Source of the DNA: a bacterium
GTDB taxonomy: Bacteria; Patescibacteriota; Andersenbacteria; UBA10190
Reading direction: 5' to 3'
NCBI GenBank assembly: GCA_043811915.1
Contig: JBDRMS010000006.1
Span: 22,870-86,869 of the forward strand
Length of the DNA: 64,000 nucleotides
The translations under genes were made by a program, and so were the position numbers. Below, piece by piece: positions 1 through 64,000 of this stretch; within the stretch, counting starts at the first letter, position 1, and the number at the start of each line of letters is the position of its first letter. Below the pieces are notes generated by a model. The model did no database searches, was not told where the DNA came from, and saw only the letters and a program-made list of their open reading frames with translations.

Positions 1-30
1 GGTGCACCTGGGTGTGGTGAAGAAGTAGAT

Positions 31-759
31 ATGGTGCGGCGGGAAAAATTACGAGCGTTGATACTATCACGACGCAGTGTAGGCGAGGCTGATCGGCTGG
101 TGACGATGTTGACGCGGAATTATGGTTTGTTACGCGTGCTAGCAAAAGGAGTGCGCAAAATACCATCACGTCGAGGTGGACATATGGAGTCTTTGACACA
201 GGCTGTAGTGCTTATCTCGGTTAGTGCAGGCAGGTACTTTTTGCAGGCGGTGGAGACAGAGAATTATTTTAAGGCGTTGCATGATGACCATGAGGCATTA
301 GTGCGAGTGCAACGCTTGTCTAAGGCTTTGGTTTGTATATTTGAGGAAGAGGTGGCTTATGCCAATCTTTATGATGCTTTACTTCAGGCTTGTGCGGTGT
401 TGCCGGAGGTGTCGTATGCCAAAAGATCGCTTATGGAAACGGCCATTGCTTTGCTGGTATTGCGGGAGGGGGGAATTATGCCGTTATTGGGGAGATGCCA
501 GTGTTGTGGAAGGCGACGACCAGAGGAGGCAGTGGTGCTGGATGCTGAACAGGGTGGCTGGACCTGTTTATCCTGCGTGTCATCTATGGCTAAGGCTCGG
601 GCATCTTTGACTCCCCGCATGCTGGCGGTTTTACGTTATTTAGCTGTTCATCCCGATAAGGCCTTGAGGTTATCTGTGAGTGAAGAGGAGGCGCGGCAAC
701 TATTGGGCGCGGTATGGCTATATGTATCGACTTTGGCCATGCGTGAGATGGCTACTTGA
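31..759 (+). CDS. recO: DNA repair protein RecO
   Basis: 242 aa. N-terminal OB-fold-like region (LRALILSRRSVGEADRLVTMLTRNYGLLRVLAKGVRK) and C-terminal Cys4 cluster (CQCCG...CLSC) typical of RecO. Confidence 0.7.
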   Translation: MVRREKLRALILSRRSVGEADRLVTMLTRNYGLLRVLAKGVRKIPSRRGGHMESLTQAVVLISVSAGRYFLQAVETENYFKALHDDHEALVRVQRLSKALVCIFEEEVAYANLYDALLQACAVLPEVSYAKRSLMETAIALLVLREGGIMPLLGRCQCCGRRRPEEAVVLDAEQGGWTCLSCVSSMAKARASLTPRMLAVLRYLAVHPDKALRLSVSEEEARQLLGAVWLYVSTLAMREMAT

Positions 760-776
760 GGTATTATTAGAGGAAT

Positions 777-2735
777 ATGGTGAATGAAGAAGAAAAAGAC
801 GACCTGGGGGTGATTCGCCGTCGTTTGTATGCTCGGGAGGAATCGGAAGAGTTGCAACAACGAGGGGAGGAGTTGCATCGCCTGGGCGTTACGCGGCGTT
901 CGATAATTGAGCGGCCTAAATCGAGAGAAATATTGTCGGCGCTCAAATTCAAAAATTTAGCGTTACTTAGAGCTAAAAAATGGGGGCGAGTGTTGAGGTT
1001 TTCTGGCCTACTGGCCTTTGGGATAGTAGTAGTGCTGATAATGGTGGCTTTGACTGTATGGTATCGGTCGACCAGGACGGTTACTGAATCTCAAGTGGCC
1101 CTGTCTATTGAGGCGCCGGGTGAGTTAACGGCTGGGGAAGAGATAATTTACCGAATTCCATATGGCAATGAAAGCCGGGTTGATTGGGAAAACGTGGAAT
1201 TGGTGGTGAATGTACCGAGGGGTTTTACTTTTCGGGGTAGCAATCAGGAGGTAGAGAAGCTGGGGAAACAGTTAGTGGTGAAGTATGGGAAGCTGGCCAG
1301 TGGAGAATCAGGCGAGCTGCACGTGAGGGGGCAGCTGATTGGTGAACAAAACGAGACGGCCACGGTTTTGGCGGAGTTGGTTTTGACGCCGGAAAATTTT
1401 CCCAGTGGTCGGTTTACCAAACAGGCGGTGCGGGCTACGACTATCACGGCCTTGCCGCTGGATGTATCGCTGAATATTCCGGATGATGCGGCCAGTGGCG
1501 AGCGGGTGATGGCCAGTGTGACAGTACGGAACTTGAGTAACAATACTCTGGAGGGTGTGTATTTGCAGCTAAATATGGCAGCGGGCATGCAGCTGGCCGT
1601 GGAGGACGGCGGGTTTACCCCCGGTTTTTCAGTGCCGGCTGCTGGCTGGCAGTTGTCGAGCCTGGACTCTTTACAGGAAGAAGAGCTGACGGCAGTGTTT
1701 TATGTTGAGGGACAGCCGGGCGAAAAGCGGGTGATTGATATTAAGGCGGGCATCAGGCAGGGCGAAGAGGATTTTATACAGCGTGAGTTGACTCATGTGG
1801 TAACTGTTTCGGCTTCAGAAGTGGTGGTGGACCAGTTGTATAATGGGAGTTCAAACCCCCTAACGGTGCGGGCGGGAGAGCGGGTAATGGGAGAGGTACA
1901 TTATGGCAACGTGGGGACGGTTGGTTTAAAAGATGTGATAATTGAAGTGCAGTTTGAGGGTACCAGCTTTGATCCGGCGTCTATTGATTTGGAAGCGGGG
2001 TCTTATGACCCAGAGAAAAGAACTATTGCGTGGTCGGCGGCCACGGTACCTGAATTGGCAGTATTGCAACCACAGCAGGAAGGCGTGCTAAAGTACTCTT
2101 TTAATATTTTACCTATTGGCCAGTTTCCTACGTCAGGCGAGGCGACTAAAAATCATGTGTTGGTGACGACGGCTACCATTAGCAGTCCTGACCTGCCGGC
2201 GCCGGTAGGACAGCCGCGAAAAGTTATATCGGATAGAGCTGTGCTGTCGGCGCGTACAGACTTGATTCTTGACGCCACGGCGTTATTTGATGATGGCCGG
2301 CTGGGATTGACCAGTTCGGGGCCGGTACCACCGGAAGCGGGGAAAACTACTTCCTATACAGTGCGCTGGCGAATTGGTTCGACGCTTAATGATGTGGCTG
2401 ACGTGCGACTGATAGCTGTGTTGCCGGACGGGGTTACTTATACAGATCAGATGTACAAGACGGGCGGTGAATTTGCTTTTAATGATCGAACGGGCGAGAT
2501 AGTGTGGACGCTACCGATTATGAATGGACTGGTGGGAAGGGCGGCGCCTTATCAGGAATTGCATGTGCAGGTGTCGATTAAGCCGGGGGAGGACAAACGA
2601 GGGCAGAATGTGTTGTTGTTGAATAGAACGGAATTATCGGCCGTAGACCAGTTTACGGATGAGGCAGTGGAAGTGAATTTGGCAGAATTTCCTGATACGG
2701 GGACGGCTGTACCTGGGAAAGGCGTGGTACAGTAG
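777..2735 (+). CDS. hypothetical large membrane-anchored extracellular protein (DUF11-like repeat surface protein)
   Basis: 652 aa. Single N-terminal TM helix (LLAFGIVVVLIMVALTVWY) followed by a long beta-rich, Thr/Val-rich ectodomain. No catalytic motifs recognised. Confidence 0.45.
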   Translation: MVNEEEKDDLGVIRRRLYAREESEELQQRGEELHRLGVTRRSIIERPKSREILSALKFKNLALLRAKKWGRVLRFSGLLAFGIVVVLIMVALTVWYRSTRTVTESQVALSIEAPGELTAGEEIIYRIPYGNESRVDWENVELVVNVPRGFTFRGSNQEVEKLGKQLVVKYGKLASGESGELHVRGQLIGEQNETATVLAELVLTPENFPSGRFTKQAVRATTITALPLDVSLNIPDDAASGERVMASVTVRNLSNNTLEGVYLQLNMAAGMQLAVEDGGFTPGFSVPAAGWQLSSLDSLQEEELTAVFYVEGQPGEKRVIDIKAGIRQGEEDFIQRELTHVVTVSASEVVVDQLYNGSSNPLTVRAGERVMGEVHYGNVGTVGLKDVIIEVQFEGTSFDPASIDLEAGSYDPEKRTIAWSAATVPELAVLQPQQEGVLKYSFNILPIGQFPTSGEATKNHVLVTTATISSPDLPAPVGQPRKVISDRAVLSARTDLILDATALFDDGRLGLTSSGPVPPEAGKTTSYTVRWRIGSTLNDVADVRLIAVLPDGVTYTDQMYKTGGEFAFNDRTGEIVWTLPIMNGLVGRAAPYQELHVQVSIKPGEDKRGQNVLLLNRTELSAVDQFTDEAVEVNLAEFPDTGTAVPGKGVVQ

Positions 2736-2738
2736 GTT

Positions 2739-3254
2739 ATGGTTCAAGGAATGCTTTCTCGGTTGCTGGGGGGTTCATCGTCGCGGAATAAACGACGGGA
2801 AGAGAGTTGGGGCCGGGCGCAAAAAGCTGGCCCGCCCGATGCGCTGCAGAGTTTAAACCCGCTGGCTCGCGGAGGAAGTGATTATGAGTTGGAGAGAAAG
2901 AGGCGACGGAATGAAATACAGCAGAAATTTTACAGTCCCGGTCGGAAGAGGTTGGTGAGAAGGCGCCAGCAGGCGGAACGGAGTTTTAGAGATAGTTTGC
3001 GAAGACAGCAGGAGAAAATTGAGGGGTATTACAGGTGTAAGGAAAAGAGTCTGGGTGAGGAGCGGGCCCAGGAGAAGGTAAAAGAGAGATTTAGGCGGGA
3101 AGAGAGGGAGATGACCAGAAAGTTTCGCAAAACGTGGCAGGACCAGGAAAGTGATTTAAAGCGCCAGCGCGACAGAAAATACAGGCAGATTACCAAAGAA
3201 ATGCATAAAGAATCGCGGGAGGCGAGGGGGCTGCCCGATCGAACGCAATGGTAG
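2739..3254 (+). CDS. hypothetical Arg/Glu/Lys-rich low-complexity protein
   Basis: 171-aa ORF tightly packed between neighbours, highly charged (RRNEIQQKF..RRQQEKIEGYY..RFRREEREMTRKFRK). Coding status uncertain. Confidence 0.35.
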   Translation: MVQGMLSRLLGGSSSRNKRREESWGRAQKAGPPDALQSLNPLARGGSDYELERKRRRNEIQQKFYSPGRKRLVRRRQQAERSFRDSLRRQQEKIEGYYRCKEKSLGEERAQEKVKERFRREEREMTRKFRKTWQDQESDLKRQRDRKYRQITKEMHKESREARGLPDRTQW

Positions 3255-4561
3255 ATCTGGAAACAATTGTGGGATTGGCGAAGAGACGGGGCTTTGTTTT
3301 CCCCGGCTCCGAGATTTACGGCGGCCTGGCCAACAGCTGGGACTACGGTTTGCTTGGAGTGTTGCTGAAAAATAATATTAAACGGGCCTGGTGGGACAGG
3401 TTTGTGCGAGGGCGATTAGATATGGTGGGGATTGATTCGGCTTTAATTATGAATCCAAAGGTATGGGAGGCCAGTGGCCATTTGGCCGAGTTTAGCGATC
3501 CTTTGGTTGAGTGTAAAAGTTGTCACGCCAGAGTACGTGCTGACGAGGTTGATTTAAGTGCGCCATGTCGGGAGTGCGGACAGAGAAGCAATTTTACTGA
3601 ACCGGCCCAGTTCAATATGATGTTTAAAACTTTTGTGGGGCCAAAAGAGGACGCGGCGGCGGTGGCTTATCTGCGTCCGGAGACGGCGCAGGGTATGTTT
3701 GTTAATTTTGCGCAGGTGCTAAACACTAGCAGGAAGAGAATACCGTTTGGTATTGCACAAATTGGCAAGGCTTTCAGGAATGAAATAACGCCGGGTAACT
3801 TCATATTTAGGACGCGCGAGTTTGAGCAAATGGAAATTGAGTATTTTGTGCATCCGGACGCGTGGCAGGAGTATTTTGGAGCTTGGCTTAAAGAGATGCA
3901 TGCTTGGACGGAGTTTTGCGGAATCGCACGGGATAGACTGCATGATTGTGAATGTAAGCCGGAGAATCGCTCTCACTATTCCAGTAAGACAGTGGATATA
4001 GAGTTTGACTGGCCTTTCGGCCGCAAAGAACTGTACGGCATAGCTTATCGGGGCGACCATGACCTGAATTTGCATGCCAGACATTCCGGCAAGCCCATGA
4101 ATTACACAGATCCGATTACGGGTGAGATGTACGTTCCCCACGTGGTGGAGCCAACTTTTGGCGTGGATCGGACTTTGTTGGCTATGATGTTCTCTGCCTA
4201 CCATGAAGAAGAAGTTAAGGGAGAGAAGCGGGTAATAATGAAGTTTCCGGCTGCTTTGGCGCCGTATCAGGTGGCGGTGTTGCCGTTGTCGCACAAAGAT
4301 GAACTGGAAAAGGTGTCCAGACCCCTGGCGCAGGAGCTGGCTGGGCAATTTAGCTGCGATTATGACGTGACACAGTCAATTGGCAAGCGATATCGTCGTC
4401 AGGATGAAATTGGCACACCTTATTGTATAACGGTCGATTTTGAAAGTCTGGAGGATAAAGCCGTGACAATAAGAGACAGGGATAGTATGGAGCAGGAGAG
4501 GATATCGATTGGCGAAGTGGCAGAACGAATAAAATCCAAAGTCCAAAATCCAAATGACTAA
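3248..4561 (+). CDS. glyQS: glycine--tRNA ligase (alpha2 homodimeric type)
   Basis: 437 aa. N-terminus IVGLAKRRGFVFPGSEIYGGLANSWDYGLLG and class II aaRS motifs (FRNEITPGNFIFRTREFEQMEIEYF) match the dimeric GlyRS family. Confidence 0.85.
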   Translation: MVDLETIVGLAKRRGFVFPGSEIYGGLANSWDYGLLGVLLKNNIKRAWWDRFVRGRLDMVGIDSALIMNPKVWEASGHLAEFSDPLVECKSCHARVRADEVDLSAPCRECGQRSNFTEPAQFNMMFKTFVGPKEDAAAVAYLRPETAQGMFVNFAQVLNTSRKRIPFGIAQIGKAFRNEITPGNFIFRTREFEQMEIEYFVHPDAWQEYFGAWLKEMHAWTEFCGIARDRLHDCECKPENRSHYSSKTVDIEFDWPFGRKELYGIAYRGDHDLNLHARHSGKPMNYTDPITGEMYVPHVVEPTFGVDRTLLAMMFSAYHEEEVKGEKRVIMKFPAALAPYQVAVLPLSHKDELEKVSRPLAQELAGQFSCDYDVTQSIGKRYRRQDEIGTPYCITVDFESLEDKAVTIRDRDSMEQERISIGEVAERIKSKVQNPND

Positions 4562-5843
4562 AAGGGCGTCGTTTCCTCTTGTTAAAAAAGAATTGTCTTC
4601 TGGTTTGCGTGTCTTGTTGTTACCGAGGTCTGAAGGCGAGACGGTGACGCTGCTGGTTCTAATTGGCGTGGGCTCGCGTTATGAGGCGAAGAAGCAAAGT
4701 GGACTGTCCCACTTTCTGGAGCATATGTTTTTCAAAGGAACGAAAACGCGTCCTGATAAGCGTGAAATTGCAGAGGCGATGGACAATATTGGGGCGGAAT
4801 TTAATGCTTTTACTGGTGAAGAAGTGACGGGGTACTACGTCAAGGCGGCCAGGGAACACCTGGATTTGGGGGCTGACGTGGTGTCAGATATATTGTTGCG
4901 TTCCTTGTTTCCGGCGGAGGAGATAGAGCGGGAGCGAGGGGTGATTAAGGAGGAGATAAAAATGTATACTGATTCGCCCATGCAGCACGTTCATCATTTG
5001 TGGCGTCGTGCTTTGTTTGGTAAGCAGCCGTTGGGGCGTCGCATTGATGGTTCGGCGAAGACAGTATCTGCTTTTCAGCGGAGTGACTTTGTGTCTTATA
5101 CGAAGAAGCATTACCACACGGGCAATGCGGTGGTGGCCCTGGCGGGAAATTTTGACAGTGATGAAGCATTAGACAAGATGCAGTTGCTGTTTAAGGAATT
5201 GCCGCAAGGCGAGGAAACCGAGCCCGAGGCGGCACGGGAAGGACCGGCCGAGCGGCTGGTGCATGAGCGCAGGGAATCACTGGATCAAACACATTTAGTG
5301 GTCGGTGTGCCAGGCGTGTCGCTGGACGATGACCGGCGTTTCGCCGCTAACTTGCTGGCTATTATTTTGGGCGGGGGAATGAGCAGCAGATTGTTTATGA
5401 AAGTGAGAGAGAAAGAGGGCTTGGCTTATGCTATTCGCAGCTCAATTGACAATTTTGTCGACACCGGCAGCCTGGAAACGCAGGCTGGTTTGCGCACGGA
5501 TAGGGCAGATTTTGCGCTAAAATTAATTTTACAAGAGTATGACAGAGTGATGCAGGAGGTTGTGCCGGCGGCCGAAATTAATAAAGTTAAACAGATGGTG
5601 CGCGGCCACATGGTATTGGAACTGGAGGAAACAAATTCTCTGGCCATGTTTGCCGGAGTGCAGGAGCTGTTGCAGAATAAGGTTATGACGCCGCATGAAC
5701 TGTGGCAGCGCACTCAAGCTGTGACGGCACAGGATATTCAGCGAGTGGCACAGGATTTACTTAGTCCGGGGCGGAGGGCAGCCGCATTGCTTAGTCCGCA
5801 CGAGTCGGTGAATGCCTTTGAACAACAGCTTAAGACAGAGTAG
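4554..5843 (+). CDS. M16 family zinc peptidase (insulinase-like, inverted HxxEH motif)
   Basis: 429 aa. HFLEHMFFKGT inverted zinc-binding motif near the N-terminus, plus a second inactive-half-like domain. Confidence 0.75.
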   Translation: MTKRASFPLVKKELSSGLRVLLLPRSEGETVTLLVLIGVGSRYEAKKQSGLSHFLEHMFFKGTKTRPDKREIAEAMDNIGAEFNAFTGEEVTGYYVKAAREHLDLGADVVSDILLRSLFPAEEIERERGVIKEEIKMYTDSPMQHVHHLWRRALFGKQPLGRRIDGSAKTVSAFQRSDFVSYTKKHYHTGNAVVALAGNFDSDEALDKMQLLFKELPQGEETEPEAAREGPAERLVHERRESLDQTHLVVGVPGVSLDDDRRFAANLLAIILGGGMSSRLFMKVREKEGLAYAIRSSIDNFVDTGSLETQAGLRTDRADFALKLILQEYDRVMQEVVPAAEINKVKQMVRGHMVLELEETNSLAMFAGVQELLQNKVMTPHELWQRTQAVTAQDIQRVAQDLLSPGRRAAALLSPHESVNAFEQQLKTE

Positions 5844-5854
5844 TATGCAGGGGT

Positions 5855-6904
5855 ATGGATAATAACGGCCAGACAGCGAAAATAGATATTTCGACGGGCA
5901 CCATATTCAGGGCTGTTTTGATTCTGATTAGCTTCTGGTTTCTATACGTAATTTTTGATTTTTTGCTGATGTTGTTTGCCTCGGTGGTAGTAGCCAGTGC
6001 AATCAGGCCGGTGGCTGATAGACTGGAGAGGTACCGTGTGCCGCGGGCATTATCGGTTGTCCTGGTATATATTGTAGTCCTGGTTTTGTTGTCGGTGGTG
6101 GTGTCGTTGATTGTTCCGCCGCTGGCGGAGCAGGTAACTCAATTAGCCCATGCGTTGCCGGCACTGGTGGAGTATTTGAGCAATCAGGGCCTGGTTCCGT
6201 CGTCGGGAGCAGTTAAGGGGACAGTCAGTGCGTGGCAGCAGGCACTAGCCGGAGTGGGAAATAACCTGGCCAATGTGGGAGCGGGGTTGTTTCGCCAGAC
6301 GCGGACGGTGTTTTCGGGGGTGTTCACTCTGGTTTTTATGTTTGTGATTGCATTGTACCTGGTGGTGGACAAAGATGTCATAAAGAAGCCTTTTCAGATT
6401 GTGGTACCGGCCAGGCATATGCCGTATGTGGAGATGGCGATTAACCGGGCTCAGAAGAAGATCGGACGCTGGATGTTGGCGCAATTGACTTTGGGAGTGA
6501 TTATTGGCGTGGTGGTGTCGGTAGGCTTGTGGTTGATGGGAGTGCCGTACTCTTTACTGTTGGGCCTGGTGGCGGGGGTGCTGGAGATGGTACCGATTAT
6601 CGGGCCGATTGTCGCGGCGGTGCCGGCTGTACTAGTTGGCTTTACACAATCCTGGATGTTAGGACTGGGAATAATATTATTTTATTTGCTGGTACAACAG
6701 GCGGAAAACCACTTGTTGATTCCATTTATAATGCGGAAAGCTACGGGCTTGAACCCACTTGTTATTATATTGGCGATATTGCTGGGTGCGCGGTTAGTTG
6801 GTGTGGTGGGAGTATTGCTGGCAGTGCCGGCAGCGGTGGTGATATGCGCTTTTGTTAATGATTTGGCATCGGCGTCTGAAACTAATGATGAACTAGCGGG
6901 CTAA
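5855..6904 (+). CDS. AI-2E family transporter (UPF0118/PerM-like)
   Basis: 349 aa, about 8 TM helices. Length and hydropathy pattern are typical of the AI-2E family. Confidence 0.65.
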   Translation: MDNNGQTAKIDISTGTIFRAVLILISFWFLYVIFDFLLMLFASVVVASAIRPVADRLERYRVPRALSVVLVYIVVLVLLSVVVSLIVPPLAEQVTQLAHALPALVEYLSNQGLVPSSGAVKGTVSAWQQALAGVGNNLANVGAGLFRQTRTVFSGVFTLVFMFVIALYLVVDKDVIKKPFQIVVPARHMPYVEMAINRAQKKIGRWMLAQLTLGVIIGVVVSVGLWLMGVPYSLLLGLVAGVLEMVPIIGPIVAAVPAVLVGFTQSWMLGLGIILFYLLVQQAENHLLIPFIMRKATGLNPLVIILAILLGARLVGVVGVLLAVPAAVVICAFVNDLASASETNDELAG

Positions 6905-7351
6905 AACCAGGGTGAGGGCCAGGGCGACGAGAGTAATTTGAAAAACAAGGCCGCGGGGGATGTTGTTTGTCTCGCGCTGGATGTGGTTGTGGAAATGGAA
7001 TAATGGTTTAAGCCAATTGAGATATTTGGTGTGCGTGACAGGGCCAAGGAGATTGTAGAGGGTGTGAATGATGTCCGGAGTGTTACTGCCGATCATGGCA
7101 ATAACAGCCGGCCGCAGGGGCAGGCGATTTATGGTAATTAGCAGGGCCAGCGTAATTCCTCCCAATACGTCGATGGCGACCAGTGTATACGGGTAGGGGC
7201 GTTTATTGGGATCTATGTTCCAGTGGAGGATTGAATCGGCGAGCAGGTGGAGGAGAAAAGCGGCGGCGAAGATTAAGAAAGGATTTTGCAAATAAACGCC
7301 AAGAGGCAGGCTGATAATGGTGTGGGTAGCGGACAGCACATAAGCTATCAT
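6893..7351 (-). CDS. hypothetical membrane protein (His-rich, possibly membrane-bound metal-dependent hydrolase-like)
   Basis: 152 aa, 4 predicted TM helices, several conserved-looking His (HLLADSILHW, HFHNH). Family assignment is tentative. Confidence 0.35.
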   Translation of the reverse strand: MIAYVLSATHTIISLPLGVYLQNPFLIFAAAFLLHLLADSILHWNIDPNKRPYPYTLVAIDVLGGITLALLITINRLPLRPAVIAMIGSNTPDIIHTLYNLLGPVTHTKYLNWLKPLFHFHNHIQRETNNIPRGLVFQITLVALALTLVLAR

Positions 7352-7359
7352 ACCCTTAT

Positions 7360-8124
7360 ATGATAGATAGTCACGCGCATGTCATGTTTTCCCAGTTTGA
7401 CGAGGATCGGGAAGAGGTTATGGGAAGAGCCCGGGAAGCAGGTGTTGAAGGATGGATTGAAGTGGGGACAGATGTGGAGCAGAGCAAAAAGGCTATTGCC
7501 CTGGCTCGGAGGCATGATAGGGTGTTTGCCGCGGTTGGCGTTCATCCGAGCGAGGTGGAAACTCTGAACGAGGAGGACTGGGGGACATTAAAGAAATTGG
7601 CAAAAGGGAAAGAAGTGATAGCTATAGGCGAAGTGGGAATTGATTTGTACAGAGGTGGATCTTTGCAGAAGCAACTTGAGGCATTGCGGCGATTTATTGG
7701 ACTGGCCGGGGAAAGGAATTTGCCAATTGTTTTTCATGTGAGAGGCAGCGAGGAAGTGGACGCGCATGACCAAGTATTAAAGTTATTGAGCGCCCCAGCC
7801 TTAGGTGTAATGCATTCATTTAGCGGTACGTGGCGGCAGGCGGAAAAATATATGGAATTAGGTATGTACCTTGCTTTTAACGGCGTAGTGACGTTCAAGA
7901 ATGCGGGAGAGATAGCGGAGATAGCGCGCCGGGTACCATTGAATAGAATATTGATAGAGACGGACTGTCCATATCTTGCGCCGGAGCCGCATCGGGGAAA
8001 GCGCAACGAACCGGCCTATGTGAAGTTGGTGGCAGAAAAAATCGCGGAGTTGAGAGGAATGACGGTGAGCGAAGTTGTTGAGGCTACTTCTGATAATACT
8101 GAAAGATTATTTGGCCTAAAGTAA
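7360..8124 (+). CDS. tatD: TatD family metal-dependent DNase/hydrolase
   Basis: 254 aa. MIDSHAHV start, HxH metal-binding motif and ETDCPYLAP motif characteristic of TatD. Confidence 0.8.
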   Translation: MIDSHAHVMFSQFDEDREEVMGRAREAGVEGWIEVGTDVEQSKKAIALARRHDRVFAAVGVHPSEVETLNEEDWGTLKKLAKGKEVIAIGEVGIDLYRGGSLQKQLEALRRFIGLAGERNLPIVFHVRGSEEVDAHDQVLKLLSAPALGVMHSFSGTWRQAEKYMELGMYLAFNGVVTFKNAGEIAEIARRVPLNRILIETDCPYLAPEPHRGKRNEPAYVKLVAEKIAELRGMTVSEVVEATSDNTERLFGLK

Positions 8125-8144
8125 TTGCGTGTATACTTGATGTT

Positions 8145-9404
8145 GTGCGAACTGAAAACGGAAATTTTAGTGTAATTATGCCGCTGGCGGCACGGGTCAG
8201 GCCCAGTAGCTTGGAAGATTTTGTGGGGCAGGAGGAGGTGTTGGGAAAGGGCACGGGGCTGCGGCGAGCCATTGAACAGGGCGTGGCGGGATCATTGATT
8301 TTGTGGGGGCCGCCGGGAGTGGGTAAAACGACGCTGGCATATATTATAGCGGGCAGAATGGATGCGGCACTAGAGCGCATTAGTGCAGTGACGGCAGGCG
8401 TGAAGGATTTGCGGGAAGTAATTGTCAGAGCGCACGAGTGGCAAAAAGTGAGCAAAAGAACGGTGCTGATAGTGGACGAGATTCATCGGTTTAATAAAGC
8501 GCAACAAGATGTGTTATTGCCATCCGTGGAAGAGGGCTTGATAACTCTGATCGGGGCGACAACGGAAAATCCATATTTTGAAGTGATAAAGGCTTTAGTA
8601 TCACGGGCGGAGGTGGTGCGATTAGAAAGATTGAAGGAGAAAGATATTCGAAAGATTGTGCGGCGAGGCTTGTCGTTTGTGGATGCTAAAATTAGTTTGT
8701 CGGGGGCGGCTGAAGAGAGCTTGGTGATTCTGGCGGGCGGTGATGCCAGAAGGGCATTGAACATTCTGGAGCGGTCGTTGCTGGTTGCTCAAGGGAGAGA
8801 GATTAGTAGAGAAGATGTTGAGTCAGCGGCACAGCAGTCGATAGTGCAGTATGACAAGGCGGGCGACGCGCATTACGATACAATATCGGCCTTTATTAAG
8901 AGTATGCGGGGATCTGATCCGGATGCGGCGTTGTTTTACATGTTTCGCATGTTAGTGGCGGGCGAGGACCCGAAATTTATTGTGCGGCGGATGCTGATTT
9001 TTGCTTCGGAAGACGTTGGCAATGCCGACCCGCATGCTTTGATGGTGGCAAATTCAGCGGCTCATACTCTGGACTGGGTGGGCTTGCCGGAAGCAGAGTA
9101 TGCCTTGGCGCAGGCGGCGACATATTTGGCGGCAGCACCGAAGAGTAACAGTGTGAAAAAGGCTATGGCGGCGGTAAAACGGGATGTCGAGCGGTATGGT
9201 AATGCTGTGCCGCCGAGGCATATCATAAATACTCCGGGGGTGAATTACCGGTATCCGCATGATTTTCCGGGCCACATAGTGGCGCAACAATATAGACCGG
9301 AAGAAGTGCGGGACAATATTTACTACGAGCCGGGTGAAGAAGGTTTTGAGAAGGAGGTAAAAAGACGCCTGGATGCAGCGCGGAGGGTTTTACGCCGGCG
9401 ATAG
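8145..9404 (+). CDS. rarA: replication-associated recombination protein A (AAA+ ATPase RarA/MgsA)
   Basis: Walker A (LILWGPPGVGKTTLA), Walker B (LIVDEIHRFNK), sensor and C-terminal MgsA helical domain. The true start is probably the internal Met (MPLAARV, ~8178). Confidence 0.85.
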   Translation: MRTENGNFSVIMPLAARVRPSSLEDFVGQEEVLGKGTGLRRAIEQGVAGSLILWGPPGVGKTTLAYIIAGRMDAALERISAVTAGVKDLREVIVRAHEWQKVSKRTVLIVDEIHRFNKAQQDVLLPSVEEGLITLIGATTENPYFEVIKALVSRAEVVRLERLKEKDIRKIVRRGLSFVDAKISLSGAAEESLVILAGGDARRALNILERSLLVAQGREISREDVESAAQQSIVQYDKAGDAHYDTISAFIKSMRGSDPDAALFYMFRMLVAGEDPKFIVRRMLIFASEDVGNADPHALMVANSAAHTLDWVGLPEAEYALAQAATYLAAAPKSNSVKKAMAAVKRDVERYGNAVPPRHIINTPGVNYRYPHDFPGHIVAQQYRPEEVRDNIYYEPGEEGFEKEVKRRLDAARRVLRRR

Positions 9405-9413
9405 AGTATACTG

Positions 9414-11864
9414 TTGATTATGGCGGCAACGTACGACTTCAAAACTATTGAGACCAAGTGGCAGCAGAAGTGGCTGGAAGAACGATTATTTGCGGTGCGG
9501 GCGCGATCGGCGAGGGGGAACATGTATGTGCTTGATATGTTTCCTTATCCCTCGGGGGATGGTTTGCATGTTGGTCATGCAAAAATATATACCGCTTCAG
9601 ATGTAATCAGTCGCTATTTGCGGATGAAAGGGTTTAATGTGTTGCATCCCACTGGCTGGGATGCCTTTGGGCTGCCAACGGAGAACACTGCGATAAAGAA
9701 GGGTATCCGCCCGGCCTCTCTTACAGCAACAAATATTGAACGATTCAGGAAACAGATGCGCATGATGGGTTTTTCCTATGACTGGGAACGGGAAATCAAC
9801 ACAACGGACCCAAAATATTACAAATGGACGCAGTGGATTTTTCTGAAGTTGTTTCAGATGGGACTGGCTTACCAGGATACGGTATCGATCAACTGGTGCC
9901 CCGGTTGCAAGACGGGGCTGGCAAATGAGGAAGTTGAAGACGGGAAATGTGAGCGTTGCGGTACGGCGGTGGAGCAAAAACCTATGCAGCAGTGGATGCT
10001 GAAAATTACCAAGTACGCGGATCGTCTGTTAGCTGGTCTGGACGGCTTGGATTGGCCTGATTTCATTATTGACCTGCAACGCAACTGGATTGGCAGAAGT
10101 GAAGGCACGGAAATCGACTGGCAACTGACTGGTTCCGGAGAGGTTGTCAAAATTTTCACGACGCGGCCGGACACAATATTTGGAGCTACTTTTATGGCGA
10201 TGTCTCCGGAACACCCGTATGTCGTTTCCCTCCAGAAATCTAAAAAAGTGGAGGAGTATGTGGCGCGGGCAAAAGAAAAGACTGACCTGCAGCGAACGGC
10301 GGCGGGGAAAGACATAACTGGTGTTCAGCTTGAGGGAGTTATGGCTATTAATCCTATGACAGGGGAGGAAGTGCCTGTCTGGGTGGCTGATTATGTGCTC
10401 AAAGGGTATGGCACGGGCGCCATTATGGCGGTGCCGGCACATGATGAGCGTGATTTTGCTTTTGCCCAGAAGTACAAACTGCCGGTTATTCAGGTAATTC
10501 AGCCAACTCTGGCTGTGGGTAGTCTGGAGCTGCCATACGTGGGAGATGGCGTGCTGATAAATTCTGGAGACTACAGTGGTGTCAAAGTTCAACAAGCCAG
10601 CCAGGCGATTAGCGAGGCGTTGCAGTTGAGGGGTCTGGGGCGCAGGAAGGTTCATTTTAAACTGCGGGATTGGGTATTTTCCCGCCAGCGCTATTGGGGA
10701 GAGCCGATACCGATTATTCATTGTGATAACTGTGGAGCTGTGCCGGTGCCGGAGGAGGAGTTACCGGTGGAGCTGCCGGAAGTTGATAAGTACGAGCCGA
10801 CGGGGACGGGCGAGTCGCCGTTGGCACTGGCTAAGGCATGGGTGAATGTTAAGTGCCCGACTTGTTCTCGAGCTGGCCGGCGAGAGACAGATACCATGCC
10901 GCAGTGGGCTGGCTCTTCATGGTATTGGTTGCGTTATGTCGATCCGATTAATGAAAAATCTTTAGTTGGCGAGGGTCCTGCTGCTGAATGGCTGCCGGTC
11001 GACTTGTATGTGGGAGGCGCCGAACATGCGGTATTGCATTTATTGTACGCGCGCTTTTGGAACCTGGTGTTGTTTGACAATGAAGTGGTGGCAAACGAGG
11101 AGCCATTTAAGCGTTTTCGGAGTGTAGGGTTGTTGTTGGGGAACGACGGTCAAAAAATGAGCAAATCGCGGGGCAATGTTATAACTCCTGACGAGGTGGT
11201 GAAAAGACTGGGGGCGGACGCTCTGCGTGTGTATGTGATGTTTATGGGCCCCTTTGATCATGCCATGGCCTGGAGTGAGGCTGGTCTGAATGGGGCATCG
11301 CGCTTTTTACAAAGAGTGAAGCAGGTGTTCGATAAATTATCACAATTTGGGGAAAAGGATAGTCCGGAGCTGGAGTTGCGAGTGCACCAGACCATTCGGC
11401 GAGTGTCGGAGGGAACCGAACAGTTTCGATTTAACACAGCGGTAGCGGCATTGATGGAATTGCTTAATGAGCTGGAAAAATGTCAGGCGGTAACGCGCTT
11501 AACTCTGGAGACATTTGTGTTGTTATTAGCTCCTTATGCGCCGCATATGGCTGAGGAATTATGGTCGCAGTTAGGGCATGCGCAGACGTTGATGTATCAG
11601 GATTGGCCCAAGTTTGACCAGGCTTTGTTAGCCGGAGCACGGGTGACGTTGCCGGTACAGGTAAATGGAAAGGTGCGGGGAGAGCTGTTGATGTCGGCAA
11701 AGAGCACAAAAGCGCAGGCAGAGGTGGCGGCGAAGGAGTTGGCTAACGTAAAACAATATCTGGCTCTAGGAGAGATTACTAAGATCATTTATGTGGAGGG
11801 GCGCATGATTAATTTTGTAGTGGGGAAGAATAATAGTAAGTCCGGTGCGTCGAGCAGCAGCTAA
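9414..11864 (+). CDS. leuS: leucine--tRNA ligase
   Basis: 816 aa. HVGHAKIY (HIGH motif), KMSKS motif and an editing-domain insertion; N-terminus matches LeuRS. Confidence 0.9.
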   Translation: MIMAATYDFKTIETKWQQKWLEERLFAVRARSARGNMYVLDMFPYPSGDGLHVGHAKIYTASDVISRYLRMKGFNVLHPTGWDAFGLPTENTAIKKGIRPASLTATNIERFRKQMRMMGFSYDWEREINTTDPKYYKWTQWIFLKLFQMGLAYQDTVSINWCPGCKTGLANEEVEDGKCERCGTAVEQKPMQQWMLKITKYADRLLAGLDGLDWPDFIIDLQRNWIGRSEGTEIDWQLTGSGEVVKIFTTRPDTIFGATFMAMSPEHPYVVSLQKSKKVEEYVARAKEKTDLQRTAAGKDITGVQLEGVMAINPMTGEEVPVWVADYVLKGYGTGAIMAVPAHDERDFAFAQKYKLPVIQVIQPTLAVGSLELPYVGDGVLINSGDYSGVKVQQASQAISEALQLRGLGRRKVHFKLRDWVFSRQRYWGEPIPIIHCDNCGAVPVPEEELPVELPEVDKYEPTGTGESPLALAKAWVNVKCPTCSRAGRRETDTMPQWAGSSWYWLRYVDPINEKSLVGEGPAAEWLPVDLYVGGAEHAVLHLLYARFWNLVLFDNEVVANEEPFKRFRSVGLLLGNDGQKMSKSRGNVITPDEVVKRLGADALRVYVMFMGPFDHAMAWSEAGLNGASRFLQRVKQVFDKLSQFGEKDSPELELRVHQTIRRVSEGTEQFRFNTAVAALMELLNELEKCQAVTRLTLETFVLLLAPYAPHMAEELWSQLGHAQTLMYQDWPKFDQALLAGARVTLPVQVNGKVRGELLMSAKSTKAQAEVAAKELANVKQYLALGEITKIIYVEGRMINFVVGKNNSKSGASSSS

Positions 11865-14800
11865 TTTGAAGATTAGCCGGCGAACATCGCCCTGGGCGGC
11901 GGTTTTGCCTTTTGGACGGGCACTGGTGTTAACTGGCCTGGTACTGGCTTTAATAGTGGGAGGGATTAGATTTTTATCTTTGCCGCAGCCGGCGGGGGCA
12001 CTTGGTTTTACCTCGCACATTATTGGGGTGGAGACAGGGGCGGTCGGAGTGCTGGGCATGGCGGCGGCTGACCTTGACGACGATAATGATATTGATGTGG
12101 TGACGGCAGGATCGGATGGGTTAAAGGTGTATATAAACAATAACGATGGAACTTTTGCGCCCAAAATAGTGGATGATATACGCGGGCAGCGGGTACAGAT
12201 TATCGACTTGGATATGGATGGGGCGCAAGATCTGTTGGTGACGACAAGGGACTCTACGTCCAGTGTGCGGTGGTATCGTAATACGGGAGGAATAGAATTT
12301 TCGGGGACAATTATTGGTGTAAACGGCAATGGGAAAGCTTATGCGGGTGATATTGATGCCGACGGGGCGCCGGATATAATAACGGCTACCACAGCCGGTG
12401 ATAGTGTGACATTGCAGCGCTGGATGAATAATGGCACTGGTACGTTTGCTTCAATAACGCTGGCAACTAATGCAGGAGTGACGGCGATTACCATCGCTGA
12501 TGTCAATAACAATGGCTTTAACGATATTGTTACAGGAGGCAGTGCGGGATTGCAGCGCTGGGATACTTCAGATGGCTATAGCTGGTCGCGGATTGACATT
12601 GATGACAGCAATACGGATCAGGAGTATCTAGTGGTAGCTGATGTTAACGAAGATGGTAAACAGGATATTGTGGCGGCGGAGCCGGCTGGTAATCTTGTGC
12701 TGTTATATCGCAATGTTGACCTGACCGTTTTTCAGAGAGGCGAGGTGGGGACTGAAGTGGACGCGATGACGGTGGTGCCGGTGGATTTGGATGAAGACGG
12801 TGATGAGGACATTGTAGTGGCGGCACAGGATAATAATAGTGTTTATTGGTATGACAATAACGGCAGTGAAGAATTCACCAGAACGACGATTACCAACTCG
12901 CTACAAAGTGTTTTTGGAGTGATTGTAACCGACGTGGATAATGATAATGACTTTGATGTACTGGCCGGAGATCATTATAGGGGTAATGTGTATTGGTATG
13001 AAAGGATAGCGGCCAAGCCTGTTGCTACGGAGCCGGAGGAAATAACCCAGAGCACTGATGGCCAGGGACTGGTTACGTTTACCACAAAAATTTCTGATGG
13101 TGATCGTGACCCGACACGGCTGCGAGTGCAATATTCGGTGGATGGGGTTAATTGGTATAAACCCTGGCTTACCTCGGCTAGGGCCGACACGGGTTCAGTG
13201 GATTTGAAAAATAGCAACGGGTATCAGATTGGGACGTCTAATCGTATTGATACAAATGCCAGTGATAGCGTAAAACTGACTATGGTGTGGGATACCCAAT
13301 CGGTATCGAACACAGGGGGGCCGATTGTGGGGGATATAACGACGGTACGACTGCGGTTTATTCCACGGGACGATGTGGGAAATGGCGGCACTATTACCGG
13401 TGATAGTTTTCAGGTGGATAATGAGGCGCCGCATTTGGCTACAATGCAGGTGGGAGAAGTGGGGGAGAACCAGGTTGTGTTTACCTGGGATAAGGCAACT
13501 GACAGCAACCTGTTTGATTATGCTTTATATTACGGCACTAGCCACACGGCCGTATTGGATAAAACATCTGCGGTTTGGGACGTGAGTGATGATGCGACTA
13601 TGGGTGACGAAGAAACGACGGGAGTGACAGTGATGGGACTGGCAGATGGTCTAAAGTATACCTTTAAGCTTTTTGTAACAGATATTTTTGGTAATGAGAC
13701 TGGGGTGCAAAGTGTGCGTGTGACAACGGGGCAGGCAGCGGAAACACTAACTTCGACCGGGGAGGCTAGCCCTACAACTTTGGTGACACCAACGGCAACT
13801 TCAACGCCAGAGCCGACGACTAGCGAGCCAATAGTACCGGAGAATTTACCGCCAGTGGCGCAAGCGGGAAAAGATCAGGTTGTCAATTCGGAAGCACTGG
13901 TTATTTTGGATGGAACTAATTCTTATGATCCGGAGGGGGGATCGCTTAGCTATACCTGGCGTCAGTTGAAGGGAAGAGAGGCTAAACTATCATCGGCTTA
14001 CGCTGCCACTTCCTCCTTTACGGCGATGGGTGAAAGTGAGGTATACATATTCAGTTTGGCAGTGCGTGATTTTTCGGGCCTGACGGCTACCGACACAGTA
14101 ACAATAGTGACCAGAGCGTTGCCGGAAGCGGCGGTCACCGAGCCAGCTCCCGCAGAAGTAATAAGGATAGAGGAGAAAAAAAGGGAAGTACCGGCTATTG
14201 TGTCACTAATATTGCGCCCATTGGACATATTCCTGTTTGTATTGGCACTTTTGGCCACAATAGTTTCTTTACTGGACCGTGTTTTGCATTCTGTCGGGCG
14301 CAAGCACGTAGAACAGGTTGCGTCGTTCTTACGGGGTCGGCGAGGGCCGGTGCACAGAGGGCGAGTGGTTCAGTATAAGACGGGTGAGCCGATTGCTGGA
14401 GTACAAGTGCTTATTTATGGCAGAGACAAGAGAGTTAAGCATAAATTGCGTACCAATGCTCGCGGCGTATTTGCCACACCACTGGTGCCGGGTGACTATA
14501 CCATAGCTATTAAGGCGGAGGGTTTTGTTTTTTCTCCGGCGGCGGCGACGTTTGAGCCCGGGGAAGGGGAAATAATATATACGGGGGGTACTTTAACCAT
14601 TGTTGACCAGACTAGGGTTGTTAATTTTGTTATCCCCATGAAGCCAACAGGCGAGGCCTTAAGCTCCTGGCGCATTCGTACGTTGCGCTGGTGGCAAATT
14701 GCGCAGCGTAGGGGGCACGTGTTGTCGTGGCCGGTTTTCATTAGTGGGTCCCTCTTGAACACAGCGTTGTTGCTTATGGCGTCGAATGGTTTGTTTTTGA

Positions 14801-15159
14801 TGCTGGAGATATTTTACGTGGGCCTAGTGGCGGTGAAGGTTGTCTTAGAGATACGGTTACGTCCTTCTTATGGGCTGGTGCGGGATGCTATAACGCACGT
14901 GCCGTTGGATTTGGCGGTAGTGCGACTATACGAACAGGGCACTAATCGTCTGGTAATGACGCGAGTGGCTGACGGTAGTGGCCGGTTCTTTGCTCTGCCA
15001 CCGCCAGGGCGATATGTAGTGACAATAACCAAGCCGGGTTATGCGTCCTTTACGCGGGAAGGCGTGGAGATTACCTCGACGCATGATTCTAAATTACAGA
15101 TGAAAGCTGATTTGATGCCGGTGGCTCCCCAGCTGGGCATGGCAACGGCGGGGATTTGA
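11845..15159 (+). CDS. giant mosaic surface/membrane protein (FG-GAP/VCBS repeats, PKD-like domain, CarboxypepD_reg-like domains, internal TM cluster)
   Basis: 1104 aa. Signal anchor, then repeated Dx[DN]xDGxxD[IL]VV FG-GAP-like units. A PKD-like segment (LDGTNSYDPEGGSLSYTWRQL) precedes a TM helix. Two CarboxypepD_reg-like beta-sandwich segments (GRVVQYKTGEPIAGVQVLIYG; GLVRDAITHVPLDLAVVRLYE) flank additional TM helices. Confidence 0.6.
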   Translation: MRRAAANLKISRRTSPWAAVLPFGRALVLTGLVLALIVGGIRFLSLPQPAGALGFTSHIIGVETGAVGVLGMAAADLDDDNDIDVVTAGSDGLKVYINNNDGTFAPKIVDDIRGQRVQIIDLDMDGAQDLLVTTRDSTSSVRWYRNTGGIEFSGTIIGVNGNGKAYAGDIDADGAPDIITATTAGDSVTLQRWMNNGTGTFASITLATNAGVTAITIADVNNNGFNDIVTGGSAGLQRWDTSDGYSWSRIDIDDSNTDQEYLVVADVNEDGKQDIVAAEPAGNLVLLYRNVDLTVFQRGEVGTEVDAMTVVPVDLDEDGDEDIVVAAQDNNSVYWYDNNGSEEFTRTTITNSLQSVFGVIVTDVDNDNDFDVLAGDHYRGNVYWYERIAAKPVATEPEEITQSTDGQGLVTFTTKISDGDRDPTRLRVQYSVDGVNWYKPWLTSARADTGSVDLKNSNGYQIGTSNRIDTNASDSVKLTMVWDTQSVSNTGGPIVGDITTVRLRFIPRDDVGNGGTITGDSFQVDNEAPHLATMQVGEVGENQVVFTWDKATDSNLFDYALYYGTSHTAVLDKTSAVWDVSDDATMGDEETTGVTVMGLADGLKYTFKLFVTDIFGNETGVQSVRVTTGQAAETLTSTGEASPTTLVTPTATSTPEPTTSEPIVPENLPPVAQAGKDQVVNSEALVILDGTNSYDPEGGSLSYTWRQLKGREAKLSSAYAATSSFTAMGESEVYIFSLAVRDFSGLTATDTVTIVTRALPEAAVTEPAPAEVIRIEEKKREVPAIVSLILRPLDIFLFVLALLATIVSLLDRVLHSVGRKHVEQVASFLRGRRGPVHRGRVVQYKTGEPIAGVQVLIYGRDKRVKHKLRTNARGVFATPLVPGDYTIAIKAEGFVFSPAAATFEPGEGEIIYTGGTLTIVDQTRVVNFVIPMKPTGEALSSWRIRTLRWWQIAQRRGHVLSWPVFISGSLLNTALLLMASNGLFLMLEIFYVGLVAVKVVLEIRLRPSYGLVRDAITHVPLDLAVVRLYEQGTNRLVMTRVADGSGRFFALPPPGRYVVTITKPGYASFTREGVEITSTHDSKLQMKADLMPVAPQLGMATAGI

Positions 15160-15201
15160 GAAGATGAGAGGAACGTAGTATAATGTAGTATAATAGGGTT
15201 A

Positions 15202-16290
15202 ATGATTAGAGACGGGATGAAGGGTCACAACAAAGAAAAAAGTGATGTTTTTGGTTTACCGCTGGTGCTGGTTATTTTTTTCGTAGTTTTGTTAGTGGCG
15301 ATAGCGTTTCTAGCTAGTCAGGCGGGTTTACAGGGAGAGTTGAGGACAGCGGCGGAGCCAAGTGGTGCCACGAGTTGCAGTAATAAAGGAGTCCCTAATG
15401 CGTTTTTGGAGGTGGAATTGACGGGAAAGCCGGGAGAAACCAGGAGTAAGATTACAGGTGAGGCTATTCAGCTTGCAGTCGATGCCTTGCATCAACAGAT
15501 CAGAAGTGCGAGTTCTTCCGATGCTGAAAAAGACTTGGCTGACGGGTTCTGTACACTAAAGGCAAATGAAGCGGTAAATGAAAGCAGACTTTTATGTGAT
15601 TATCCGAATATAACTAATGATGACGGATGCCTACCAAAGGAAGTTGATGAAAGTGGAGGTCAATATAATCCTTATTCCAGTGCAATATCGACTCGAGTGT
15701 TTTCAGGAGGAGCTGATTGCAAAGATCTTGATTCTCACCCGATTAAAGTGCAGTGGCAGTGCACAGGCAAGGCCTTCTTGGGCTGTAGGGGTAACCTAAT
15801 ATGCCTTCCGTCATCCCCTAAGCCGTGCAAAGAAAAAGGAGGGAAGTTTGTTTTGTGGGCAAGCGGTTTAAAAGAGAGAAGAGGTGAGAACAAGGATGTT
15901 GTAAAAGCAGAGGCTATAGCAGAGACACTAATTAGCATTAACGATAAAGCAAAGGCGGAAGGAGTGAGCGTTCCTCTGTCTCAAAGCGGTGTTGATAAAG
16001 CCTGTAGAGATAAAGCCGGTCCGACAAAGGTAAACTGCGGCACCGGATGTTGGTTTGGCTATGGCGAAGGACAATATACCGGGATAATACCGCAGGCCAG
16101 CAACGAAGGCGAATTTGTCGTTAAATGCACGGAGGTTTATGTTAATACTCTCGAGCCATCTCCCTCAGGTACGCCTCTCCCGAAACAGTGGAAATGCGAG
16201 GCTAGCTCTTCTGTGGATTGTGAGTGGGTAGGGGCTTGTTTGGATAGTAATCCCTCATCATCAGGCTCAAATCTGCCTTCTCCCAGTTAG
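15202..16290 (+). CDS. hypothetical secreted Cys-rich protein
   Basis: 362 aa. N-terminal TM/signal anchor, about 18 Cys in paired patterns, Ser/Pro-rich C-terminal tail. Confidence 0.45.
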   Translation: MIRDGMKGHNKEKSDVFGLPLVLVIFFVVLLVAIAFLASQAGLQGELRTAAEPSGATSCSNKGVPNAFLEVELTGKPGETRSKITGEAIQLAVDALHQQIRSASSSDAEKDLADGFCTLKANEAVNESRLLCDYPNITNDDGCLPKEVDESGGQYNPYSSAISTRVFSGGADCKDLDSHPIKVQWQCTGKAFLGCRGNLICLPSSPKPCKEKGGKFVLWASGLKERRGENKDVVKAEAIAETLISINDKAKAEGVSVPLSQSGVDKACRDKAGPTKVNCGTGCWFGYGEGQYTGIIPQASNEGEFVVKCTEVYVNTLEPSPSGTPLPKQWKCEASSSVDCEWVGACLDSNPSSSGSNLPSPS

Positions 16291-16317
16291 GTGTTCGGTT
16301 TAGTGTAATTTTTTGTT

Positions 16318-17001
16318 ATGCAGGCGGTGGTTTTAATGGCGGGGAAGGGGACGAGGATGGCCAGGTATTATGAGGGTCCCAAGCAACTTTTGCCGATTAA
16401 GGGAAAGCCGGTGGTGGAGCACGCCCTGGATATGTTACCAGAAGAGGTGGGTGAGCTGATTTTTGTGGTAGGAGGACCCCACGAAAAGACAATCAGAGAA
16501 TATTTTAAATCGGGTGAATATAAAGGGCGACCGATTACATTTGTTGTTCAGAAGGAACAACTGGGATTAGCGCACGCGTTTGCGGCGGCCAAGGACTTAA
16601 TAAAGGGTCGTTGGCTTGGCATGGTGGGGGACGATATTTTTGGGCCGGAGGGTATGAAGGAGTTGGTGAGGCATGACTTGTCGGTGTTATCTTCAAAAGT
16701 GGAACATCCGGAGAATTGGGGAATATTGGTGACGGACGAGGAAGGATATCTGATTAAATCAGTTGAGAAGCCAAGAGAATTTGTGTCGGATCTGGCCTGG
16801 AACGGAGCCATGGTGATGGATGAGAGTTTTTTTGAAGTGAAGGTTGTACCATCGGCTCGGGGAGAGTATGAGACGCCGGATGTCTGGATGAAGCTAATTA
16901 GTGGAAAGGGAAAGAGAATAAAGGTAGTTATGGCGGACTGGTGGCTGCCGGTTAACGATAAGGAGCAGTTAGAGGAGGCAGAACGGGTGCTTGGCAAGTA
17001 A
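16318..17001 (+). CDS. sugar-phosphate nucleotidyltransferase (NTP_transferase family)
   Basis: 227 aa. N-terminal MAGKGTRM glycine-rich nucleotide-binding signature of sugar nucleotidyltransferases. Confidence 0.6.
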   Translation: MQAVVLMAGKGTRMARYYEGPKQLLPIKGKPVVEHALDMLPEEVGELIFVVGGPHEKTIREYFKSGEYKGRPITFVVQKEQLGLAHAFAAAKDLIKGRWLGMVGDDIFGPEGMKELVRHDLSVLSSKVEHPENWGILVTDEEGYLIKSVEKPREFVSDLAWNGAMVMDESFFEVKVVPSARGEYETPDVWMKLISGKGKRIKVVMADWWLPVNDKEQLEEAERVLGK

Positions 17002-17004
17002 CCC

Positions 17005-17025
17005 TATTTACACCTACGAGGTGTA
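17005..17025. repeat. left copy of 21-bp hairpin repeat (TTACACCT-acg-AGGTGTAA stem-loop)
   Basis: Perfect direct repeat of 17719-17739. Contains an 8-bp-stem/3-nt-loop palindrome. Confidence 0.7.
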
Positions 17026-17031
17026 ATGAGG

Positions 17032-17703
17032 TTACTCAAGTGTCAGCTTTCTAATCTTTGCTAGTTCGCGTTGGTAGCTAATTTGGTCGTCGACAAATTT
17101 CTTATACTCATTGGATTGGACTTCTAATAGGTTGTTGTAAGAGCACAAGTTTTCACTGCTGTGGCTTATGGATAAGTATTCTTTATAGGACGAGTACTTC
17201 CAGTCCTGTGGTCGGTCTACTAAGCTTGCTGTAACTGGATTAAGGTGGAGATAACGAGTGAGGTGTAATAATTGTTCATCAGATTTTACTGGAACGTTCT
17301 TGAACCTACCTTCCCATAAGGGCCCTCGTCTCTTGTGTTTGGTATTAAAGTAGCGTGTGTAGCTATTCAATGAGTTGCTTAGATGGCTTGATACGCCGTT
17401 GTTCCGTAGTTGTTTTACGATTAGATGAAAATGGGTTGGCATGAGGCAATAGGCGATTATTTGTGTTAGACGCGCCTGATTATCGGTAAACTTAGTAAAG
17501 TACAGCTCGAACCCATTCTCCCTTGTGTTTTTAAGGTTAAGAAACTGCGAGAATTTTGGTAGTGGTCCTACAACAGAGAAAAAACTTATCATGCGCTTCA
17601 TTCTCAGATAGTCCCGGTCGGAGTTAAAAATTTTGAAACCAGCAATGCTTTTGTTCATCACATGGTGCACGTCGCCAGTTACTATGGGGTGTTTTCGTGG
17701 CAT
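17032..17703 (-). CDS. tnpA: IS200/IS605-family Y1 (HuH) transposase / RAYT-like
   Basis: 223 aa. HuH motif (YCLMPTHFHLIV) and downstream catalytic Tyr region (LHLNPV...YSSY) typical of Transposase_17 / REP-associated tyrosine transposases. Confidence 0.7.
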   Translation of the reverse strand: MPRKHPIVTGDVHHVMNKSIAGFKIFNSDRDYLRMKRMISFFSVVGPLPKFSQFLNLKNTRENGFELYFTKFTDNQARLTQIIAYCLMPTHFHLIVKQLRNNGVSSHLSNSLNSYTRYFNTKHKRRGPLWEGRFKNVPVKSDEQLLHLTRYLHLNPVTASLVDRPQDWKYSSYKEYLSISHSSENLCSYNNLLEVQSNEYKKFVDDQISYQRELAKIRKLTLE

Positions 17704-17718
17704 GGTGTAATTTTACCA

Positions 17719-17739
17719 TATTTACACCTACGAGGTGTA
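17719..17739. repeat. right copy of 21-bp hairpin repeat
   Basis: Identical to 17005-17025. Its 7-bp stem is one base pair shorter because of the flanking base. Confidence 0.7.
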
Positions 17740-17746
17740 GATTGGT

Positions 17747-19042
17747 TTAGCCGCGTCCTACGCTGTGGTATACAAAGCCTTTTTTCTCCATTTCCTTGCG
17801 GTCGTACATGTTGCGGCCATCAATGATAATAGGGTTGTTTAGCAGGGAGGCAACTTTTTTCCAGTTGGGCTCTAAAAATTCATCCCAGTCGGTAACAATA
17901 ACCAAAGCGTCGGCTCCTTTGAGGGCTTCATACATGTTTTTTTTGTAGCGCGCTTTATTGGCTAGTACGGCACGAGCGGTTTGGGAGGCTTTTGGATCAT
18001 AGGCTTGGATAATGGCTCCATCTTCGTGTAATTGATTGACGATATTTACGGAAGGGGCATTGCGCATATCGTCGGTGTTAGGTTTGAAGGCTAACCCCCA
18101 CAGGGCAATAGTCTTGCCTTTAGTGATCCAAAGAGCCTGCTCGATTTTGCGCAGAAAAATGCGTTGGGCCTGATTGTTAATTTTTTCTACTTCTTTTAGC
18201 AAGCCGAAATCATAGCCGAGTTCTTTGGCGATGGAAATAAAAGCAGAGACGTCCTTAGGGAAGCAGCTGCCGCCATAGCCAACGCCGGCTTTAAGGAAAT
18301 GCCCGCCGATGCGTTTGTCCAGTCCCATGCCTTTGACAACCTGGTCAATATTGGCGCCGGAAAGTTCACAAATATGGGCCAGGGCGTTAGTGAAAGAGAT
18401 TTTGGCAGCCAGGAAAGAGTTACTGGCATGTTTGATGAGTTCGGCACTTTTAACATCAGTGACAATAAAAGGAGCTTTGAGGGGACGGTAAATGTCGCGC
18501 ATAATTTTTTCCGCGCGCTTGTTAGCTACGCCAACGACGATGCGGTCTGGCTTAAGAAAATCATCGACGGCATTCCCTTCACGTAGAAACTCGGGGTTGC
18601 TGACGACGTCAACATCGATAGATCTCTTGTTGTGTTGCTTGATCGTGGCTAGTACTCGCTCGCCGGTTTGTACAGGCACCGTACTTTTATCGACGATTAC
18701 TTTGTAAGAGTCGGCGGCCTCGGCTATTTGGCGGGCAGCACCAGCCACGTAGGACAGATCAGCCTGACCGTCGGGCAAGGGCGGGGTGTTAACGGCAATG
18801 AAAATAACGTCGGATTTTTTGACGGCGGCTGGCAAATTAGTGGTAAAGGTGAGACGATGGGCCTTAACGTTTTTTTGTATGAGTTTGTCCAGGCCCGGTT
18901 CGTAGATGGGGATAGTGCCATGTTTTAGTTTGGCTATTTTTTCGCGGTTATTGTCGACTAAAATGACGTTATGGCCAATTTCAGCCAGACAGGTACCTGA
19001 AACCAGGCCTACGTAGCCAGCGCCAATAAAGGTTAAATTCAT
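17747..19042 (-). CDS. ugd: UDP-glucose/GDP-mannose family nucleotide-sugar 6-dehydrogenase
   Basis: 431 aa. N-terminal Rossmann GxGxxG (FIGAGYVGLVSG), central catalytic Cys region (GGSCFPKD) and C-terminal UDP-binding domain. Confidence 0.8.
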   Translation of the reverse strand: MNLTFIGAGYVGLVSGTCLAEIGHNVILVDNNREKIAKLKHGTIPIYEPGLDKLIQKNVKAHRLTFTTNLPAAVKKSDVIFIAVNTPPLPDGQADLSYVAGAARQIAEAADSYKVIVDKSTVPVQTGERVLATIKQHNKRSIDVDVVSNPEFLREGNAVDDFLKPDRIVVGVANKRAEKIMRDIYRPLKAPFIVTDVKSAELIKHASNSFLAAKISFTNALAHICELSGANIDQVVKGMGLDKRIGGHFLKAGVGYGGSCFPKDVSAFISIAKELGYDFGLLKEVEKINNQAQRIFLRKIEQALWITKGKTIALWGLAFKPNTDDMRNAPSVNIVNQLHEDGAIIQAYDPKASQTARAVLANKARYKKNMYEALKGADALVIVTDWDEFLEPNWKKVASLLNNPIIIDGRNMYDRKEMEKKGFVYHSVGRG

Positions 19043-19072
19043 GGGGGTAACATTAGCAGAATGTTATACTGA

Positions 19073-20230
19073 ATGGCAATGAACATTTTGTATAGATTTT
19101 TTGCCATACACCCGCGGCAGTCGCTTAAAGAAATGTACATGTTTTCCGTGCTATTTTCTTTTGCTAGTGCATTGATCTTAATCTTTGAGCCCGTTTTCTT
19201 CTATCAGGAAGGATTTAGCTTGTCGAAAATAGCCTTGTACTACGCATTGCATTATTCATTATACGTAATATTACTGCCCCTGGGAGGAAAATTTGCCGGG
19301 CGGTTTGGTTTGGAACGATCATTGGCGCTGTCGATGCCGCTTTTTGTGGTGTACTTTGTTACGCTGGCGGCTATTCCTCTGGCGCCTGGTCTTTTCTGGT
19401 TGGCTTGGGTACTGCTGACGGTGTTCAAGATATTTTATTGGCCGGCCTATCACACGGAGATTTGCCGTTTCGGAGACGCGGCTAATCGGGGGACCGAGTT
19501 GTCATGGTTGATCGCGCTGACGAGCGGCGCGGGAGCTATCGGGCCGATTGTCGGCGGTTTTGTGGCGGCTTACTTTGGATTTTCCGTGTTGTTTGTGTCG
19601 GCAGCCTGCCTGGCATTGCTGGCGACCTTTCCTTTGTTGTTGACCAAAGAACGTTATCGACCGCAGACATTTCCCTACTCCCTGCCGTGGCGGATGATGG
19701 GTATGCGCCGTTACCGAGGCATGGTGTTGACTATGGTGGGCTGGGGCGAAAATCTGATTGACTTGGTGTTTTGGCCAATCTTTATGTTTATTATCCTGGG
19801 CGGGACGCAGAAATTAGGGCTGGTGGCTTCGATTAACGTGTTGGTGATGAGTATATTAGGATTCTTTGTTGGTGAAATTAGTGACCGTTTCTCACGCCGG
19901 CAGATTATTCGATTGCACATTCCTTTTATGATTCTGGGCTATTTGTTTCGGCCGCTGGCCTCGACGTCGCTGCGGGTTTTCCTGACGGATACGTTGTCGA
20001 AGGCGGCACTGATCGGGGTCAGAATACCGATGTGGCATATTCTGTACCAGCGGGGCAGGCGGGAAGGGGCGCTCCGGTACGCGGTGACTTTTGAGATGGT
20101 GCTGGCCGTGTCGAAAGCCGCCGTGGCTTTTGTGCTGGTCGGAGTGTTTGCCGTATCGCTGCCTTACACAGGGTTCACGCTGGCCTGGATGATGGCGGCA
20201 GCTTTAACGCTGTTGTATGTATTTTTGTAA
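19073..20230 (+). CDS. polytopic membrane protein, MFS-transporter-like
   Basis: 385 aa, about 10-12 TM helices with a central loop. No diagnostic motif beyond topology. Confidence 0.45.
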   Translation: MAMNILYRFFAIHPRQSLKEMYMFSVLFSFASALILIFEPVFFYQEGFSLSKIALYYALHYSLYVILLPLGGKFAGRFGLERSLALSMPLFVVYFVTLAAIPLAPGLFWLAWVLLTVFKIFYWPAYHTEICRFGDAANRGTELSWLIALTSGAGAIGPIVGGFVAAYFGFSVLFVSAACLALLATFPLLLTKERYRPQTFPYSLPWRMMGMRRYRGMVLTMVGWGENLIDLVFWPIFMFIILGGTQKLGLVASINVLVMSILGFFVGEISDRFSRRQIIRLHIPFMILGYLFRPLASTSLRVFLTDTLSKAALIGVRIPMWHILYQRGRREGALRYAVTFEMVLAVSKAAVAFVLVGVFAVSLPYTGFTLAWMMAAALTLLYVFL

Positions 20231-20236
20231 AATTAG

Positions 20237-20319
20237 TGCCGGAGGTGGGACTCGAACCCACATGAGCTAAGCTCACACGATTTTGAGTCGTGCGCGTCTC
20301 CCGATTCCGCCACTCCGGC
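20237..20319 (-). tRNA. tRNA-Leu (anticodon CAA), type II with long variable arm
   Basis: Reverse complement GCCGGAGTGGCGGAATCGGGAGACGCGCACGACTCAAAATCGTGTGAGCTTAGCTCATGTGGGTTCGAGTCCCACCTCCGGCA. Has a 7-bp acceptor stem, an anticodon stem CACGA/TCGTG with loop CTCAAAA, a long variable hairpin and a GGGTTCGAGTCCC T-arm. Confidence 0.8.
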
Positions 20320-20437
20320 TGGTAGCACCATACAGAAAAAGAACAAAATAACAAGTGTGTACAGAAATTATTCTATACTCTACACTGGTAGTATGTTGAT
20401 TAGTATAGCGACGAATTCCTTCTAAGGCTAAAGCATT

Positions 20438-21202
20438 ATGGCTGAAGTTGTAGCAATTACTAATCAGAAAGGGGGAGTAGGAAAAACTACCACCAGTATT
20501 AATCTGGGAAGTTATTTGGCATCCAATGGCCGGCCGACGGTGATCATTGATCTTGATTCGCAGGCGAATGCTACTTGCGGGTTGGGAATTGAGCTCGGGG
20601 CTGATACGCCGACTTTGTATGAAGTGCTAACTGGTCGAGTGGGTGCCCTGGATGCTTTGCAGCCGACGGCTCACGAGAATCTTAATATTATAGCTTCGAC
20701 GCCTAATTTAGCTGGGGCGGCCATTGAATTGATGCAGCAGCCGTATCGGGAATACAGGTTGCGGCGGGCAATTAAGCCACTCAAAGAGCATTTTGATTTC
20801 GTTTTGATTGATTGTCCGCCCAGCTTGGGGTTGCTCACTATAAATGGACTGGTGGCGGCAGATCGCTTGTTGATACCAGTACAGTGTGAATATTTGGCTT
20901 TAGAGGGCTTAGGGCAGCTGTTGGAGACGGTGGAGTTGGTGCGGGCGCATCTTAACCCTCGTTTGCAGGTGCTGGGGGCTTTGCTTACTATGTACGATCG
21001 GCGAGTGGCCATGGCACGCAGGATAGTGCGCGAGGTGAGAAAGACGTTTCCGGGGCATGTGTTTGAGAGTGTTATTCCGCGTAATACCGAGTTAGCCGAA
21101 GCGCCAAGTTGCGGACAATCAATAATTAACTATGCTGGTGCGTCACGGGGGGCTAAGGCGTACGAGTATCTGGCAGATGAACTCTTAAATTTATATTCAT
21201 GA
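20438..21202 (+). CDS. parA: chromosome partitioning ATPase ParA/Soj
   Basis: 254 aa. Deviant Walker A (NQKGGVGKTTTSINLG). Confidence 0.85.
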   Translation: MAEVVAITNQKGGVGKTTTSINLGSYLASNGRPTVIIDLDSQANATCGLGIELGADTPTLYEVLTGRVGALDALQPTAHENLNIIASTPNLAGAAIELMQQPYREYRLRRAIKPLKEHFDFVLIDCPPSLGLLTINGLVAADRLLIPVQCEYLALEGLGQLLETVELVRAHLNPRLQVLGALLTMYDRRVAMARRIVREVRKTFPGHVFESVIPRNTELAEAPSCGQSIINYAGASRGAKAYEYLADELLNLYS

Positions 21203-22410
21203 AAAAAAATATTCTCAAAGGAGGAATTATGTCTCTTATCCCGAAGCGGGATGTAGAGGATGCGGACGATGTACTCGATCGCATAGAAGAAGAAGAGGTG
21301 GTAATACCGGAAAAACCATTAGTTACGCCATTAACAATTGATGTTGATGAGGACGACGTTGAAGAAGAGAAGAAAGAGAAGAAAGAGAAAGTTTCAGTGA
21401 TAACAGTCGAGGAGTCGGAGGAAGAAGAGATCGAAGAACCCGAGGAGGAGGTCAAAGAGTTAGGGGGAATTGAGGAGCAAGAAGAAGCTGAAGAGTCTGG
21501 GGTAAAGCCAGGGGCAACCCTCGAAGCCGCTGCAATGTGGGATAAGCATGAGGGGGATGTGCAGCACGTTGCTATTGATGACATTCAAATTAATCGTTCC
21601 CAGCCGCGGAGAAAGTTTGAAAAGGTGGAGATGCAGGAGCTGACGGATTCTGTTGCTCAACACGGTATTTTACAACCATTGGTAGTGCGGCGGGGAAAGA
21701 GTGGCAGTTATGATTTAGTGGCTGGTGAGCGGCGGCTCCGGGCGGCGAAAAGCCTGGGGTGGGAACGCGTGCCTTGTGTGGTGCGGCGTGATGTTCGCTC
21801 GGAAGCGGCCAGGATTGAGATGGCTTTGATCGAGAATATTCAGCGCGAGGACTTAAACCCAATAGAAGAGGCGCTCGCTTACCAGCAGCTTAATGAAGAA
21901 TATGGCATGACGCACGAAGAGATCGGGCAAAGAGTGGGGCGGAGCAGGGTTGGTATAACTAATACTATTCGAGTATTACAATTGCCGGACGAGGTGCGCC
22001 GGGGATTGATTGATGGTACAATATCGGCTGGTCATGCCCGAGCTATCCTGATGATTCCTGACGAGGAGAAGCAAAAACGCTTTTATAGCCATTTGGTGGC
22101 GGAGGGTTTAACGGTGCGCAAGGCAGAAACACGGGCACGGCGTATTCAACGCAGTATGAATTTGGATGATCCGCTCAGGCGCAAGCGGCGGGGACGAACG
22201 GCATTTGAAGTTGAATATAGTGGAAAACTAGAGGATACGTATGGCTTTGACACCAGATTGCGGTTTAATGAGGACAAGAACCGGTTTGAGATTATGTTTA
22301 AATGTCATAGCCAGAGGGACATTGAAGAACTGCTTGGACGGTTGCTCGGGACTAGACCCTTACCGGACAAAGTCGACAAAGACGTAATCGAAAACAAAAA
22401 AGCTAGTTAG
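21199..22410 (+). CDS. parB: chromosome partitioning protein ParB/Spo0J with ~110-aa acidic N-terminal extension
   Basis: ParB box (VAGERRLRAAKSLGWERVPCVV) and HTH region. The N-terminus is a Glu/Asp-rich low-complexity extension. Confidence 0.8.
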   Translation: MKKNILKGGIMSLIPKRDVEDADDVLDRIEEEEVVIPEKPLVTPLTIDVDEDDVEEEKKEKKEKVSVITVEESEEEEIEEPEEEVKELGGIEEQEEAEESGVKPGATLEAAAMWDKHEGDVQHVAIDDIQINRSQPRRKFEKVEMQELTDSVAQHGILQPLVVRRGKSGSYDLVAGERRLRAAKSLGWERVPCVVRRDVRSEAARIEMALIENIQREDLNPIEEALAYQQLNEEYGMTHEEIGQRVGRSRVGITNTIRVLQLPDEVRRGLIDGTISAGHARAILMIPDEEKQKRFYSHLVAEGLTVRKAETRARRIQRSMNLDDPLRRKRRGRTAFEVEYSGKLEDTYGFDTRLRFNEDKNRFEIMFKCHSQRDIEELLGRLLGTRPLPDKVDKDVIENKKAS

Positions 22411-24604
22411 TGCTGAAATTGCATTCTTTACTAGAGCAGCGAGAAGTGTTTTTGGCGCCGAAGACGAGCAGACTTTGGCACCGGGGACATTTTTCTCCCG
22501 TGGGCTTGCTCCAGTAGGCATTGGCGCAGTCTGGATACCGGTTGCAGGCGAAAAAAGTGCGACCGCGCCTGGAGCGCTTTTCCACTATTTCACCTTTGTT
22601 GCATTTAGGGCAGGTGAGGCCGGTAGTTTTCTCAATTTTTTTAATATGTTTACAGTCCGGGTAGCCGGAACAACCCATAAATGGGCCAAAGCGGCCGCGT
22701 TTGACTGCCAGGTCTTTGCCGCAGTCGGGGCACTTTTCTCCACCATTTTTTTCCTGCAGCTCCTTTTCCTCACCTACGGGCTCGGTGTGCTTGCAGTCGG
22801 GGAAGCCGGTGCAGGCTTTGAATTTGCCGAAGCGGCCCAGTTTGATAACCATTTCTTTGCCGCAATCCGGGCATGACTCGCCTGTCTTTTCCTGGGTTAA
22901 CTTCTTTTTACTAATTTCCTGCTCTTTTTTCTCGAGGTTGGAGTGAAATGGTCTGTAGAACAATTCAATAACGGGTTGCCATTCTTTGTCGCCTGTGGCG
23001 ATGAGGTCCAGGTCAGCCTCCATATTGGCAGTAAACTCGGTGTCCACAATATTGGGGAAGTGTTCCTTGAGTAGATTAGTCACCAGAGTGCCAATTTCAG
23101 ACGGGGCGAATTTTTTGTCGTCGTTTTTGGACACGTATTCGCGGCGCTGAATGGTGTCAATAGTGGGGGCATAAGTGCTGGGGCGGCCGATGCCGTACTC
23201 TTCCAGAGACTTGACCAGAGTAGCTTCGGAGTAGCGGGTAGGTGGCTGGGTGAAATGCTGTTCGGGCAGTAGTTTAGTCAGGCTGGGCGTGTCATTTTCT
23301 TTTAACAGAGGTAAAACAGTTTCTTTGAAGGCGGCTTTTTCTCCGAGAACTTTGACATAGCCGTCGAACAGAACGGTGGTACCAGTGGCACGGAAAGTGT
23401 AATTGGCGGCCTTAAGATCGGCGATGACGTTTTGTAATTTCGCATCGGCCATTTGAGAGGCAATCATGCGTTGCCAAATAAGGCGGTAGAGTTTTAGTTG
23501 TTCGGGCGAGAGGTAGTCTGTTATTTGATCTGGTGTGCGGCCGGGGTTGGTGGGACGAATGGCTTCGTGGGCCTCTTGGGCGCCCTTGGACTTCTTTTTA
23601 TAAACTCTGGGTCGGGATAAGGAATAGTCCGGTCCAAACTTATCGGTAATAGTCTGCCTGGCTTTAGTAGTAGCTTCACTGGCCAGATTGGTGGAGTCGG
23701 TACGCATATAGGTAATGAGACCGGTAGGGCCTTTCTCTCCCAGACTGATACCTTCATATAGTTGTTGGGCGACTATCATAGTGCGCCTGGCGGGAAAGCC
23801 AAGCTGGTGGGCGGCGGCTTGTTGCAGGGTGCTGGTAGTGAAAGGCGGCGGCGGGGTGCGTTTTCTTTCTTTGGTGGTAACGGCGGTGACGGTAAACACC
23901 TGGCTGGTTAAATCTTTGACAATTTTATCCATGGCGGACCGGGATGGAATGCCAAGCCTGGAAATCTTTTTGCCGTCCTCGGCATACAGGGCGGCGTCAA
24001 ATTCATGACCGTTGTGTTTTAGCCGGGCTTTCAAATTCCAATATTCCTGGGATTTGAAGGCGGCGATTTCTTCCTCGCGTTCGACGATTAAGCGGACGGC
24101 TACTGATTGTACCCGGCCGGCAGAAAGTCCGCGCCGCACTTTTTTCCAGAGCAGGGGAGAGAGCTCATAGCCGACCAGACGATCAAGTATGCGGCGAGCT
24201 TGCTGGGCGTCGACGCGGTGCTGATCAATTTTGCGCGGGTGAGCTACGGCGTGTTTAATGGCACTTTTAGTGATTTGGTCGAAAGTAATGCGTTTAGCCT
24301 TGGAAGCCGGGGTCTTAAGAACCTCTTTTAAATGCCAGGCGATGGCTTCTCCTTCACGGTCTTCATCAGTGGCGAAGTACACTTCATCGGCCTGGCCGGC
24401 TGCCTTTTTCAGTTCAGCGACATTTTTTCTGGCCTTGGCGGGAATAACATATTTGGGCTGAAAGTTTTTAGCTGTATCGACGCCCAGCACGCTTTTGGGC
24501 AAGTCACGGACATGACCGTAGCTGCTTTTGACAACAAAGCCAGCCCCCAAATATTTTTGAATGGTCTTGGCCTTGGCCGGCGACTCGACGATGACAAGCT
24601 TCAT
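22403..24604 (-). CDS. topA: DNA topoisomerase I
   Basis: 733 aa. Toprim N-terminus (MKLVIVESPAKAKTIQKYLG), catalytic Tyr region and three C-terminal C4 zinc ribbons. Confidence 0.9.
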   Translation of the reverse strand: MKLVIVESPAKAKTIQKYLGAGFVVKSSYGHVRDLPKSVLGVDTAKNFQPKYVIPAKARKNVAELKKAAGQADEVYFATDEDREGEAIAWHLKEVLKTPASKAKRITFDQITKSAIKHAVAHPRKIDQHRVDAQQARRILDRLVGYELSPLLWKKVRRGLSAGRVQSVAVRLIVEREEEIAAFKSQEYWNLKARLKHNGHEFDAALYAEDGKKISRLGIPSRSAMDKIVKDLTSQVFTVTAVTTKERKRTPPPPFTTSTLQQAAAHQLGFPARRTMIVAQQLYEGISLGEKGPTGLITYMRTDSTNLASEATTKARQTITDKFGPDYSLSRPRVYKKKSKGAQEAHEAIRPTNPGRTPDQITDYLSPEQLKLYRLIWQRMIASQMADAKLQNVIADLKAANYTFRATGTTVLFDGYVKVLGEKAAFKETVLPLLKENDTPSLTKLLPEQHFTQPPTRYSEATLVKSLEEYGIGRPSTYAPTIDTIQRREYVSKNDDKKFAPSEIGTLVTNLLKEHFPNIVDTEFTANMEADLDLIATGDKEWQPVIELFYRPFHSNLEKKEQEISKKKLTQEKTGESCPDCGKEMVIKLGRFGKFKACTGFPDCKHTEPVGEEKELQEKNGGEKCPDCGKDLAVKRGRFGPFMGCSGYPDCKHIKKIEKTTGLTCPKCNKGEIVEKRSRRGRTFFACNRYPDCANAYWSKPTGEKCPRCQSLLVFGAKNTSRCSSKECNFSTN

Positions 24605-24644
24605 ACTGGGAGTTAACTAGTAATGCAAATTTAAGTCAAGAAAA

Positions 24645-25517
24645 CTACTTCTTGATGTAGCGCATGCCGCCGGTGTTGAGGGCGATTTCCATCAGCTCCA
24701 GTTCGGTTAGGGCGACAGCCAGGACGGTGGAAGGCAGCTTGGTTTGTTCAACTAATTCATCGATGTGCAGGGGCTGACTTCCCAGGGCAGCGGCGACGGT
24801 TTTCTGGTCGCGGGTTAATTTTGCCTGGTTGATCTCTGCGATATCAGGAGAGGATAGGCCATATAAATTCAGAATATCCTCGGCACTTATTACTGGGGTG
24901 GCGCCTTGTTGAATGAGAAAGTTGACGCCAGCTGCCAGGGAGTCGGTGATAGCACCGGGGACGGCTAACACTTCGCGGCCGGACTCCAGGGCCAGGCGGG
25001 CAGTGATAAGCGAGCCAGAGCGCTGGGCGGCTTGCACGACAAAGGTAGCCTGGCAGAGTCCGGCGATAATTCGGTTGCGAACAGGAAATTGTCCCAGGTG
25101 AGGAGGGGTGCCGGCGGGGTATTCGGATATAATAGACCCCCCGGCGTCGATAATTTGGTGCAGCAGTCCGGCGTGAATCTTGGGATAGATGGACCCGTCG
25201 TCTAAGCCGGAGCCAAGGACGGCTATGGTCGGTGTGCCAAATTCGAGGCACAGGCGGTGGGCCATGGAGTCGATGCCATAGGCTAAACCGGAAACCAGTG
25301 GCAGGCTGACCTGGACAACGGGAGTCAGTATTTTGGAGACGCACTGCCTGCCGTAAGAATTGGGCCGGCGGCTGCCGACCACGGCTAGAAGCTGGGGAGA
25401 ACTTAAGACGGCAGGATCGCCGCGCAGATAGAGCACTGGCGGCGGATCATGAATCTCCCGCAGCAGCGAGGGGTAATTTTTGCTGTTTATACTGATGGTC
25501 TGAATGTCGGGAGACAC
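24645..25517 (-). CDS. dprA: DNA processing protein DprA/Smf
   Basis: 290 aa. Rossmann-like DprA core (LAVVGSRRPNSYG...AQRSGSLITA) and C-terminal winged-helix-like tail. The ORF start overlaps the mfd 3' end by 71 nt, so the true start may be an internal Met. Confidence 0.75.
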   Translation of the reverse strand: MSPDIQTISINSKNYPSLLREIHDPPPVLYLRGDPAVLSSPQLLAVVGSRRPNSYGRQCVSKILTPVVQVSLPLVSGLAYGIDSMAHRLCLEFGTPTIAVLGSGLDDGSIYPKIHAGLLHQIIDAGGSIISEYPAGTPPHLGQFPVRNRIIAGLCQATFVVQAAQRSGSLITARLALESGREVLAVPGAITDSLAAGVNFLIQQGATPVISAEDILNLYGLSSPDIAEINQAKLTRDQKTVAAALGSQPLHIDELVEQTKLPSTVLAVALTELELMEIALNTGGMRYIKK

Positions 25518-28458
25518 GTTCTAATTCTAGCAGTAATTGTCGGACAAGACGGGGTGTTATATTGGCCGTCTTTAAAATCAGGGTATTGCCCTGCATTTGC
25601 CAGGGGGCAGACCTGGCCAGAAAGGGCAGTATTTTAGATAGGTTACTTCCTTTGATGGATAGTCGCTGGAAAGGAATTTTGCCCGGAGGCGAAATGGTAA
25701 TTGAGCCTAACCCGGTTATGCCGAGCTGGGCAGCTACTTGTCGGAGTTTTAATTGCAGGATAAAATTAGCAGCTTCTAGGGGTAATGGACCGTATGTCCG
25801 GGCAAGTTTTTGAGTATGTTCGGCAAGTTGCTCCGGGCTTCGGGCGCGAGTGAGGCGTCCGTACCAGCCCGTGCGTTCGGTGAGATCGGGTATGTAGTCG
25901 GTGGGGATAGCAGCGGCAAGCGGCAGGTGGATGTCAACTTCATGTTGAGAAACAAAATCCCCTTGTTCTTTTTGAGTGGCTTCTTTGACCAGATCGAGGT
26001 ACAGAGCCAGGCCTACTCCCTGAATGGCACCGGATTGTTCGGCGCCCAGGAGATTGCCGGCCCCGCGCAGCTCCAGGTCGCGGCGCGCCAGCTGCCAACC
26101 GGAGCCAAGGCGGGAAGCTTCGGTTAAGGCGGTGAGACGGTGTCGTTGCAGAGGAGTGAGTCGTTGTGAGCTGTACAAGAAGTAGGCATGCCCCTGGCGC
26201 TCACGGCGTCCAATGCGTCCTCGCAACTGATACAGATCGGACAAGCCGAAATGGGTGGCGTTGACTACAATTATGGTATTGGCGTTTGGCAAATCCAGGC
26301 CACTTTCGATGATGGTTGAGGTAACTAAAACATCAATTTGTCCGGTGTCGAACCGGTGCATGGTGGCGGCCAGGTCGGCATCTGGCATTTGTCCGTGGGC
26401 AACAGAGAGGCGGGTGTTCGGTAGCAGGGCGCGCAGACGTTCTTGTAGAGATGGTAGCTGCCTGACTCGAGGAGCGACTACATAGACCTGGCCATGGCGA
26501 GACAGTTCGTATCGGATGGCTTTGACGATGATGGCGTCATTGTCATGGCTGACTGTGATGGTAACACCTTTGCGTCCGGCCGGCGGAGTGGAGATAATAG
26601 ATAAAGTTTTAAGGTTGGATAGAGCCAGGGACAAAGTGCGGGGAATGGGAGTAGCGGAAAGAGAAAGAATATCGATACTGGCGCGTAGTTTTTTGAAGGA
26701 TTCTTTTTGCTCTACGCCGAAGCGTTGTTCTTCGTCGATAATAGCCAGGCTCAAGGCTTGCCATTTGATGTGAGGTGAGATTAGGCCGTGAGTGCCAACG
26801 ACAATAGCGATGGTGCCATCAGCCATACCCTGACGGACGCGGGCCTGTTCGGTGGGAGTGGAAAAACGTGACAGCAAGGCTATTTTATTGGCCAGATGAG
26901 GCAGGCGGCTTTTCAGAGTATCGAAATGTTGCTGGACAAGCAGAGTGGTTGGGGCGAGCAAGGCCACTTGTCGGTTGTTAGTGGCGGCCAGGTAGGCGGC
27001 TCGGATAGCTATTTCTGTTTTACCAAAACCAACATCGCCGACCAGAAGGCGGTCCATAGGTTGGGCTTGAATGAAGTCATGCTGAACGTCCTGCCAGGTC
27101 TGTATCTGATCGGGAGTGAGAGTGTAAGGAAAATTTTTGTCAAGGGTAGTGTTGGTAGCCCAATCTATGATGTAGCGGGGGCGAGTAGCCTTATGGCGTT
27201 TGCGCGCCAGGTGAAGTAGTTCACGAGCCAGGAGGGCGGCATTAACGCTAGCTTTGCGCTTAGTGGTTTTCCAGGCGGTATCGGACAAACGACCTAAGGG
27301 GGGTTTGCCCTGGCCGATGTAGGCCGTGACCTTGTGAGCAAAAGTAACGGGAACGGACAGGGAATCGCCTTCGGCGTAGCGCAGGACGAGGTATTCCCGG
27401 GTTATGCCGCCGATATTGCGTTGAATTAATCCTTCGTAAATACCGATGCCGTGGTCGCTATGGACGGCGGGTTGCTCAACGGTCAGGGATTGAATAAGCT
27501 CCAGGCCGCGTTGATATGTGATGGGGCTGGGTGGCTGTGATTGCGAAGGGAGAAGATCTTCGGAGATAAGATTAGTTATGCTATTGGGGAAGAGAATATC
27601 GGGGTGAAGGGCGTCGTCGATTATTGTGTAATGGGCAGTAATGTTTGTTAGGTGGGAAGGCCGGATAGCCAGGCTATTTTTTAGCAGGGTGTCCCAGGTG
27701 GTGGTGTTACGGGGAAAGCCAAGGGGGGGCAGGGTAATCTGATTGATGATTTTATTGCGCTTGCCCACCCGGATAATTTGTTCAATAGTTCGGCGGTGAA
27801 AAGTTAGAGCGTGGCGTTGGGGCCGATAGGGATGATTGATGATTATATTTTCTCCTTTGATGACGAAGGTGCCAGGTTCTGCCTGGCGGTGTTGTCGCAG
27901 ATAACCCAGGTTAATAAGCTTTTTTGTTAGCTGCTGGATAGAGTGATCTTCGCCGACAGTCAGAGTTATATGTTGCTGCCGGTATTGAATAGGGTCTGGC
28001 AGGGAAGTGTTCAGGAGAGATGCCGGCAGGACGAAGTGATGATTGCGGTGGCGGGAGTCAAGCAGGGCATGCAGAGCACGGCTCAGGCTGGTGGTGATTT
28101 GGCCGGACGTTTCCTGGGCTGATAACTGGCCGGAAATGAGGTGCCAGTGCTGGTCAAGGTCCAGCTGCTTGTTCCAGGTGGAGATATTGTTGAGTAGTTT
28201 TTGTGCCTGGGCAGGAGAGGCGTCTACAATAACTATTTTTCTGATGTTTGGAGCAGGCCAGTAGGCGGCCAAAAGAGCTTTTTGCCGGCGGGAAAGGTTT
28301 AGAGATAAGGTATTATGACTTTGGGCAGCTTTTTTATTGAGGACGTCGCAGAACCGTGCCAGCGATTGTTTTACAGAAGATGTTTTATTTGACATACAGA
28401 TAGGTGATGTATACACTTTCTGACAGTCAAATTCTATGGCATTTGAGAAAGAACTCAA
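25447..28458 (-). CDS. mfd: transcription-repair coupling factor Mfd (shortened N-terminus)
   Basis: 1003 aa. SF2 helicase motifs (GDVGFGKTEIAIRAAYLA, DEEQRFGV, LRGRIGRRERQGHAYFLY), an RNAP-interacting-like region and a C-terminal TRCF-like domain. Length favours Mfd over RecG. Confidence 0.7.
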   Translation of the reverse strand: MSSFSNAIEFDCQKVYTSPICMSNKTSSVKQSLARFCDVLNKKAAQSHNTLSLNLSRRQKALLAAYWPAPNIRKIVIVDASPAQAQKLLNNISTWNKQLDLDQHWHLISGQLSAQETSGQITTSLSRALHALLDSRHRNHHFVLPASLLNTSLPDPIQYRQQHITLTVGEDHSIQQLTKKLINLGYLRQHRQAEPGTFVIKGENIIINHPYRPQRHALTFHRRTIEQIIRVGKRNKIINQITLPPLGFPRNTTTWDTLLKNSLAIRPSHLTNITAHYTIIDDALHPDILFPNSITNLISEDLLPSQSQPPSPITYQRGLELIQSLTVEQPAVHSDHGIGIYEGLIQRNIGGITREYLVLRYAEGDSLSVPVTFAHKVTAYIGQGKPPLGRLSDTAWKTTKRKASVNAALLARELLHLARKRHKATRPRYIIDWATNTTLDKNFPYTLTPDQIQTWQDVQHDFIQAQPMDRLLVGDVGFGKTEIAIRAAYLAATNNRQVALLAPTTLLVQQHFDTLKSRLPHLANKIALLSRFSTPTEQARVRQGMADGTIAIVVGTHGLISPHIKWQALSLAIIDEEQRFGVEQKESFKKLRASIDILSLSATPIPRTLSLALSNLKTLSIISTPPAGRKGVTITVSHDNDAIIVKAIRYELSRHGQVYVVAPRVRQLPSLQERLRALLPNTRLSVAHGQMPDADLAATMHRFDTGQIDVLVTSTIIESGLDLPNANTIIVVNATHFGLSDLYQLRGRIGRRERQGHAYFLYSSQRLTPLQRHRLTALTEASRLGSGWQLARRDLELRGAGNLLGAEQSGAIQGVGLALYLDLVKEATQKEQGDFVSQHEVDIHLPLAAAIPTDYIPDLTERTGWYGRLTRARSPEQLAEHTQKLARTYGPLPLEAANFILQLKLRQVAAQLGITGLGSITISPPGKIPFQRLSIKGSNLSKILPFLARSAPWQMQGNTLILKTANITPRLVRQLLLELERVSRHSDHQYKQQKLPLAAAGDS

Positions 28459-29239
28459 GAAATTAGGGATGAAAGATAAAGAGGCGGCGGTCTACCTGGC
28501 GGCTTTGCAACTGGGTCCATCGCCGGCGCAGTTGATTGGCCGTGAGGCCGATGTGGTACGGGCGACTACGTATGTAATCTTAGAGGGGCTAATGAAACAG
28601 GGACTGGTGACGAAATTCAGGGAAAAAAAAAGGACGTTGTTTGCGGCAGAGCCGCCGCGATTGCTGATGAGCCTGCTGGAAAAACAGGAGGAGGCGGTGG
28701 AAGAAAAGAAGCAGGAATTGGAGGAGTTGTTACCAGGTCTGCAGATGTTGATGAAAACGGCCGGAGGAGAGCCGACGGTGAGATATTTTGATGGAGTGGA
28801 GGGGCTGCGGACTATCAGGCGAGAGATGTTGATGTACAGCCATCCGGGTGACACTTGGTATAGTTTTACGCCTATTGATCATCTTAATGCGGTGTTAGGT
28901 ATGGACGAGGAGAACTATTACCAGCAGCGTATTGCTAAGGGGATACGAACCAATACTATCTTTTCGACCAGATCGCCGAAGGTTAAAAAAGAGCTGCTTT
29001 CCGCTCACAAAGATGAGTTGACGCAAAGGAGGTTTGTTTCATCGAAGGTATTTCCAAGTCCTAGCGGTACGACCATCTTTCGAGATAGAATTGCTATCGG
29101 GTCGTATACAGGAAAGATTGGCGGGGTGATTATTGAGAGTGCAGAAATGGCAGATATGATGCGGCGTCTGTTTGAGCTGGCTTGGCGGGGAATAATTGAG
29201 AAGAGCGGGGAGGTCAAAAAAACGGCTCCTCTCAATTAA
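28436..29239 (+). CDS. TrmB-like HTH transcriptional regulator
   Basis: 267 aa. N-terminal winged-helix resembling TrmB (KEAAVYLAALQLGPSPAQLIGREADVVRATTYVILEGLMKQGLV) plus a C-terminal sensor-like domain. Confidence 0.45.
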   Translation: MAFEKELKKLGMKDKEAAVYLAALQLGPSPAQLIGREADVVRATTYVILEGLMKQGLVTKFREKKRTLFAAEPPRLLMSLLEKQEEAVEEKKQELEELLPGLQMLMKTAGGEPTVRYFDGVEGLRTIRREMLMYSHPGDTWYSFTPIDHLNAVLGMDEENYYQQRIAKGIRTNTIFSTRSPKVKKELLSAHKDELTQRRFVSSKVFPSPSGTTIFRDRIAIGSYTGKIGGVIIESAEMADMMRRLFELAWRGIIEKSGEVKKTAPLN

Positions 29240-29265
29240 CTGTGCTACCGGAACCACTCGTGATT

Positions 29266-29357
29266 CCCTCTCCCCTCATGGGGAGAGGGAAGGGTGAGGG
29301 GTGTCTGGGGCCGTTTTGACCCTCACCCCCGCCCTCTCCCTAGCCAGGGAGAGGGGG
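29266..29357. repeat. nested GC-rich palindromic element (GGGAGAGGG / CCCTCTCCC x3, GGGTGAGGG / CCCTCACCC)
   Basis: Contains hairpin CCCTCTCCCC-tcat-GGGGAGAGGG. A longer hairpin GGGAGAGGGAAGGGTGAGGG...CCCTCACCCCCGCCCTCTCCC follows, then a third GGGAGAGGGGG. Multiple mutually exclusive stem-loops can form. Confidence 0.5.
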
Positions 29358-30161
29358 TAGTAATAAGGATTATCATCACAGTGCTTTATTGAGCTAAAAA
29401 GTTGGGTTTTGCACCACACTAAAGTGAGAGAAGCCAAAAAAACTTGACCTGGTTGGGATTGTGCCTATACTGGTTGTTACAAGGAAGTTTGTACTTTAAA
29501 CAGGATATCTCTAGTTCCACTTTTCCCAATCGGGAGGAGGTTTGTGAGATGCAGGGCGATTAACATCTTCCATGGATGTTACAGGACCTGCCGGTGGTTG
29601 TTCGTTTGTAGTCCAGTGATAGGGGAGAGTTCAAATGACTCGAGAGGAGTTTTCGGAGGAACAGAGAGGCGATAACGGAAGTGATAAGAGTCACTCGCTA
29701 TCACGCCAAATGTCCCTGTAGGTTTTGCTTTGCAATTATTGCGTATGTTTCTTTCGTACTCTATGCAAAGCCTGCAGGGACGCTTTTCTATTGAGATACG
29801 AATCTCTTGACTGCGTTTTTTATTGTTTATACACTGGGTTGAGCGGGGTAGGATGTTCCTTCTTGTATTGTTTTTGCAAAACAACAACCACCGGCTGATT
29901 TGGCTGAGTGACCTTTTGGATTAAGGTGGCCAAATCTAACCAGGCCCGTTGGCTGCCGGCAGGAGTCTTGGATGTAAAAGCGACAATCATTCACAAAACT
30001 TGAATTGCGCGCTTTGACAAACAAAACTTCCAGCCTGGCATGCCAACGGGCCCTTTTTTATTTGACAGGCTTTGCCTTGCTGGATTAGCTTTACGAGTTC
30101 TCCTTAGAACCCCACGTGGCGAGGCGGTGCTTACAAGAGCAACCCCTCCAACGCTCTAGCA

Positions 30162-30701
30162 TCACTCGTCGGTGGGGTTGTGAGGAGAACTTTTTTCTTG
30201 AGCAAACTCGGTCAGTATTTTGCCAGCTCGAGGGAGTAGCTGAACTATTATTTCTTCTTCACCCGGCGTAAATTTAGACAAAACGAATTCTTCGGTGAGG
30301 CCGATAACTGGTCCGACGCCTAGCAGGAGACGAGCAATATCTTGAGTGCCGAGGGCTTCGTGGATGGAACGTACGCCTCTGTGGCCGCGGGCGCTGCCGG
30401 AGAGTTTTATCTTGAAATCGCCGAGTGGCAGCTCAATATCGTCGTGGATGATGAGGGTTTTTTCCGGAAGATGGTTGAAGCTGGCCACGGCCTGCCCCGA
30501 TAAGTTCATGGAAGCGGCAGGAAAAAGGCAGGTAATCTTGGTGTTAGCTAGTGTAACTGTGGCGATTTCGGCCTGGTGCTTTGCGCTGGGCTGCCACTTA
30601 GCATCAGCCCAGATGCGCAAGAGACGGATGCCAAAATTGTGACGAGTGCGATTAAATTGTTTACCCGGGTTGCCCAGGCCGACGAAGAGCAGATGATTCA
30701 T
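30162..30701 (-). CDS. pth: peptidyl-tRNA hydrolase
   Basis: 179 aa. N-terminus LFVGLGNPGKQFNRTRHNFG and catalytic His match Pth. Confidence 0.85.
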   Translation of the reverse strand: MNHLLFVGLGNPGKQFNRTRHNFGIRLLRIWADAKWQPSAKHQAEIATVTLANTKITCLFPAASMNLSGQAVASFNHLPEKTLIIHDDIELPLGDFKIKLSGSARGHRGVRSIHEALGTQDIARLLLGVGPVIGLTEEFVLSKFTPGEEEIIVQLLPRAGKILTEFAQEKSSPHNPTDE

Positions 30702-32240
30702 TTATTCGCTGGTGTCGTCGGAATCGGTACCCAGGATAACAAGAACTTCAGCCTCGGTTTGTGCTTCTTCTTCGGGCAGATCACTGGCTAGTTTTGCACC
30801 GAGCGTTTCTGCCAGAACGGTGGCGCCGGCAGTGTGGTCGGGAGAAATTGCATAGACATAGGTTTGTGTTTGACCGTGTTTGGCGGCATTGGCGACGTCG
30901 GTTATGTCATAACCTTGTTGCTTGAGATTTTCAGCTGTGCGCCCGGCCAGACCGGTTATAGTAGTGCCGTTACGTATGGCAAGTGATGGTAGGACGGGGG
31001 TGACTGATGGTGAGGGCTCCGGCGGCTGCGCGGTTGGAGTGGGTAATACTGTTTCAGTAGTGAGAATATTCCGGGCAATTTTTTGGATTTCGCTGTAGTC
31101 GCCCGTGCGTGGTCGGAGAATAGATGCTGGCACGCCGCCTAAGACTTCGGTGCCGCCGGTTAGTATCCCTTTGGGTTCAGTGGAAAGGACAACGGATTGG
31201 ACTTGAGACTGGTCAACGAGCCGGGCTAACTCGTAAAAACGCTTCATTTCCCATAGTTGCATGTCGGTGCGTATATTGTTGGATAAAGAAGAAAGAATAG
31301 CGTTGACTTTGGTGAAATCCAGAGCGGTTTGGACGGAGAAAACTTTATCGCGTAGAGACAACAATACTTGTTGTTGACGGGCGGCGCGTTTAAAGTCTCC
31401 TCCTTCAGGACCTTCAATATAGCGGGCGCGAACATAGGCTAGCGCTCGTTCACCACTCATTTTTTCGGTACCGGCCGGGAAGGATATTTTGTGCCAATAA
31501 TCGTAGAAAGAATTATCGATGGTTATATTGATACCGCCAATGCCATCAATAATGTTTTTGAAGGCGGTAAAGTCAACGCGCACGTAGTAATGCATGGGGA
31601 GAGACGTGATATTCTGGACGAGGTCACGAAGTAATTCCGGTCCCCGGTCTTGTTTTTGTGATTCACCAAAAGCGTGCACAGCATTAATTTTGCTGAAGTA
31701 TTCCTGATCAGGTAATTGCACATAGAGATCGCGGGGGATGGAAAGTAAGGCAGCCTTGTTGTTACTGGGCTGATAGCTGATAACCATAATGGTGTCAGCT
31801 AGATCTTCACCTTTGTGTCCTTCCCCGCCGATGGCAATCAATAGAATGTTAATGCGATCCTGTGATTCGCCTTCTAAAAGTGAGTCACCCAGGAAGAGGA
31901 GGTCTTTGAGCTGGCCGAGAATGGAACGATCGGCGGCGCTGATGTTGTCGCTGGCGGCAATTACCTTATAGCCAAAAATGCCGCCACTAATGATGACGAT
32001 AAGGACAATAACGAACAAAACGCGGCGAACCCAGAGGCGGGGGGCTGCTTTGCGCCGGGGAGGTTTTTGTGGCGATAATTTGCCCGGGAATGCAAGCTTA
32101 ATTGGTCTTGTTTGCTGGTTAGACAGGTTGCCGACGCCATAACGGCGACGAGCTGCAAGGAGTGCCCGTCTTTCGGCTTCGCTGCTTGATTTATCTGGCA
32201 TGCTGGTAGGAGTATACAACAGTCGAAAATTGTCGTACAA
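30702..32240 (-). CDS. LytR-CpsA-Psr (LCP) family cell-envelope phosphotransferase with C-terminal LytR_C-like domain
   Basis: 512 aa. N-terminal TM, LCP core (NILLIAIGGEGHKGEDLADTIMVISY...LLSIPRDLYV) and a C-terminal extra domain. Confidence 0.75.
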   Translation of the reverse strand: MYDNFRLLYTPTSMPDKSSSEAERRALLAARRRYGVGNLSNQQTRPIKLAFPGKLSPQKPPRRKAAPRLWVRRVLFVIVLIVIISGGIFGYKVIAASDNISAADRSILGQLKDLLFLGDSLLEGESQDRINILLIAIGGEGHKGEDLADTIMVISYQPSNNKAALLSIPRDLYVQLPDQEYFSKINAVHAFGESQKQDRGPELLRDLVQNITSLPMHYYVRVDFTAFKNIIDGIGGINITIDNSFYDYWHKISFPAGTEKMSGERALAYVRARYIEGPEGGDFKRAARQQQVLLSLRDKVFSVQTALDFTKVNAILSSLSNNIRTDMQLWEMKRFYELARLVDQSQVQSVVLSTEPKGILTGGTEVLGGVPASILRPRTGDYSEIQKIARNILTTETVLPTPTAQPPEPSPSVTPVLPSLAIRNGTTITGLAGRTAENLKQQGYDITDVANAAKHGQTQTYVYAISPDHTAGATVLAETLGAKLASDLPEEEAQTEAEVLVILGTDSDDTSE

Positions 32241-32827
32241 TGGGCCGCATTATGATGCAACTTAGAGTTATGGCGGGTTTCTTTTGGGAACTGACTAAAG
32301 TATTTTTGCTGGCCATGGCAATAATAGTGCCTGTGCGCTACTTTTTAGTACAGCCCTTTTTTGTGCGAGGTGCCTCAATGCAGCCGAACTTCATAGATGG
32401 AGAGTATCTGGTTGTTGATGAGTTGTCGTATCGGTTACGTGAGCCGCGTCGGGGCGAGGTAATAGTTTTTCAGTACCCGGGCGATCCGTCACAGTTTTTT
32501 ATTAAACGATTAGTTGGTTTGCCGGGCGAGACGGTGGAAATTGGCCAAGGCCAGGTGCTGATAAAGAATAGTGTTTATCCCGAGGGCGTGTTGTTAGACG
32601 AATCTCAATATCTGTCGGGGGAAGTGCGCACGGGCGGGACGTTATCGATTACTCTGGGGGAGGATGAGTATTTTGTGTTGGGCGATAATCGTCCGTCTAG
32701 CTCTGATTCCAGAAGTTGGGGCTTACTGACGGAAAAGGCTATTGTGGGCCGGGCATGGATTCGGGCTTTTCCGGTTAATCGATTGGGGCCCGTTCCACTA
32801 ACGCGACCGGGTTTTTTAGGAATATAA
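32240..32827 (+). CDS. lepB: signal peptidase I
   Basis: 195 aa. Catalytic Ser box (RGASMQPNF), Lys box (FFIKRLVGLPGE) and GDNRPSSSDSRSWG box. Confidence 0.8.
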   Translation: MGRIMMQLRVMAGFFWELTKVFLLAMAIIVPVRYFLVQPFFVRGASMQPNFIDGEYLVVDELSYRLREPRRGEVIVFQYPGDPSQFFIKRLVGLPGETVEIGQGQVLIKNSVYPEGVLLDESQYLSGEVRTGGTLSITLGEDEYFVLGDNRPSSSDSRSWGLLTEKAIVGRAWIRAFPVNRLGPVPLTRPGFLGI

Positions 32828-32836
32828 ACTTTTCTT

Positions 32837-34153
32837 ATGGCCACTAAAAAAAAGGAGAGAGGAAGAGATAGAATATTTCCTGTGCAAAAGCCTCGAGGGA
32901 CGCAGGATATTTTGCCGAGAGAACAGAAGTACTGGGAGTATGTGCTGGAAACCGGCAAAATAGTTTTAAGAGGTTGGGACTTTAGACGCATCGACACGCC
33001 TATTTTTGAGGAGACAGATCTTTTTAGTCGGGCGGTGGGCAAAGAAACAGACATTGTGTCTAAAGAGTTGTTTGAATTAAAAGCCAGAGGCAGCGGCGCG
33101 CGTTACAGCTTGAGGCCGGAGGGAACGGCGCCGACGGTGAGGGCTTATATCGAGCACGGCATGCGTTCCTGGTCTAAGCCGGTCAAACTTTTTTATGTTG
33201 GTCCGCTCTTTCGTTATGATCGTCCACAGGCCGGGCGCTGGCGGCAATTTCATCAGCTTGGTTTAGAGGTATTTGGCTCGAGGGCGCATGTTACTGATGT
33301 AGAGGTTATGTATGTGGTGCATGCGATTTTGCAGCAGTTGGGGTTAGAGGAGTACACTTTCCGGGTCAACACATTGGGTGGCACGGAAGATCGAAGCGAA
33401 TATGTTAAGGTGTTAAAAGAACATTATCGGCGCAATCGCCATAGGTTGTGTCGGGAGTGCAAGCAGCGACTAACTACTAATCCTCTGCGAGTGTTGGATT
33501 GCAAAGAAGATAAATGCCAGCAGGTGGCCAATACGGCGCCGCGAATATTTGACCATTTAACGAATGAGTCGAAGGATGGTTTTGAACGGGTACTGGCAAT
33601 GTTGGAGGAACTGGAGGTGCCGCATGAGACCCAGTCTTCGTTGGTGCGTGGTTTAGACTATTACACCGGGGTGGTGTGGGAAGTGCAGTCGAAGGAAGAA
33701 GAAGGGTCACAGATTAGCCTGGCGGGAGGAGGACGTTATGACGGATTAGTTAAAGAGCTGGGCGGCAGGGATACCCCGGCGGTGGGAGGCTCCATTGGCA
33801 TAGAGCGGATTATTGAACGATTAGAGAATGAGGGGATCGAGCTTACCACCACGGATGCCCCGCATGTTTTTGTGGCTCAGCTGGGAGAGGCGGCTAAGCT
33901 GGCGGCTCTGAAGATAATGCGTAATTTGCAGGAGTCTCAAATTAATTTTGCCGAGAGTATAGATCGTGAGGGTATGGAGCATCAACTGAAGCTTGCTTCC
34001 CGCCTGGGGGTTAAGTGGGTAATCATTATCGGACAGAAGGAAGTTTTGGATAAATCGGTTATTTTAAGAAATATGGCTAGCGGTATGCAGGAAGTTGTGG
34101 CACAGGAAGATTTGGTTGAGGAGCTGACCAGGCGGCTAAGTTTGCCTGAATAG
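32837..34153 (+). CDS. hisS: histidine--tRNA ligase
   Basis: 438 aa. Class II aaRS motifs and a HisRS-specific N-terminus (GTQDILPREQKYWEYV). The C-terminal anticodon-binding domain is present. Confidence 0.85.
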   Translation: MATKKKERGRDRIFPVQKPRGTQDILPREQKYWEYVLETGKIVLRGWDFRRIDTPIFEETDLFSRAVGKETDIVSKELFELKARGSGARYSLRPEGTAPTVRAYIEHGMRSWSKPVKLFYVGPLFRYDRPQAGRWRQFHQLGLEVFGSRAHVTDVEVMYVVHAILQQLGLEEYTFRVNTLGGTEDRSEYVKVLKEHYRRNRHRLCRECKQRLTTNPLRVLDCKEDKCQQVANTAPRIFDHLTNESKDGFERVLAMLEELEVPHETQSSLVRGLDYYTGVVWEVQSKEEEGSQISLAGGGRYDGLVKELGGRDTPAVGGSIGIERIIERLENEGIELTTTDAPHVFVAQLGEAAKLAALKIMRNLQESQINFAESIDREGMEHQLKLASRLGVKWVIIIGQKEVLDKSVILRNMASGMQEVVAQEDLVEELTRRLSLPE

Positions 34154-34171
34154 TGTTATACTAAAAGGGAG

Positions 34172-34516
34172 ATGGAAAAGTGTATTTTTTGCGAGATAGT
34201 TGAGGGGAGTACGCTGGCGGACGTGGTGTATGATGGCGGGGATACTTTATTTTTCCGGGATATTTCTCCGAAAGCTAAAGTGCATGTGGTAGGTATTCCT
34301 AAAAAGCACATTGTTTCGCTGGCTGATGTGGTAGCTGATGACCAGGCGATGATCGGTAAATTGTTGCACGATATTGTGCATGTGGCTGGAGAGATGGGTA
34401 TTGTGGAGAGCGGTTATAGGGTAATCACAAATGTGGGACAGGATGCGGGGCAGGAAATAAAACATTTGCACTTTCATATTTTAGGGGGCGAGGGAATAGG
34501 GCCGTTGAAATGTTAA
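34172..34516 (+). CDS. HIT family (histidine triad) nucleotide hydrolase
   Basis: 114 aa. CIFCEIV N-terminus and HLHFHILGG histidine triad. Confidence 0.8.
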   Translation: MEKCIFCEIVEGSTLADVVYDGGDTLFFRDISPKAKVHVVGIPKKHIVSLADVVADDQAMIGKLLHDIVHVAGEMGIVESGYRVITNVGQDAGQEIKHLHFHILGGEGIGPLKC

Positions 34517-34908
34517 AACTACTGACGCTGTTATTGATTTTTGGTTTGCTGGTGCCGCTGCCGGCGCGGCAGCAGCCGTTTGTTTATTGTTCGGGGAATG
34601 ATCCTCTTAAGTGCACGTTGGATGATTTGCTGGCGGTGCCGGTGAATATTTTCAACTTTTTGTTGGGCCTGGCGGCGGTTGTGTTGCTGGCCGTCATAAT
34701 ATGGGCGGGGATGAGAATGATACTGTATCATGCGTCGGAAATGCCGGAGCAGGAGCTGGCGAGTGCCAAAATGACGCTGACCAGAGGTATTATGGGGTTT
34801 CTTATTATTGCTTTTTCATATGTACTGGTGAATTTGCTGGTGTATACTTTGCTGGGGCTTGATACGAATTCAGGGGTGGCAAAAATATTGAAGGACTTTG
34901 GACTGTAG
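34510..34908 (+). CDS. small secreted 2-TM protein, possibly TrbC/VirB2-type (T4SS) pilin-like
   Basis: 132 aa. Signal peptide followed by two hydrophobic helices separated by a short polar loop. This resembles the conjugative pilin-like small proteins common in small-genome bacteria. Assignment is weak. Confidence 0.3.
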   Translation: MLKLLTLLLIFGLLVPLPARQQPFVYCSGNDPLKCTLDDLLAVPVNIFNFLLGLAAVVLLAVIIWAGMRMILYHASEMPEQELASAKMTLTRGIMGFLIIAFSYVLVNLLVYTLLGLDTNSGVAKILKDFGL

Positions 34909-35014
34909 TTGACTTACTGCACGCGGCATGGCAGGCTGTGAGTAGTCTTTCTTAAATTAATTTTGACGGGAGGTGTCGTTTTTGGCCCGGTGTAAACTGG
35001 GCGTACAACAACCT

Positions 35015-35296
35015 ATGGTGGAAGTAAGGAAACGTGATAACGAAAGCACTGACAGTCTTTTGCGGCGCTTTAGCCGTAAAGTGCAACAAAGTGGAGTGTT
35101 GTTGCAGGCAAGAAAAGTACGTTTTTATGAGCGGAAGAAGGCAAAAAGAAAGTTGCGTGAGGATGCTATGCGCAAAGTGCGTTTTATGGAGGAACGTGAA
35201 CGTTTGATAAAATTAGGGGAGTTAGATGAGTTTGCAGGTCCCCAGCAGAATCGTTCGCGCCCGACAGTACGGCGGACAAATATGCCTCGACGGTAA
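35015..35296 (+). CDS. rpsU: 30S ribosomal protein S21
   Basis: MVEVRKRDNESTDSLLRRFSRKVQQSGVLLQARKVRFYERKKAKRKLRED matches the S21 pattern (V.VR..E..D.ALRRF.R....G.L...R.R.FYEKP...RK). The six-frame ORF extends to 34973, but the internal Met fits S21 length. Confidence 0.65.
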   Translation: MVEVRKRDNESTDSLLRRFSRKVQQSGVLLQARKVRFYERKKAKRKLREDAMRKVRFMEERERLIKLGELDEFAGPQQNRSRPTVRRTNMPRR

Positions 35297-35323
35297 GATT
35301 ATTATTGTTGTATACTGCTTGGC

Positions 35324-36055
35324 ATGATAGCGCAGGGAGTTCCCCCACCAGATTTACCGCTGTCGTCTGATACGGCGGGGCAGGCGCCGAAGCCGCCGGT
35401 TGCCAAAGAGCCTGGCGGTGGTTTTGATGCTCCGGATCCGTTTATGGCGGGAGAAAAGGGAGGGAGTGAAAAGCCGGAGAGCATGGTTCAAAATACACCA
35501 CCACCGAGTATTGCTGAAGCGTCTCCGCTTGCCCCAACCACCTTTCGTCAACCGGAGAAGCCGCACCGGACTCGTCGCCGCATTGTGCTGGCAATTGGCG
35601 GCTTGGTGGTATTGATTTTGATTTCTGCCTTGGTGGTAGTGGCTGTCCGTTTCTTTTTAGCCACTGAAGATGCTCTTCTGCCGGAGGAGGAACCTGTTTT
35701 ACCGATGGAGGAAGAGAATACACCGCCGGCACCGACGAGTGATTCTGAAAATGCCGTGCTGGACGATGATGGTGACGGCTTGACGGCGGCAGAGGAAAGT
35801 TTTTATGGGACGGATCCGGACGTAGCTGATACGGACGGTGATGGGTTCAACGATGGCGAGGAAGTGCGAGCTGGTTTTGACCCATTAGGGCCCGGGAAGC
35901 TTGATTCCGATAACGATGGTTTTCCTGATCCTGATGAAAGAGAGTTTGGCTCTGATCCGTTTAACCCTGATACCGATGGGGATGGTTACAGTGATGGTGA
36001 TGAAATTCAAAATGGGTTTAATCCATTAATACCATCACCGGGCGACAAACTTTAA
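35324..36055 (+). CDS. secreted/membrane-anchored protein with Pro-rich linker and thrombospondin type-3-like Ca-binding Asp repeats
   Basis: 243 aa. TM helix ([22 protein letters not shown]) followed by four DxDxDGxxDxxE units ([48 protein letters not shown]). Confidence 0.5.
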
Positions 36056-36453
36056 TGCCGGTGACAATACAATGTCGGGAGTTTTCTTTAACCGGAGAAG
36101 AGGCGGAGAAGCTTTGGTTAAAAGTAGTGGTGCTATGTGGATGTCCGGATGAGATAGTGACAGTCAGGTGTGTTGGTGAGCGAGAGATAAAGCGATTAAA
36201 CAAGCGGTATCGGGGGAAAGACAAAGTAACGAATGTTTTAACTTTTTCGTATCAAAATGAGCCCCGCAAAGCTTCGCCGCGGGGCGAGCACGACGTGGCT
36301 ATATGTTTGTCTGTAGTTGCGGAGAAAGATGTGGCTTGGCTGCTGGTACATGCTTTTTTGCATGTGGCGGGCATGGATCACGAAAAATCGGCAGAGGAAG
36401 CAAAGAAGATGGAGCAGGCGGAAGCGGCGGTTCTGAAAGACCGCGGTTTTTAG
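36055..36453 (+). CDS. ybeY: rRNA maturation endoribonuclease YbeY
   Basis: 132 aa. Zinc-binding H..LH..G.DHE motif (HAFLHVAGMDHE). Confidence 0.8.
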   Translation: MPVTIQCREFSLTGEEAEKLWLKVVVLCGCPDEIVTVRCVGEREIKRLNKRYRGKDKVTNVLTFSYQNEPRKASPRGEHDVAICLSVVAEKDVAWLLVHAFLHVAGMDHEKSAEEAKKMEQAEAAVLKDRGF

Positions 36454-36478
36454 AGATTTATGTTAAACTTAGGGCAAT

Positions 36479-36868
36479 ATGGAAGAGAGGCGATTGTGGC
36501 GAAAACGAGACACGTTTAGTGATGCTTGTCGGCATGCATGGCGCGGGGTGGTGCTGGGTTGGCAGGCGGAACGTAACACCAAAGCCCAATTTGGGGTCGC
36601 TTTGACGGCGGTGTTGGCGGCGGTACTACTTGGGTTGCCAGCCAGTCAGGTAGCAGTGGTGATTTTAGTTTCCGCGGTGGTTATAATTTCTGAATTTTTC
36701 AACACAGCTATAGAGGAATTAAGTGATGTGGTGAGTCCTGAATATGATGAGGCGGTCGGAGAAGTAAAAGACATTGCGGCAGGAGCAGTATTACTGGTGA
36801 GTTTGGCAGCGATTATTGTTGGTTTTTTGTTGTTGGGTCCGCCAATGGTCGCGCTAGTAGTCAGCTAG
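36479..36868 (+). CDS. dgkA: diacylglycerol kinase / undecaprenol kinase (DgkA family)
   Basis: 129 aa, 3 TM helices. Conserved EFFNTAIEEL...EYDEAVGEVKDIAAGAVLL core aligns with E. coli DgkA. Lies in the typical ybeY-dgkA arrangement. Confidence 0.7.
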   Translation: MEERRLWRKRDTFSDACRHAWRGVVLGWQAERNTKAQFGVALTAVLAAVLLGLPASQVAVVILVSAVVIISEFFNTAIEELSDVVSPEYDEAVGEVKDIAAGAVLLVSLAAIIVGFLLLGPPMVALVVS

Positions 36869-36885
36869 GATTATAATGTGATAGT

Positions 36886-38124
36886 ATGGCGCAGCCTGTA
36901 TATCTAACTGGCGTTGATGTAGGATCTTCCGCGGTGCGAGTGGCGGTAGCCCAAATAGAAAAAGAGGGGCAGACACCGGTTGTCTTGGGTGTGGGGGTAG
37001 TTCCTATGGAGGGTATGCAAAAGGGAGTGGTGACGGATGTGGAGGATGCGGTGAAGTCGCTGGGGGCGGCTCTTGATATAGCAGAGCGGGTGGCGGGAGT
37101 GTCGGTAGAGCGAGGTTACGTTAGTATCAATGGTTCACACATCTCTTCGCAGAACTCACGGGGTGTCATCGCTGTCAGCCGGGCGGATGGAGAGATTACG
37201 GCTGACGACGTAGCTCGGGTTATTAACGCGGCGCAGGCAGTGTCGCTACCGAACAATCGTGAAGTGCTGCATGTGTTGCCGCAAAATTATATTGTAGATG
37301 GTCACGAGAATATTCATGATCCAGTTGGCATGACTGGTGTCAGGCTGGAGGTAGAAACGCATATTATCGAAGGCTCGACGCCTTTTGTAAAAAATATCAC
37401 CAAGGTGGTTAATCAGGCAGGGGTTCACATTGAGGACTTTGTGTTTTCGCCCCTGGCGGCGGCGACGGCTGTGCTTGATAAGAGACAGAAGGAGCTGGGT
37501 GTGGTTTTGGTTGATCTGGGGGCAGGGACCAGTAGTATGGTTGTTTATGAAGAAAATGTGCTGTTACACACAGCTGTACTGCCGTTGGGCTTTTCGCATA
37601 TTACTAATGATATTGCTATTGGTCTGCGTACTTCCATAGAAGTGGCGGAGGAAATAAAGCAGCAGTATGGCACGGCCTTGATAGATAACGTTAAGAATTC
37701 AGAGACAATTATGGTGGAGGGAGACGAAGAACAAGAACCTGTCTCGCGCAAGGAAGTAGCGAACATTATCAGTGCTCGGCTGGATGAGATATTTTCTTTT
37801 GTCGATCAAGAATTAAAACAAGTCGGCCGGTCCGGATTATTACCAGCCGGTATTATATTAACAGGGGGCGGAGCGCATTTGCCGGGAGTGGTTGAAATGG
37901 CTAAAAAGAAATTGCGCTTACCAGCTCGTGTTGGAAGACTGCAGGCGTTTGAGGGAGTAACAGAGCAAACTACTGACCCATCTTATGCTGTTGTGTTGGG
38001 TTTAATAATGTGGGCGCTTGAACAAGAGGCCGGGGTGGCGGGGCGTCGGGTATCTTTGTCCATGCCGGATGTAAGAGCAATAGCGGGTAAGCTGAAGGGC
38101 TGGTTTAAGACTTTTTTACCGTAA
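36886..38124 (+). CDS. ftsA: cell division protein FtsA
   Basis: 412 aa actin-like ATPase. N-terminus VYLTGVDVGSSAVRVAV with phosphate-1/2 and adenosine motifs. Lies upstream of ftsZ. Confidence 0.85.
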   Translation: MAQPVYLTGVDVGSSAVRVAVAQIEKEGQTPVVLGVGVVPMEGMQKGVVTDVEDAVKSLGAALDIAERVAGVSVERGYVSINGSHISSQNSRGVIAVSRADGEITADDVARVINAAQAVSLPNNREVLHVLPQNYIVDGHENIHDPVGMTGVRLEVETHIIEGSTPFVKNITKVVNQAGVHIEDFVFSPLAAATAVLDKRQKELGVVLVDLGAGTSSMVVYEENVLLHTAVLPLGFSHITNDIAIGLRTSIEVAEEIKQQYGTALIDNVKNSETIMVEGDEEQEPVSRKEVANIISARLDEIFSFVDQELKQVGRSGLLPAGIILTGGGAHLPGVVEMAKKKLRLPARVGRLQAFEGVTEQTTDPSYAVVLGLIMWALEQEAGVAGRRVSLSMPDVRAIAGKLKGWFKTFLP

Positions 38125-38140
38125 AAATACTAGTTTTGTT

Positions 38141-38177
38141 GCACACAAAGTGTGTTCATAATGAACACACTTTGTGC
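38141..38177. promoter_or_regulatory. perfect 37-bp palindrome abutting a TTGACA -35-like hexamer upstream of ftsZ
   Basis: The palindrome GCACACAAAGTGTGTTCAT-A-ATGAACACACTTTGTGC is followed immediately by TTGACA (38178-38183) and a T-run. It could be an ftsA terminator, an ftsZ operator, or both. Confidence 0.4.
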
Positions 38178-38214
38178 TTGACAGTTTTTTTCACTGGTTT
38201 AATCTTTAATAGAA

Positions 38215-39426
38215 ATGCCATTAAAGAAGCCAACTATCGAAAACGTTGCCAACATCAAAGTAATTGGTGTGGGAGGTTCCGGAAATGCGGCTTTGAATCG
38301 AATGGTGGAGGCAAAGATTAAAGGGGTGGAGTTTATAGCTGTTAATACTGATGCTCAAGCACTGCATTATTCTGGTGCGCAAACGAAGTTGCATATTGGG
38401 CAAAACCTGACGCGAGGTCTGGGAGCGGGAATGAATCCGGCTATCGGCCAGCAAGCGGTGGAGGAGAGCAGGGAAGAAATCCACGATATGATAAAGGGGT
38501 CAGATATGGTGTTCGTTACCTGTGGTTTTGGCGGCGGAACGGGCACAGGTGGAGCACCGCCGGTGTGTGAGATTGCCAAGGAAACCGGGGCATTGACAGT
38601 GGCGGTAGTCACAAAGCCTTTTTCTTTTGAAGGGCAGCAGCGCATGACGGTAGCTGAAGAAGGACTGGCGGAGTTAAATGATCGGGTTGATGCGGCAGTG
38701 ATTATTCCCAATGATCGCCTGCTGCAGATTATCGATAAGAAAACAAGTTTGTTGGACGCGTTCAAGGTGGTGGATGATGTTTTACGCCAGGGTGTACAGG
38801 GTATCTCTGACCTGATTACGCAGCACGGCATGGTTAATGTGGACTTTGCTGATATTAGGGCAATTGTTGAAAATGCGGGATCTGCGTTGATGGGCATTGG
38901 ACGGGCTGCCGGGGAGAATCGAGCGGTGGAAGCAGCGCGGGCGGCTGTGGAAAGTCCCATGTTGGATGTAACGGTGGACGGGGCCAAGGGAGTTATTTTT
39001 AATATCACGGCGGGGAATGACTTGCGCATGTATGAAGTAGAAGAGGTGGCTCGTGTTATTACTGAAAATGTTGATCCTAACGCCAAGGTTATATTTGGAG
39101 CGGTTATTGATCCGAATCAGGTGGAAGAGGGGGAACTGAAAATAACGGTGGTGGCCACCGGGTTTGATAAGCCGGAGGTGATGCGGGGCGGACAGCAGCG
39201 GTACAGCGGGGCGGTGCAGTTTGGTTCGCCCTTTTCAGGATCGGCGGAAGCGCCGGAAGAACCAATGCATAAGGTGGAGAGACGTATGGTACAGCCCGGA
39301 AGCGAACGGACGACGACGACAGAGCCGGCTGCCGAAGAGGAAGACCTGGATGTGCCGACTTTCATCCGGCGGAAGATGCGGGAGCAGCGTGAAGCGCGGA
39401 TAAAGAAAAAAGGGACTGGTAATTAG
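38215..39426 (+). CDS. ftsZ: cell division GTPase FtsZ
   Basis: Tubulin signature [12 protein letters not shown], an [14 protein letters not shown]-terminus and a C-terminal conserved peptide ([11 protein letters not shown]). Confidence 0.9.
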
Positions 39427-39459
39427 TAATCGGCGTGTTGCTCGTATTAATATTTGTAG

Positions 39460-40866
39460 GTGCGAGCTTTTTTAGTGGTTTTATTGTTGGCCTGGTTGGT
39501 TGGCGTTGCGTTGGGGATAGCGGGACTATCTGTGGTAGTGATGTTATTGGCGGCGGCGGCGTTTGGTTTGGGAGCCGTGCGGCATTGCTTTCAACTAGCT
39601 ATAACTACTGCGTTGTTGATCTGTTTGGGGTATGTGTGGGGCGGTTACGCGGGCATTTCCGGAATAGGCGATTGCAATTTTGAGCCGGGGGCGACAGGCG
39701 GGATTATCGGTCAGCCGCGAATTGAGGCAGAGAGAGTTTTGGTAGTAATACAAAGTGAACATAGTTGTCGGGCGCTGGTTACGACTGGTCGCTTTAGTGA
39801 ACTGGAAGAAGGAGATGTGCTCGAACTAACTGGCGGGCAGGTGCAATCACTTCAGGAAGTGCGGGATTATTCTGCGGGTTATGCTGGATATTTGGAGCGG
39901 CGGGGGATTAGTGCGACGTGGAGATACCCAAATATTAATGTGGCTCAGCCAAGCAGTAATTGGACAAATATGTTGCATGACAGAGTGCGAGAGCGGGTCA
40001 CATCATTGTTCATAGAGCCAGACGCCAGCGTAGTGCTGGCGGTGTTGCTGGCCGAGAAGGGCACGTTGCCGGATCAGTTGGTGGAACAGTTTAGGACGAC
40101 TGGCGTCAGCCATGTCTTAGCTATTTCCGGCCTGCATATATCGTTATTAACCGGTATGTTGCTGGCGGTGTTGATGGCGTTGCCGCTGGCACCACGGGTG
40201 CGGACGGTCGTGGTACTTGCCTGGTTGTGGTCCTATGTTGTTTTTATTGGATGGCCGACTTCGGCGACCCGGGCGGCTGCTTTCTGGACTATTGCGCTGG
40301 TGGCGTTACAACTGCACGTTTTGGTTAGCCTGCCGACAATTTTGTTGCTGGCGGCAACTGTGCTGGTTTCTTTGGATCCCTTGTTTTTATTAGATGTTGG
40401 TTTTCAGCTTTCGATTAGTGCAGTGGCGGGGATTTTTATAGTGTTGTTTTTAACGCGTGATTTGCCTAAGCGGAGCTGGGTTCTTGATTTAACATTGGTT
40501 TCCCTGGGGGCCTGGTTAGCCACGGGCCCAGTGATTGCCTATCATTTTGGCAATGTTGTTTTGTCAGGCGTAATGACGAACTTGCTAGTTGTACCTCTAG
40601 TGCCGGCGTTGTTGGTGTTGGCTGTGGTGGCGCTGCTGCTGTCGCTAGTATTTATGCCAGCGGCAATGCTGATGACCTGGTTGACGCATGGCGTTATCGG
40701 TTGGATTGATTGGGCTACTAGCCTTATTTCCGCCCAGCCTGGCCTTTTTTATGAAGGAGTAAATGTGCCGGTGTGGTCGGTGTTTGTCTATTATCTAGTT
40801 ATGATCGGTCTAGGCGGAGTGGTTTTGCGGTATCAGAAGCGTAACTGGCGGGAGATATGGCAATGA
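39460..40866 (+). CDS. comEC: ComEC/Rec2 DNA-uptake channel, membrane competence domain
   Basis: 468 aa polytopic. Competence-domain signature TGVSHVLAISGLHISLLTG. Confidence 0.75.
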   Translation: MRAFLVVLLLAWLVGVALGIAGLSVVVMLLAAAAFGLGAVRHCFQLAITTALLICLGYVWGGYAGISGIGDCNFEPGATGGIIGQPRIEAERVLVVIQSEHSCRALVTTGRFSELEEGDVLELTGGQVQSLQEVRDYSAGYAGYLERRGISATWRYPNINVAQPSSNWTNMLHDRVRERVTSLFIEPDASVVLAVLLAEKGTLPDQLVEQFRTTGVSHVLAISGLHISLLTGMLLAVLMALPLAPRVRTVVVLAWLWSYVVFIGWPTSATRAAAFWTIALVALQLHVLVSLPTILLLAATVLVSLDPLFLLDVGFQLSISAVAGIFIVLFLTRDLPKRSWVLDLTLVSLGAWLATGPVIAYHFGNVVLSGVMTNLLVVPLVPALLVLAVVALLLSLVFMPAAMLMTWLTHGVIGWIDWATSLISAQPGLFYEGVNVPVWSVFVYYLVMIGLGGVVLRYQKRNWREIWQ

Positions 40867-41777
40867 AAGAGCAGAGGGCAGAGATTAAAGATAAAAGTTA
40901 CGGGCTGGAAGCTGGGGTCTTGATTTTGATTATTATTTTGCTGCTGCTGGCAGTGGTGCCGGGGGTGGAGGATAAAGTGGTTTTTCTGGATGTGAGGCAA
41001 GGAGACTCTATTCTTTTGCAAAGTAAAACTAATCAAGTATTGATTGACGGTGGACCGGGGATGACGGTATTGCGTCGGCTGGGGGAAGAAATGCCGTGGT
41101 TCGACAGAAGAATTGAGGTGGTGGTACTAACTCATCCCCAACGAGATCACATGGAAGGGTTGTTGCATGCGCTGGACAGATATGAAGTGGGAATGGTGCT
41201 GCTACCAAAAATTGCTCATACCTCGCAAATGCAGGAGGCGTGGCTGAAGAGAATTACCAGTAAGGGAATTGCTTATCGTTTTGCCTGGGCAGGCGAAAAG
41301 ATTGTTGCGGGAGATATGATGATGACAATATTGGGGCCGTTTGACACTGAAGCGGCCAGGGCAGCAGCGCGAGCCAATTTGAATAATGTGGCAGTGGTGG
41401 CGCGAGTGGACTATGGCGGGATGTCTTTCCTGCTAACGGGGGACATTGAGAAGCGGATGGAGAGGATGTTGGTGTTGGAGTATGCGCGCGCCTCCTCACC
41501 AAGGGTTTTCCCGGCACGCGCTGCGAATGTCCTCGACGTTGATGTTTTGAAGGCCGGGCATCACGGCAGTAAGACTTCTACTAATGAGATATTGATTGAC
41601 AAGGCGAAGCCGGCGGCGGCGGTAATATCGGTGGGGGCTGATAATAAGTTTGGCCATCCTCATCCGGATGTACTGGCGCGTCTGGGCGATATACCGGTTT
41701 GGCGGACGGATGAAGCGGGATCGATTGGTTTTAAGTTGATGGATGATGGGCGGTGGATAATTGATGTTGACGGGTGA
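40857..41777 (+). CDS. ComEC C-terminal metallo-beta-lactamase-fold domain encoded as a separate overlapping ORF
   Basis: 306 aa. VLLQSKTNQVLIDGGPG...VVVLTHPQRDHMEGL HxHxDH-type MBL motif. Overlaps the upstream ComEC ORF by 10 nt in a different frame. Confidence 0.7.
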   Translation: MAMKEQRAEIKDKSYGLEAGVLILIIILLLLAVVPGVEDKVVFLDVRQGDSILLQSKTNQVLIDGGPGMTVLRRLGEEMPWFDRRIEVVVLTHPQRDHMEGLLHALDRYEVGMVLLPKIAHTSQMQEAWLKRITSKGIAYRFAWAGEKIVAGDMMMTILGPFDTEAARAAARANLNNVAVVARVDYGGMSFLLTGDIEKRMERMLVLEYARASSPRVFPARAANVLDVDVLKAGHHGSKTSTNEILIDKAKPAAAVISVGADNKFGHPHPDVLARLGDIPVWRTDEAGSIGFKLMDDGRWIIDVDG

Positions 41778-41798
41778 GGAGAATTTGTTAATGTTAGT

Positions 41799-41925
41799 AA
41801 CCGGTAGATGTTGTTTTTAAAGTTTGATCAAAAGGGATAAGTGAAGTGGGTGTAACTCCCACGCTGTGCCGCAACGGTAACCCCGCCTTTAGGCGGGGGA
41901 GTCCGATCCTTATCCGGTGTGTTAA
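41799..41925 (+). ncRNA. candidate cobalamin (B12) riboswitch
   Basis: Matches the remembered cobalamin-riboswitch core: GGGATAAGTGAAGTGGGTGTAACTCCCACGCTGTGCCGCAACGGTAA (GGTG.AA.TCC...GCTG.CCGCAAC.GTAA). A GC hairpin CCCCGCC-ttta-GGCGGGG and an AGTCCG B12-box-like segment follow. ACCGGT at both ends can close a P1 helix. The element sits directly upstream of the DUF4430 gene. Confidence 0.55.
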
Positions 41926-42004
41926 TTATTATTTAGCTTCCGAGCAGGGGCGCAAAGAAAGAATATTTGTCTCCTTGCTCTGGAAAATCAAGAAAGGAGA
42001 TTTT

Positions 42005-42472
42005 TTGTTAAAAGAGAAAAAAATTTATCGGGTGCGGGTTGAGATAGTAACGCTGTTGATATTGGTGCCGCTGGTGCTGGTGCTGGGGGCGGTGTTGAGT
42101 AGTTGGCCGCAAGACGCTGAAGAAAGTAAGCCGGCTGTTGCAGGCGAGGCACGACAAGTAGTGACGCTGAATATTCAGGGTCCTGGGGAAGTTATGGTGT
42201 ATGAGGTGGCTGTTGAGGGTGAAGCAACTGTTCGGGAGGTGTTAGAGGGGGCAGTTGTGCGAAGCGGCCTACTGCTTGACGTAAAGGACTACGGAGAGGA
42301 GTTGGGAATTTTTGTGGAAGCGATTAACGGGGTAGCAGGAGATGCCGGTCGCGGCACTTACTGGCATTTGTATATCAACGACGTATTGTCGCCGGTGGGG
42401 GCATCAACGGCCAAAGTGATGCCGGGCGACAGGATAACCTGGAAATATGAAAAACAGCATGAAGAAAATTAG
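42005..42472 (+). CDS. membrane-anchored DUF4430 (transcobalamin-like beta-domain) protein
   Basis: Start chosen at TTG 42005, preceded by AAAGGAG (41993-41999). The six-frame ORF start at 41846 would run through the riboswitch and hairpin. Has a signal anchor, then VTLNIQGPGEVMVYEVAVEGEATVREVL...GIFVEAINGVAGDAGRGTYWHLYINDVLSPVGASTAKVMPGDRITWKYE, which fits the DUF4430 pattern (G.FV..ING......W.Y.VN........Y.L..GD.I.W.Y). Confidence 0.55.
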   Translation: MLKEKKIYRVRVEIVTLLILVPLVLVLGAVLSSWPQDAEESKPAVAGEARQVVTLNIQGPGEVMVYEVAVEGEATVREVLEGAVVRSGLLLDVKDYGEELGIFVEAINGVAGDAGRGTYWHLYINDVLSPVGASTAKVMPGDRITWKYEKQHEEN

Positions 42473-44321
42473 TTTACTGGTAGTTTGTGTAGTGGGAATA
42501 GCCTGGGGCGCGTTGACGTTACAGGCGGCCGGGGAAGCAACTGTTGATTTAAGAATAGAGGGGAGCGAGAGCACAGTGTTTGCAAGGCCGGTTACAGTGT
42601 CGGATTGCAGTATTGCAGATGTAGGAGGAGTTGAGCACGAAATGTCAGGGGTGGCAGCGTGCGCTCTGGCAAAGGCGGCGGAGCAGAGCAGTTTCGAGAT
42701 GGAATTCAAGGATTTTGGCTTCGGTTTGTTTCTGGACAGAATTGGTTCGGATAGTACACCGGATGACTTTTCACAGAGCTGGTCTTTTTGGACCAATGAC
42801 AGCCCGGCCAGCGTGGGAGTTGACACCTACGAGGTGGAAGAAGGGGATAACTTATTACTGGCTTTTTCCGCCTGGCCGGCAGTGCCGCTGCGAGTGACGG
42901 GACCGGATGCGGCCGAGGCCGGCGAGACCATTACTTTTCTGGTAGAGAAGCGTGTAGGGGAATATGACGATAGCTTTATCTGGCAGGGCGGGTGGCAGGC
43001 GGCAGAAAATGCGATTTTGGATGTGGGAAGTAATGAATACCAGGTACCCGCTGACGGCGTGGTTAGAGTGACACTGGATAGCCCAGGGACAATAGCAGTG
43101 CAGGCGCGGGGAGAGGGACTGGTGCGCAGCAGCAGGCATGTAGTAGAAGTGGCGGCAGTGGTGGCGAGTCCGAGCGCGGAACCGACTGTGTCGCCAAGTC
43201 CGAACCCTAGTCCTTCATCCAGCAATAGCTCATCACCAAGCCCAAGCGTGGTGCCGGTTAGTGTTAATATGCGGCAAGACAGCGCGGGGCGGGCGCTTGT
43301 CTATCTGCGCGGGCAGCAAAGCAGTGATGGCACCATTGGCGGCTCAATGACGTCGGCCTGGAGCGCGATGGCTTTTGGGGCTGATTATCAGAGGGCACAA
43401 AATATTATGAAAGGCGGCGCTTCTTTGCTGGATGGATTAGAACAGGCTGTCTTGAGCAGTGCCACTGATGTGGAGCGGCAAATAATGGCGGTGCGGGCGG
43501 CGGGCATTAACCCAAGGTCATTTGCTGGCAGTGATTTGGTTATGGAATTAAAAAGTTATTATCGACAAGGTCAATTTGGTGAGGAGAGCCTGATTAATGA
43601 TGATGTGTTTGGTATATTGGCACTGTTGGCTGCCGAAGAGCCGATAGAATCGCCGGAAATAAGGGGGGCAGTAAAGACTGTGCTGTCTGCCCAGAAGTTT
43701 GACGGATCGTGGGATAACATTGATATGACGGCGGCGGCGGTGCAGGCGTTGAATGTTTATGCGAAACGGGGGGGCAGTATAGCAGTCGGTGGTGCAGTAA
43801 TCAGGGCGCGTGATTATTTACGTAATAGTCAGGACAAGTATGGTGGCTGGGGAGAAAATTCGGCCACGACGGCCTGGACTATTCAGGCGGTGGTGGCGCT
43901 GGGGGAGAAGGTGGATAGTTGGAAAAATAATGATGGCATGACGCCATGGCAGGCCTTGCTTCGTTATCGGAATAATAACGGTGGTTTTGGCTGGAGAGAA
44001 AAGAATGATGTGTCGGCATTTATGACGGCATACGCGGTGCCGGCGTTGCTTGGCCGGGCATGGCCGATTACTTTATTGGAATTGGAGACATCCTTGGCCA
44101 CATCTCCATTGCCGGCGGTGGCTGGTGCTGTGACGGCGATAGCTACCGTGGCGCCGGTAAGTTCTCTAGTGCCAGAGGTGGTATCGGAAGAGGTGGCTAA
44201 TGTTAATGTTGGTGATGATTTTGTTGCGCCCAGGGCGGTGGACCGTAACTTTGCGATTACTTTATTTGGTTTAGCTAATTTGGGTATTGGGGTGGCGGTG
44301 GCTAGAATGATTTTGATATGA
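42447..44321 (+). CDS. secreted DUF4430 + alpha/alpha-toroid (prenyltransferase/terpene-cyclase-like repeat) protein with C-terminal membrane anchor; transcobalamin-like architecture
   Basis: 624 aa. Signal peptide, N-terminal DUF4430-like beta domain (TVDLRIEGSESTVFARPVTV...SWSFWTNDSPASVGVDTYEVEEGDNLLLAFS) and a Ser/Pro linker. Repeated aromatic/Gly-Trp motifs of alpha/alpha-toroid repeats follow (SDGTIGGSMTSAWSAMAF, KYGGWGENSATTAWTIQAV, NNGGFGWREKNDVSAFMTAYAVPAL), then a C-terminal hydrophobic anchor. Confidence 0.55.
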   Translation: MKNSMKKISLLVVCVVGIAWGALTLQAAGEATVDLRIEGSESTVFARPVTVSDCSIADVGGVEHEMSGVAACALAKAAEQSSFEMEFKDFGFGLFLDRIGSDSTPDDFSQSWSFWTNDSPASVGVDTYEVEEGDNLLLAFSAWPAVPLRVTGPDAAEAGETITFLVEKRVGEYDDSFIWQGGWQAAENAILDVGSNEYQVPADGVVRVTLDSPGTIAVQARGEGLVRSSRHVVEVAAVVASPSAEPTVSPSPNPSPSSSNSSSPSPSVVPVSVNMRQDSAGRALVYLRGQQSSDGTIGGSMTSAWSAMAFGADYQRAQNIMKGGASLLDGLEQAVLSSATDVERQIMAVRAAGINPRSFAGSDLVMELKSYYRQGQFGEESLINDDVFGILALLAAEEPIESPEIRGAVKTVLSAQKFDGSWDNIDMTAAAVQALNVYAKRGGSIAVGGAVIRARDYLRNSQDKYGGWGENSATTAWTIQAVVALGEKVDSWKNNDGMTPWQALLRYRNNNGGFGWREKNDVSAFMTAYAVPALLGRAWPITLLELETSLATSPLPAVAGAVTAIATVAPVSSLVPEVVSEEVANVNVGDDFVAPRAVDRNFAITLFGLANLGIGVAVARMILI

Positions 44322-44878
44322 AGAAGGATTACTTGCTCTGGTTTTTCCTGGCGGCATTGATAGCGGGAGCGGCAATGGTGCGGGTGGGTAGTCATTTTCC
44401 CAACGCCACGCCGGTGGCGGCTGTTGCCTTATTGGCTGGAGCTGGTTTGAAGACGCGCTGGGCGGCGGCGGTGCCGCTGATAGCGATGGCTGTATCTGAC
44501 GTGTTTATTGGTTTTTCTCCATGGCCGATTACGGTGGCGGTTTACGGGTCGTTTGCCTTGATAGCATTGTTGGGCCGCTGGCTTGAGAACAATAGAGCGG
44601 CGGGGCGGGTAGTCGCGGCGGCGCTAGCTTCGTCTATATTATTTTATCTGATTACTAATGGGGCGGTGTGGTGGTTCAGCGGTCTTTATGCGCACACGGT
44701 GGATGGGCTTATCCTTTGTTATTACCTGGCCATACCATTTTTCCGCAATACGATGCTGGGAGACCTGGCTTATACGGGCGGCTTGTTCCTGGTGGTGGAA
44801 TATGTGCCGACGTTAGCGAACCTTTTCCACAATTTTCACAACAAAATTAAAATTCACTATGGTACACTGGTCGGATGA
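44318..44878 (+). CDS. small polytopic membrane protein, candidate vitamin-transporter substrate-binding (ECF-S / BtuM-like) component
   Basis: 186 aa, about 5-6 TM helices. Size and topology are typical of energy-coupling-factor S components. The functional call rests on gene context only. Confidence 0.35.
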   Translation: MKKDYLLWFFLAALIAGAAMVRVGSHFPNATPVAAVALLAGAGLKTRWAAAVPLIAMAVSDVFIGFSPWPITVAVYGSFALIALLGRWLENNRAAGRVVAAALASSILFYLITNGAVWWFSGLYAHTVDGLILCYYLAIPFFRNTMLGDLAYTGGLFLVVEYVPTLANLFHNFHNKIKIHYGTLVG

Positions 44879-47193
44879 ATTATTTTAAAACACTGCAGAA
44901 AGTAAACATCAGGTTTTCGCTTAGTGAGGGAGACGTGGCGAATATTCCTTCAATTCGTAAGCGGGATGGCCGAGTGGTGTCGTTTTCTCTGGACAAAATA
45001 TCGCAGGCAGTGTTGAAGGCGTTGAAAGTGACAAAAGAGGGGGATGAGTCGGATGCTGACTTTATTGCCAAGAAGGTGGCACGAGATGTATTGAAATTGA
45101 GGCGAGCCAGCCACAGTGAGCGGTTTGTGCCGGATGTGGAAATGATTCAGGATCTGGTAGAGGAAGAGTTGATGTTGCAGGATTTTGTCAAAACGGCCAA
45201 GGCTTACATTTTATACAGGGAGAAACATGCGGAGCTGCGGGAGATTAAGGGAGTGGTGCCGGCTCGAGTGAAGGATCTGGTGGCCAGGAGTAGAAAATAT
45301 TTCCGAAACCCGTTGGCCGAGTTTATTTACTTTCGCACTTACGCGCGCTGGATTGATGAAGAAGGACGGCGCGAGACCTGGATTGAAACGGTGGATCGCT
45401 ACCTGGACTTTATGAAGGAGAATATAGGTGATCGTTTGAGTGAAGAGGAATACAGCGAAGTGCGCCAGGCTATTTTGAATCATGAGGCGATGCCTTCCAT
45501 GCGGTTGATGCAGTTTGCGGGTAAGGCGGCGCGAAATACCAACGTATGCACCTATAATTGTTCTTACATTGCCCCTTCCAATTGGCAGGATTTTGCTGAG
45601 GTAATGTATGTGTCGATGTGCGGGACAGGAGTCGGTTTCTCAGTAGAGAGTCAAAACATACAGGCCCTGCCTCAGATTAAGAAACAGACGGGAGAGCAGC
45701 TGCCGAAACAGGTGGTGGATGACAGCAAGGAAGGCTGGGCTGATGCGCTGGCGCTGGGCTTAAACACGTGGGCTGACGGCAAAGACATTAAGTTTGATTT
45801 ATCAGGACTAAGGCCAGCCGGAGCCAGATTGAAAACGATGGGCGGCAAAAGTTCCGGTCCGGAGCCGCTGCGCCAGCTGCTGGAGTTCACGCGCAGCAAA
45901 ATGTTGAATAAACAGGGCAAGCGGCTGTCGAACATCGATGCCCACGACATCCTGTGTAAGATTGGTGATTGTGTGGTGTCTGGCGGAGTGAGACGCAGTG
46001 CTTTGATTTCTCTGTCTGATCTGGATGATACCGATATGCGTGATGCCAAGAAGGGACAGTTTTATGTGCAGGAGCCGCAGCGAAGTCTAGCTAATAATTC
46101 GGCGGTGTATCATGAGAAGCCGCTAACCACCGACTTTATTGATGAGTGGGTGGCGCTGATGAAGAGCGGCAGCGGTGAGCGGGGTATATTTAACCGGGGA
46201 AATTTATCGCAGACGCTGCCCAGGCGTCGGTTGGAACGGCTGGTCAAGGGTGAGGAGCCGCAGTGGGGCACAAACCCGTGCGGAGAAATTATCCTGAAGT
46301 CGAAGCAGTTTTGTAACTTAACGGAAGTAGTGGCGCGGCCGAAGGATACATTGGAAAACTTGAAGCACAAGATAAAAATAGCGTCGATTCTAGGTACCTA
46401 CCAGGCGACACTGACTAACTTTCCTTATTTGTCCAAAGAGTGGCAGGAGAACTGTGAGACGGAACGGTTACTGGGTGTTTCTATCACGGGGCAGTGGGAC
46501 TGTGAGACGGTGAGGGATAAAAAAGTATTGCAGCAGTTGCGGGAAGAGGCGGTGGCGACAAACAAAGAATACGCGGAGAGGTTTGGTATTCCTCAGGCAA
46601 CTTGCGTGACCTGTGTCAAGCCTTCCGGCACGGTATCGCAGGTGGTGGACTGTGCTTCGGGTATGCACCCGCGGCACGCCAGGTATTACATTCGCCGGGT
46701 CCGTATTTCGGCTACGGACGCACTGTTTATGATGTTGAAAGATCAAGGCGTGCCTTATTATCCGGAAGTTGGTCAGTCGGTGGAAGATGCCAGCACATAC
46801 GTGTTTGAGTTTCCGGTTAAGGCACCGGAAGGAGCGGTGGTGAAGGATGACCTCACGGCGTTGGAGCAGCTTTTGCACTGGAAAATGGTCAAGGAAAACT
46901 TTACGGAGCATAATCCGTCGGTAACTATTTCGGTGGGAGACGATGAGTGGATTCGAGTGGCTGACTGGTTGTATGATAATTGGGAGTTGGTGGGAGGACT
47001 GTCATTCCTGCCGCGGACAGACCACGTGTATCAGCTGGCGCCCTATGAGGAGATAGACAAGGAACGTTACGAAGAGTTGCTGAAAGGAATGCAAGACATA
47101 GACTATGCCAAAATCGTTACTTATGAAAAAATGGATGACACGGATGTGAAGATGGAACTGGCCTGTGCGGCGGGGGTGTGTGATATAGGGTGA
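44875..47193 (+). CDS. nrdJ: class II adenosylcobalamin-dependent ribonucleotide reductase with N-terminal ATP-cone
   Basis: 772 aa. ATP-cone (VVSFSLDKISQAVLKALKV), catalytic NPCGEI motif (WGTNPCGEIILKSKQFCNLTEV), a thiyl-radical Cys loop and C-terminal redox cysteines (ACAAGVCD). Confidence 0.85.
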   Translation: MNYFKTLQKVNIRFSLSEGDVANIPSIRKRDGRVVSFSLDKISQAVLKALKVTKEGDESDADFIAKKVARDVLKLRRASHSERFVPDVEMIQDLVEEELMLQDFVKTAKAYILYREKHAELREIKGVVPARVKDLVARSRKYFRNPLAEFIYFRTYARWIDEEGRRETWIETVDRYLDFMKENIGDRLSEEEYSEVRQAILNHEAMPSMRLMQFAGKAARNTNVCTYNCSYIAPSNWQDFAEVMYVSMCGTGVGFSVESQNIQALPQIKKQTGEQLPKQVVDDSKEGWADALALGLNTWADGKDIKFDLSGLRPAGARLKTMGGKSSGPEPLRQLLEFTRSKMLNKQGKRLSNIDAHDILCKIGDCVVSGGVRRSALISLSDLDDTDMRDAKKGQFYVQEPQRSLANNSAVYHEKPLTTDFIDEWVALMKSGSGERGIFNRGNLSQTLPRRRLERLVKGEEPQWGTNPCGEIILKSKQFCNLTEVVARPKDTLENLKHKIKIASILGTYQATLTNFPYLSKEWQENCETERLLGVSITGQWDCETVRDKKVLQQLREEAVATNKEYAERFGIPQATCVTCVKPSGTVSQVVDCASGMHPRHARYYIRRVRISATDALFMMLKDQGVPYYPEVGQSVEDASTYVFEFPVKAPEGAVVKDDLTALEQLLHWKMVKENFTEHNPSVTISVGDDEWIRVADWLYDNWELVGGLSFLPRTDHVYQLAPYEEIDKERYEELLKGMQDIDYAKIVTYEKMDDTDVKMELACAAGVCDIG

Positions 47194-47729
47194 TGTTGTA
47201 TACCAGGCAGGGGGACAGTGGTGCGACGTTCACCTGTCCGGCCGGGTCCAGAGTGTCGAAGCGGTCTAAATTAATTGAGGCGCTGGGGGCTCTGGATGAA
47301 ATAAATTCCTGGCTGGGGTTTTGTAAGGCGCGGTTGCCGGAAGAGGTCGGGTCGCTAAAAGATATCATTCATGGATTGCAGGAGGATTTGTTTATAGTGC
47401 AGGCGGAGCTGGCCGGGGCGGACAAGACAATAACGGCTGACAAAGTAAAAAGGATGGAGGTTCTGACGGATCAAATAGAACAACAGTTGCCGAAGATAAA
47501 TACTTTTTTTATCGCGGGGGAGACGGAGATATCTGCGTCTCTGGATGTGGCGCGGGCGCTGGCGCGCCGGGCCGAGCGGCGGGTGGTTGACGCAGTGGAG
47601 GCAGGGGAAGCGCAGGTGGGGAATGACACGAAAGCTTTTCTCAATCGCCTGTCCAGTGTGCTGTACGTCTTGGTTCGCTTCGCTAACCACAAACTAGGCG
47701 TCACCGAAAAATCACCAACCTACAGATAA
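47190..47729 (+). CDS. pduO: PduO-type ATP:cob(I)alamin adenosyltransferase
   Basis: 179 aa. N-terminal YTRQGDSGATF..GSRVSKRSKLIEALGALDEINSWLG matches the PduO/MMAB-type adenosyltransferase signature. Confidence 0.8.
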   Translation: MMLYTRQGDSGATFTCPAGSRVSKRSKLIEALGALDEINSWLGFCKARLPEEVGSLKDIIHGLQEDLFIVQAELAGADKTITADKVKRMEVLTDQIEQQLPKINTFFIAGETEISASLDVARALARRAERRVVDAVEAGEAQVGNDTKAFLNRLSSVLYVLVRFANHKLGVTEKSPTYR

Positions 47730-47789
47730 TAGCCCTAGGTGGCTTGTAGAGGTAATTCCGAAGATAATCTTCGGAATTGGTGTTACAAT

Positions 47790-47822
47790 AAAAAAGCCCG
47801 ACTTACCTCTTAATCGTCGGGC
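47790..47822 (-). terminator. Rho-independent terminator for the convergent minus-strand operon (GCCCGAC...GTCGGGC hairpin + U-run)
   Basis: On the minus strand, the stem GCCCGAC/GTCGGGC with a 13-nt loop is followed by TTTTTT. A second perfect 10-bp hairpin (AATTCCGAAG-ataat-CTTCGGAATT, 47754-47778) lies just downstream of pduO on the plus strand. Confidence 0.55.
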
Positions 47823-47862
47823 GTGTTGATGGTTTGAATGTGCATGTCAGTGTACGAACGAG

Positions 47863-48699
47863 CTACTTTACCTCTAGCCTGTCACCGAGAATGGCGTCGA
47901 TCTCCGCGACAGTTTCGGCCGGTTCCTTCAGGTCTTGGAGGAGGGTATCCACGGAACTGATGTCGTTTTCTACAGCCGCCTCGTCCCATTTTTCCCCCTC
48001 TACCCTAAGTTCAGTTTCGACATTCACCAGCAGTGCTTCGATTTTTTCCTCAATACCAGCCAGCTGGTTGGACAGTGAAGTGCTGTTGCCTACGGCGTAG
48101 GAAGACTGGAGAGCTTTCAAAGCCACAGATTTGGCATCGATAGCCGCCAGCTGTGACTTGAACCGTTCTACTTTGTCCCGGGCAACTATCTGTTTTTGGC
48201 CAAGTCCTTCGGCTGTCTTTTGCATAACCAGCTGTGCCTCCTGCAATCCGGAAATACTCCCTGCCTTGTTTTTCCTGAGAGTAATCAATCGGTCAGACGT
48301 TCTTTGAATGTCATCCACGGAGTAGGTTCTACCCGCTATCTCGACCGGTGCAGACCCGGTAAGTTTTGTGCGCAGTCTACTTAGTGTCTGATCTATCTGC
48401 TGCACCGACTCCTCCAGAGACTTAATTTCTCTGTCCAGACGCTCCGCTTTGACTGTCGTCTGGATTCTTGTTCTGCGCATGGCTTCAATATCGCTCTTGA
48501 CTTTCTCCATCGCCAAGGTGATTGCCTTGCGCTCCACGGCTAACTTGCCCAGAACCCTATCAATTCGTTCCAGAAAACTGTCAGCCACCAACTCGCCGCG
48601 GGCACCGAGATCCTTGACGAAAAAGGCGGCGCCCAAGGCGAGCAACGCAACAATAACCAGCACGATTACCAAGACTCTCATTTTAGTGTCTCCTAACAA
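47863..48699 (-). CDS. membrane-anchored long coiled-coil protein (PspA/IM30-like?)
   Basis: 278 aa. N-terminal TM (VLVIVLVIVALLALGAAFFV) followed by about 230 aa of heptad-rich helix. Confidence 0.4.
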   Translation of the reverse strand: MLGDTKMRVLVIVLVIVALLALGAAFFVKDLGARGELVADSFLERIDRVLGKLAVERKAITLAMEKVKSDIEAMRRTRIQTTVKAERLDREIKSLEESVQQIDQTLSRLRTKLTGSAPVEIAGRTYSVDDIQRTSDRLITLRKNKAGSISGLQEAQLVMQKTAEGLGQKQIVARDKVERFKSQLAAIDAKSVALKALQSSYAVGNSTSLSNQLAGIEEKIEALLVNVETELRVEGEKWDEAAVENDISSVDTLLQDLKEPAETVAEIDAILGDRLEVK

Positions 48700-48807
48700 G
48701 AGGAAGAAAGTGGTACTAGATACGTCAGTCCGTTTTGCCAGGGTTCCAGAGTTGTCTTTTACATCTTATTACCTCCTTCTCATAAACTGTTGTGGTCTTT
48801 TAGGAAA

Positions 48808-49731
48808 CTACCGTTTGAGTTCTTGCTCGAGGATGGCTTCGACGTTGAGGCCGCGCACCACGTTGTTACCTGATAACAACTGTGTCATCTGCTCGTCCAC
48901 TTCTGCCAGAATCGTTTCAATTTCCTGAACATCAGACTCTGACAGCTCCGTCCCTGCCAAGCCCTCGCGACGTTTCAAGCGACGTTCCGCCGACTCCAGT
49001 TGGCTGATCATGACAGTGTAACTGGCGTGCCTTTCTTCTGCCTCGCTAATTTGCTGTACCAGCTCGGTCAGCTCATTGGCCAGAGGCCGGGCGGAGGCCA
49101 GAGGCCGGGCGGAAGGAGAGCGTTGCAGGTCTGATGCCGACTTAACGCCCAAGAAACGTAGACCGCTAACGAGATTACTGCGGTCTTTCTTAAATCTCTC
49201 CAGACGGGACACTATGTTCTCGTCTTTCTGGCGGATTTCGGCCAGACGAGCATCAAGACGACCGGAAGATTGAGCGATATTGTTGTTTGGTGACTGTAGT
49301 GGAGTGTAGCGTCCCTCGAGCCGTTTAATGATAGTCTCATCTCTGTGATGACCTTCAGAACGGACTAGCAAGAGTTCACCGGAGGGCAATATTTCTTTAG
49401 AGAAACAATGTGAATAGAAACTATCATAGCTGCCCGGCTCGAGATGCACCCCCAAGTTCTTAACGCGGACCGAAATACCTGATCTCGTGGTTGAGTAGGT
49501 TGTTCTGTAAGTGTCGGAGCCAGCGGTGACAATCAGATGTCCCCCCGCGGTGAAATCTAAAACAGTTGATGAGTCGCCCGTTTTTTTCCATTGTCTGCAG
49601 AGAACGTCCCGTCGCCCTTCTATGTCGGGATCATCGTAGACACCGAGCAGATAACCACAGATGGCAAGGTAGGGTGCTGAAATTATAAATATCCTAAACC
49701 ATCTTTTCTCGAGCCAATCCAACCAACTCAT
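48808..49731 (-). CDS. hypothetical membrane-anchored protein with C-terminal coiled coil and internal tandem repeat
   Basis: 307 aa. N-terminal TM, a globular middle domain and a C-terminal coiled coil. Contains an in-frame 18-nt tandem duplication at ~49080-49116 encoding SARPLASARPLA. Confidence 0.4.
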   Translation of the reverse strand: MSWLDWLEKRWFRIFIISAPYLAICGYLLGVYDDPDIEGRRDVLCRQWKKTGDSSTVLDFTAGGHLIVTAGSDTYRTTYSTTRSGISVRVKNLGVHLEPGSYDSFYSHCFSKEILPSGELLLVRSEGHHRDETIIKRLEGRYTPLQSPNNNIAQSSGRLDARLAEIRQKDENIVSRLERFKKDRSNLVSGLRFLGVKSASDLQRSPSARPLASARPLANELTELVQQISEAEERHASYTVMISQLESAERRLKRREGLAGTELSESDVQEIETILAEVDEQMTQLLSGNNVVRGLNVEAILEQELKR

Positions 49732-50025
49732 TTTTATGTCTCCAGTTTGAGGTAGGCGGTGGAAAAAACGTGTTTGTTACGTTCTCATATTCAATTGTGA
49801 AGAGAACAACACGGACGAAACGACTATTCATTTAAGCACGAATAAAGATGCTCTGTCAAGGTCTTTATTATGTCTAAGCGCTGGGGGCTTGCTTGAGCTT
49901 GTTAAGGCTTCTAGTGGCATTTCTAAAGCTAAGGTTTAGAAATGCGTCTAGGCGGCGTGTGGAGGTTGTATTTTGCGATTGACTTGTTGGCGAAAGAGTA
50001 ATAAAAAGAGGGGTGTTGTTCTTTT

Positions 50026-50118
50026 GGGGACGTAGATCAATTGGGAGATCACTCCAGCTGGCCGCAAATGTGCACTATGCGGCAGGAGAGGTTAGGGGTT
50101 CGATTCCCTTCGTCTCCA
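50026..50118 (+). tRNA. aberrant tRNA-like element (~92 nt): canonical acceptor, D- and T-arms but an expanded bulged hairpin in place of a standard anticodon arm
   Basis: Acceptor GGGGACG/CGTCTCC (one G.U) with discriminator A. D-arm GATC-AATTGGGA-GATC. T-arm AGGGG-TTCGATT-CCCTT. The central 43 nt form CTCC..GCCGCA-aatgtgcacta-TGCGGC..GGAG rather than a 5-bp/7-nt anticodon arm. Confidence 0.4.
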
Positions 50119-50187
50119 TTTCCCCTGCGGGGGATTTTTTCTTGCTTGATACTGAAGTGAAAGTAGAGTATTAATGAAAGTATTACT

Positions 50188-50769
50188 ATGATTGAAAGGA
50201 CTTTAGTCATCGTGAAGCCGGACGGGGTGCAGCGCGGTTTGCTGGGAGAAATAATCGGTCGTTTTGAAAGGGCCGGTTTGAAGGTTGTGGGCATGAAAAT
50301 GGTGTGGCCCAACGAAGAGCTAGTAGGCCGGCATTATACTGGTGATGAGGAATACTTAGAGAGTGTGGGGGAGAAGGCGCTCGCCAGTGCCAGGGAGAGG
50401 GGAGCGGAGTTGAAGGAAACGGCGCTGGAAATTGGCCGGCGGGTAAGAGAGACCAACATGAAATATATTTCAACCGGCCCGGTACTGGCTTTTGTGTTGG
50501 AGGGGAATACGGCGGTGCAGACGGTGCGCAACATGATCGGTGGCACAAACCCGCTAAGTGCGGATATCGGTACAATCCGGGGCGACCTGACGATTGATGA
50601 CTTTACTCAAGCGGACAGCGAGGAAAGATCAGTGCGGAACCTGATGCATGCTTCAGGAGATTTGGCAGAGGCCGAGCGGGAGATAAAACTTTGGTTTGAA
50701 GAGAGTGAGTTGCATAATTACCAGACGGTGATGGATAAAGTGTTGCACGATCCAAGTTGGGGCAAATGA
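50188..50769 (+). CDS. ndk: nucleoside diphosphate kinase with ~35-aa internal insertion
   Basis: 193 aa. N-terminus TLVIVKPDGVQRGLLGEIIGRFE and an active-site His region (NLMHASGDLAEAEREIKLWF). Has an extra segment between the HY and GPV motifs. Confidence 0.8.
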   Translation: MIERTLVIVKPDGVQRGLLGEIIGRFERAGLKVVGMKMVWPNEELVGRHYTGDEEYLESVGEKALASARERGAELKETALEIGRRVRETNMKYISTGPVLAFVLEGNTAVQTVRNMIGGTNPLSADIGTIRGDLTIDDFTQADSEERSVRNLMHASGDLAEAEREIKLWFEESELHNYQTVMDKVLHDPSWGK

Positions 50770-52160
50770 GAAAAATAGGGCTGGCGGAGTATGGTCTGAT
50801 GTTTGCGCTGGGGGTGTTTGTGTTGTTGAAAATTATATATTCTTTTCCCCGCTTCTCTGACGGTAATGCTTATATGTACATGGCGAAGCTGGTAGCAGGC
50901 GGGGCTGTCCCCTATCGGGATTTTTTTCTGGCTTCCCCGCCGTTGATTGTCTACGTTTTTGCTCTATTCGGTAAAATATTTGGCTTTAGCTGGAGAACAT
51001 TTAATTACTTGCCAGTATCTTTTTCAGTCGTTGATGGCCTGGTTATTTACACGTTATTTCGAAATGTTTTTGGTAAGCTGGCCAGGCTATCGGCAGTGAT
51101 AGTGTACTTGTTTTCTTTTACAGTACTGTCCACGACAGATTTTTATAGCGGTATTCATTTGGCACTGACACTGGCACTACTGGGAGTTTTGGCTATGGTA
51201 CGCCGCTGGCCGCTGTTGGCCGGGCTGCTGTTTAGTTTAGCGGTATTGGGGAAGCTATACATGATTGTTATTATTGGCGCGTTGGTAGTATACATGTTGT
51301 TCAGACAAAAGTGGCTGGAGACGCTGAAAATACTAATAGGTTTTGTGGCGGTGACAGGAGTGGTGTATCTAATCTTTTGGGCCTTGGCTGGCTCGCAGTT
51401 TTGGAATGATATCTTTTTGAATCATTTGGACAAGGTGGAGGGAATACCCAAGGGACGGGTGATAAAGTTTTTTGTACTGCACGATTGGTGGTTGTTGCTG
51501 GCAGTACCGCTCTCTCTTTACTGGCGGCGGTGGATGTTGGGATTGATAGCGCTGCCGATTATATTTTGGGGCATCTTTTTAATGGTGTTTCCGAATATAT
51601 ATTATGTACACTTCAAGTTATTGGTGGTGTGGCTGGCGTTGCTATGGGGTTGGAACATAATGCAGATGTGGAAGCGATGGCCGGGGCTGAGAACAGCAAC
51701 AGTCGCAGTGTTGCTACTGGCGGCAATTGCAGGGACGGGTGTGTGGCAGTGGCGGGGACAACAAGCAGAAGCGGCGGTGATTACAGATGTGGGTGACATG
51801 GTAAAGTCGATTGCCAGGCTGACAGAAGGAGAAAAGCCTGTTTATGGCGACTATACCCTGGTTCCTCTGCTGGCACTGGAGGCAAACCGGCCTATATTTG
51901 GAGATTACATTGATGTGAACCCGATGTATTTTGATGCGGGCATATTTGATTACGCCAGGCGGGGGGAGGAACTCAAGGAAGCAGGAGTAAATACAATCAT
52001 CACTAAAGGTTTGGTGAATGAGAGTGGCCGCCTGCTAACGGGGCCGGAGACGGTTTTGCCGTTGGATTTTTTTAGTAAATACTGTCGGATGGCGCGGACT
52101 TGGCCGATTGCGAGAGACTATTCGCACAATGCGGTGATAATCTGGCGGTGTGAATATTAG
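50757..52160 (+). CDS. polytopic membrane protein, GT-C-fold glycosyltransferase-like (ArnT/PMT-like)
   Basis: 467 aa, about 11-12 TM helices, with a periplasmic C-terminal globular region. Topology resembles GT39/GT83 enzymes. No motif confirmed. Confidence 0.4.
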   Translation: MGQMRKIGLAEYGLMFALGVFVLLKIIYSFPRFSDGNAYMYMAKLVAGGAVPYRDFFLASPPLIVYVFALFGKIFGFSWRTFNYLPVSFSVVDGLVIYTLFRNVFGKLARLSAVIVYLFSFTVLSTTDFYSGIHLALTLALLGVLAMVRRWPLLAGLLFSLAVLGKLYMIVIIGALVVYMLFRQKWLETLKILIGFVAVTGVVYLIFWALAGSQFWNDIFLNHLDKVEGIPKGRVIKFFVLHDWWLLLAVPLSLYWRRWMLGLIALPIIFWGIFLMVFPNIYYVHFKLLVVWLALLWGWNIMQMWKRWPGLRTATVAVLLLAAIAGTGVWQWRGQQAEAAVITDVGDMVKSIARLTEGEKPVYGDYTLVPLLALEANRPIFGDYIDVNPMYFDAGIFDYARRGEELKEAGVNTIITKGLVNESGRLLTGPETVLPLDFFSKYCRMARTWPIARDYSHNAVIIWRCEY

Positions 52161-52810
52161 GGAATAAAGGGCACAAAGACGAAGCCGGGGAACTCCTCTT
52201 TGGTGAAACCGTCTTTTTCTTTAATGATGAGTACCAGGCTGTGGCCGACGGGGGCGACCAGGCGGCCGTTGGTTTTTAATTGATCCAGCCAGGCCGAAGA
52301 AACTTCTTTAAGGGCGGCGGCGGCGATTATTTTGTCAAACGGTCCTTGAGCGGGCAGGCCGTCGGCGGCGCTTTGACATTGCATTTGGACGATACCCTTT
52401 TTGATAAAGTTATATTTGGAGATGTTGGTAATGCTTTGTCTGTGCAGTTCGAGTACTAATTCCAAGCCATATATTTTGCCTTGAGGACCGACGATATGGG
52501 CCAGGAGCGCTGTTTGCCAGCCAGAACCGGAGCCGATGTCCAGAATTTTTTCGCCGGGGGCAGGTTGCAACAGTTCCAGCATGAAAGCTACGGTCAGGGG
52601 TTGGGAGATGGTTTGACTGTGGCCCAGGGGCAGAGGGGCATTGATGTAGGCCTGGCCCTTCAGGTTTGTTGGAACAAAGTCGGCGCGGTCGATATTTTTG
52701 AAGGACTTAATTATGCGTGGACTCTTTAGTATTCCTTTGGTGATGAGTTGTTCAACTAATTGCTGGCTAGACATGTATTGTAATATTGATAAATTTACGG
52801 TAACTTGCAA
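52157..52810 (-). CDS. pcm: protein-L-isoaspartate O-methyltransferase
   Basis: 217 aa. SAM-binding motif LDIGSGSGWQTALLA and a PCMT-specific pre-motif (GHSQTISQPLTVAFMLELL). Confidence 0.8.
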   Translation of the reverse strand: MQVTVNLSILQYMSSQQLVEQLITKGILKSPRIIKSFKNIDRADFVPTNLKGQAYINAPLPLGHSQTISQPLTVAFMLELLQPAPGEKILDIGSGSGWQTALLAHIVGPQGKIYGLELVLELHRQSITNISKYNFIKKGIVQMQCQSAADGLPAQGPFDKIIAAAALKEVSSAWLDQLKTNGRLVAPVGHSLVLIIKEKDGFTKEEFPGFVFVPFIP

Positions 52811-52860
52811 ATTCTGCGAGAGGGTGGTTTGTTCGTTGACAATTTATTAACGCCTGTTAA

Positions 52861-54816
52861 GTGGAGAAAAGAGAGATGATAGCTCAAGGCCTGGAGAGAG
52901 TGGAAGTTATTCTGATTAAACTGACGCATTATGATGACGATGGCTTTCCTTACTGCTATGCCAGGGGAGTGCAGCCGCCTAATACATTGGCGGTGATGGA
53001 AAATCTTGTGAGCCAGGCAATGATGCACATTCTGCCGGCAGAGGTGTCCTGTCGCGTGAGAGTGTTTGATGAAAGTGTGTGGCGTGATCTGCGTGGTCAT
53101 AAGGCGCTGGAAAGATCGCCAAAGATGTGGCAGGAAAACACTATGGTAATTGTGTGCCTGGTGGGCGTGCAGTCATCGCAGTTTCCGCGAGCGTGCGACC
53201 TGATTCTTCGGTGGCAGAGAAGAGGAGCGGTTTGTGCTATTGGTGGAGCCCATGTCAGCGGGACTATTGCCACCATGCTGGACGGGATCAAAGACAAGGA
53301 TCGTCCGGATGTGCCGTGTCCTCACATTATGCCGCCGGAGCTGAATGCGTTAATGGCAAGTGGCGTGACGGTGTTCGAGGGCGAGGCGGAGCCGCACGCT
53401 GATGGCAGCAGCGTTTTGCAGCAAATGTTGGCTGATATGACACATGGCAGGCAGCTGGGCTTGTATCGTGGCGGGCGGCCGGATTTGACAAGTGCTGGTC
53501 TGCCGATGGTTTCACCCGATCGTTTCGGTGGATACGTGACGTGCACTGACACTGTTGGTCTCGGCCGTGGTTGTCCGCACAAATGTAGTTTTTGCTGCGT
53601 GATTAACTTTCAGGGAAGGAAGATTCGCAGTCGGGAACCCAATGTTGTTTTGGCTTATGTCAGGGAGGTATGTGAACGGGAAGGAAGAATATTGTTCTTT
53701 CTATACGATGACAACTTTGGGTGTAACCCGAGACGCGAGCAGTTGCTGGGCGGCTTAACTGCTTTGAGGAATCAGGGATTTAACATCCGGTTTATGGTTC
53801 AGATAGATTCCAGAGCATTGGGGAGAACGGGGTTTATTGAGAAGCTGGCTGCAGCAGGATGCGGACAAATATTTGTAGGTATCGAATCGCTGGATGATGG
53901 AAATCTTGCCGCGGCTGGCAAAGGGCATAACCGTAGAGCTGACTATGAAGCTATCTTTGTCAGGTGTCACAGATATGGCATCATCGTTCATGCTTCCATG
54001 ATGGTTGGTATGCAGCATGATACACCAGAGTCGGTGTCGGCAGAGATGGATCGATTGGCCGAGCTGGGCGCCGATGTGATGAGCCTGTATATATGTATGC
54101 CGGTGCCGGGCAGTGAGGACCATGTGCGTTTGTACTGTGAAGGCGGCCTTGGGGAAGTTGATTTAAATGCCATGGGTGGATATATCCCCACAGTTGATCA
54201 TCCCCTCATGTCGCGCGAGGAGCTGGTGCAGTTGTATCGGAAATCGTGGTTGCAGTTTCATCGTGTTCGCAACATGGTTGCCGCCTTAAAGCGATTCAGC
54301 AATCGGGAGGACCGCTGGCGCTTACTGCGTGTGTATATGTGGTATCGCTGGGCCATGAAGGTAGAGCATACTCACGCCATGAACGCCGGGCTTTATCGGG
54401 TGAGACCGTACTTTGAGCGGCGGCCGATTAGTCCTAAATTGTCGTTTGCTCTCTACTTGCTGCAGGAAGCGTGGCGCCATATGCGATACCTGGGCCTGTT
54501 TCTGGCGGAGTTCTATGTTTTCCAGCACGTGTATCTGGAGACAGAGTTCGCGCCGAAGCTGGCCGAACAGCGGGGTAAGGTGATCGACCGGGTGAGTGGA
54601 TTCCGCGACTGGTGGCGCCTGACGTTCGGCGACATCATGACCCGCGCCTGGCTCAACAACTTCTGGAAAAATTATGGGCGCAACCGCTGGAAGCTACTCG
54701 TGCCATGGCATTGGTGGAAACACCTGGTGGCTGTCCCGCACGCTTTTTCCGAGATAGTCTATACTATCCGGGTCGCGGCGTTGTTTCGGCGGCTCTTCAA
54801 AATGGCGAATTTGTGA
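52861..54816 (+). CDS. B12-binding domain radical SAM protein
   Basis: 651 aa. N-terminal Rossmann-like cobalamin-binding domain, a CxxxCxxC cluster (GCPHKCSFCCV) and an extended C-terminal helical region. Confidence 0.7.
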   Translation: MEKREMIAQGLERVEVILIKLTHYDDDGFPYCYARGVQPPNTLAVMENLVSQAMMHILPAEVSCRVRVFDESVWRDLRGHKALERSPKMWQENTMVIVCLVGVQSSQFPRACDLILRWQRRGAVCAIGGAHVSGTIATMLDGIKDKDRPDVPCPHIMPPELNALMASGVTVFEGEAEPHADGSSVLQQMLADMTHGRQLGLYRGGRPDLTSAGLPMVSPDRFGGYVTCTDTVGLGRGCPHKCSFCCVINFQGRKIRSREPNVVLAYVREVCEREGRILFFLYDDNFGCNPRREQLLGGLTALRNQGFNIRFMVQIDSRALGRTGFIEKLAAAGCGQIFVGIESLDDGNLAAAGKGHNRRADYEAIFVRCHRYGIIVHASMMVGMQHDTPESVSAEMDRLAELGADVMSLYICMPVPGSEDHVRLYCEGGLGEVDLNAMGGYIPTVDHPLMSREELVQLYRKSWLQFHRVRNMVAALKRFSNREDRWRLLRVYMWYRWAMKVEHTHAMNAGLYRVRPYFERRPISPKLSFALYLLQEAWRHMRYLGLFLAEFYVFQHVYLETEFAPKLAEQRGKVIDRVSGFRDWWRLTFGDIMTRAWLNNFWKNYGRNRWKLLVPWHWWKHLVAVPHAFSEIVYTIRVAALFRRLFKMANL

Positions 54817-54902
54817 GGTACTTTCAACCTGCCGGGGACGGCAGGTTTTTTTGTAGGCTTGGCGTAGGCGGGTATTTGTGCAACGATTGGGGCGGAGTAG
54901 AA

Positions 54903-54973
54903 CGGGGTGTAGTATAGTGGTAGTACGCAAGGCTGGGGGTCTTGTAGTCCGGGTCCGATTCCCGGCACCCCGA
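54903..54973 (+). tRNA. tRNA-Pro (anticodon GGG)
   Basis: Sequence CGGGGTG-TA-GTAT-AGTGGTA-GTAC-G-CAAGG-CTGGGGG-TCTTG-TAGT-CCGGG-TCCGATT-CCCGG-CACCCCG-A. All four arms are canonical and the anticodon loop CTGGGGG gives GGG. Confidence 0.75.
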
Positions 54974-54981
54974 CAGATGAT

Positions 54982-55167
54982 TTATGCAACTTTCTTGGTG
55001 GCGGTTTTGATGCACTTGACGCAGGCTAATATAGTACTGCCCTGGTAAGTGGTTTTTTGCAGGTTGGGTTTGAATGATCGCTTGGCGGTGATGTTGCGGT
55101 GGCCACGCAGAAGTTTCCGGTGGTGACCGATCGATTTAATTTTTCCGCAAATTGCGCAGCTTCTTGC
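54982..55167 (-). CDS. rpmB: 50S ribosomal protein L28
   Basis: MARSCAICGKIKSIGHHRKLLRGHRNITAKRSFKPNLQKTTYQGSTILACVKCIKTATKK fits the L28 pattern (C..CGK...G......H..N.TKR.F.PNLQ). The start is the internal Met of the longer ORF. Confidence 0.7.
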   Translation of the reverse strand, partial: ARSCAICGKIKSIGHHRKLLRGHRNITAKRSFKPNLQKTTYQGSTILACVKCIKTATKKVA

Positions 55168-55344
55168 CATGGGAAGAAGAATAAAGAAAAAGAGAAAAAT
55201 AAGCAATAGCTTGTAGTAACTGCTCGCTTAAGTTGAAAGCACCCGTCATGGGAGCATCTAACCCGCTCATTTTAACCGTCGTTTATATAAAAAAGAGCTC
55301 GGAGCATAAGCTTCGAGCTAAAGTGCCAGAAGAAATCAGACGTG

Positions 55345-55578
55345 TCACTTTAAGGCAACCTTCTTTCGCTTCAGCAACTTCGCTGCCTCTTCAAGATTGT
55401 CCTCATACCTCGCTTCTTCCAGAGCCTGACCGATGGTATTGCCTGGCTTCAGATTCTTTTTGGCTATCAAAAGCAAGGCAACCGTGTAGAGCTCTGGGTC
55501 TTCCGCGAAGAATTCTTCAGCTTCCAGTTTTAGGGCAATCTGCTCCACGATAGGGTAAACCACGTCATTCAGTTTCAT
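55345..55578 (-). CDS. small acidic helical hypothetical protein (possible partner of upstream 278-aa ORF)
   Basis: 77 aa, predicted all-helical and acidic. Lies immediately downstream of, and co-oriented with, the 278-aa ORF. Confidence 0.35.
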   Translation of the reverse strand: MKLNDVVYPIVEQIALKLEAEEFFAEDPELYTVALLLIAKKNLKPGNTIGQALEEARYEDNLEEAAKLLKRKKVALK

Positions 55579-55630
55579 AGCGGCTCTCCTTGTTGGTTAG
55601 GGTACTACAGATACCATAACAAATTAGGGG

Positions 55631-56467
55631 CTACTTGCCAGGTTTAAGCACATTGATGCCAGCGTTAAAGAAACTGGTTACCCAAATTTCATCCTCTCTT
55701 CTGCCAACCTCGGCCACCCTCCTCCAGAATCGCCTGGTCAGGTAACCGAAAGTAAACAATACACAGTCATCAAACCACTTCAATATTTCGGTGGCTATGG
55801 TTGGGTAATTGTTATTGATGTAGACGAGCTCCTGTTCTGAAAAAGAAGGGTGCCCGATAACAAACTGCTGTATTTGTGTTTTGCCATAGGGAGGTAGTGC
55901 TACCCGGTGGTAGTAGTTCATCAACAGCCAAGAGGTTATCCCCTGGACAATGCGTTCAGCCCCTTTCTCCCTGGCGATTTCCAGTTCACTTTCAAAACGG
56001 AAGACGACTCGGACGACTTGAGTAAGCTCATCTTGAAGCTCGCCGACTTCAGTGTTGAGAAATGCCCCTTCCACACTGTATGAAGACCAGCCGAAGAAGG
56101 GATTCTTATACATCTCAACTCGCTTTTTGATGTCCTCTGCGCCCATGGTTTCCGTTCTTCTGCCGGCGTATCGCTGGGGGTCAAGCACGTAGGGATAGGC
56201 GGCCAACTCTTCGAGCAGTTCACGGGCATACATTGAAAGATACTTCTTGACCTTTATTCCCTCAATTCCATCTTGTAGTGCTTTAACGATCTCGGATTGA
56301 TACACAATCCTCTTAGGAAAGTAGAACTCGGCAAACAGTCCCGGATGCCGGAGAGTGTACAAATAGGTGCGAGCTACCCTGACTGGAGACATTGGTTTCT
56401 CCTTTGCTTTGGTAAAGAACACGAAACTACTGCCTAGACTCCTAATATATTTTGTGAGATAAGTCAA
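55631..56467 (-). CDS. hypothetical protein, no recognisable family
   Basis: 278-aa ORF rich in aromatic residues with no known motif. Forms a two-gene unit with the 77-aa ORF. Confidence 0.45.
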   Translation of the reverse strand: MTYLTKYIRSLGSSFVFFTKAKEKPMSPVRVARTYLYTLRHPGLFAEFYFPKRIVYQSEIVKALQDGIEGIKVKKYLSMYARELLEELAAYPYVLDPQRYAGRRTETMGAEDIKKRVEMYKNPFFGWSSYSVEGAFLNTEVGELQDELTQVVRVVFRFESELEIAREKGAERIVQGITSWLLMNYYHRVALPPYGKTQIQQFVIGHPSFSEQELVYINNNYPTIATEILKWFDDCVLFTFGYLTRRFWRRVAEVGRREDEIWVTSFFNAGINVLKPGK

Positions 56468-56488
56468 ACAGTCCCGGCTCTGCTTTCT

Positions 56489-57193
56489 TTGCGGATAGCG
56501 AGCTGGGTTGGTAGACTAAAGGGCAGTATGTTGTCTTTGGTACCAGGTTTAGTGGCGGCGCCGGCGGGGCTGCAGATCGGGGCGATGATTCTGGGATTGG
56601 CCGTGGCAATTATTTTGCATGAGGTGGCGCATGGCTACGCCGCGCTGCGGCTGGGTGATCCCACGGCCTACTACGCGGGGAGATTGTCGTTAAACCCAAT
56701 CAAGCACGTAGACCTGTGGGGGACTATTCTGATCCCCGCCTTTCTTATTTTATCGGGCACGGGTTTTGTGTTCGGCTGGGCCAAGCCGGTGCCGGTGAAC
56801 TATTATAATTTACGACATGGCAAATATGGGCCTTTGCTGGTGGCTTTGGCGGGACCGGCGACAAATTTTGTCATGCTGGCGGTGTTTGGCATGCTGGCGC
56901 GGATTTCTCCGGTTGGCACTGCCCTGCCATTTTTGTTTGTGACCATGGCGATGATTAATGGCGTGCTAATGTTGTTTAACCTCATTCCGCTGCCGCCGCT
57001 GGACGGATCGAAAGTGCTGTATGTGTTTTTAGAGAGACGGCCGGATGTTGTCCGTTGGCTGGAGAGATACAGTTTGTTTTTGCTGATTGCCGTTTTGTTG
57101 TTTGGCGGCGGGCTGCTGGCGGCGGTTGTTTTTTATCCGGCGATGGCCTTGACCCAATTCTTTGCCGGCGCGGGCGTTTTCTTTTCTAATTGA
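56489..57193 (+). CDS. site-2 protease family (peptidase M50) membrane metalloprotease
   Basis: 234 aa polytopic. HExxH inside a TM helix (ILHEVAHGYAA) and a downstream LDG motif region (PLPPLDGSKVL). Confidence 0.75.
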   Translation: MRIASWVGRLKGSMLSLVPGLVAAPAGLQIGAMILGLAVAIILHEVAHGYAALRLGDPTAYYAGRLSLNPIKHVDLWGTILIPAFLILSGTGFVFGWAKPVPVNYYNLRHGKYGPLLVALAGPATNFVMLAVFGMLARISPVGTALPFLFVTMAMINGVLMLFNLIPLPPLDGSKVLYVFLERRPDVVRWLERYSLFLLIAVLLFGGGLLAAVVFYPAMALTQFFAGAGVFFSN

Positions 57194-57261
57194 TTTTTTA
57201 TTGATATTGCGTATAATCATGTCAGCGCCGCATGAGCGGTGCGTTTAGTAATCAGTAATTT

Positions 57262-57681
57262 ATGCCGACAGTGAATCAACTGGTCCGCCAGGGCCGCAGA
57301 CAGAAAACGAAGAAATCAAGGGCGCCGGCTTTGCTGCGAGGTTTTAATGTGTTGAAAAATCGCCCCGTGGAGTTCAAAAAAGGCTCACCTTTTAAAAGAG
57401 GAGTTTGTTTGCAGGTGAAAACCATGACGCCGAAAAAGCCGAACTCGGCTTTGCGCAAGGTGGCTAGGGTGCGCCTGACCAACGGGATGGAGGTAACGGC
57501 TTTTATTCCCGGGGAAGGACACAATTTACAGGAACACTCAATAGTGCTGGTGCGAGGCGGCCGGCGGAAGGATTTGCCGGGCGTGCGTTATCAAGTAGTG
57601 CGGGGAGTACTGGATACCGCCGGAGTGGAGGGTCGCACCAGGGGAAGAAGCCGATATGGCACTAAAAAACCAAAGAAATAA
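57262..57681 (+). CDS. rpsL: 30S ribosomal protein S12
   Basis: [14 protein letters not shown]...[19 protein letters not shown]: a near-universal S12 sequence. Confidence 0.95.
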
Positions 57682-57683
57682 TA

Positions 57684-58163
57684 ATGCCTAGAAAAAAGCG
57701 CGTATATAAGAATAAAAGATATTTAAAACCGGATCCAAAGTTTGGTAATTTGTTGTTGGCTAAATTTGTCAATCATATAATGTCCAAGGGCAAGAAAAGC
57801 AAAGCACAGGGCATTGTTTATGGAGCGCTCAACATAGTTTCAGAAAAAACCAAGAATGACCCGTTGGTTGTTTTTGATATGGCTATCCGAAATGTAACGC
57901 CGGCCCTGGAAGTAAAAGGGCGGCGAGTGGGCGGGGCTAACTACCAAATTGCTCTTGAGGTGCGGGGCGAGCGCAAAGAAGCCCTGGCCATGCGCTGGTT
58001 GAAGGAAGCGGCACTGAAGCGTTCGGGTAGAGGAATGGCGGAAAAGCTGGCAGACGAGCTGATTGACGCAGCGAAGAAAGAAGGCGGGGCGATGAAGAAA
58101 AGAGAAGAAGTTCATCGTATGGCAGAGTCCAATCGGGCCTTCTCGCATTTTGCCCGCCAGTAA
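57684..58163 (+). CDS. rpsG: 30S ribosomal protein S7
   Basis: 159 aa in the S12-S7-EF-G order. Matches S7 conserved blocks ([37 protein letters not shown]). Confidence 0.9.
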
Positions 58164-58183
58164 TCGGGGGGAGTGAAGGCGAT

Positions 58184-60301
58184 ATGGAGACCGCGGACAA
58201 ATTTCTTCAAGTACCAATAGAAAAAGTACGCAACTTTGGTATTATCGCGCACATTGATGCCGGTAAGACAACCATGACGGAGCGGGTGTTGTTTTACACC
58301 GGGTTGACTCACAAAATTGGTGAAGTGCACGAAGGAGAGGCTGTGATGGACTGGATGGAGCAGGAGCAGGAGCGGGGCATTACTATTACCTCGGCTACCA
58401 CGACGGCATTTTGGCGGGAACATCGTTTGAATTTAATTGATACACCCGGACACGTTGATTTTACTGTTGAAGTGGAGCGCTCCCTGCGGGTATTGGACGG
58501 AGCGGTGGTAGTGTTCGATGGCGTGGCCGGGGTGGAGCCGCAAAGTGAGACGGTGTGGCATCAGGCAGAACGTTATGGGGTGCCGTGCATGTGTTTTATA
58601 AACAAGCTGGACCGAACCGGGGCTGATTTCTGGAAAGCAGTAGAATCAATTCATGAACGGTTGACTAAAAATACGGTGATTATGACTTTGCCGATCGGAA
58701 TGGAGGACAAATTGGAGGGAATAGTGGATTTACTGACGCAAAAGGCCTGGTACTTTGAAGGGGAGATGGGTGAGAAAGTGGTTATTAGGGAAATACCGGG
58801 TGAATTGCTGGCAGAGGCTAAACAGCGACGTGAAGAGACGGTTGAGAAAATATCGGGAACTGATGATATTTTGACAGAGAAGTTTCTGAAGGGAGGAGAA
58901 ATAACAAATGAAGAGCTGGTGGCGGCGTTGCGGAAAGCGGTTATTGCTAATCAACTGGTACCCGTGTTTTGCGGCTCGGCTTTGAAGAATAAGGGAGTGC
59001 AAAGAGTGCTGGATGCGGTGGTAGATCTGTTGCCGGCGCCGACTGATTTGCCGCCGGTGGAAGGAACTCACCCGGCTGACCCGGAAACCAGGCTGACTCG
59101 AGAGCCTAGGGATAGCGAACCATTTTGTGCATTGGCATTTAAGGTGTTGACTGATTCCTACGTGGGCCAGCTGACATACTTCAGAGTGTATTCAGGCAGA
59201 CTAAAAGCGGGATCTTATGTGCTGAATGCGTCAAATGGCAAGAGAGAAAGAATCGGACGGATTTTACGGATGCATGCCAATGATCGTGAAGAGGTAGCAG
59301 AAATCGGGGCGGGCGGTATTGGTGCGCTGGTGGGAATGAAAAATACTACTACGGGTGATACCCTGTGTGACGAGGACGAGCCGATTGTGCTGGAGCGAAT
59401 CACCGGAGTGGATCCGGTTATTGCTATTGCGGTTGAGCCGAAAACAAAAGCAGACCAGGAAAAAATGGGGCAAGCCCTGAAGGCGTTAATGGATGAGGAT
59501 CCGACTTTTCATGTACGGACGGATGAGGAAACTATGCAGACAATAATGGAAGGCATGGGTGAGCTGCACCTGGATATTAAGGCGGACAGATTAAGGCGGG
59601 AGTTTAATGTAGAAGTGAATATGGGTAAACCCCAAGTGGCTTACAAGGAAACTATTACTGACACAGTTGAGGTAGAAGGCAAGTACATTAAGCAAAGTGG
59701 CGGGCGCGGTCAGTATGGGCATGTGTGGCTGCGGCTGGAACCTTTGGAACGAGGAAGCGGAACGGAGTTTGTTGATGAAATCAGAGGCGGTGTTATTCCC
59801 CATGAATATATTCCGGCCATTGGCAAAGGTTTTAAAGAAGCGGTGGAGGGTGGTGTAATAGCGGGGTATCCGGTGGTGGATGTGAGAGCAGTTGTATTCG
59901 ACGGCAGCTTCCATGAAGTGGACAGCTCGGAGATTGCTTTTAAAATTGCGTCTATTATGGCTTTTAAAGAAGGGGTTAGAAGAGCCAAGCCAATTTTACT
60001 TGAACCTATTATGAGGGTAGAAGCTATTGTGCCGGAGCAGTACATGGGTGACGTGGTGGGAGATTTGAACTCACGTCGCGGCCGGGTGGAGAATATTGAA
60101 GACAGGGCACAGGTTAAGATAATAACGGCACTGGTGCCGCTGGCAGAGATGTTTGGTTACGCCACGGCGCTGCGCTCGCTAAGCTCGGGGCGAGCTAATT
60201 ATTCCATGCAGTTTGATCATTATCTGGAAGTGCCCCGCAACATTCAGGAAGAAATAGTCGGCATTAAAGCCGCGGAAAAGGGAAAAGGGAAGAAAGAGTA
60301 G
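58184..60301 (+). CDS. fusA: elongation factor G
   Basis: 705 aa. G-domain motifs [17 protein letters not shown] and NKLD, with EF-G domains III-V. Confidence 0.95.
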
Positions 60302-60342
60302 TGGGTTTGACTTACTGATTTGTCAAGGGGTAGAGTTAACTG

Positions 60343-60705
60343 ATGCGTAAAAAAGATTTAAGCCAGGCTTTGGTGAGCTTAAGAGAACTGGGAGGGTACT
60401 TTGTATTTAAGGACGAAGTGGGGGAGGAGTACGTGCTTTTGAGCAAGCGGGAGTTTGACGGGCGGCAGGCATCGGACGAGCCGGAGGTGCAGCTGTCGTT
60501 GGCTGATGCCCCTAAACTGGAAACAGAGGCGCGGGCAGACTATGTGCTGGAACGGATAAACAGGGAAATTGCTTTGTATCAGTTGCGGCAACAGGAGGAC
60601 GAGATGGCAGAGATGACGGATGAGGAAGCGGAACAGCTGGAGAGAGGAGCCAGGGTGCGCTTTGAGCCGCTGCGAGGAGACTTGCCGCCGGAGTTGCAGG
60701 AGTAG
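60343..60705 (+). CDS. hypothetical acidic protein inserted between fusA and tuf
   Basis: 120-aa Glu-rich ORF with its own spacing. No family recognised. Confidence 0.4.
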
Positions 60706-60799
60706 GCTTTTTGACATTCCGTGAAGGAAATGCTACAAAGGTCTTATCCTCATTATTAGGAGGGGTTTTATTGTTAAGATTAAATAAACCATTAGAACT

Positions 60800-61993
60800 A
60801 TGGCAGAAAAATTTGAGCGAACAAAGCCGCACGTTAACGTCGGAACCATTGGTCACGTTGACCACGGCAAAACGACTTTGACGGCAGCTATATTGCACGT
60901 CATGGGCATGAAGGGCGGTGCCAAAAAGGTGCTGTCCGTTGACGAGATTGATAATGCTCCGGAAGAAAGGGAGCGAGGCATTACTATCGCCACAACCCAC
61001 TGTGAGTATGAGTCTGACAAGAGACATTATGCGCACGTTGATTGTCCGGGACACGCAGACTACATAAAGAACATGATTACGGGTGCCGCCCAAATGGACG
61101 GAGCCATTCTGGTGGTGTCGGCGGCAGATGGTCCTATGCCCCAGACCAGGGAGCACATTTTGCTGGCGCGCCAGGTGGGCGTGCCGCAGATTGTGGTGTT
61201 TTTAAACAAGGTGGATCAGGTTGATGACGAGGAGCTGGTTGACCTGGTGGAGGAGGAAATCAAAGACCTTTTGAAAAAGTACGAGTACGACGCTGAAAAA
61301 ACACCGATTATTCGAGGCAGTGCCCTGAAAGCGCTGGATACTAAAAGCCCGGATGACGAGGCGGCCAAGCCGATTGTGGCGTTGGTGGAAGCTTTGGATG
61401 TGGCTATTCCGGAGCCGGTGCGCGATGTTGACAAACCTTTCCTGATGCCGGTGGAAGATGTGTTTTCCATTGAGGGGCGGGGTACGGTGGTAACTGGCAG
61501 AATTGAGCGAGGTAAAGTTAACTTAAATGAAGAAGTCGAAGTGGTTGGGTTGCGAGAGACACAGAAGACGGTGGTAACGGGAATTGAGATGTTCAATAAG
61601 CAGCTGGATGAAGGCCAAGCTGGTGACAACGCCGGTTTGTTGTTGCGCGGTTTGAAGAAGGAAGATGTGGAGCGCGGCCAAGTACTGGCGGCTCCGGGCA
61701 GTATCACACCCCATACCAAATTTGAGGGCGAGGTGTATGTTCTGACTAAAGATGAAGGCGGCCGGCACACACCGTTTTTCAAGGGATATAAACCGCAGTT
61801 CTACATTCGTACAACTGATGTAACGGGAGCAGTGGAGCTGCCGGAAGGAACAGAGATGGTAATGCCTGGCGACACGATTAGCATCAAGGTGGAACTTGGA
61901 GCTCCGGTGGCTATGGAAGAAGGCATGCGCTTTGCCTTGCGCGAGGGTGGCAAGACAGTGGGAGCCGGGGTGGCGACGAAGGTTACAGAGTAA
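60800..61993 (+). CDS. tuf: elongation factor Tu
   Basis: 397 aa. [21 protein letters not shown] and NKVD motifs. Confidence 0.95.
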
Positions 61994-62003
61994 CTAGTAA
62001 GCG

Positions 62004-62363
62004 GTGGCGGCTAAAGCAAAAAAAGCGGAGCCTAAAAAAGAGGAAGAAACGTCGCCTCTGGCGCGTATTCGGATTAAGCTGAAGGCTTACGATTGTAAGG
62101 TAATCGACCAGTCGGCGCGGCAGATTGTGGAAGCAGTGGAGCGCGATGGCGCTAAAATTGCCGGCCCTGTGCCGCTGCCGGTCAGCAAAAAGAAATATAC
62201 GGTGAACCGCGCCTCTTTTGTGCATAAAAAATCACGTGATCAGTACGAGATCCGTATTCACAAACGCTTGATTGATATTGTTCAAGCTACACCGCGTACG
62301 GTGGATACCTTGATGAGTTTGAATCTTCCGGCCGGGGTGGACGTGTCGATGAAAACCGGCTAG
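62004..62363 (+). CDS. rpsJ: 30S ribosomal protein S10 (with ~18-aa Lys/Ala-rich N-terminal extension)
   Basis: [38 protein letters not shown]...RLIDI: the S10 core follows tuf as in the canonical order. Confidence 0.85.
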
Positions 62364-62485
62364 ACATCTGGAGGAATATAATATATTGTGCTTATAACCT
62401 GACACTATAGGTGGTGTAAAGGCTTTATTTTTTATAACGCATGCCGGTGCTTTAATTACCTGCCGGCCGCTGGTTAAAAACGACT

Positions 62486-63025
62486 GTGAAAGCAATACTG
62501 GCTGAAAAAATTGGAATGTCGCAGATGTTTTCTTCAGATGGAGGGGTGGTGCCGGTAACGCTGGTATCTGCCGAACCAAATGAGATAATGCTGCGGCGCG
62601 ATGAGAAGAAAGATGGATATACTGCTGTGCAGCTTCAGCATAACGATGTTCGCCGCGAGTTTAAAATTGACGTTGATGGAAAAACCAGTCATTTGACAGT
62701 GGAGCAGTTTGAGCCGGGGGATGTAGTAGAGGTGTCTGGCGTGTCGAAGGGTAAGGGTTATGCCGGAGTGGTGAAGCGACATGGTTTTGCCGGGGGCCCG
62801 GCCAGTCATGGCCATCGTCATGCTTTACGTAAGAGTGGCTCGATTGGTTCAGCTTTTCCGCAACATGTGCTGAAGGGTAAAAAGATGGCCGGACGGATGG
62901 GCAGTGACAAGGTTACGGTGAAGAATTTAACAGTAGTATGGACTGATAAAGAGAAGCATTTGCTGGCGATAAAAGGCGCGGTGCCTGGCAGGCGAGGCGC
63001 TATTTTGGAAATAACTGGTAATTAA
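62486..63025 (+). CDS. rplC: 50S ribosomal protein L3
   Basis: 179 aa. [15 protein letters not shown]... N-terminus and a [13 protein letters not shown] block. Confidence 0.9.
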
Positions 63026-63654
63026 TGATGACTAAAGCAGTAACAATGTTGGTACGGGAATTTGGCAGCAAAAACACAGAGGAGATGGAAGTGCCGGAGT
63101 ATCTAAGGATAAAAACTTCGCCGTACCTGTTGGCGCAGGCAATCAGAGTAAGTAGACAGCGCTCACGTATTCGGCGGGCGCATACTAAAGGGAGAGCCGA
63201 GGTGCGCGGGGGCGGGGCTAAGCCCTGGCGCCAAAAGGGTACGGGCAGGGCTCGTCATGGTTCGCGGCGGTCGCCATTGTGGGTGGGAGGAGGAGTAACT
63301 TTTGGGCCTCAATCGCGACGGGAGGAACGGGCGGTGATGCCGCAAAAAATGGCGCGTCGGGCTCTGGCTGGGGCATTGGGTGACCATGTGCGCCTTGGCA
63401 GCATTGAGGTGGTGCGTTTTGGTACCAATAATTTGACAAAGACAAAGGAAGTAGCCGCGGCCGCCCGCGGCCAGCGCGGCGTTTTGGTTATAGTGGCTGA
63501 AAAGAATAGCCTGGTTCGGGCAGCGCATAACCTTTCGTCGGTTAGAGTACGGCGGGTATCACAGTTAAGTGTGGCGGACGTGATGGCAGCGCAGCATGTC
63601 TGGATTGACGAGAAAGTTTTACCATTGCTAAAGAAACGAATAACAGCGAACTAA
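63025..63654 (+). CDS. rplD: 50S ribosomal protein L4
   Basis: 209 aa. [30 protein letters not shown] block. Confidence 0.85.
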
Positions 63655-63658
63655 CACT

Positions 63659-64000
63659 ATGGCATTATTTTCTTTTGGTAAAAAACAGAATAAAGGATCG
63701 GCCGAGAAGAAAGCGGCTGCGCCGGCGGCGACGGGTGTTGGTTTACGATTACTGATGACGGAAAAAGGAACAGGGTTGCAAGAGAAGAATGTGGTGACCT
63801 TTCGAGTAGCGCGGGGCGTCAGCAAAAACCAGATTGCCCGGGCTGTTAGGACGCGGTATGGTGTGGTGCCTAAAAAAATCAGGACGGTAACGATGTTGTC
63901 CAAGAAGCGGCGGCGAGGAAACACGGCGGGTAAAACAGCAGCCTGGAAAAAGGCTTATGTTGTGGTGGACGATATGCAGTCTTTTAATTTGGGAGTATAA
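63659..64000 (+). CDS. rplW: 50S ribosomal protein L23 (3' end beyond window; N-terminal extension)
   Basis: The LLMTEKGTGLQEKNVVTFRVARGVSKNQIARAVRTRYGVVPKKIRT core matches L23. It follows L4 as expected. The ORF runs off the window edge. Confidence 0.8.
   Translation: MALFSFGKKQNKGSAEKKAAAPAATGVGLRLLMTEKGTGLQEKNVVTFRVARGVSKNQIARAVRTRYGVVPKKIRTVTMLSKKRRRGNTAGKTAAWKKAYVVVDDMQSFNLGV

Follow-up and report, generated by a model that had tools for sequence, protein, structure and literature searches.

The closest described relatives of the locus analysed here are bacterial proteins in which an SLBB domain is fused to a toroid. Burroughs, Balaji, Iyer and Aravind reported such fusions in both domain orders, described a paralogous second gene, and predicted a function in B12 scavenging (2007, Biol Direct 2:4, PMC1796856). 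For the animal carrier transcobalamin, the isolated β domain retains cobalamin, and separate α and β domains assemble only when cobalamin is present (PMC5599065), which makes a permuted or split arrangement of these domains mechanistically plausible. On the membrane side, CbrT is a characterised B12 transporter subunit from the nrdJ-cbrS-cbrT-pduO cluster of Lactobacillus delbrueckii (Santos et al. 2018, PMC5997447; PDB: 6FNP). The ECF-like operon Lsa1836-1840 of Lactobacillus sakei encodes split transcobalamin-like α and β subunits, Lsa1839 and Lsa1840, for which heme uptake has been proposed (bioRxiv 10.1101/864751). The literature that we searched on DUF4430, DUF6580, SLBB/cobalamin and Patescibacteria/cobalamin yielded neither an experimental study of a bacterial member nor ligand-binding data for bacterial homologues.

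We examined a 624-aa protein encoded in a 64-kb stretch of DNA, hereafter the window, from an uncultured, ultra-small bacterium of the Patescibacteria (CPR). It is homologous to transcobalamin, intrinsic factor and haptocorrin, with its domains permuted into the order β-grasp, Ig-like spacer, toroid, and it is probably a membrane-tethered, cell-surface capture protein for corrinoids (vitamin B12). Its folds and topology signals, together with the riboswitch, gene content and conservation of its operon, are established here.

The operon and its conservation

The operon consists of an AdoCbl riboswitch followed by five genes that are joined by overlapping stop and start codons:

41815..41962, + strand: AdoCbl (cobalamin) riboswitch aptamer, 5′ of the first gene (Rfam RF01482)
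42005..42472, + strand: stand-alone DUF4430 (transcobalamin β-type) protein, 155 aa, with an N-terminal membrane segment (Pfam DUF4430, 57.1 bits)
42447..44321, + strand: 624-aa protein, open reading frame confirmed as described
44318..44878, + strand: DUF6580 polytopic membrane protein, candidate cobamide permease (Pfam PF20221, 148.8 bits)
44875..47193, + strand: class II (adenosylcobalamin-dependent) ribonucleotide reductase with an N-terminal ATP-cone (NCBIfam, Pfam)
47190..47729, + strand: PduO-type ATP:cob(I)alamin adenosyltransferase (Pfam Cob_adeno_trans, 150.3 bits)

The five-gene cluster recurs in a 44%-identical relative, where the flanking genes are unrelated. The family of the 624-aa protein belongs to Patescibacteria; gene conservation was counted over 82 related patescibacterial loci and sequence conservation over 43 family sequences. 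Of the 82 loci, 70 contain the small DUF4430 gene, 63 have a homologue of it immediately upstream, and NrdJ is found in 19. No ABC ATPase, sought as a Walker A motif plus an ABC signature in one reading frame, was found in the window, and an ABC-type reading frame lies within 5 kb in five of the 82 loci and is adjacent in none, by a motif scan crude enough to miss the ABC_tran genes known in locus L004. An ECF energising module was likewise not seen in the window.

The gene preceding that of the 624-aa protein had been described in an earlier note, made from the sequence by itself, as a stand-alone anchored DUF4430 domain, and its Pfam score and N-terminal membrane segment bear this out. The listed reading frame of 208 aa begins at a GTG at 41846, inside the riboswitch; the true start is probably the TTG at 42005, which has AGGAG 5 nt ahead of it. 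A hydrophobic segment occupies residues 60-89 of the 208-aa reading frame according to hydropathy. Its paralogous counterpart within the 624-aa protein is the segment of residues 80-136, with which it shares 27% identity (E = 2e-05).

The riboswitch

The riboswitch element of the window matches RF01482 over its full length (1-149) with 44.6 bits and an E-value of 6.1e-07, the gathering score being 50. Equivalent elements are located at the same position in loci L001, L003 and L005, and a custom model places a riboswitch at the operon 5′ end in 52 of the 82 loci. When six loci were re-tested with Rfam the element was confirmed in all of them, five scoring 53.6-58.8 bits and so above the gathering score. 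In independent lineages, DUF4430 and DUF6580 genes follow other cobalamin riboswitch classes, RF00174 or RF01689; in L086 and L088, DUF6580 is linked both to DUF4430 and to these classes. A relative is placed in Nanoarchaeia by a single NCBI record.

Folding of the RNA from 41940 to 42015 gave a stable hairpin (−22.7 kcal/mol, z = −2.9), and neither a U-tract terminator nor clear sequestration of the ribosome-binding site was found in this segment. A promoter and terminator scan of the operon returned counts no higher than in shuffled controls. Promoter-like matches at 44824-44863, directly ahead of nrdJ, are a hint only. It is odd that a reductase requiring AdoCbl sits behind an AdoCbl riboswitch in one operon, and this counts against the corrinoid capture function that we favour.

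Structure of the 624-aa protein

From N- to C-terminus the protein is composed of six parts:

42447..42533, + strand: signal peptide region, residues 1-29 (hydropathy window 5-29; model helix 2-24)
42534..42881, + strand: β-grasp (DUF4430) domain of the transcobalamin type, residues 30-145
42882..43157, + strand: Ig-like / PKD / Fn3-like β-sandwich spacer, residues ~146-237
43170..43238, + strand: disordered Pro/Ser-rich linker, residues 242-264, SPSAEPTVSPSPNPSPSSSNSSSPSPS (pLDDT below 50)
43263..44066, + strand: α/α toroid, residues ~273-540 (full-length model)
44235..44321, + strand: C-terminal transmembrane anchor, residues ~597-624 (hydropathy; model helix 597-623; conservation in 43 sequences)

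The earlier note had proposed that a DUF4430 β-domain and a toroid share one chain in an order reversed with respect to transcobalamin, and that the chain is secreted and tethered at its C-terminus. The Pfam score, the structure model and Foldseek agree with the first of these points, and the order is indeed β domain (30-145) before toroid (273-540). A signal-like segment at residues 5-29 and a hydrophobic helix at ~597-623 are what a secreted, tethered protein would carry. The β-sandwich (146-236) and the disordered Pro/Ser linker (242-264) had escaped that first reading.

Residues 77-141 match Pfam DUF4430 (PF14478) with 23.7 bits and an E-value of 6.8e-05, 0.1 bit short of the gathering score of 23.8. 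Across the family the domain is found in 36 of 43 members at E-values up to 0.01 (best 1.1e-08), and all ten orthologues that were rescanned one by one exceed the gathering threshold. Structure comparison of the N-terminal domain agrees with the assignment: the domain is a β-grasp with an extra β-hairpin after the helix (CATH 2.170.130.30).

The full-length structure model has a pLDDT of 87.3 and contains a single toroid, of the α6/α6 kind that defines the transcobalamin family. Conserved residues in the toroid region are W305, D341, R344, N384-D386, D426, N471, T475, W477, W516 and Y529. The structure prediction and Foldseek comparison that the earlier note had suggested thus found the α/α toroid, with human transcobalamin (2bb5_A) matched at an E-value of 3e-06; the best structural matches of the toroid, ahead of transcobalamin, are terpene-cyclase-type barrels. 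The placement of the β domain relative to the toroid is of low confidence (pTM = 0.52), and a cobalamin sandwich geometry is a prediction that goes beyond the model. In Pfam, the 624-aa protein has no match to PF01122 (Cobalamin_bind) at E-values up to 0.1; eight of the 43 family members do match it, and orthologue P0017 reaches 25.5 bits for a gathering score of 25. A search of PDB sequences with the family profile recovered terpene-cyclase toroids and no transcobalamin at E-values up to 10, so the link to transcobalamin rests on structure comparison and Pfam.

At the N-terminus, the signal peptide is possibly cleaved after LQA. We also considered a lipoprotein and rejected it, since the residue at position −1 of LVVC is not a small one. 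At the other end, a disordered stalk (residues 550-591) precedes the anchor, in which N611, G613, G615 and R620 are conserved among the 43 sequences.

Downstream genes and the link to B12

The sole PDB sequence match of the DUF6580 protein is CbrT (6fnp_A), with an E-value of 0.048 from the single sequence and 0.006 from a profile, and hhalign gives a probability of 65% for the pair. The DUF6580 protein matches PF20221 and not PF12822, the family matched by the CbrT fragment. These comparisons weakly suggest a distant similarity to the ECF S-component CbrT. The reductase scores 309.2 bits against NCBIfam TIGR02505 RTPR (cut-off 340) and contains the Pfam domains ATP-cone, RNR_Alpha, Ribonuc_red_lgC and RNR-II_ins_dom. 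The adenosyltransferase reaches 141.5 bits against TIGR00636, exceeding the cut-off of 108.45.

The riboswitch and the downstream B12 genes had not been noticed in the earlier note. It is because an AdoCbl riboswitch lies ahead of the operon, and DUF6580, an AdoCbl-dependent reductase and a PduO adenosyltransferase lie downstream, that the 624-aa protein can be tied to B12. The assignment of this protein and its paralogue to B12 is strongly supported, chiefly by this operon context.

Proposed mechanism and alternatives

We infer that the protein binds cobalamin, that the ligand induces docking, that the cofactor is handed to DUF6580 and that the riboswitch is an off-switch. After Sec export the C-terminal helix would keep the toroid close to the membrane, and the β domain would occupy the free N-terminus, set apart by the flexible Pro/Ser linker and the Ig-like spacer. 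As in transcobalamin, the β domain may take the nucleotide face of the corrinoid, and the ligand would then drive its docking on the toroid, with the cofactor sandwiched between the two. Either this β domain or the one on the separately anchored upstream paralogue could be the partner that docks. DUF6580 would import the cofactor, the PduO enzyme would adenosylate it and the class II ribonucleotide reductase would use it; with enough cofactor in the cell, the AdoCbl riboswitch would lower expression of the operon.

The alternative that survives best, although we consider it unlikely, accepts that B12 is bound and assigns the protein to surface sequestration or storage, or to stripping the carriers of a host, instead of an obligatory feeding of DUF6580, which could act alone or have another role. 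A life attached to hosts, as is assumed for CPR bacteria, speaks for such a function, as does the fact that only 38 of the 82 loci have DUF6580 detected within 5 kb. Furthermore, L086 has DUF4430 and DUF6580 without the toroid protein, and the animal homologues bind so tightly that proteolysis is needed for release (PMC5997447). Against this, DUF6580 is immediately downstream in 30 of those 38 loci, with coding regions overlapping or nearly so, and the conserved polar and Gly residues of the anchor helix suggest a specific intramembrane partner.

A ligand other than cobamides, either another tetrapyrrole such as heme or a different soluble compound, appears very unlikely. There is precedent in the transcobalamin-like subunits of L. 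sakei that are tied to heme uptake (bioRxiv 10.1101/864751), and the reviewers of Burroughs et al. warned that ligands besides B12 may be bound in this clade (PMC1796856). However, three classes of cobalamin riboswitch precede these genes across lineages, the operon includes an AdoCbl-dependent reductase and a cobalamin adenosyltransferase, and no heme-related gene is found in it. That the toroid instead has an enzymatic activity like that of terpene cyclases, prenyltransferases or glycoside hydrolases, acting on envelope lipids or glycans with the β domain as an accessory, is highly improbable: compared with class II terpene cyclases (squalene-hopene cyclase, drimenyl diphosphate synthase; PDB: 8paj, 8zg0), its motif I383-N384-D385-D386 is an incomplete DxDD without the first Asp, it has one toroid where squalene-hopene cyclases have two, it is predicted to be extracytoplasmic, lying between signal peptide and C-terminal anchor and away from isoprenoid diphosphate substrates, its genomic context is entirely one of B12, and toroids of the transcobalamin family share this fold class, with PF01122 recognised in eight of 43 members.

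Beyond corrinoid capture by the 624-aa protein itself, a broader picture can be drawn only tentatively, and as a whole it is doubtful. The three genes behind the riboswitch, encoding the anchored β domain, the β/Ig/toroid protein and DUF6580, might form a self-contained cobamide acquisition machine of CPR bacteria that works without an ECF module, its DUF4430-DUF6580 part perhaps being present in other small-genome lineages. On this view DUF6580 might be a solitary B12 permease of a new class, the vitamin might be drawn by the surface pair from the surroundings or directly off a host cell, and the permuted proteins might represent the bacterial stock of the animal B12 carriers.

Significance

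With their tiny genomes, CPR bacteria are believed to rely on other cells for cofactors. Ribonucleotide reductase is an enzyme of DNA-precursor synthesis, and since the operon carries a B12-dependent version of it, acquisition of B12 may bear on the growth of these cells. The locus offers a candidate uptake route, marked by a riboswitch and made of two transcobalamin-like surface proteins and the DUF6580 membrane protein. If cobalamin binding is true, a computational prediction of 2007 would be confirmed, two widespread domains, DUF4430 and DUF6580, would be assigned a function, and the descent of animal B12 carriers from bacterial surface proteins would gain support. The finding by itself reveals no new principle.

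Comparison with known systems

Like the proteins of Burroughs et al., the 624-aa protein has a signal peptide and a transcobalamin-type β-grasp with a hairpin after the helix, and as in their Bacillus example the α/α toroid is C-terminal to the β domain. A paralogous extracellular SLBB gene is part of the operon in both cases (here 42005-42472), with predicted B12 scavenging. Their proteins are mostly from Gram-positive bacteria and carry cell-wall anchors, whereas ours belong to Patescibacteria and end in a membrane helix, and the Ig-like spacer is an insertion seen in the 624-aa protein. The operons also differ, in that theirs contain CbiO/CbiQ-type ABC genes, whereas in ours the conserved membrane partner is DUF6580 and few loci have an ABC ATPase close by.

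Relative to the animal carriers (PF01122 plus PF14478; PDB: 2bb5, 2pmv, 4kkj), the domain order is reversed, a β-sandwich is added, the protein is tethered to the membrane instead of soluble and has no PF01122 match, and cobalamin binding is predicted. The neighbourhood resembles the nrdJ-cbrS-cbrT-pduO cluster in that a small membrane component for B12 uptake, a candidate in our case, adjoins an AdoCbl-dependent reductase and a PduO adenosyltransferase. Unlike ECF-CbrT, DUF6580 falls outside PF12822, its similarity to CbrT is weak, and the window shows no ECF module. With the L. sakei operon the locus shares extracellular transcobalamin-like α and β modules beside a small membrane S-type component; there the domains are separate, ECF ATPases and a T component are present and heme is the proposed ligand, whereas our locus has fused domains, a riboswitch ahead of them and B12 enzymes as neighbours.

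In summary, both the architecture and the idea of B12 scavenging were already published in 2007, and the present protein adds a member to a kind already described. What is newer is that DUF6580 is a consistent partner, that an ABC (ECF) ATPase is rarely found nearby, and that the system is spread across the CPR.

Architecture and predicted structure of the 624-residue protein

The ORF at 42447..44321 (+) encodes, as the earlier note had it, a protein of 624 amino acids, with a signal-like N-terminal segment (residues 5-29, ending in LQA/AG) and a hydrophobic extreme C-terminus (601-624) in the hydropathy profile. The Pfam matches of this single sequence are weak, namely DUF4430 (residues 77-141, 23.7 bits vs a gathering score of 23.8), SQHop_cyclase_C (369-430) and Prenyltrans (456-537), yet they are upheld across the family. 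The homologue set comprises 46 sequences with 38-71% identity, three of them shorter (388-544 aa), all from MAGs labelled uncultured Parcubacteria, Andersenbacteria or "bacterium". In an alignment of the protein with 42 homologues (43 sequences), DUF4430 is matched by 36, SQHop_cyclase_C by 35 and PF01122, "Eukaryotic cobalamin-binding protein", by eight, with the orthologue P0017 above the PF01122 gathering score (25.5 vs 25 bits).

The AlphaFold2 model built from this alignment has a mean pLDDT of 87.3; its pTM of 0.52 overall makes the mutual placement of the domains unreliable.

Segments of the 624-residue protein in the AlphaFold2 model
Residues 2-24: helix (signal peptide)
Residues 31-142: mixed alpha/beta domain
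Residues 146-236: all-beta domain
Residues 242-264: disordered Pro/Ser linker
Residues 273-540: alpha/alpha toroid
Residues 550-591: disordered stalk
Residues 597-623: helix (membrane anchor)

A Foldseek search with the model matched human transcobalamin (2bb5_A, E 3e-06), and the beta domain shows a beta-hairpin after a helix, the feature that sets off the transcobalamin clade within the SLBB superfamily (PMC1796856). The predicted structure therefore holds both halves of the transcobalamin fold, beta before alpha. This agrees with the earlier note, which had proposed a DUF4430 beta-domain and a toroid on one chain, in reversed order and tethered by a C-terminal hydrophobic segment; the alpha/alpha barrel that it expected is present. 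The note's B12 reading is supported, with the likeness to transcobalamin taken as homology and not as the analogy or convergence that the note offered.

All 43 family members share two cysteines of the beta domain, C54 and C72 (42606-42608 and 42660-42662), which could form a disulfide of the exported domain or contact a ligand. The C-terminal helix has polar and glycine positions that are conserved in the same alignment (N611, G613, G615 and R620) and suggest a specific membrane partner.

Riboswitch and operon

The strongest evidence for the B12 reading is the riboswitch and operon, which lie beyond the coordinates that the earlier note gave. Directly upstream, 41815-41962 is an end-to-end match to the Rfam AdoCbl riboswitch RF01482 (44.6 bits, E 6.1e-07), absent from a gathering-threshold scan because the curated cut-off is 50. 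The mechanical ORF of the small DUF4430 protein (41846-42472, 208 aa) opens with a GTG that falls within the riboswitch aptamer. A TTG at 42005, five bases past an AGGAG, is probably the true start, and gene callers may thus make this gene too long. From this TTG the product is 155 aa long, with an N-terminal membrane segment and DUF4430 (57.1 bits), which bears out the description of the preceding gene as a stand-alone anchored DUF4430 protein. The beta domains of this product and the 624-residue protein are paralogous (27% identity, E 2e-05). Three further genes follow with 4-base overlaps, and the gene after the last of them is convergent.

Genes downstream of the 624-residue protein
44318-44878, +: DUF6580 polytopic membrane protein (148.8 bits)
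44875-47193, +: class II adenosylcobalamin-dependent ribonucleotide reductase with ATP-cone (TIGR02505, 309 bits)
47190-47729, +: PduO-type cob(I)alamin adenosyltransferase (Pfam and TIGR family matches)

In gene order, the operon thus runs from two candidate surface binders through a candidate permease and the B12-using enzyme to the maker of its coenzyme form. The AdoCbl-requiring reductase and the adenosyltransferase share an overlapping-gene operon behind an AdoCbl riboswitch (41815-47729), so high AdoCbl would reduce expression of its own user enzyme. Promoter-like matches at 44824-44863 were not above chance in a promoter scan of the operon.

Just upstream, 39460-41777 holds two overlapping ORFs (468 and 306 aa) whose translations, judged by eye, resemble a membrane competence domain and a metallo-beta-lactamase-type domain and could be the pieces of a split ComEC-type protein. 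Farther away, 35324-36055 encodes a 243-aa protein in which a membrane segment precedes a series of acidic D-x-D-x-D-G-x-x-D motifs that resemble calcium-binding thrombospondin type-3 repeats. The tRNA match at 50026-50118 spans 93 nt against a 71-position Rfam model and scores lowest of three tRNAs (47.3 bits), which points to an insertion or an extended variable arm. Across 1-64000 every 2-kb window but one has a strongly positive GC skew (0.10 to 0.34), and the + strand carries most large ORFs.

Conservation across loci

Scanning GTDB at one genome per species yielded 218 relatives, of which the best 80 are Patescibacteria MAGs. Several TPA_asm MAG records with the same Parcubacteria-type operon (L017, L024, L037 and others) are titled "uncultured Gammaproteobacteria" or "Candidatus Saccharibacteria", which look like generic or wrong labels. 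The 44%-identical orthologue P0029 lies in the same five-gene cluster with entirely different flanking genes, and the first three genes are kept around three other orthologues.

Features within 5 kb at 82 non-redundant loci
Small DUF4430 paralogue: 70/82 (immediately upstream in 63/82)
DUF6580: 38/82 (immediately downstream in 30/82)
NrdJ: 19/82
PduO: 10/82

A custom covariance model trained on four of the riboswitch sequences places an element at the 5' end of the genes, in coding-strand orientation, at 52 of the 82 loci, and detects none in the nrdJ-first loci L015, L018, L019 and L025. All six re-tested loci match RF01482 itself, five above its gathering score. In each of the loci L071 (75-219, -) and L047 (770-917, -) another riboswitch-like element lies several kb away from the operon and in the opposite orientation; it presumably controls other B12-related genes.

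Two loci carry other riboswitch classes. L086 reads NrdR, TSCPD-type ribonucleotide reductase, AdoCbl-II riboswitch (RF01689, 40.4 bits vs a gathering score of 36.5), DUF4430, DUF6580; L088, on an 882-kb contig, reads classical Cobalamin riboswitch (RF00174, 51 vs 31.5 bits), DUF4430, an 819-aa DUF4430-plus-toroid protein, DUF6580. The same protein families thus stand behind three cobalamin riboswitch classes, RF01482, RF01689 and RF00174, which argues strongly for a role of these proteins in cobamide handling.

DUF6580, the candidate membrane partner

A literature search found no characterised member of DUF6580, which NCBI names "putative transport protein" and for which there are 1219 family matches; one, a single NCBI record, is assigned to Nanoarchaeia. 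DUF6580 genes repeatedly adjoin DUF4430 genes (44318-44878 here, 5001-5534 in L086, 5001-5510 in L088). Among solved structures DUF6580 has a single relative by sequence, 6FNP chain A (E 0.048 with a single sequence, 0.006 with a five-sequence profile). The 6FNP entry holds the ECF-CbrT vitamin B12 transporter (PMC5997447), and its 182-residue chain A is taken as CbrT, the B12-specific S-component, because a fragment of it has a hit to the Pfam family of ECF S-components. The relation is distant (hhalign probability 65%) and CbrT's own Pfam family is PF12822, not DUF6580, so we term DUF6580 CbrT-like in role rather than a CbrT family member. The family appears to be one of so far unrecognised cobamide permeases, with only a distant likeness to CbrT.

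A crude motif scan found no ORF with both ABC ATPase motifs in the 64-kb window, and one within 5 kb at only 5 of the 82 loci. Since shared ECF modules are often encoded elsewhere, uptake independent of an ECF module is no more than possible.

Proposed mechanism

From the observed folds, export and anchoring signals, riboswitch, and operon content with its conservation, we infer a plausible mechanism of capture, docking and hand-off. The 624-residue protein would be exported and then held by its C-terminal helix, with the toroid membrane-proximal and the beta domain at the tip of an Ig-like spacer and Pro/Ser tether. A corrinoid would be caught by a beta domain, either its own or that of the upstream paralogue; ligand binding would drive docking of that domain onto the toroid, and the cofactor would pass to DUF6580. 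Transcobalamin offers a direct precedent: its beta domain on its own purifies Cbl-bound, unlike its alpha domain, and the two, separately expressed, associate only on Cbl addition (PMC5599065). Reversed order or even separate chains should therefore not block function.

It is possible that B12 is instead sequestered or stripped from a host, with no obligatory hand-off to DUF6580. A ligand other than a cobamide has a precedent in heme, whose uptake was proposed for the split transcobalamin-like alpha/beta proteins of the L. sakei Lsa1836-1840 operon (bioRxiv 10.1101/864751), but the riboswitches and B12 enzymes at the present loci speak against it. The terpene-cyclase matches suggest an enzymatic toroid, against which stand an incomplete DxDD motif (INDD), a single barrel and an extracytoplasmic location.

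Comparison with known systems

The SLBB superfamily was defined by Burroughs, Balaji, Iyer and Aravind in 2007, who described the bacterial transcobalamin-clade proteins as mostly secreted, usually borne by organisms without B12 synthesis and likely to scavenge B12, and animal transcobalamin as probably acquired from such bacteria (PMC1796856). [quoted passage not shown] Architecture and role were thus predicted there, and the idea of the earlier note is correct but already published as a prediction; to a specialist the architecture is unsurprising and the novelty modest. Our literature search found neither a biochemical test of any bacterial member nor an account of B12 uptake in Patescibacteria. 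What sets the present family apart is an Ig-like spacer, a membrane anchor at the C-terminus, an RF01482-type riboswitch and, in place of the CbiO/CbiQ genes in the operons of Burroughs et al., a conserved DUF6580 partner. The locus is a clean, testable system for the function of DUF4430 and DUF6580 and for B12 acquisition in the CPR, and its operon follows the same logic as the nrdJ-cbrS-cbrT-pduO cluster of CbrT (PMC5997447).

What the first reader, a model, noticed from the sequence alone, without database searches (positions are those of the whole stretch)
50026..50118. tRNA-like gene with canonical acceptor/D/T arms but a non-canonical expanded anticodon region
The element has textbook features: U8, A9, the D-arm GATC-AATTGGGA-GATC, the T-arm with GGTTCGATTCC and a 7-bp acceptor with discriminator A. 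However, 43 nt lie between the D and T arms and fold into a long bulged hairpin (CTCC/GGAG outer stem, GCCGCA/TGCGGC inner stem, 11-nt loop containing GTGCAC). No 5/7/5 anticodon arm can be drawn. Possibilities include a tRNA with a short anticodon-arm insertion (intron-like), a tRNA-derived regulatory RNA or mobile-element attachment site, or a pseudogene. It lies in a 450-bp intergenic region upstream of ndk.
Basis: seen in the sequence. Interest (0 to 1): 0.55.

Follow-up and report, generated by a model that had tools for sequence, protein, structure and literature searches.

The report
Alanine tRNA-like gene, oversized anticodon arm
A candidate-phylum (Andersenbacteria) bacterium carries a gene with a textbook alanine-tRNA body whose anticodon arm is replaced by a 37-nt hairpin, so it probably accepts alanine but cannot read codons; it is a real, conserved oddity whose role is unproven.

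Summary
Window 50026-50118 (+) matches the Rfam tRNA model (47.3 bits, E 5e-7). It has an intact acceptor stem, D arm, T arm and tertiary-contact nucleotides, but 37 nt where a 17-nt anticodon arm belongs. It carries the full alanine identity set (G3·U70, A73, G2:C71, G20). A TTGACT-17-TAAAAA promoter-like site precedes it and an intrinsic terminator follows it.

An orthologue at the same site in another Andersenbacteria genome (L064) keeps the fold: 7 compensatory double changes and 0 broken pairs in 20, with G3·U70 retained. Its arm is also expanded (+16 nt) but has an unrelated sequence.

Closer relatives lack the element at this site. There is no integrase, att repeat, RtcB or Ro60 nearby.

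An intron is unlikely. There is no bulge-helix-bulge motif. ARAGORN's intron mode gives Ala(GGC) here but His(GUG) in the orthologue, and it calls Ala in 8.6% of shuffled arms.

Best reading (about 0.45): a non-decoding, alanine-accepting tRNA-like RNA. Rivals are a decaying tRNA-Ala gene (about 0.28) and a processed intervening sequence (about 0.13).

Similar G3·U70 tRNA bodies with replaced anticodon arms occur elsewhere, next to Ro60 or RtcB. Expression and charging are untested.

The parts
49979..50007 (+). Promoter-like site TTGACT (49979-49984), 17-nt spacer, TAAAAA (50002-50007). It would give a short 5' leader of roughly 10-15 nt ahead of position 50026.
   Evidence: Read from the sequence. 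L064 has the same arrangement, TTGACT-17-TACAAA, ahead of its tRNA-like genes. The consensus scanner did not call it because the -10 hexamer ends in A. Inferred, not shown.
50026..50118 (+). The whole 93-nt tRNA-Ala-like gene, from the acceptor 5' strand to discriminator A73. No CCA is encoded.
   Evidence: Rfam tRNA 47.3 bits, E 5.4e-7, model positions 1-71. Identical in L001 and L112. Orthologue at L064 2869-2958, 49.2 bits.
50026..50032 (+). Acceptor stem 5' strand GGGGACG. It pairs with 50111-50117 (CGTCTCC) and includes G3·U70 and G2:C71.
   Evidence: All 7 pairs are kept in L064, with 3 compensatory double changes and G3·U70 unchanged.
50035..50050 (+). D arm GATC-AATTGGGA-GATC with A14, A15, G18, G19, G20 and A21. 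The 11:24 pair is A:U.
50052..50088 (+). Expanded anticodon-arm region, 37 nt instead of 17. Outer stem CUCC/GGAG, 5' bulge AGCUG opposite A, inner stem GCCGCA (50061-50066) / UGCGGC (50078-50083), and an 11-nt loop (50067-50077) containing the palindrome GUGCAC.
   Evidence: Folding of the arm gives -11.7 kcal/mol. It is unique in the window. Its interior shows no sequence homology to the L064 arm (p about 0.18).
50089..50110 (+). Variable loop AGGTT (50089-50093) and T arm AGGGG-TTCGATT-CCCTT (50094-50110).
   Evidence: The variable loop is identical in L064. The T stem keeps pairing through 2 double changes and 1 single change.
50111..50118 (+). Acceptor 3' strand CGTCTCC and discriminator A73.
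50120..50140 (+). Intrinsic terminator: hairpin TTCCCCTGCGGGGGA followed by TTTTTT.
   Evidence: Terminator scan.
50188..50769 (+). ndk, the downstream neighbour. It is not part of the element. Its own promoter-like region (50141-50180) is conserved in relatives that lack the element.

Best explanation
This is a stand-alone gene for a tRNA-Ala-derived, non-decoding tRNA-like RNA.

Proposed sequence of events:
1. It is transcribed from its own promoter and ends at its own terminator.
2. It is matured like the other CCA-less tRNAs of this genome: RNase P cuts at the 5' end, the 3' end is trimmed, and CCA is added.
3. AlaRS recognises it through G3·U70, A73, G2:C71 and G20. AlaRS does not need the anticodon.
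4. Its anticodon arm is a hairpin about 10 bp too long, with no 7-nt U-turn loop, so it cannot pair with a codon on the ribosome.

It would therefore act outside decoding. It could donate alanine to a non-ribosomal acceptor, or serve as a tRNA-shaped scaffold or decoy, as Y RNAs do.

Shown here: the fold, the identity nucleotides, the terminator, and conservation of the fold through compensatory changes. Inferred: promoter use, processing, charging and the downstream role.
For: 1. The body is a complete tRNA. Rfam scores it at 47.3 bits over the full model. U8, A14, A15:U48, G18, G19, G46, the T-loop UUCGAUU and G53:C61 are all present.
2. The E. coli-type alanine identity set is complete (established knowledge of AlaRS identity: G3·U70 major; A73, G2:C71 and G20 minor). 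It is read directly from the sequence.
3. An orthologue lies at the same genomic site in L064 (Ndk 83% identical). Of 20 stem pairs, 12 are the same, 7 are compensatory double changes, 1 is a single GC-to-GU change and none is broken. G3·U70 and the variable loop AGGUU are unchanged. Its arm is also expanded (33 nt) with the same layout of base stem, 5' bulge and 6-bp stem.
4. The rest of the two intergenic regions cannot be aligned, so the element is the conserved feature there.
5. It is its own unit, with a shared TTGACT-17-TAMAAA motif and a terminator.
6. The normal tRNAs of this genome also lack an encoded CCA, so 3' maturation is available.
7. No processing scheme turns both orthologues into alanine decoders.
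8. There is precedent for the design. G3·U70 tRNA bodies with replaced anticodon arms are conserved next to Ro60 in Armatimonadota and Chloroflexota, and next to RtcB in Chryseobacterium.
Against: - Only two lineages carry it. Closer relatives (Ndk 91% and 87% identical) lack it at this site, so it is dispensable, at least here.
- The arm sequence is not conserved, so there is no evidence that a specific partner binds it.
- No partner gene (Ro60, RtcB, Fem/MprF-type transferase) lies within 64 kb.
- The two expansions could have arisen independently. In that case the compensatory changes would date from a time when both were ordinary tRNAs.
- There are no expression or charging data.
- The promoter was not called by the consensus scanner.
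Confidence: 0.45

Rival explanations
1. It is a decaying tRNA-Ala gene (pseudogene). A redundant alanine tRNA gene upstream of ndk suffered an insertion or duplication in its anticodon arm, no longer functions, and is being lost from the clade.
For: - It is absent at this site in the two closest relatives examined (L111 and L107) and in about eight other Andersenbacteria ndk loci.
- L064 carries a clearly degenerate second tRNA-like copy next to its orthologue (33.8 bits, disturbed acceptor).
- The arm interiors are unrelated in sequence.
- No linked partner gene was found.
Against: - The body has no defect at all. All 20 stem pairs are intact in both lineages, with 7 compensatory doubles, and every tertiary-contact nucleotide, the terminator and a shared promoter-like motif are retained.
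- The flanking intergenic DNA has diverged beyond alignment, and neutral decay should have hit the stems too.
- Both copies carry an expansion at the same place in the same genomic site. That is most simply explained if the expansion is ancestral and the fold was maintained afterwards.
Confidence: 0.28
2. It is a true tRNA-Ala(GGC) gene with a short intervening sequence. An 18-nt segment (GCCGCAAAUGUGCACUAU, or the same segment shifted by up to 2 nt) is removed and the halves are joined. This gives a 6-bp anticodon stem CUCCAG/CAGGAG and the loop CUGGCGG.
For: - ARAGORN with intron search returns exactly this solution, and its anticodon agrees with the G3·U70 identity.
- L091/L092 show a much cleaner case of an insert in a tRNA-Ala(UGC) loop, so short inserts in bacterial-type tRNA genes do exist.
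- CPR bacteria are known for insertions in rRNA genes (own knowledge).
Against: - The call is within chance. Intron mode makes a call for 1000 of 1000 shuffled arms and calls Ala in 8.6% of them.
- The orthologue L064 gives His(GUG) with G3·U70, and no single deletion gives it an Ala anticodon.
- There is no bulge-helix-bulge motif. The 3' junction lies inside the 6-bp helix, and the only bulge is on the proximal 5' side.
- There is no group I intron or ribozyme hit at E up to 1.
- The product would have an A·A mismatch, a 6-bp stem and G37/G38, which is atypical for tRNA-Ala.
- No RtcB gene is present in the window.
Confidence: 0.13
3. It is a Y-RNA-type scaffold. The tRNA-like body recruits an effector and the long arm binds a Ro60-type or other RNA-surveillance protein encoded elsewhere in the genome.
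For: - The same overall design lies directly upstream of Ro60 in L007, L012, L043 and L058.
- The L064 arm contains GGCGAAG, which fits the published GNCGAA(N)G Ro-binding motif (PMC4201824).
Against: - No Ro60/TROVE or RtcB gene is present in the 64-kb window or in the L064 locus.
- The window arm lacks the motif.
- The arm is not conserved between the orthologues.
- Rfam's YrlA model gives nothing for the window and only E 0.34 across the tandem pair in L064.
Confidence: 0.07
4. It is a mobile-element attachment site or a tRNA-derived mobile repeat.
For: The Cob_adeno_trans-ndk interval is variable. It is 58 nt in L107, 568 nt with two tRNA-like genes in L064, and 2.4 kb with two extra genes plus the element in the window.
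Against: - There is no integrase or transposase nearby.
- There is no second copy of the 3' half or of the insert, and no bounding repeats.
- The extra genes lie 5' of the element, not 3' of it.
- The extra genes occur without the element in L116, and the element occurs without them in L064.
- No viral-contig match was found.
Confidence: 0.03

Closest known systems
Canonical bacterial tRNA-Ala (Rfam RF00005)
   Same: Acceptor stem, D arm, variable loop, T arm, all tertiary-contact nucleotides and the alanine identity set are the same. As in the other tRNA genes of this genome, CCA is not encoded.
   Different: The anticodon arm is 37 nt instead of 17. There is no 7-nt loop with U33 and an NGC anticodon in the canonical register. 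The 11:24 pair is A:U.
Bacterial Y RNAs with tRNA-like domains (YrlA, RF02553; Chen et al. 2014, PMC4201824)
   Same: Both are tRNA mimics with intact D/T tertiary contacts and a long helix in place of a decoding anticodon arm. Related long-armed G3·U70 genes found here sit next to Ro60.
   Different: YrlA is circularly permuted: its termini lie in the long helix, the acceptor stem is closed by a loop, and it has no free CCA end. It is encoded next to rsr. This element has normal tRNA topology, no Ro60 nearby and no conserved Ro-binding helix.
tRNA-like domain of tmRNA
   Same: It has a G3·U70 acceptor stem charged by AlaRS, a T arm, and a long helix in place of the anticodon arm.
   Different: tmRNA is about 350 nt, with pseudoknots and a tag reading frame, and it lacks a D stem. 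This element is 93 nt with a full D arm and no reading frame. Rfam lists only RF00005 at this position; lower-scoring overlapping matches from the same clan (which includes tmRNA) were suppressed and not identified.
Archaeal/eukaryal intron-containing pre-tRNAs (bulge-helix-bulge introns) and the 'enigmatic' short tRNA introns of Lak megaphages (PMC6784885)
   Same: All have a short insert in the anticodon-arm region of an otherwise normal tRNA gene.
   Different: This element has no bulge-helix-bulge motif, the anticodon implied by splicing differs between the two orthologues, and the host is bacterial with no splicing genes in view.
Non-proteinogenic tRNAs used for cell-wall synthesis (for example staphylococcal tRNA-Gly; own knowledge)
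   Same: The proposed logic is the same: an aminoacylatable tRNA kept out of translation.
   Different: Those tRNAs keep a normal anticodon arm and avoid translation through weak EF-Tu binding. Here the arm itself is incompatible with decoding, and no transferase partner has been identified.
tRNAs with elongated anticodon stems (tRNA-Pyl, mitochondrial tRNA-Ser(UCN), tRNA-Sec; review PMC7609411)
   Same: All depart from the 5-bp anticodon stem.
   Different: The known cases add one base pair and keep a 7-nt decoding loop. This element adds about 10 bp, with a bulge and an 11-nt loop.

Membership tests
tRNA (RF00005), functional decoder | Match to the covariance model above the gathering score | tested here: met
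   47.3 bits against a gathering score of 29, full model length.
tRNA (RF00005), functional decoder | 5-bp anticodon stem with a 7-nt loop containing U33 and an anticodon | tested here: not met
   The arm is 37 nt. The model needs a 29-nt insert where it has 9 nt. Default ARAGORN makes no call. The fold shows a bulged hairpin with an 11-nt loop.
tRNA-Ala identity | G3·U70, plus A73, G2:C71 and G20 | tested here: met
   All are present in the sequence. G3·U70 is retained in L064. Actual charging was not tested.
Intron-containing tRNA (protein-spliced) | Bulge-helix-bulge motif: two 3-nt bulges on opposite strands, 4 bp apart, holding the splice sites | tested here: not met
   There is a single 5-nt bulge on the proximal 5' strand opposite one A. 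The proposed 3' junction lies inside the 6-bp helix.
Intron-containing tRNA (protein-spliced) | Removal of the insert gives the same, identity-consistent anticodon in orthologues | tested here: not met
   The window gives Ala(GGC) and L064 gives His(GUG). The Ala call has p about 0.09 against shuffled arms.
Group I intron in a tRNA anticodon loop | Intron of about 200 nt or more with a group I fold | tested here: not met
   The insert is 18-20 nt. Rfam gives no intron or ribozyme hit at E up to 1.
Y RNA / YrlA | Encoded next to a Ro60 (TROVE) gene | tested here: not met
   No TROVE or vWA_Ro60 gene is present in the window or in L064. The rest of the genome was not visible.
Y RNA / YrlA | Conserved Ro-binding helix or motif, and the YrlA covariance model | tested here: not met
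   The window arm has no GNCGAA(N)G motif. There is no YrlA hit at E up to 1.
tmRNA | Tag reading frame and pseudoknots between the halves of the tRNA-like domain | tested here: not met
   The element is 93 nt in total. ARAGORN and Rfam give no tmRNA call.
tRNA pseudogene | Disrupted stems or lost conserved nucleotides, and no selection on the fold | tested here: inconclusive
   The body is fully intact and covaries with its orthologue. However, the anticodon arm is non-functional for decoding, and the gene is absent from closer relatives.
Integration (att) site tRNA | Adjacent integrase and a direct repeat of the tRNA 3' end | tested here: not met
Non-decoding aminoacyl donor or tRNA-like scaffold (proposed) | Stable expression, CCA addition, aminoacylation and a partner enzyme | not testable with these tools
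   This needs RNA-seq or biochemistry. No candidate partner lies within 64 kb.

The most novel reading that the evidence does not exclude
Some CPR bacteria maintain a dedicated alanine-accepting tRNA-like RNA whose anticodon arm has been replaced by a freely evolving long hairpin. It would belong to a broader and largely undescribed class of 'G3·U70 tRNA body plus replaced anticodon arm' RNAs, which elsewhere are partnered with Ro60 or with RtcB plus an unknown 584-aa protein. In this reading the RNA supplies alanine, or a tRNA-shaped handle, to a process outside the ribosome. A rarer and more radical variant is that the 18-nt insert is removed by an unknown bacterial tRNA splicing pathway that does not use a bulge-helix-bulge motif.
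Probability: 0.35. Interest if true: 0.7.

Novelty: new variant of a known kind. Interest (0 to 1): 0.5.

Why it matters
If the RNA is expressed and charged, it would be a natural example of a tRNA that has been taken out of decoding by rebuilding its anticodon arm while keeping synthetase identity. That arrangement separates aminoacylation from translation. It bears on how tRNA mimics such as Y RNAs and tmRNA arise from tRNA genes. It also bears on non-ribosomal uses of aminoacyl-tRNA in the reduced CPR bacteria, and on tRNA gene annotation: default tRNA finders miss these genes, and intron-aware modes assign them arbitrary anticodons. If it is only a decaying gene, it is still a useful warning about intron-mode tRNA calls in metagenome-assembled genomes.

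Tried and rejected
- Fixed-register enumeration of 20-nt deletions. It gave only a clean Arg(GCG) product, which conflicts with G3·U70. It missed the 18-nt / 6-bp-stem solution that ARAGORN found later.
- ARAGORN intron call of Ala(GGC). Rejected as evidence after the shuffle test (Ala in 8.6% of 1000 shuffles) and the His call in the orthologue.
- Attachment site or mobile repeat. No repeats, no integrase and no viral match.
- Link to the two adjacent coiled-coil genes. Rejected, because L116 has the genes without the element and L064 has the element without the genes.
- Cis-regulatory leader of ndk. Rejected, because a terminator and a separate ndk promoter region lie between them, and that region is conserved in L111, which lacks the element.
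- Kissing-loop dimerisation through the GUGCAC palindrome. A 6-nt palindrome in an 11-nt loop is expected about 9% of the time, and it is absent from L064. Not pursued.
- 'UGC at the tip' as a displaced Ala anticodon (UGUGCAC with G33). It is not consistent across the other long-armed elements.
- Sequence homology between the two expanded arms. Not significant.
- Whether the 584-aa Bacteroidota partner is a Ro60. No (hhalign probability 0.1%).
- Collecting more orthologues. Only L064 was found beyond same-strain copies.
- Burroughs and Aravind 2016 (PMC5062991) could not be read.

Full report
**1. Observation**

The window is core chromosome of a Candidatus Andersenbacteria (CPR/Patescibacteria) bacterium.
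- The taxon follows from source names of close Ndk homologues.
- The genes are housekeeping: RecO, four aminoacyl-tRNA synthetases, Pth, FtsA/FtsZ, ComEC, class II RNR, Ndk, S7, EF-G, EF-Tu, L3 and L4.

At 50026-50118 (+) the Rfam tRNA model matches over its full length at 47.3 bits (E 5.4e-7). It needs 29 nt where the model has 9. ARAGORN in its default mode finds only the two ordinary tRNAs of the window, Leu-CAA and Pro-GGG, and not this element.

- a 7-bp acceptor stem, GGGGACG/CGUCUCC, with discriminator A73
- U8 and A9
- the D arm GAUC-AAUUGGGA-GAUC
- 43 nt between the D and T arms (A26, a 37-nt arm and the variable loop AGGUU)
- the T arm AGGGG-UUCGAUU-CCCUU

The arm folds into CUCC/GGAG, a 5' bulge AGCUG opposite one A, GCCGCA/UGCGGC and an 11-nt loop. 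The sequence is identical in two other assemblies from separate runs (L001 and L112).

**2.

- The 3:70 pair is G·U. Together with A73, G2:C71 and G20 this is the complete E. coli-type alanine identity set (established knowledge of AlaRS recognition, which does not use the anticodon).
- All tertiary-contact nucleotides of a class I tRNA are in place: U8, A14, A15:U48, G18, G19, G46, the T-loop and G53:C61.
- An intrinsic terminator follows immediately, at 50120-50134 plus a T-run.
- A TTGACT-17-TAAAAA motif lies at 49979-50007. L064 has TTGACT-17-TACAAA in the same position. The consensus scanner did not call it, so promoter use is inferred.
- CCA is not encoded, but it is not encoded in the window's normal tRNA genes either.
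- ndk has its own promoter-like region downstream of the terminator. That region is conserved in a relative that lacks the element.

The element is therefore an independent gene and not a leader of ndk.

**3. Relatives**

Two collection scans with patterns requiring a tRNA-Ala-type D arm and T arm separated by an over-long middle found no close relative. Contig look-ups through Ndk homologues did.

- L064 (Ndk 83% identical) has the same gene order, Cob_adeno_trans - [568 nt] - ndk. It has an orthologous element at 2869-2958 (49.2 bits), preceded by a second, degenerate tRNA-like copy at 2768-2842 (33.8 bits).
- I compared 20 stem pairs between the two orthologues. Twelve are identical, 7 differ by compensatory double changes, 1 differs by a single GC-to-GU change, and none is broken. 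G3·U70 and the variable loop are unchanged.
- The L064 arm is also expanded (33 nt, +16) and has the same layout of base stem, 5' bulge and 6-bp stem. Its interior shows no sequence similarity to the window arm (p about 0.18).
- Outside the element and the ndk promoter region, the two intergenic regions cannot be aligned.
- The element is absent at this site in closer relatives. L107 (87%) has only 58 nt between the flanking genes. L111 (91%) has unrelated sequence there. It is also absent from the other Andersenbacteria ndk loci examined.

**4. Is the expansion an intron?**

- Rfam gives no group I intron or ribozyme hit at E up to 1.
- The fold has no bulge-helix-bulge motif.
- My fixed-register enumeration gave only an Arg(GCG) product.
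- ARAGORN run locally with intron search gives tRNA-Ala(GGC) with an 18-nt intron. The product has a 6-bp stem containing an A·A mismatch and the loop CUGGCGG.
- This agrees with the alanine identity and had to be taken seriously. But the same mode gives His(GUG) for the orthologue, and Ser and Arg for other G3·U70 elements.
- With the arm interior shuffled, intron mode makes a call in 1000 of 1000 cases and calls Ala in 8.6%.
- No single deletion makes L064 an alanine decoder.

I rate the intron or intervening-sequence model at about 0.13.

**5. Is it mobile or an att site?**

- The insert and the 3' half are unique in the window, and nothing bounds the region.
- There is no integrase and no viral-contig match.
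- The two coiled-coil genes that separate Cob_adeno_trans from the element in the window occur without any tRNA-like gene in L116. L064 has the element without them.

This model is rejected.

**6. The wider class**

The scans turned up many unrelated tRNA-like genes with intact bodies, frequently G3·U70, and anticodon arms of 25-75 nt. Three groups are informative.

- (a) In Armatimonadota and Chloroflexota (L012, L043, L058, L007), tandem long-armed copies lie directly upstream of a Ro60 orthologue with TROVE and vWA_Ro60 domains. The L012 arm carries GCCGAAGG, matching the GNCGAA(N)G Ro motif described for bacterial Y RNAs (PMC4201824). Rfam's YrlA model gives only sub-threshold hits across junctions of tandem copies. 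The YrlA authors flagged this kind of hit as a false positive.
- (b) In about 20 Chryseobacterium genomes and one Melioribacteraceae MAG, a G3·U70 tRNA-like gene with a conserved arm motif (ACUUYYCGC..GGCA..RAAGUUCCU) always sits next to a 584-aa protein of unknown family. In the Chryseobacterium loci where the upstream flank is held (18 of 20), it also lies downstream of RtcB. That protein is not detectably Ro60.
- (c) L091/L092 look like a real tRNA-Ala(UGC) with a clean 28-nt insert that pairs with the anticodon. In L103 a long-armed Ala-like gene sits in a tRNA array beside Ala(GGC) and Ala(CGC).

'A tRNA-Ala body with a replaced anticodon arm' is therefore a recurring design that is conserved in at least two lineages, and there it is tied to RNA surveillance or repair proteins. 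The window element shares the design but not the partners. No Ro60 or RtcB gene lies in the 64 kb or in L064, and its arm has no conserved motif.

**7. Explanation**

The best-supported reading is a stand-alone, non-decoding, alanine-accepting tRNA-like RNA (0.45).
- Shown: the fold, the identity set, the terminator, and maintenance of the fold through compensatory change after (most simply) a shared ancestral expansion.
- Inferred: transcription, RNase P/CCA maturation, charging by AlaRS, exclusion from the ribosome by an arm about 10 bp too long without a U-turn loop, and any downstream role. Candidate roles are alanine donation to a cell-wall, lipid or quality-control reaction, or use as a scaffold or decoy.

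The main rival is a decaying redundant tRNA-Ala gene (0.28). It is favoured by the patchy distribution and by the degenerate neighbour in L064. It is disfavoured by the flawless body in DNA that has otherwise diverged beyond alignment. A Y-RNA-type scaffold with a distant Ro60 partner (0.07) and an att site (0.03) complete the list.

**8. Comparison with known families, and novelty**

- It passes the tRNA covariance model but fails the defining decoding feature, a 5/7/5 anticodon arm.
- It differs from YrlA in topology: YrlA is permuted and has no free 3' end (PMC4201824; bioRxiv 10.1101/312249).
- It differs from tmRNA in size, in having a D stem, and in lacking a reading frame.
- It differs from archaeal-type introns in lacking a bulge-helix-bulge motif.
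- It differs from known long-stem tRNAs (Pyl, Sec, mitochondrial Ser), which add only one base pair (PMC7609411).

I found no paper describing tRNA bodies with anticodon stems lengthened by about 10 bp in CPR bacteria. I class it as a new variant of a known kind (tRNA-derived tRNA mimic). Interest is 0.5: it is a real and conserved oddity, but it is known from only two lineages, is dispensable in close relatives, and has no expression data or partner.

Noticed in passing
L020 4048-4160 (+), with RtcB at 2571-3953 and the 584-aa ORF at 4396-6150. The same layout is seen in L002, L006, L009, L011, L014, L016, L025, L026, L028, L031, L032, L037, L048, L049, L051-L053, L055 and L061. L017 is at 2784-2894 (-).: Chryseobacterium species and a Melioribacteraceae MAG carry a 100-113-nt G3·U70 tRNA-like gene. 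Its anticodon arm is replaced by a conserved domain (ACUUYYCGC..GGCA..RAAGUUCCU). It is always followed by a 584-aa protein with no Pfam, NCBIfam or PDB match. That protein is not Ro60 by hhalign. In the Chryseobacterium loci where the upstream flank is held (18 of 20) it lies just downstream of an RtcB RNA ligase gene. A WYL regulator is nearby in L020. This looks like an undescribed RtcB-linked tRNA-like RNA module.
   Followed up: partly
L007 5314-5567 (+) with Ro60 at 5728-7515. L012, L043 and L058 have tandem elements about 0.3-0.7 kb upstream of Ro60 (3247-4929, 3589-5301 and 4498-6162, all on the - strand).: Armatimonadota/Chloroflexota loci have two tandem long-armed tRNA-like genes, one with G3·U70, directly upstream of a Ro60 orthologue (TROVE + vWA_Ro60). 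A NYN-domain gene lies beyond it in two of the loci. The L012 arm contains the Ro-binding motif GCCGAAGG. These are probably Y RNAs with normal (non-permuted) tRNA topology. Rfam's YrlA model only reaches sub-threshold scores.
   Followed up: partly
L091 388-488 (-) and L092 (identical sequence): A tRNA-Ala(UGC)-like gene with a clean 28-nt insert: CUGCU-UUUGC[UGAGUGCUUUCUUACGAGAGUAUUGAGC]AA-GGCAG. The insert pairs with the anticodon. The gene sits beside normal tRNA-Lys and tRNA-Thr genes. It is a much better candidate for a true short tRNA intron than the window element.
   Followed up: partly
L103 238-1873 (-): A dense tRNA array ordered by amino acid: Leu x4, Gly, Ala-GGC, Ala-CGC, then a long-armed G3·U70 Ala-like gene at 956-1049, then Ser x3. 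CCA is encoded.
   Followed up: no
L010 4406-4495, plus L029, L022, L033, L041 and L062: tRNA genes from Nitrospirota, Verrucomicrobiota and others, scoring up to 68 bits, with the anticodon loop UUUAUAC (UAU) and an unusually long extra arm. This is an odd combination for an AUA-reading tRNA.
   Followed up: no
L064 2768-2842 (+): A second, degenerate tRNA-like gene lies just upstream of the orthologue of the finding. It has a shifted acceptor (GGGUCGG/CCGAUUC) with extra nucleotides before the D arm, and an 8-10-nt 'anticodon' loop containing GUGC.
   Followed up: partly
window 41815-41962 (+): An AdoCbl riboswitch hit just under threshold (44.6 bits against 50). It lies upstream of two DUF4430 proteins, a DUF6580 protein, the B12-dependent class II ribonucleotide reductase and a cobalamin adenosyltransferase. 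This is a coherent B12 operon, so the riboswitch is probably real.
   Followed up: partly
window 49911-49951: A 20-nt-arm palindrome (CTAGTGGCATTTCTAAAGCT / AGGTTTAGAAATGCGTCTAG) lies in the region between the divergently oriented 307-aa gene and the tRNA-like gene. It may be an operator or an RNA hairpin.
   Followed up: no
window 47863-49731 (-): Two coiled-coil proteins of unknown function (278 and 307 aa) are inserted between Cob_adeno_trans and ndk relative to L107 and L064. Only four homologues of the 307-aa protein were found in 5.8 billion proteins.
   Followed up: partly
L101 79-420 (-): A short contig with a run of unusual tRNA calls: SeC(tca), Pro(agg), Arg(cct), and a G3·U70 long-armed element that ARAGORN calls Pyl(cta). 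It may be a phage or recoding-related tRNA cluster.
   Followed up: no
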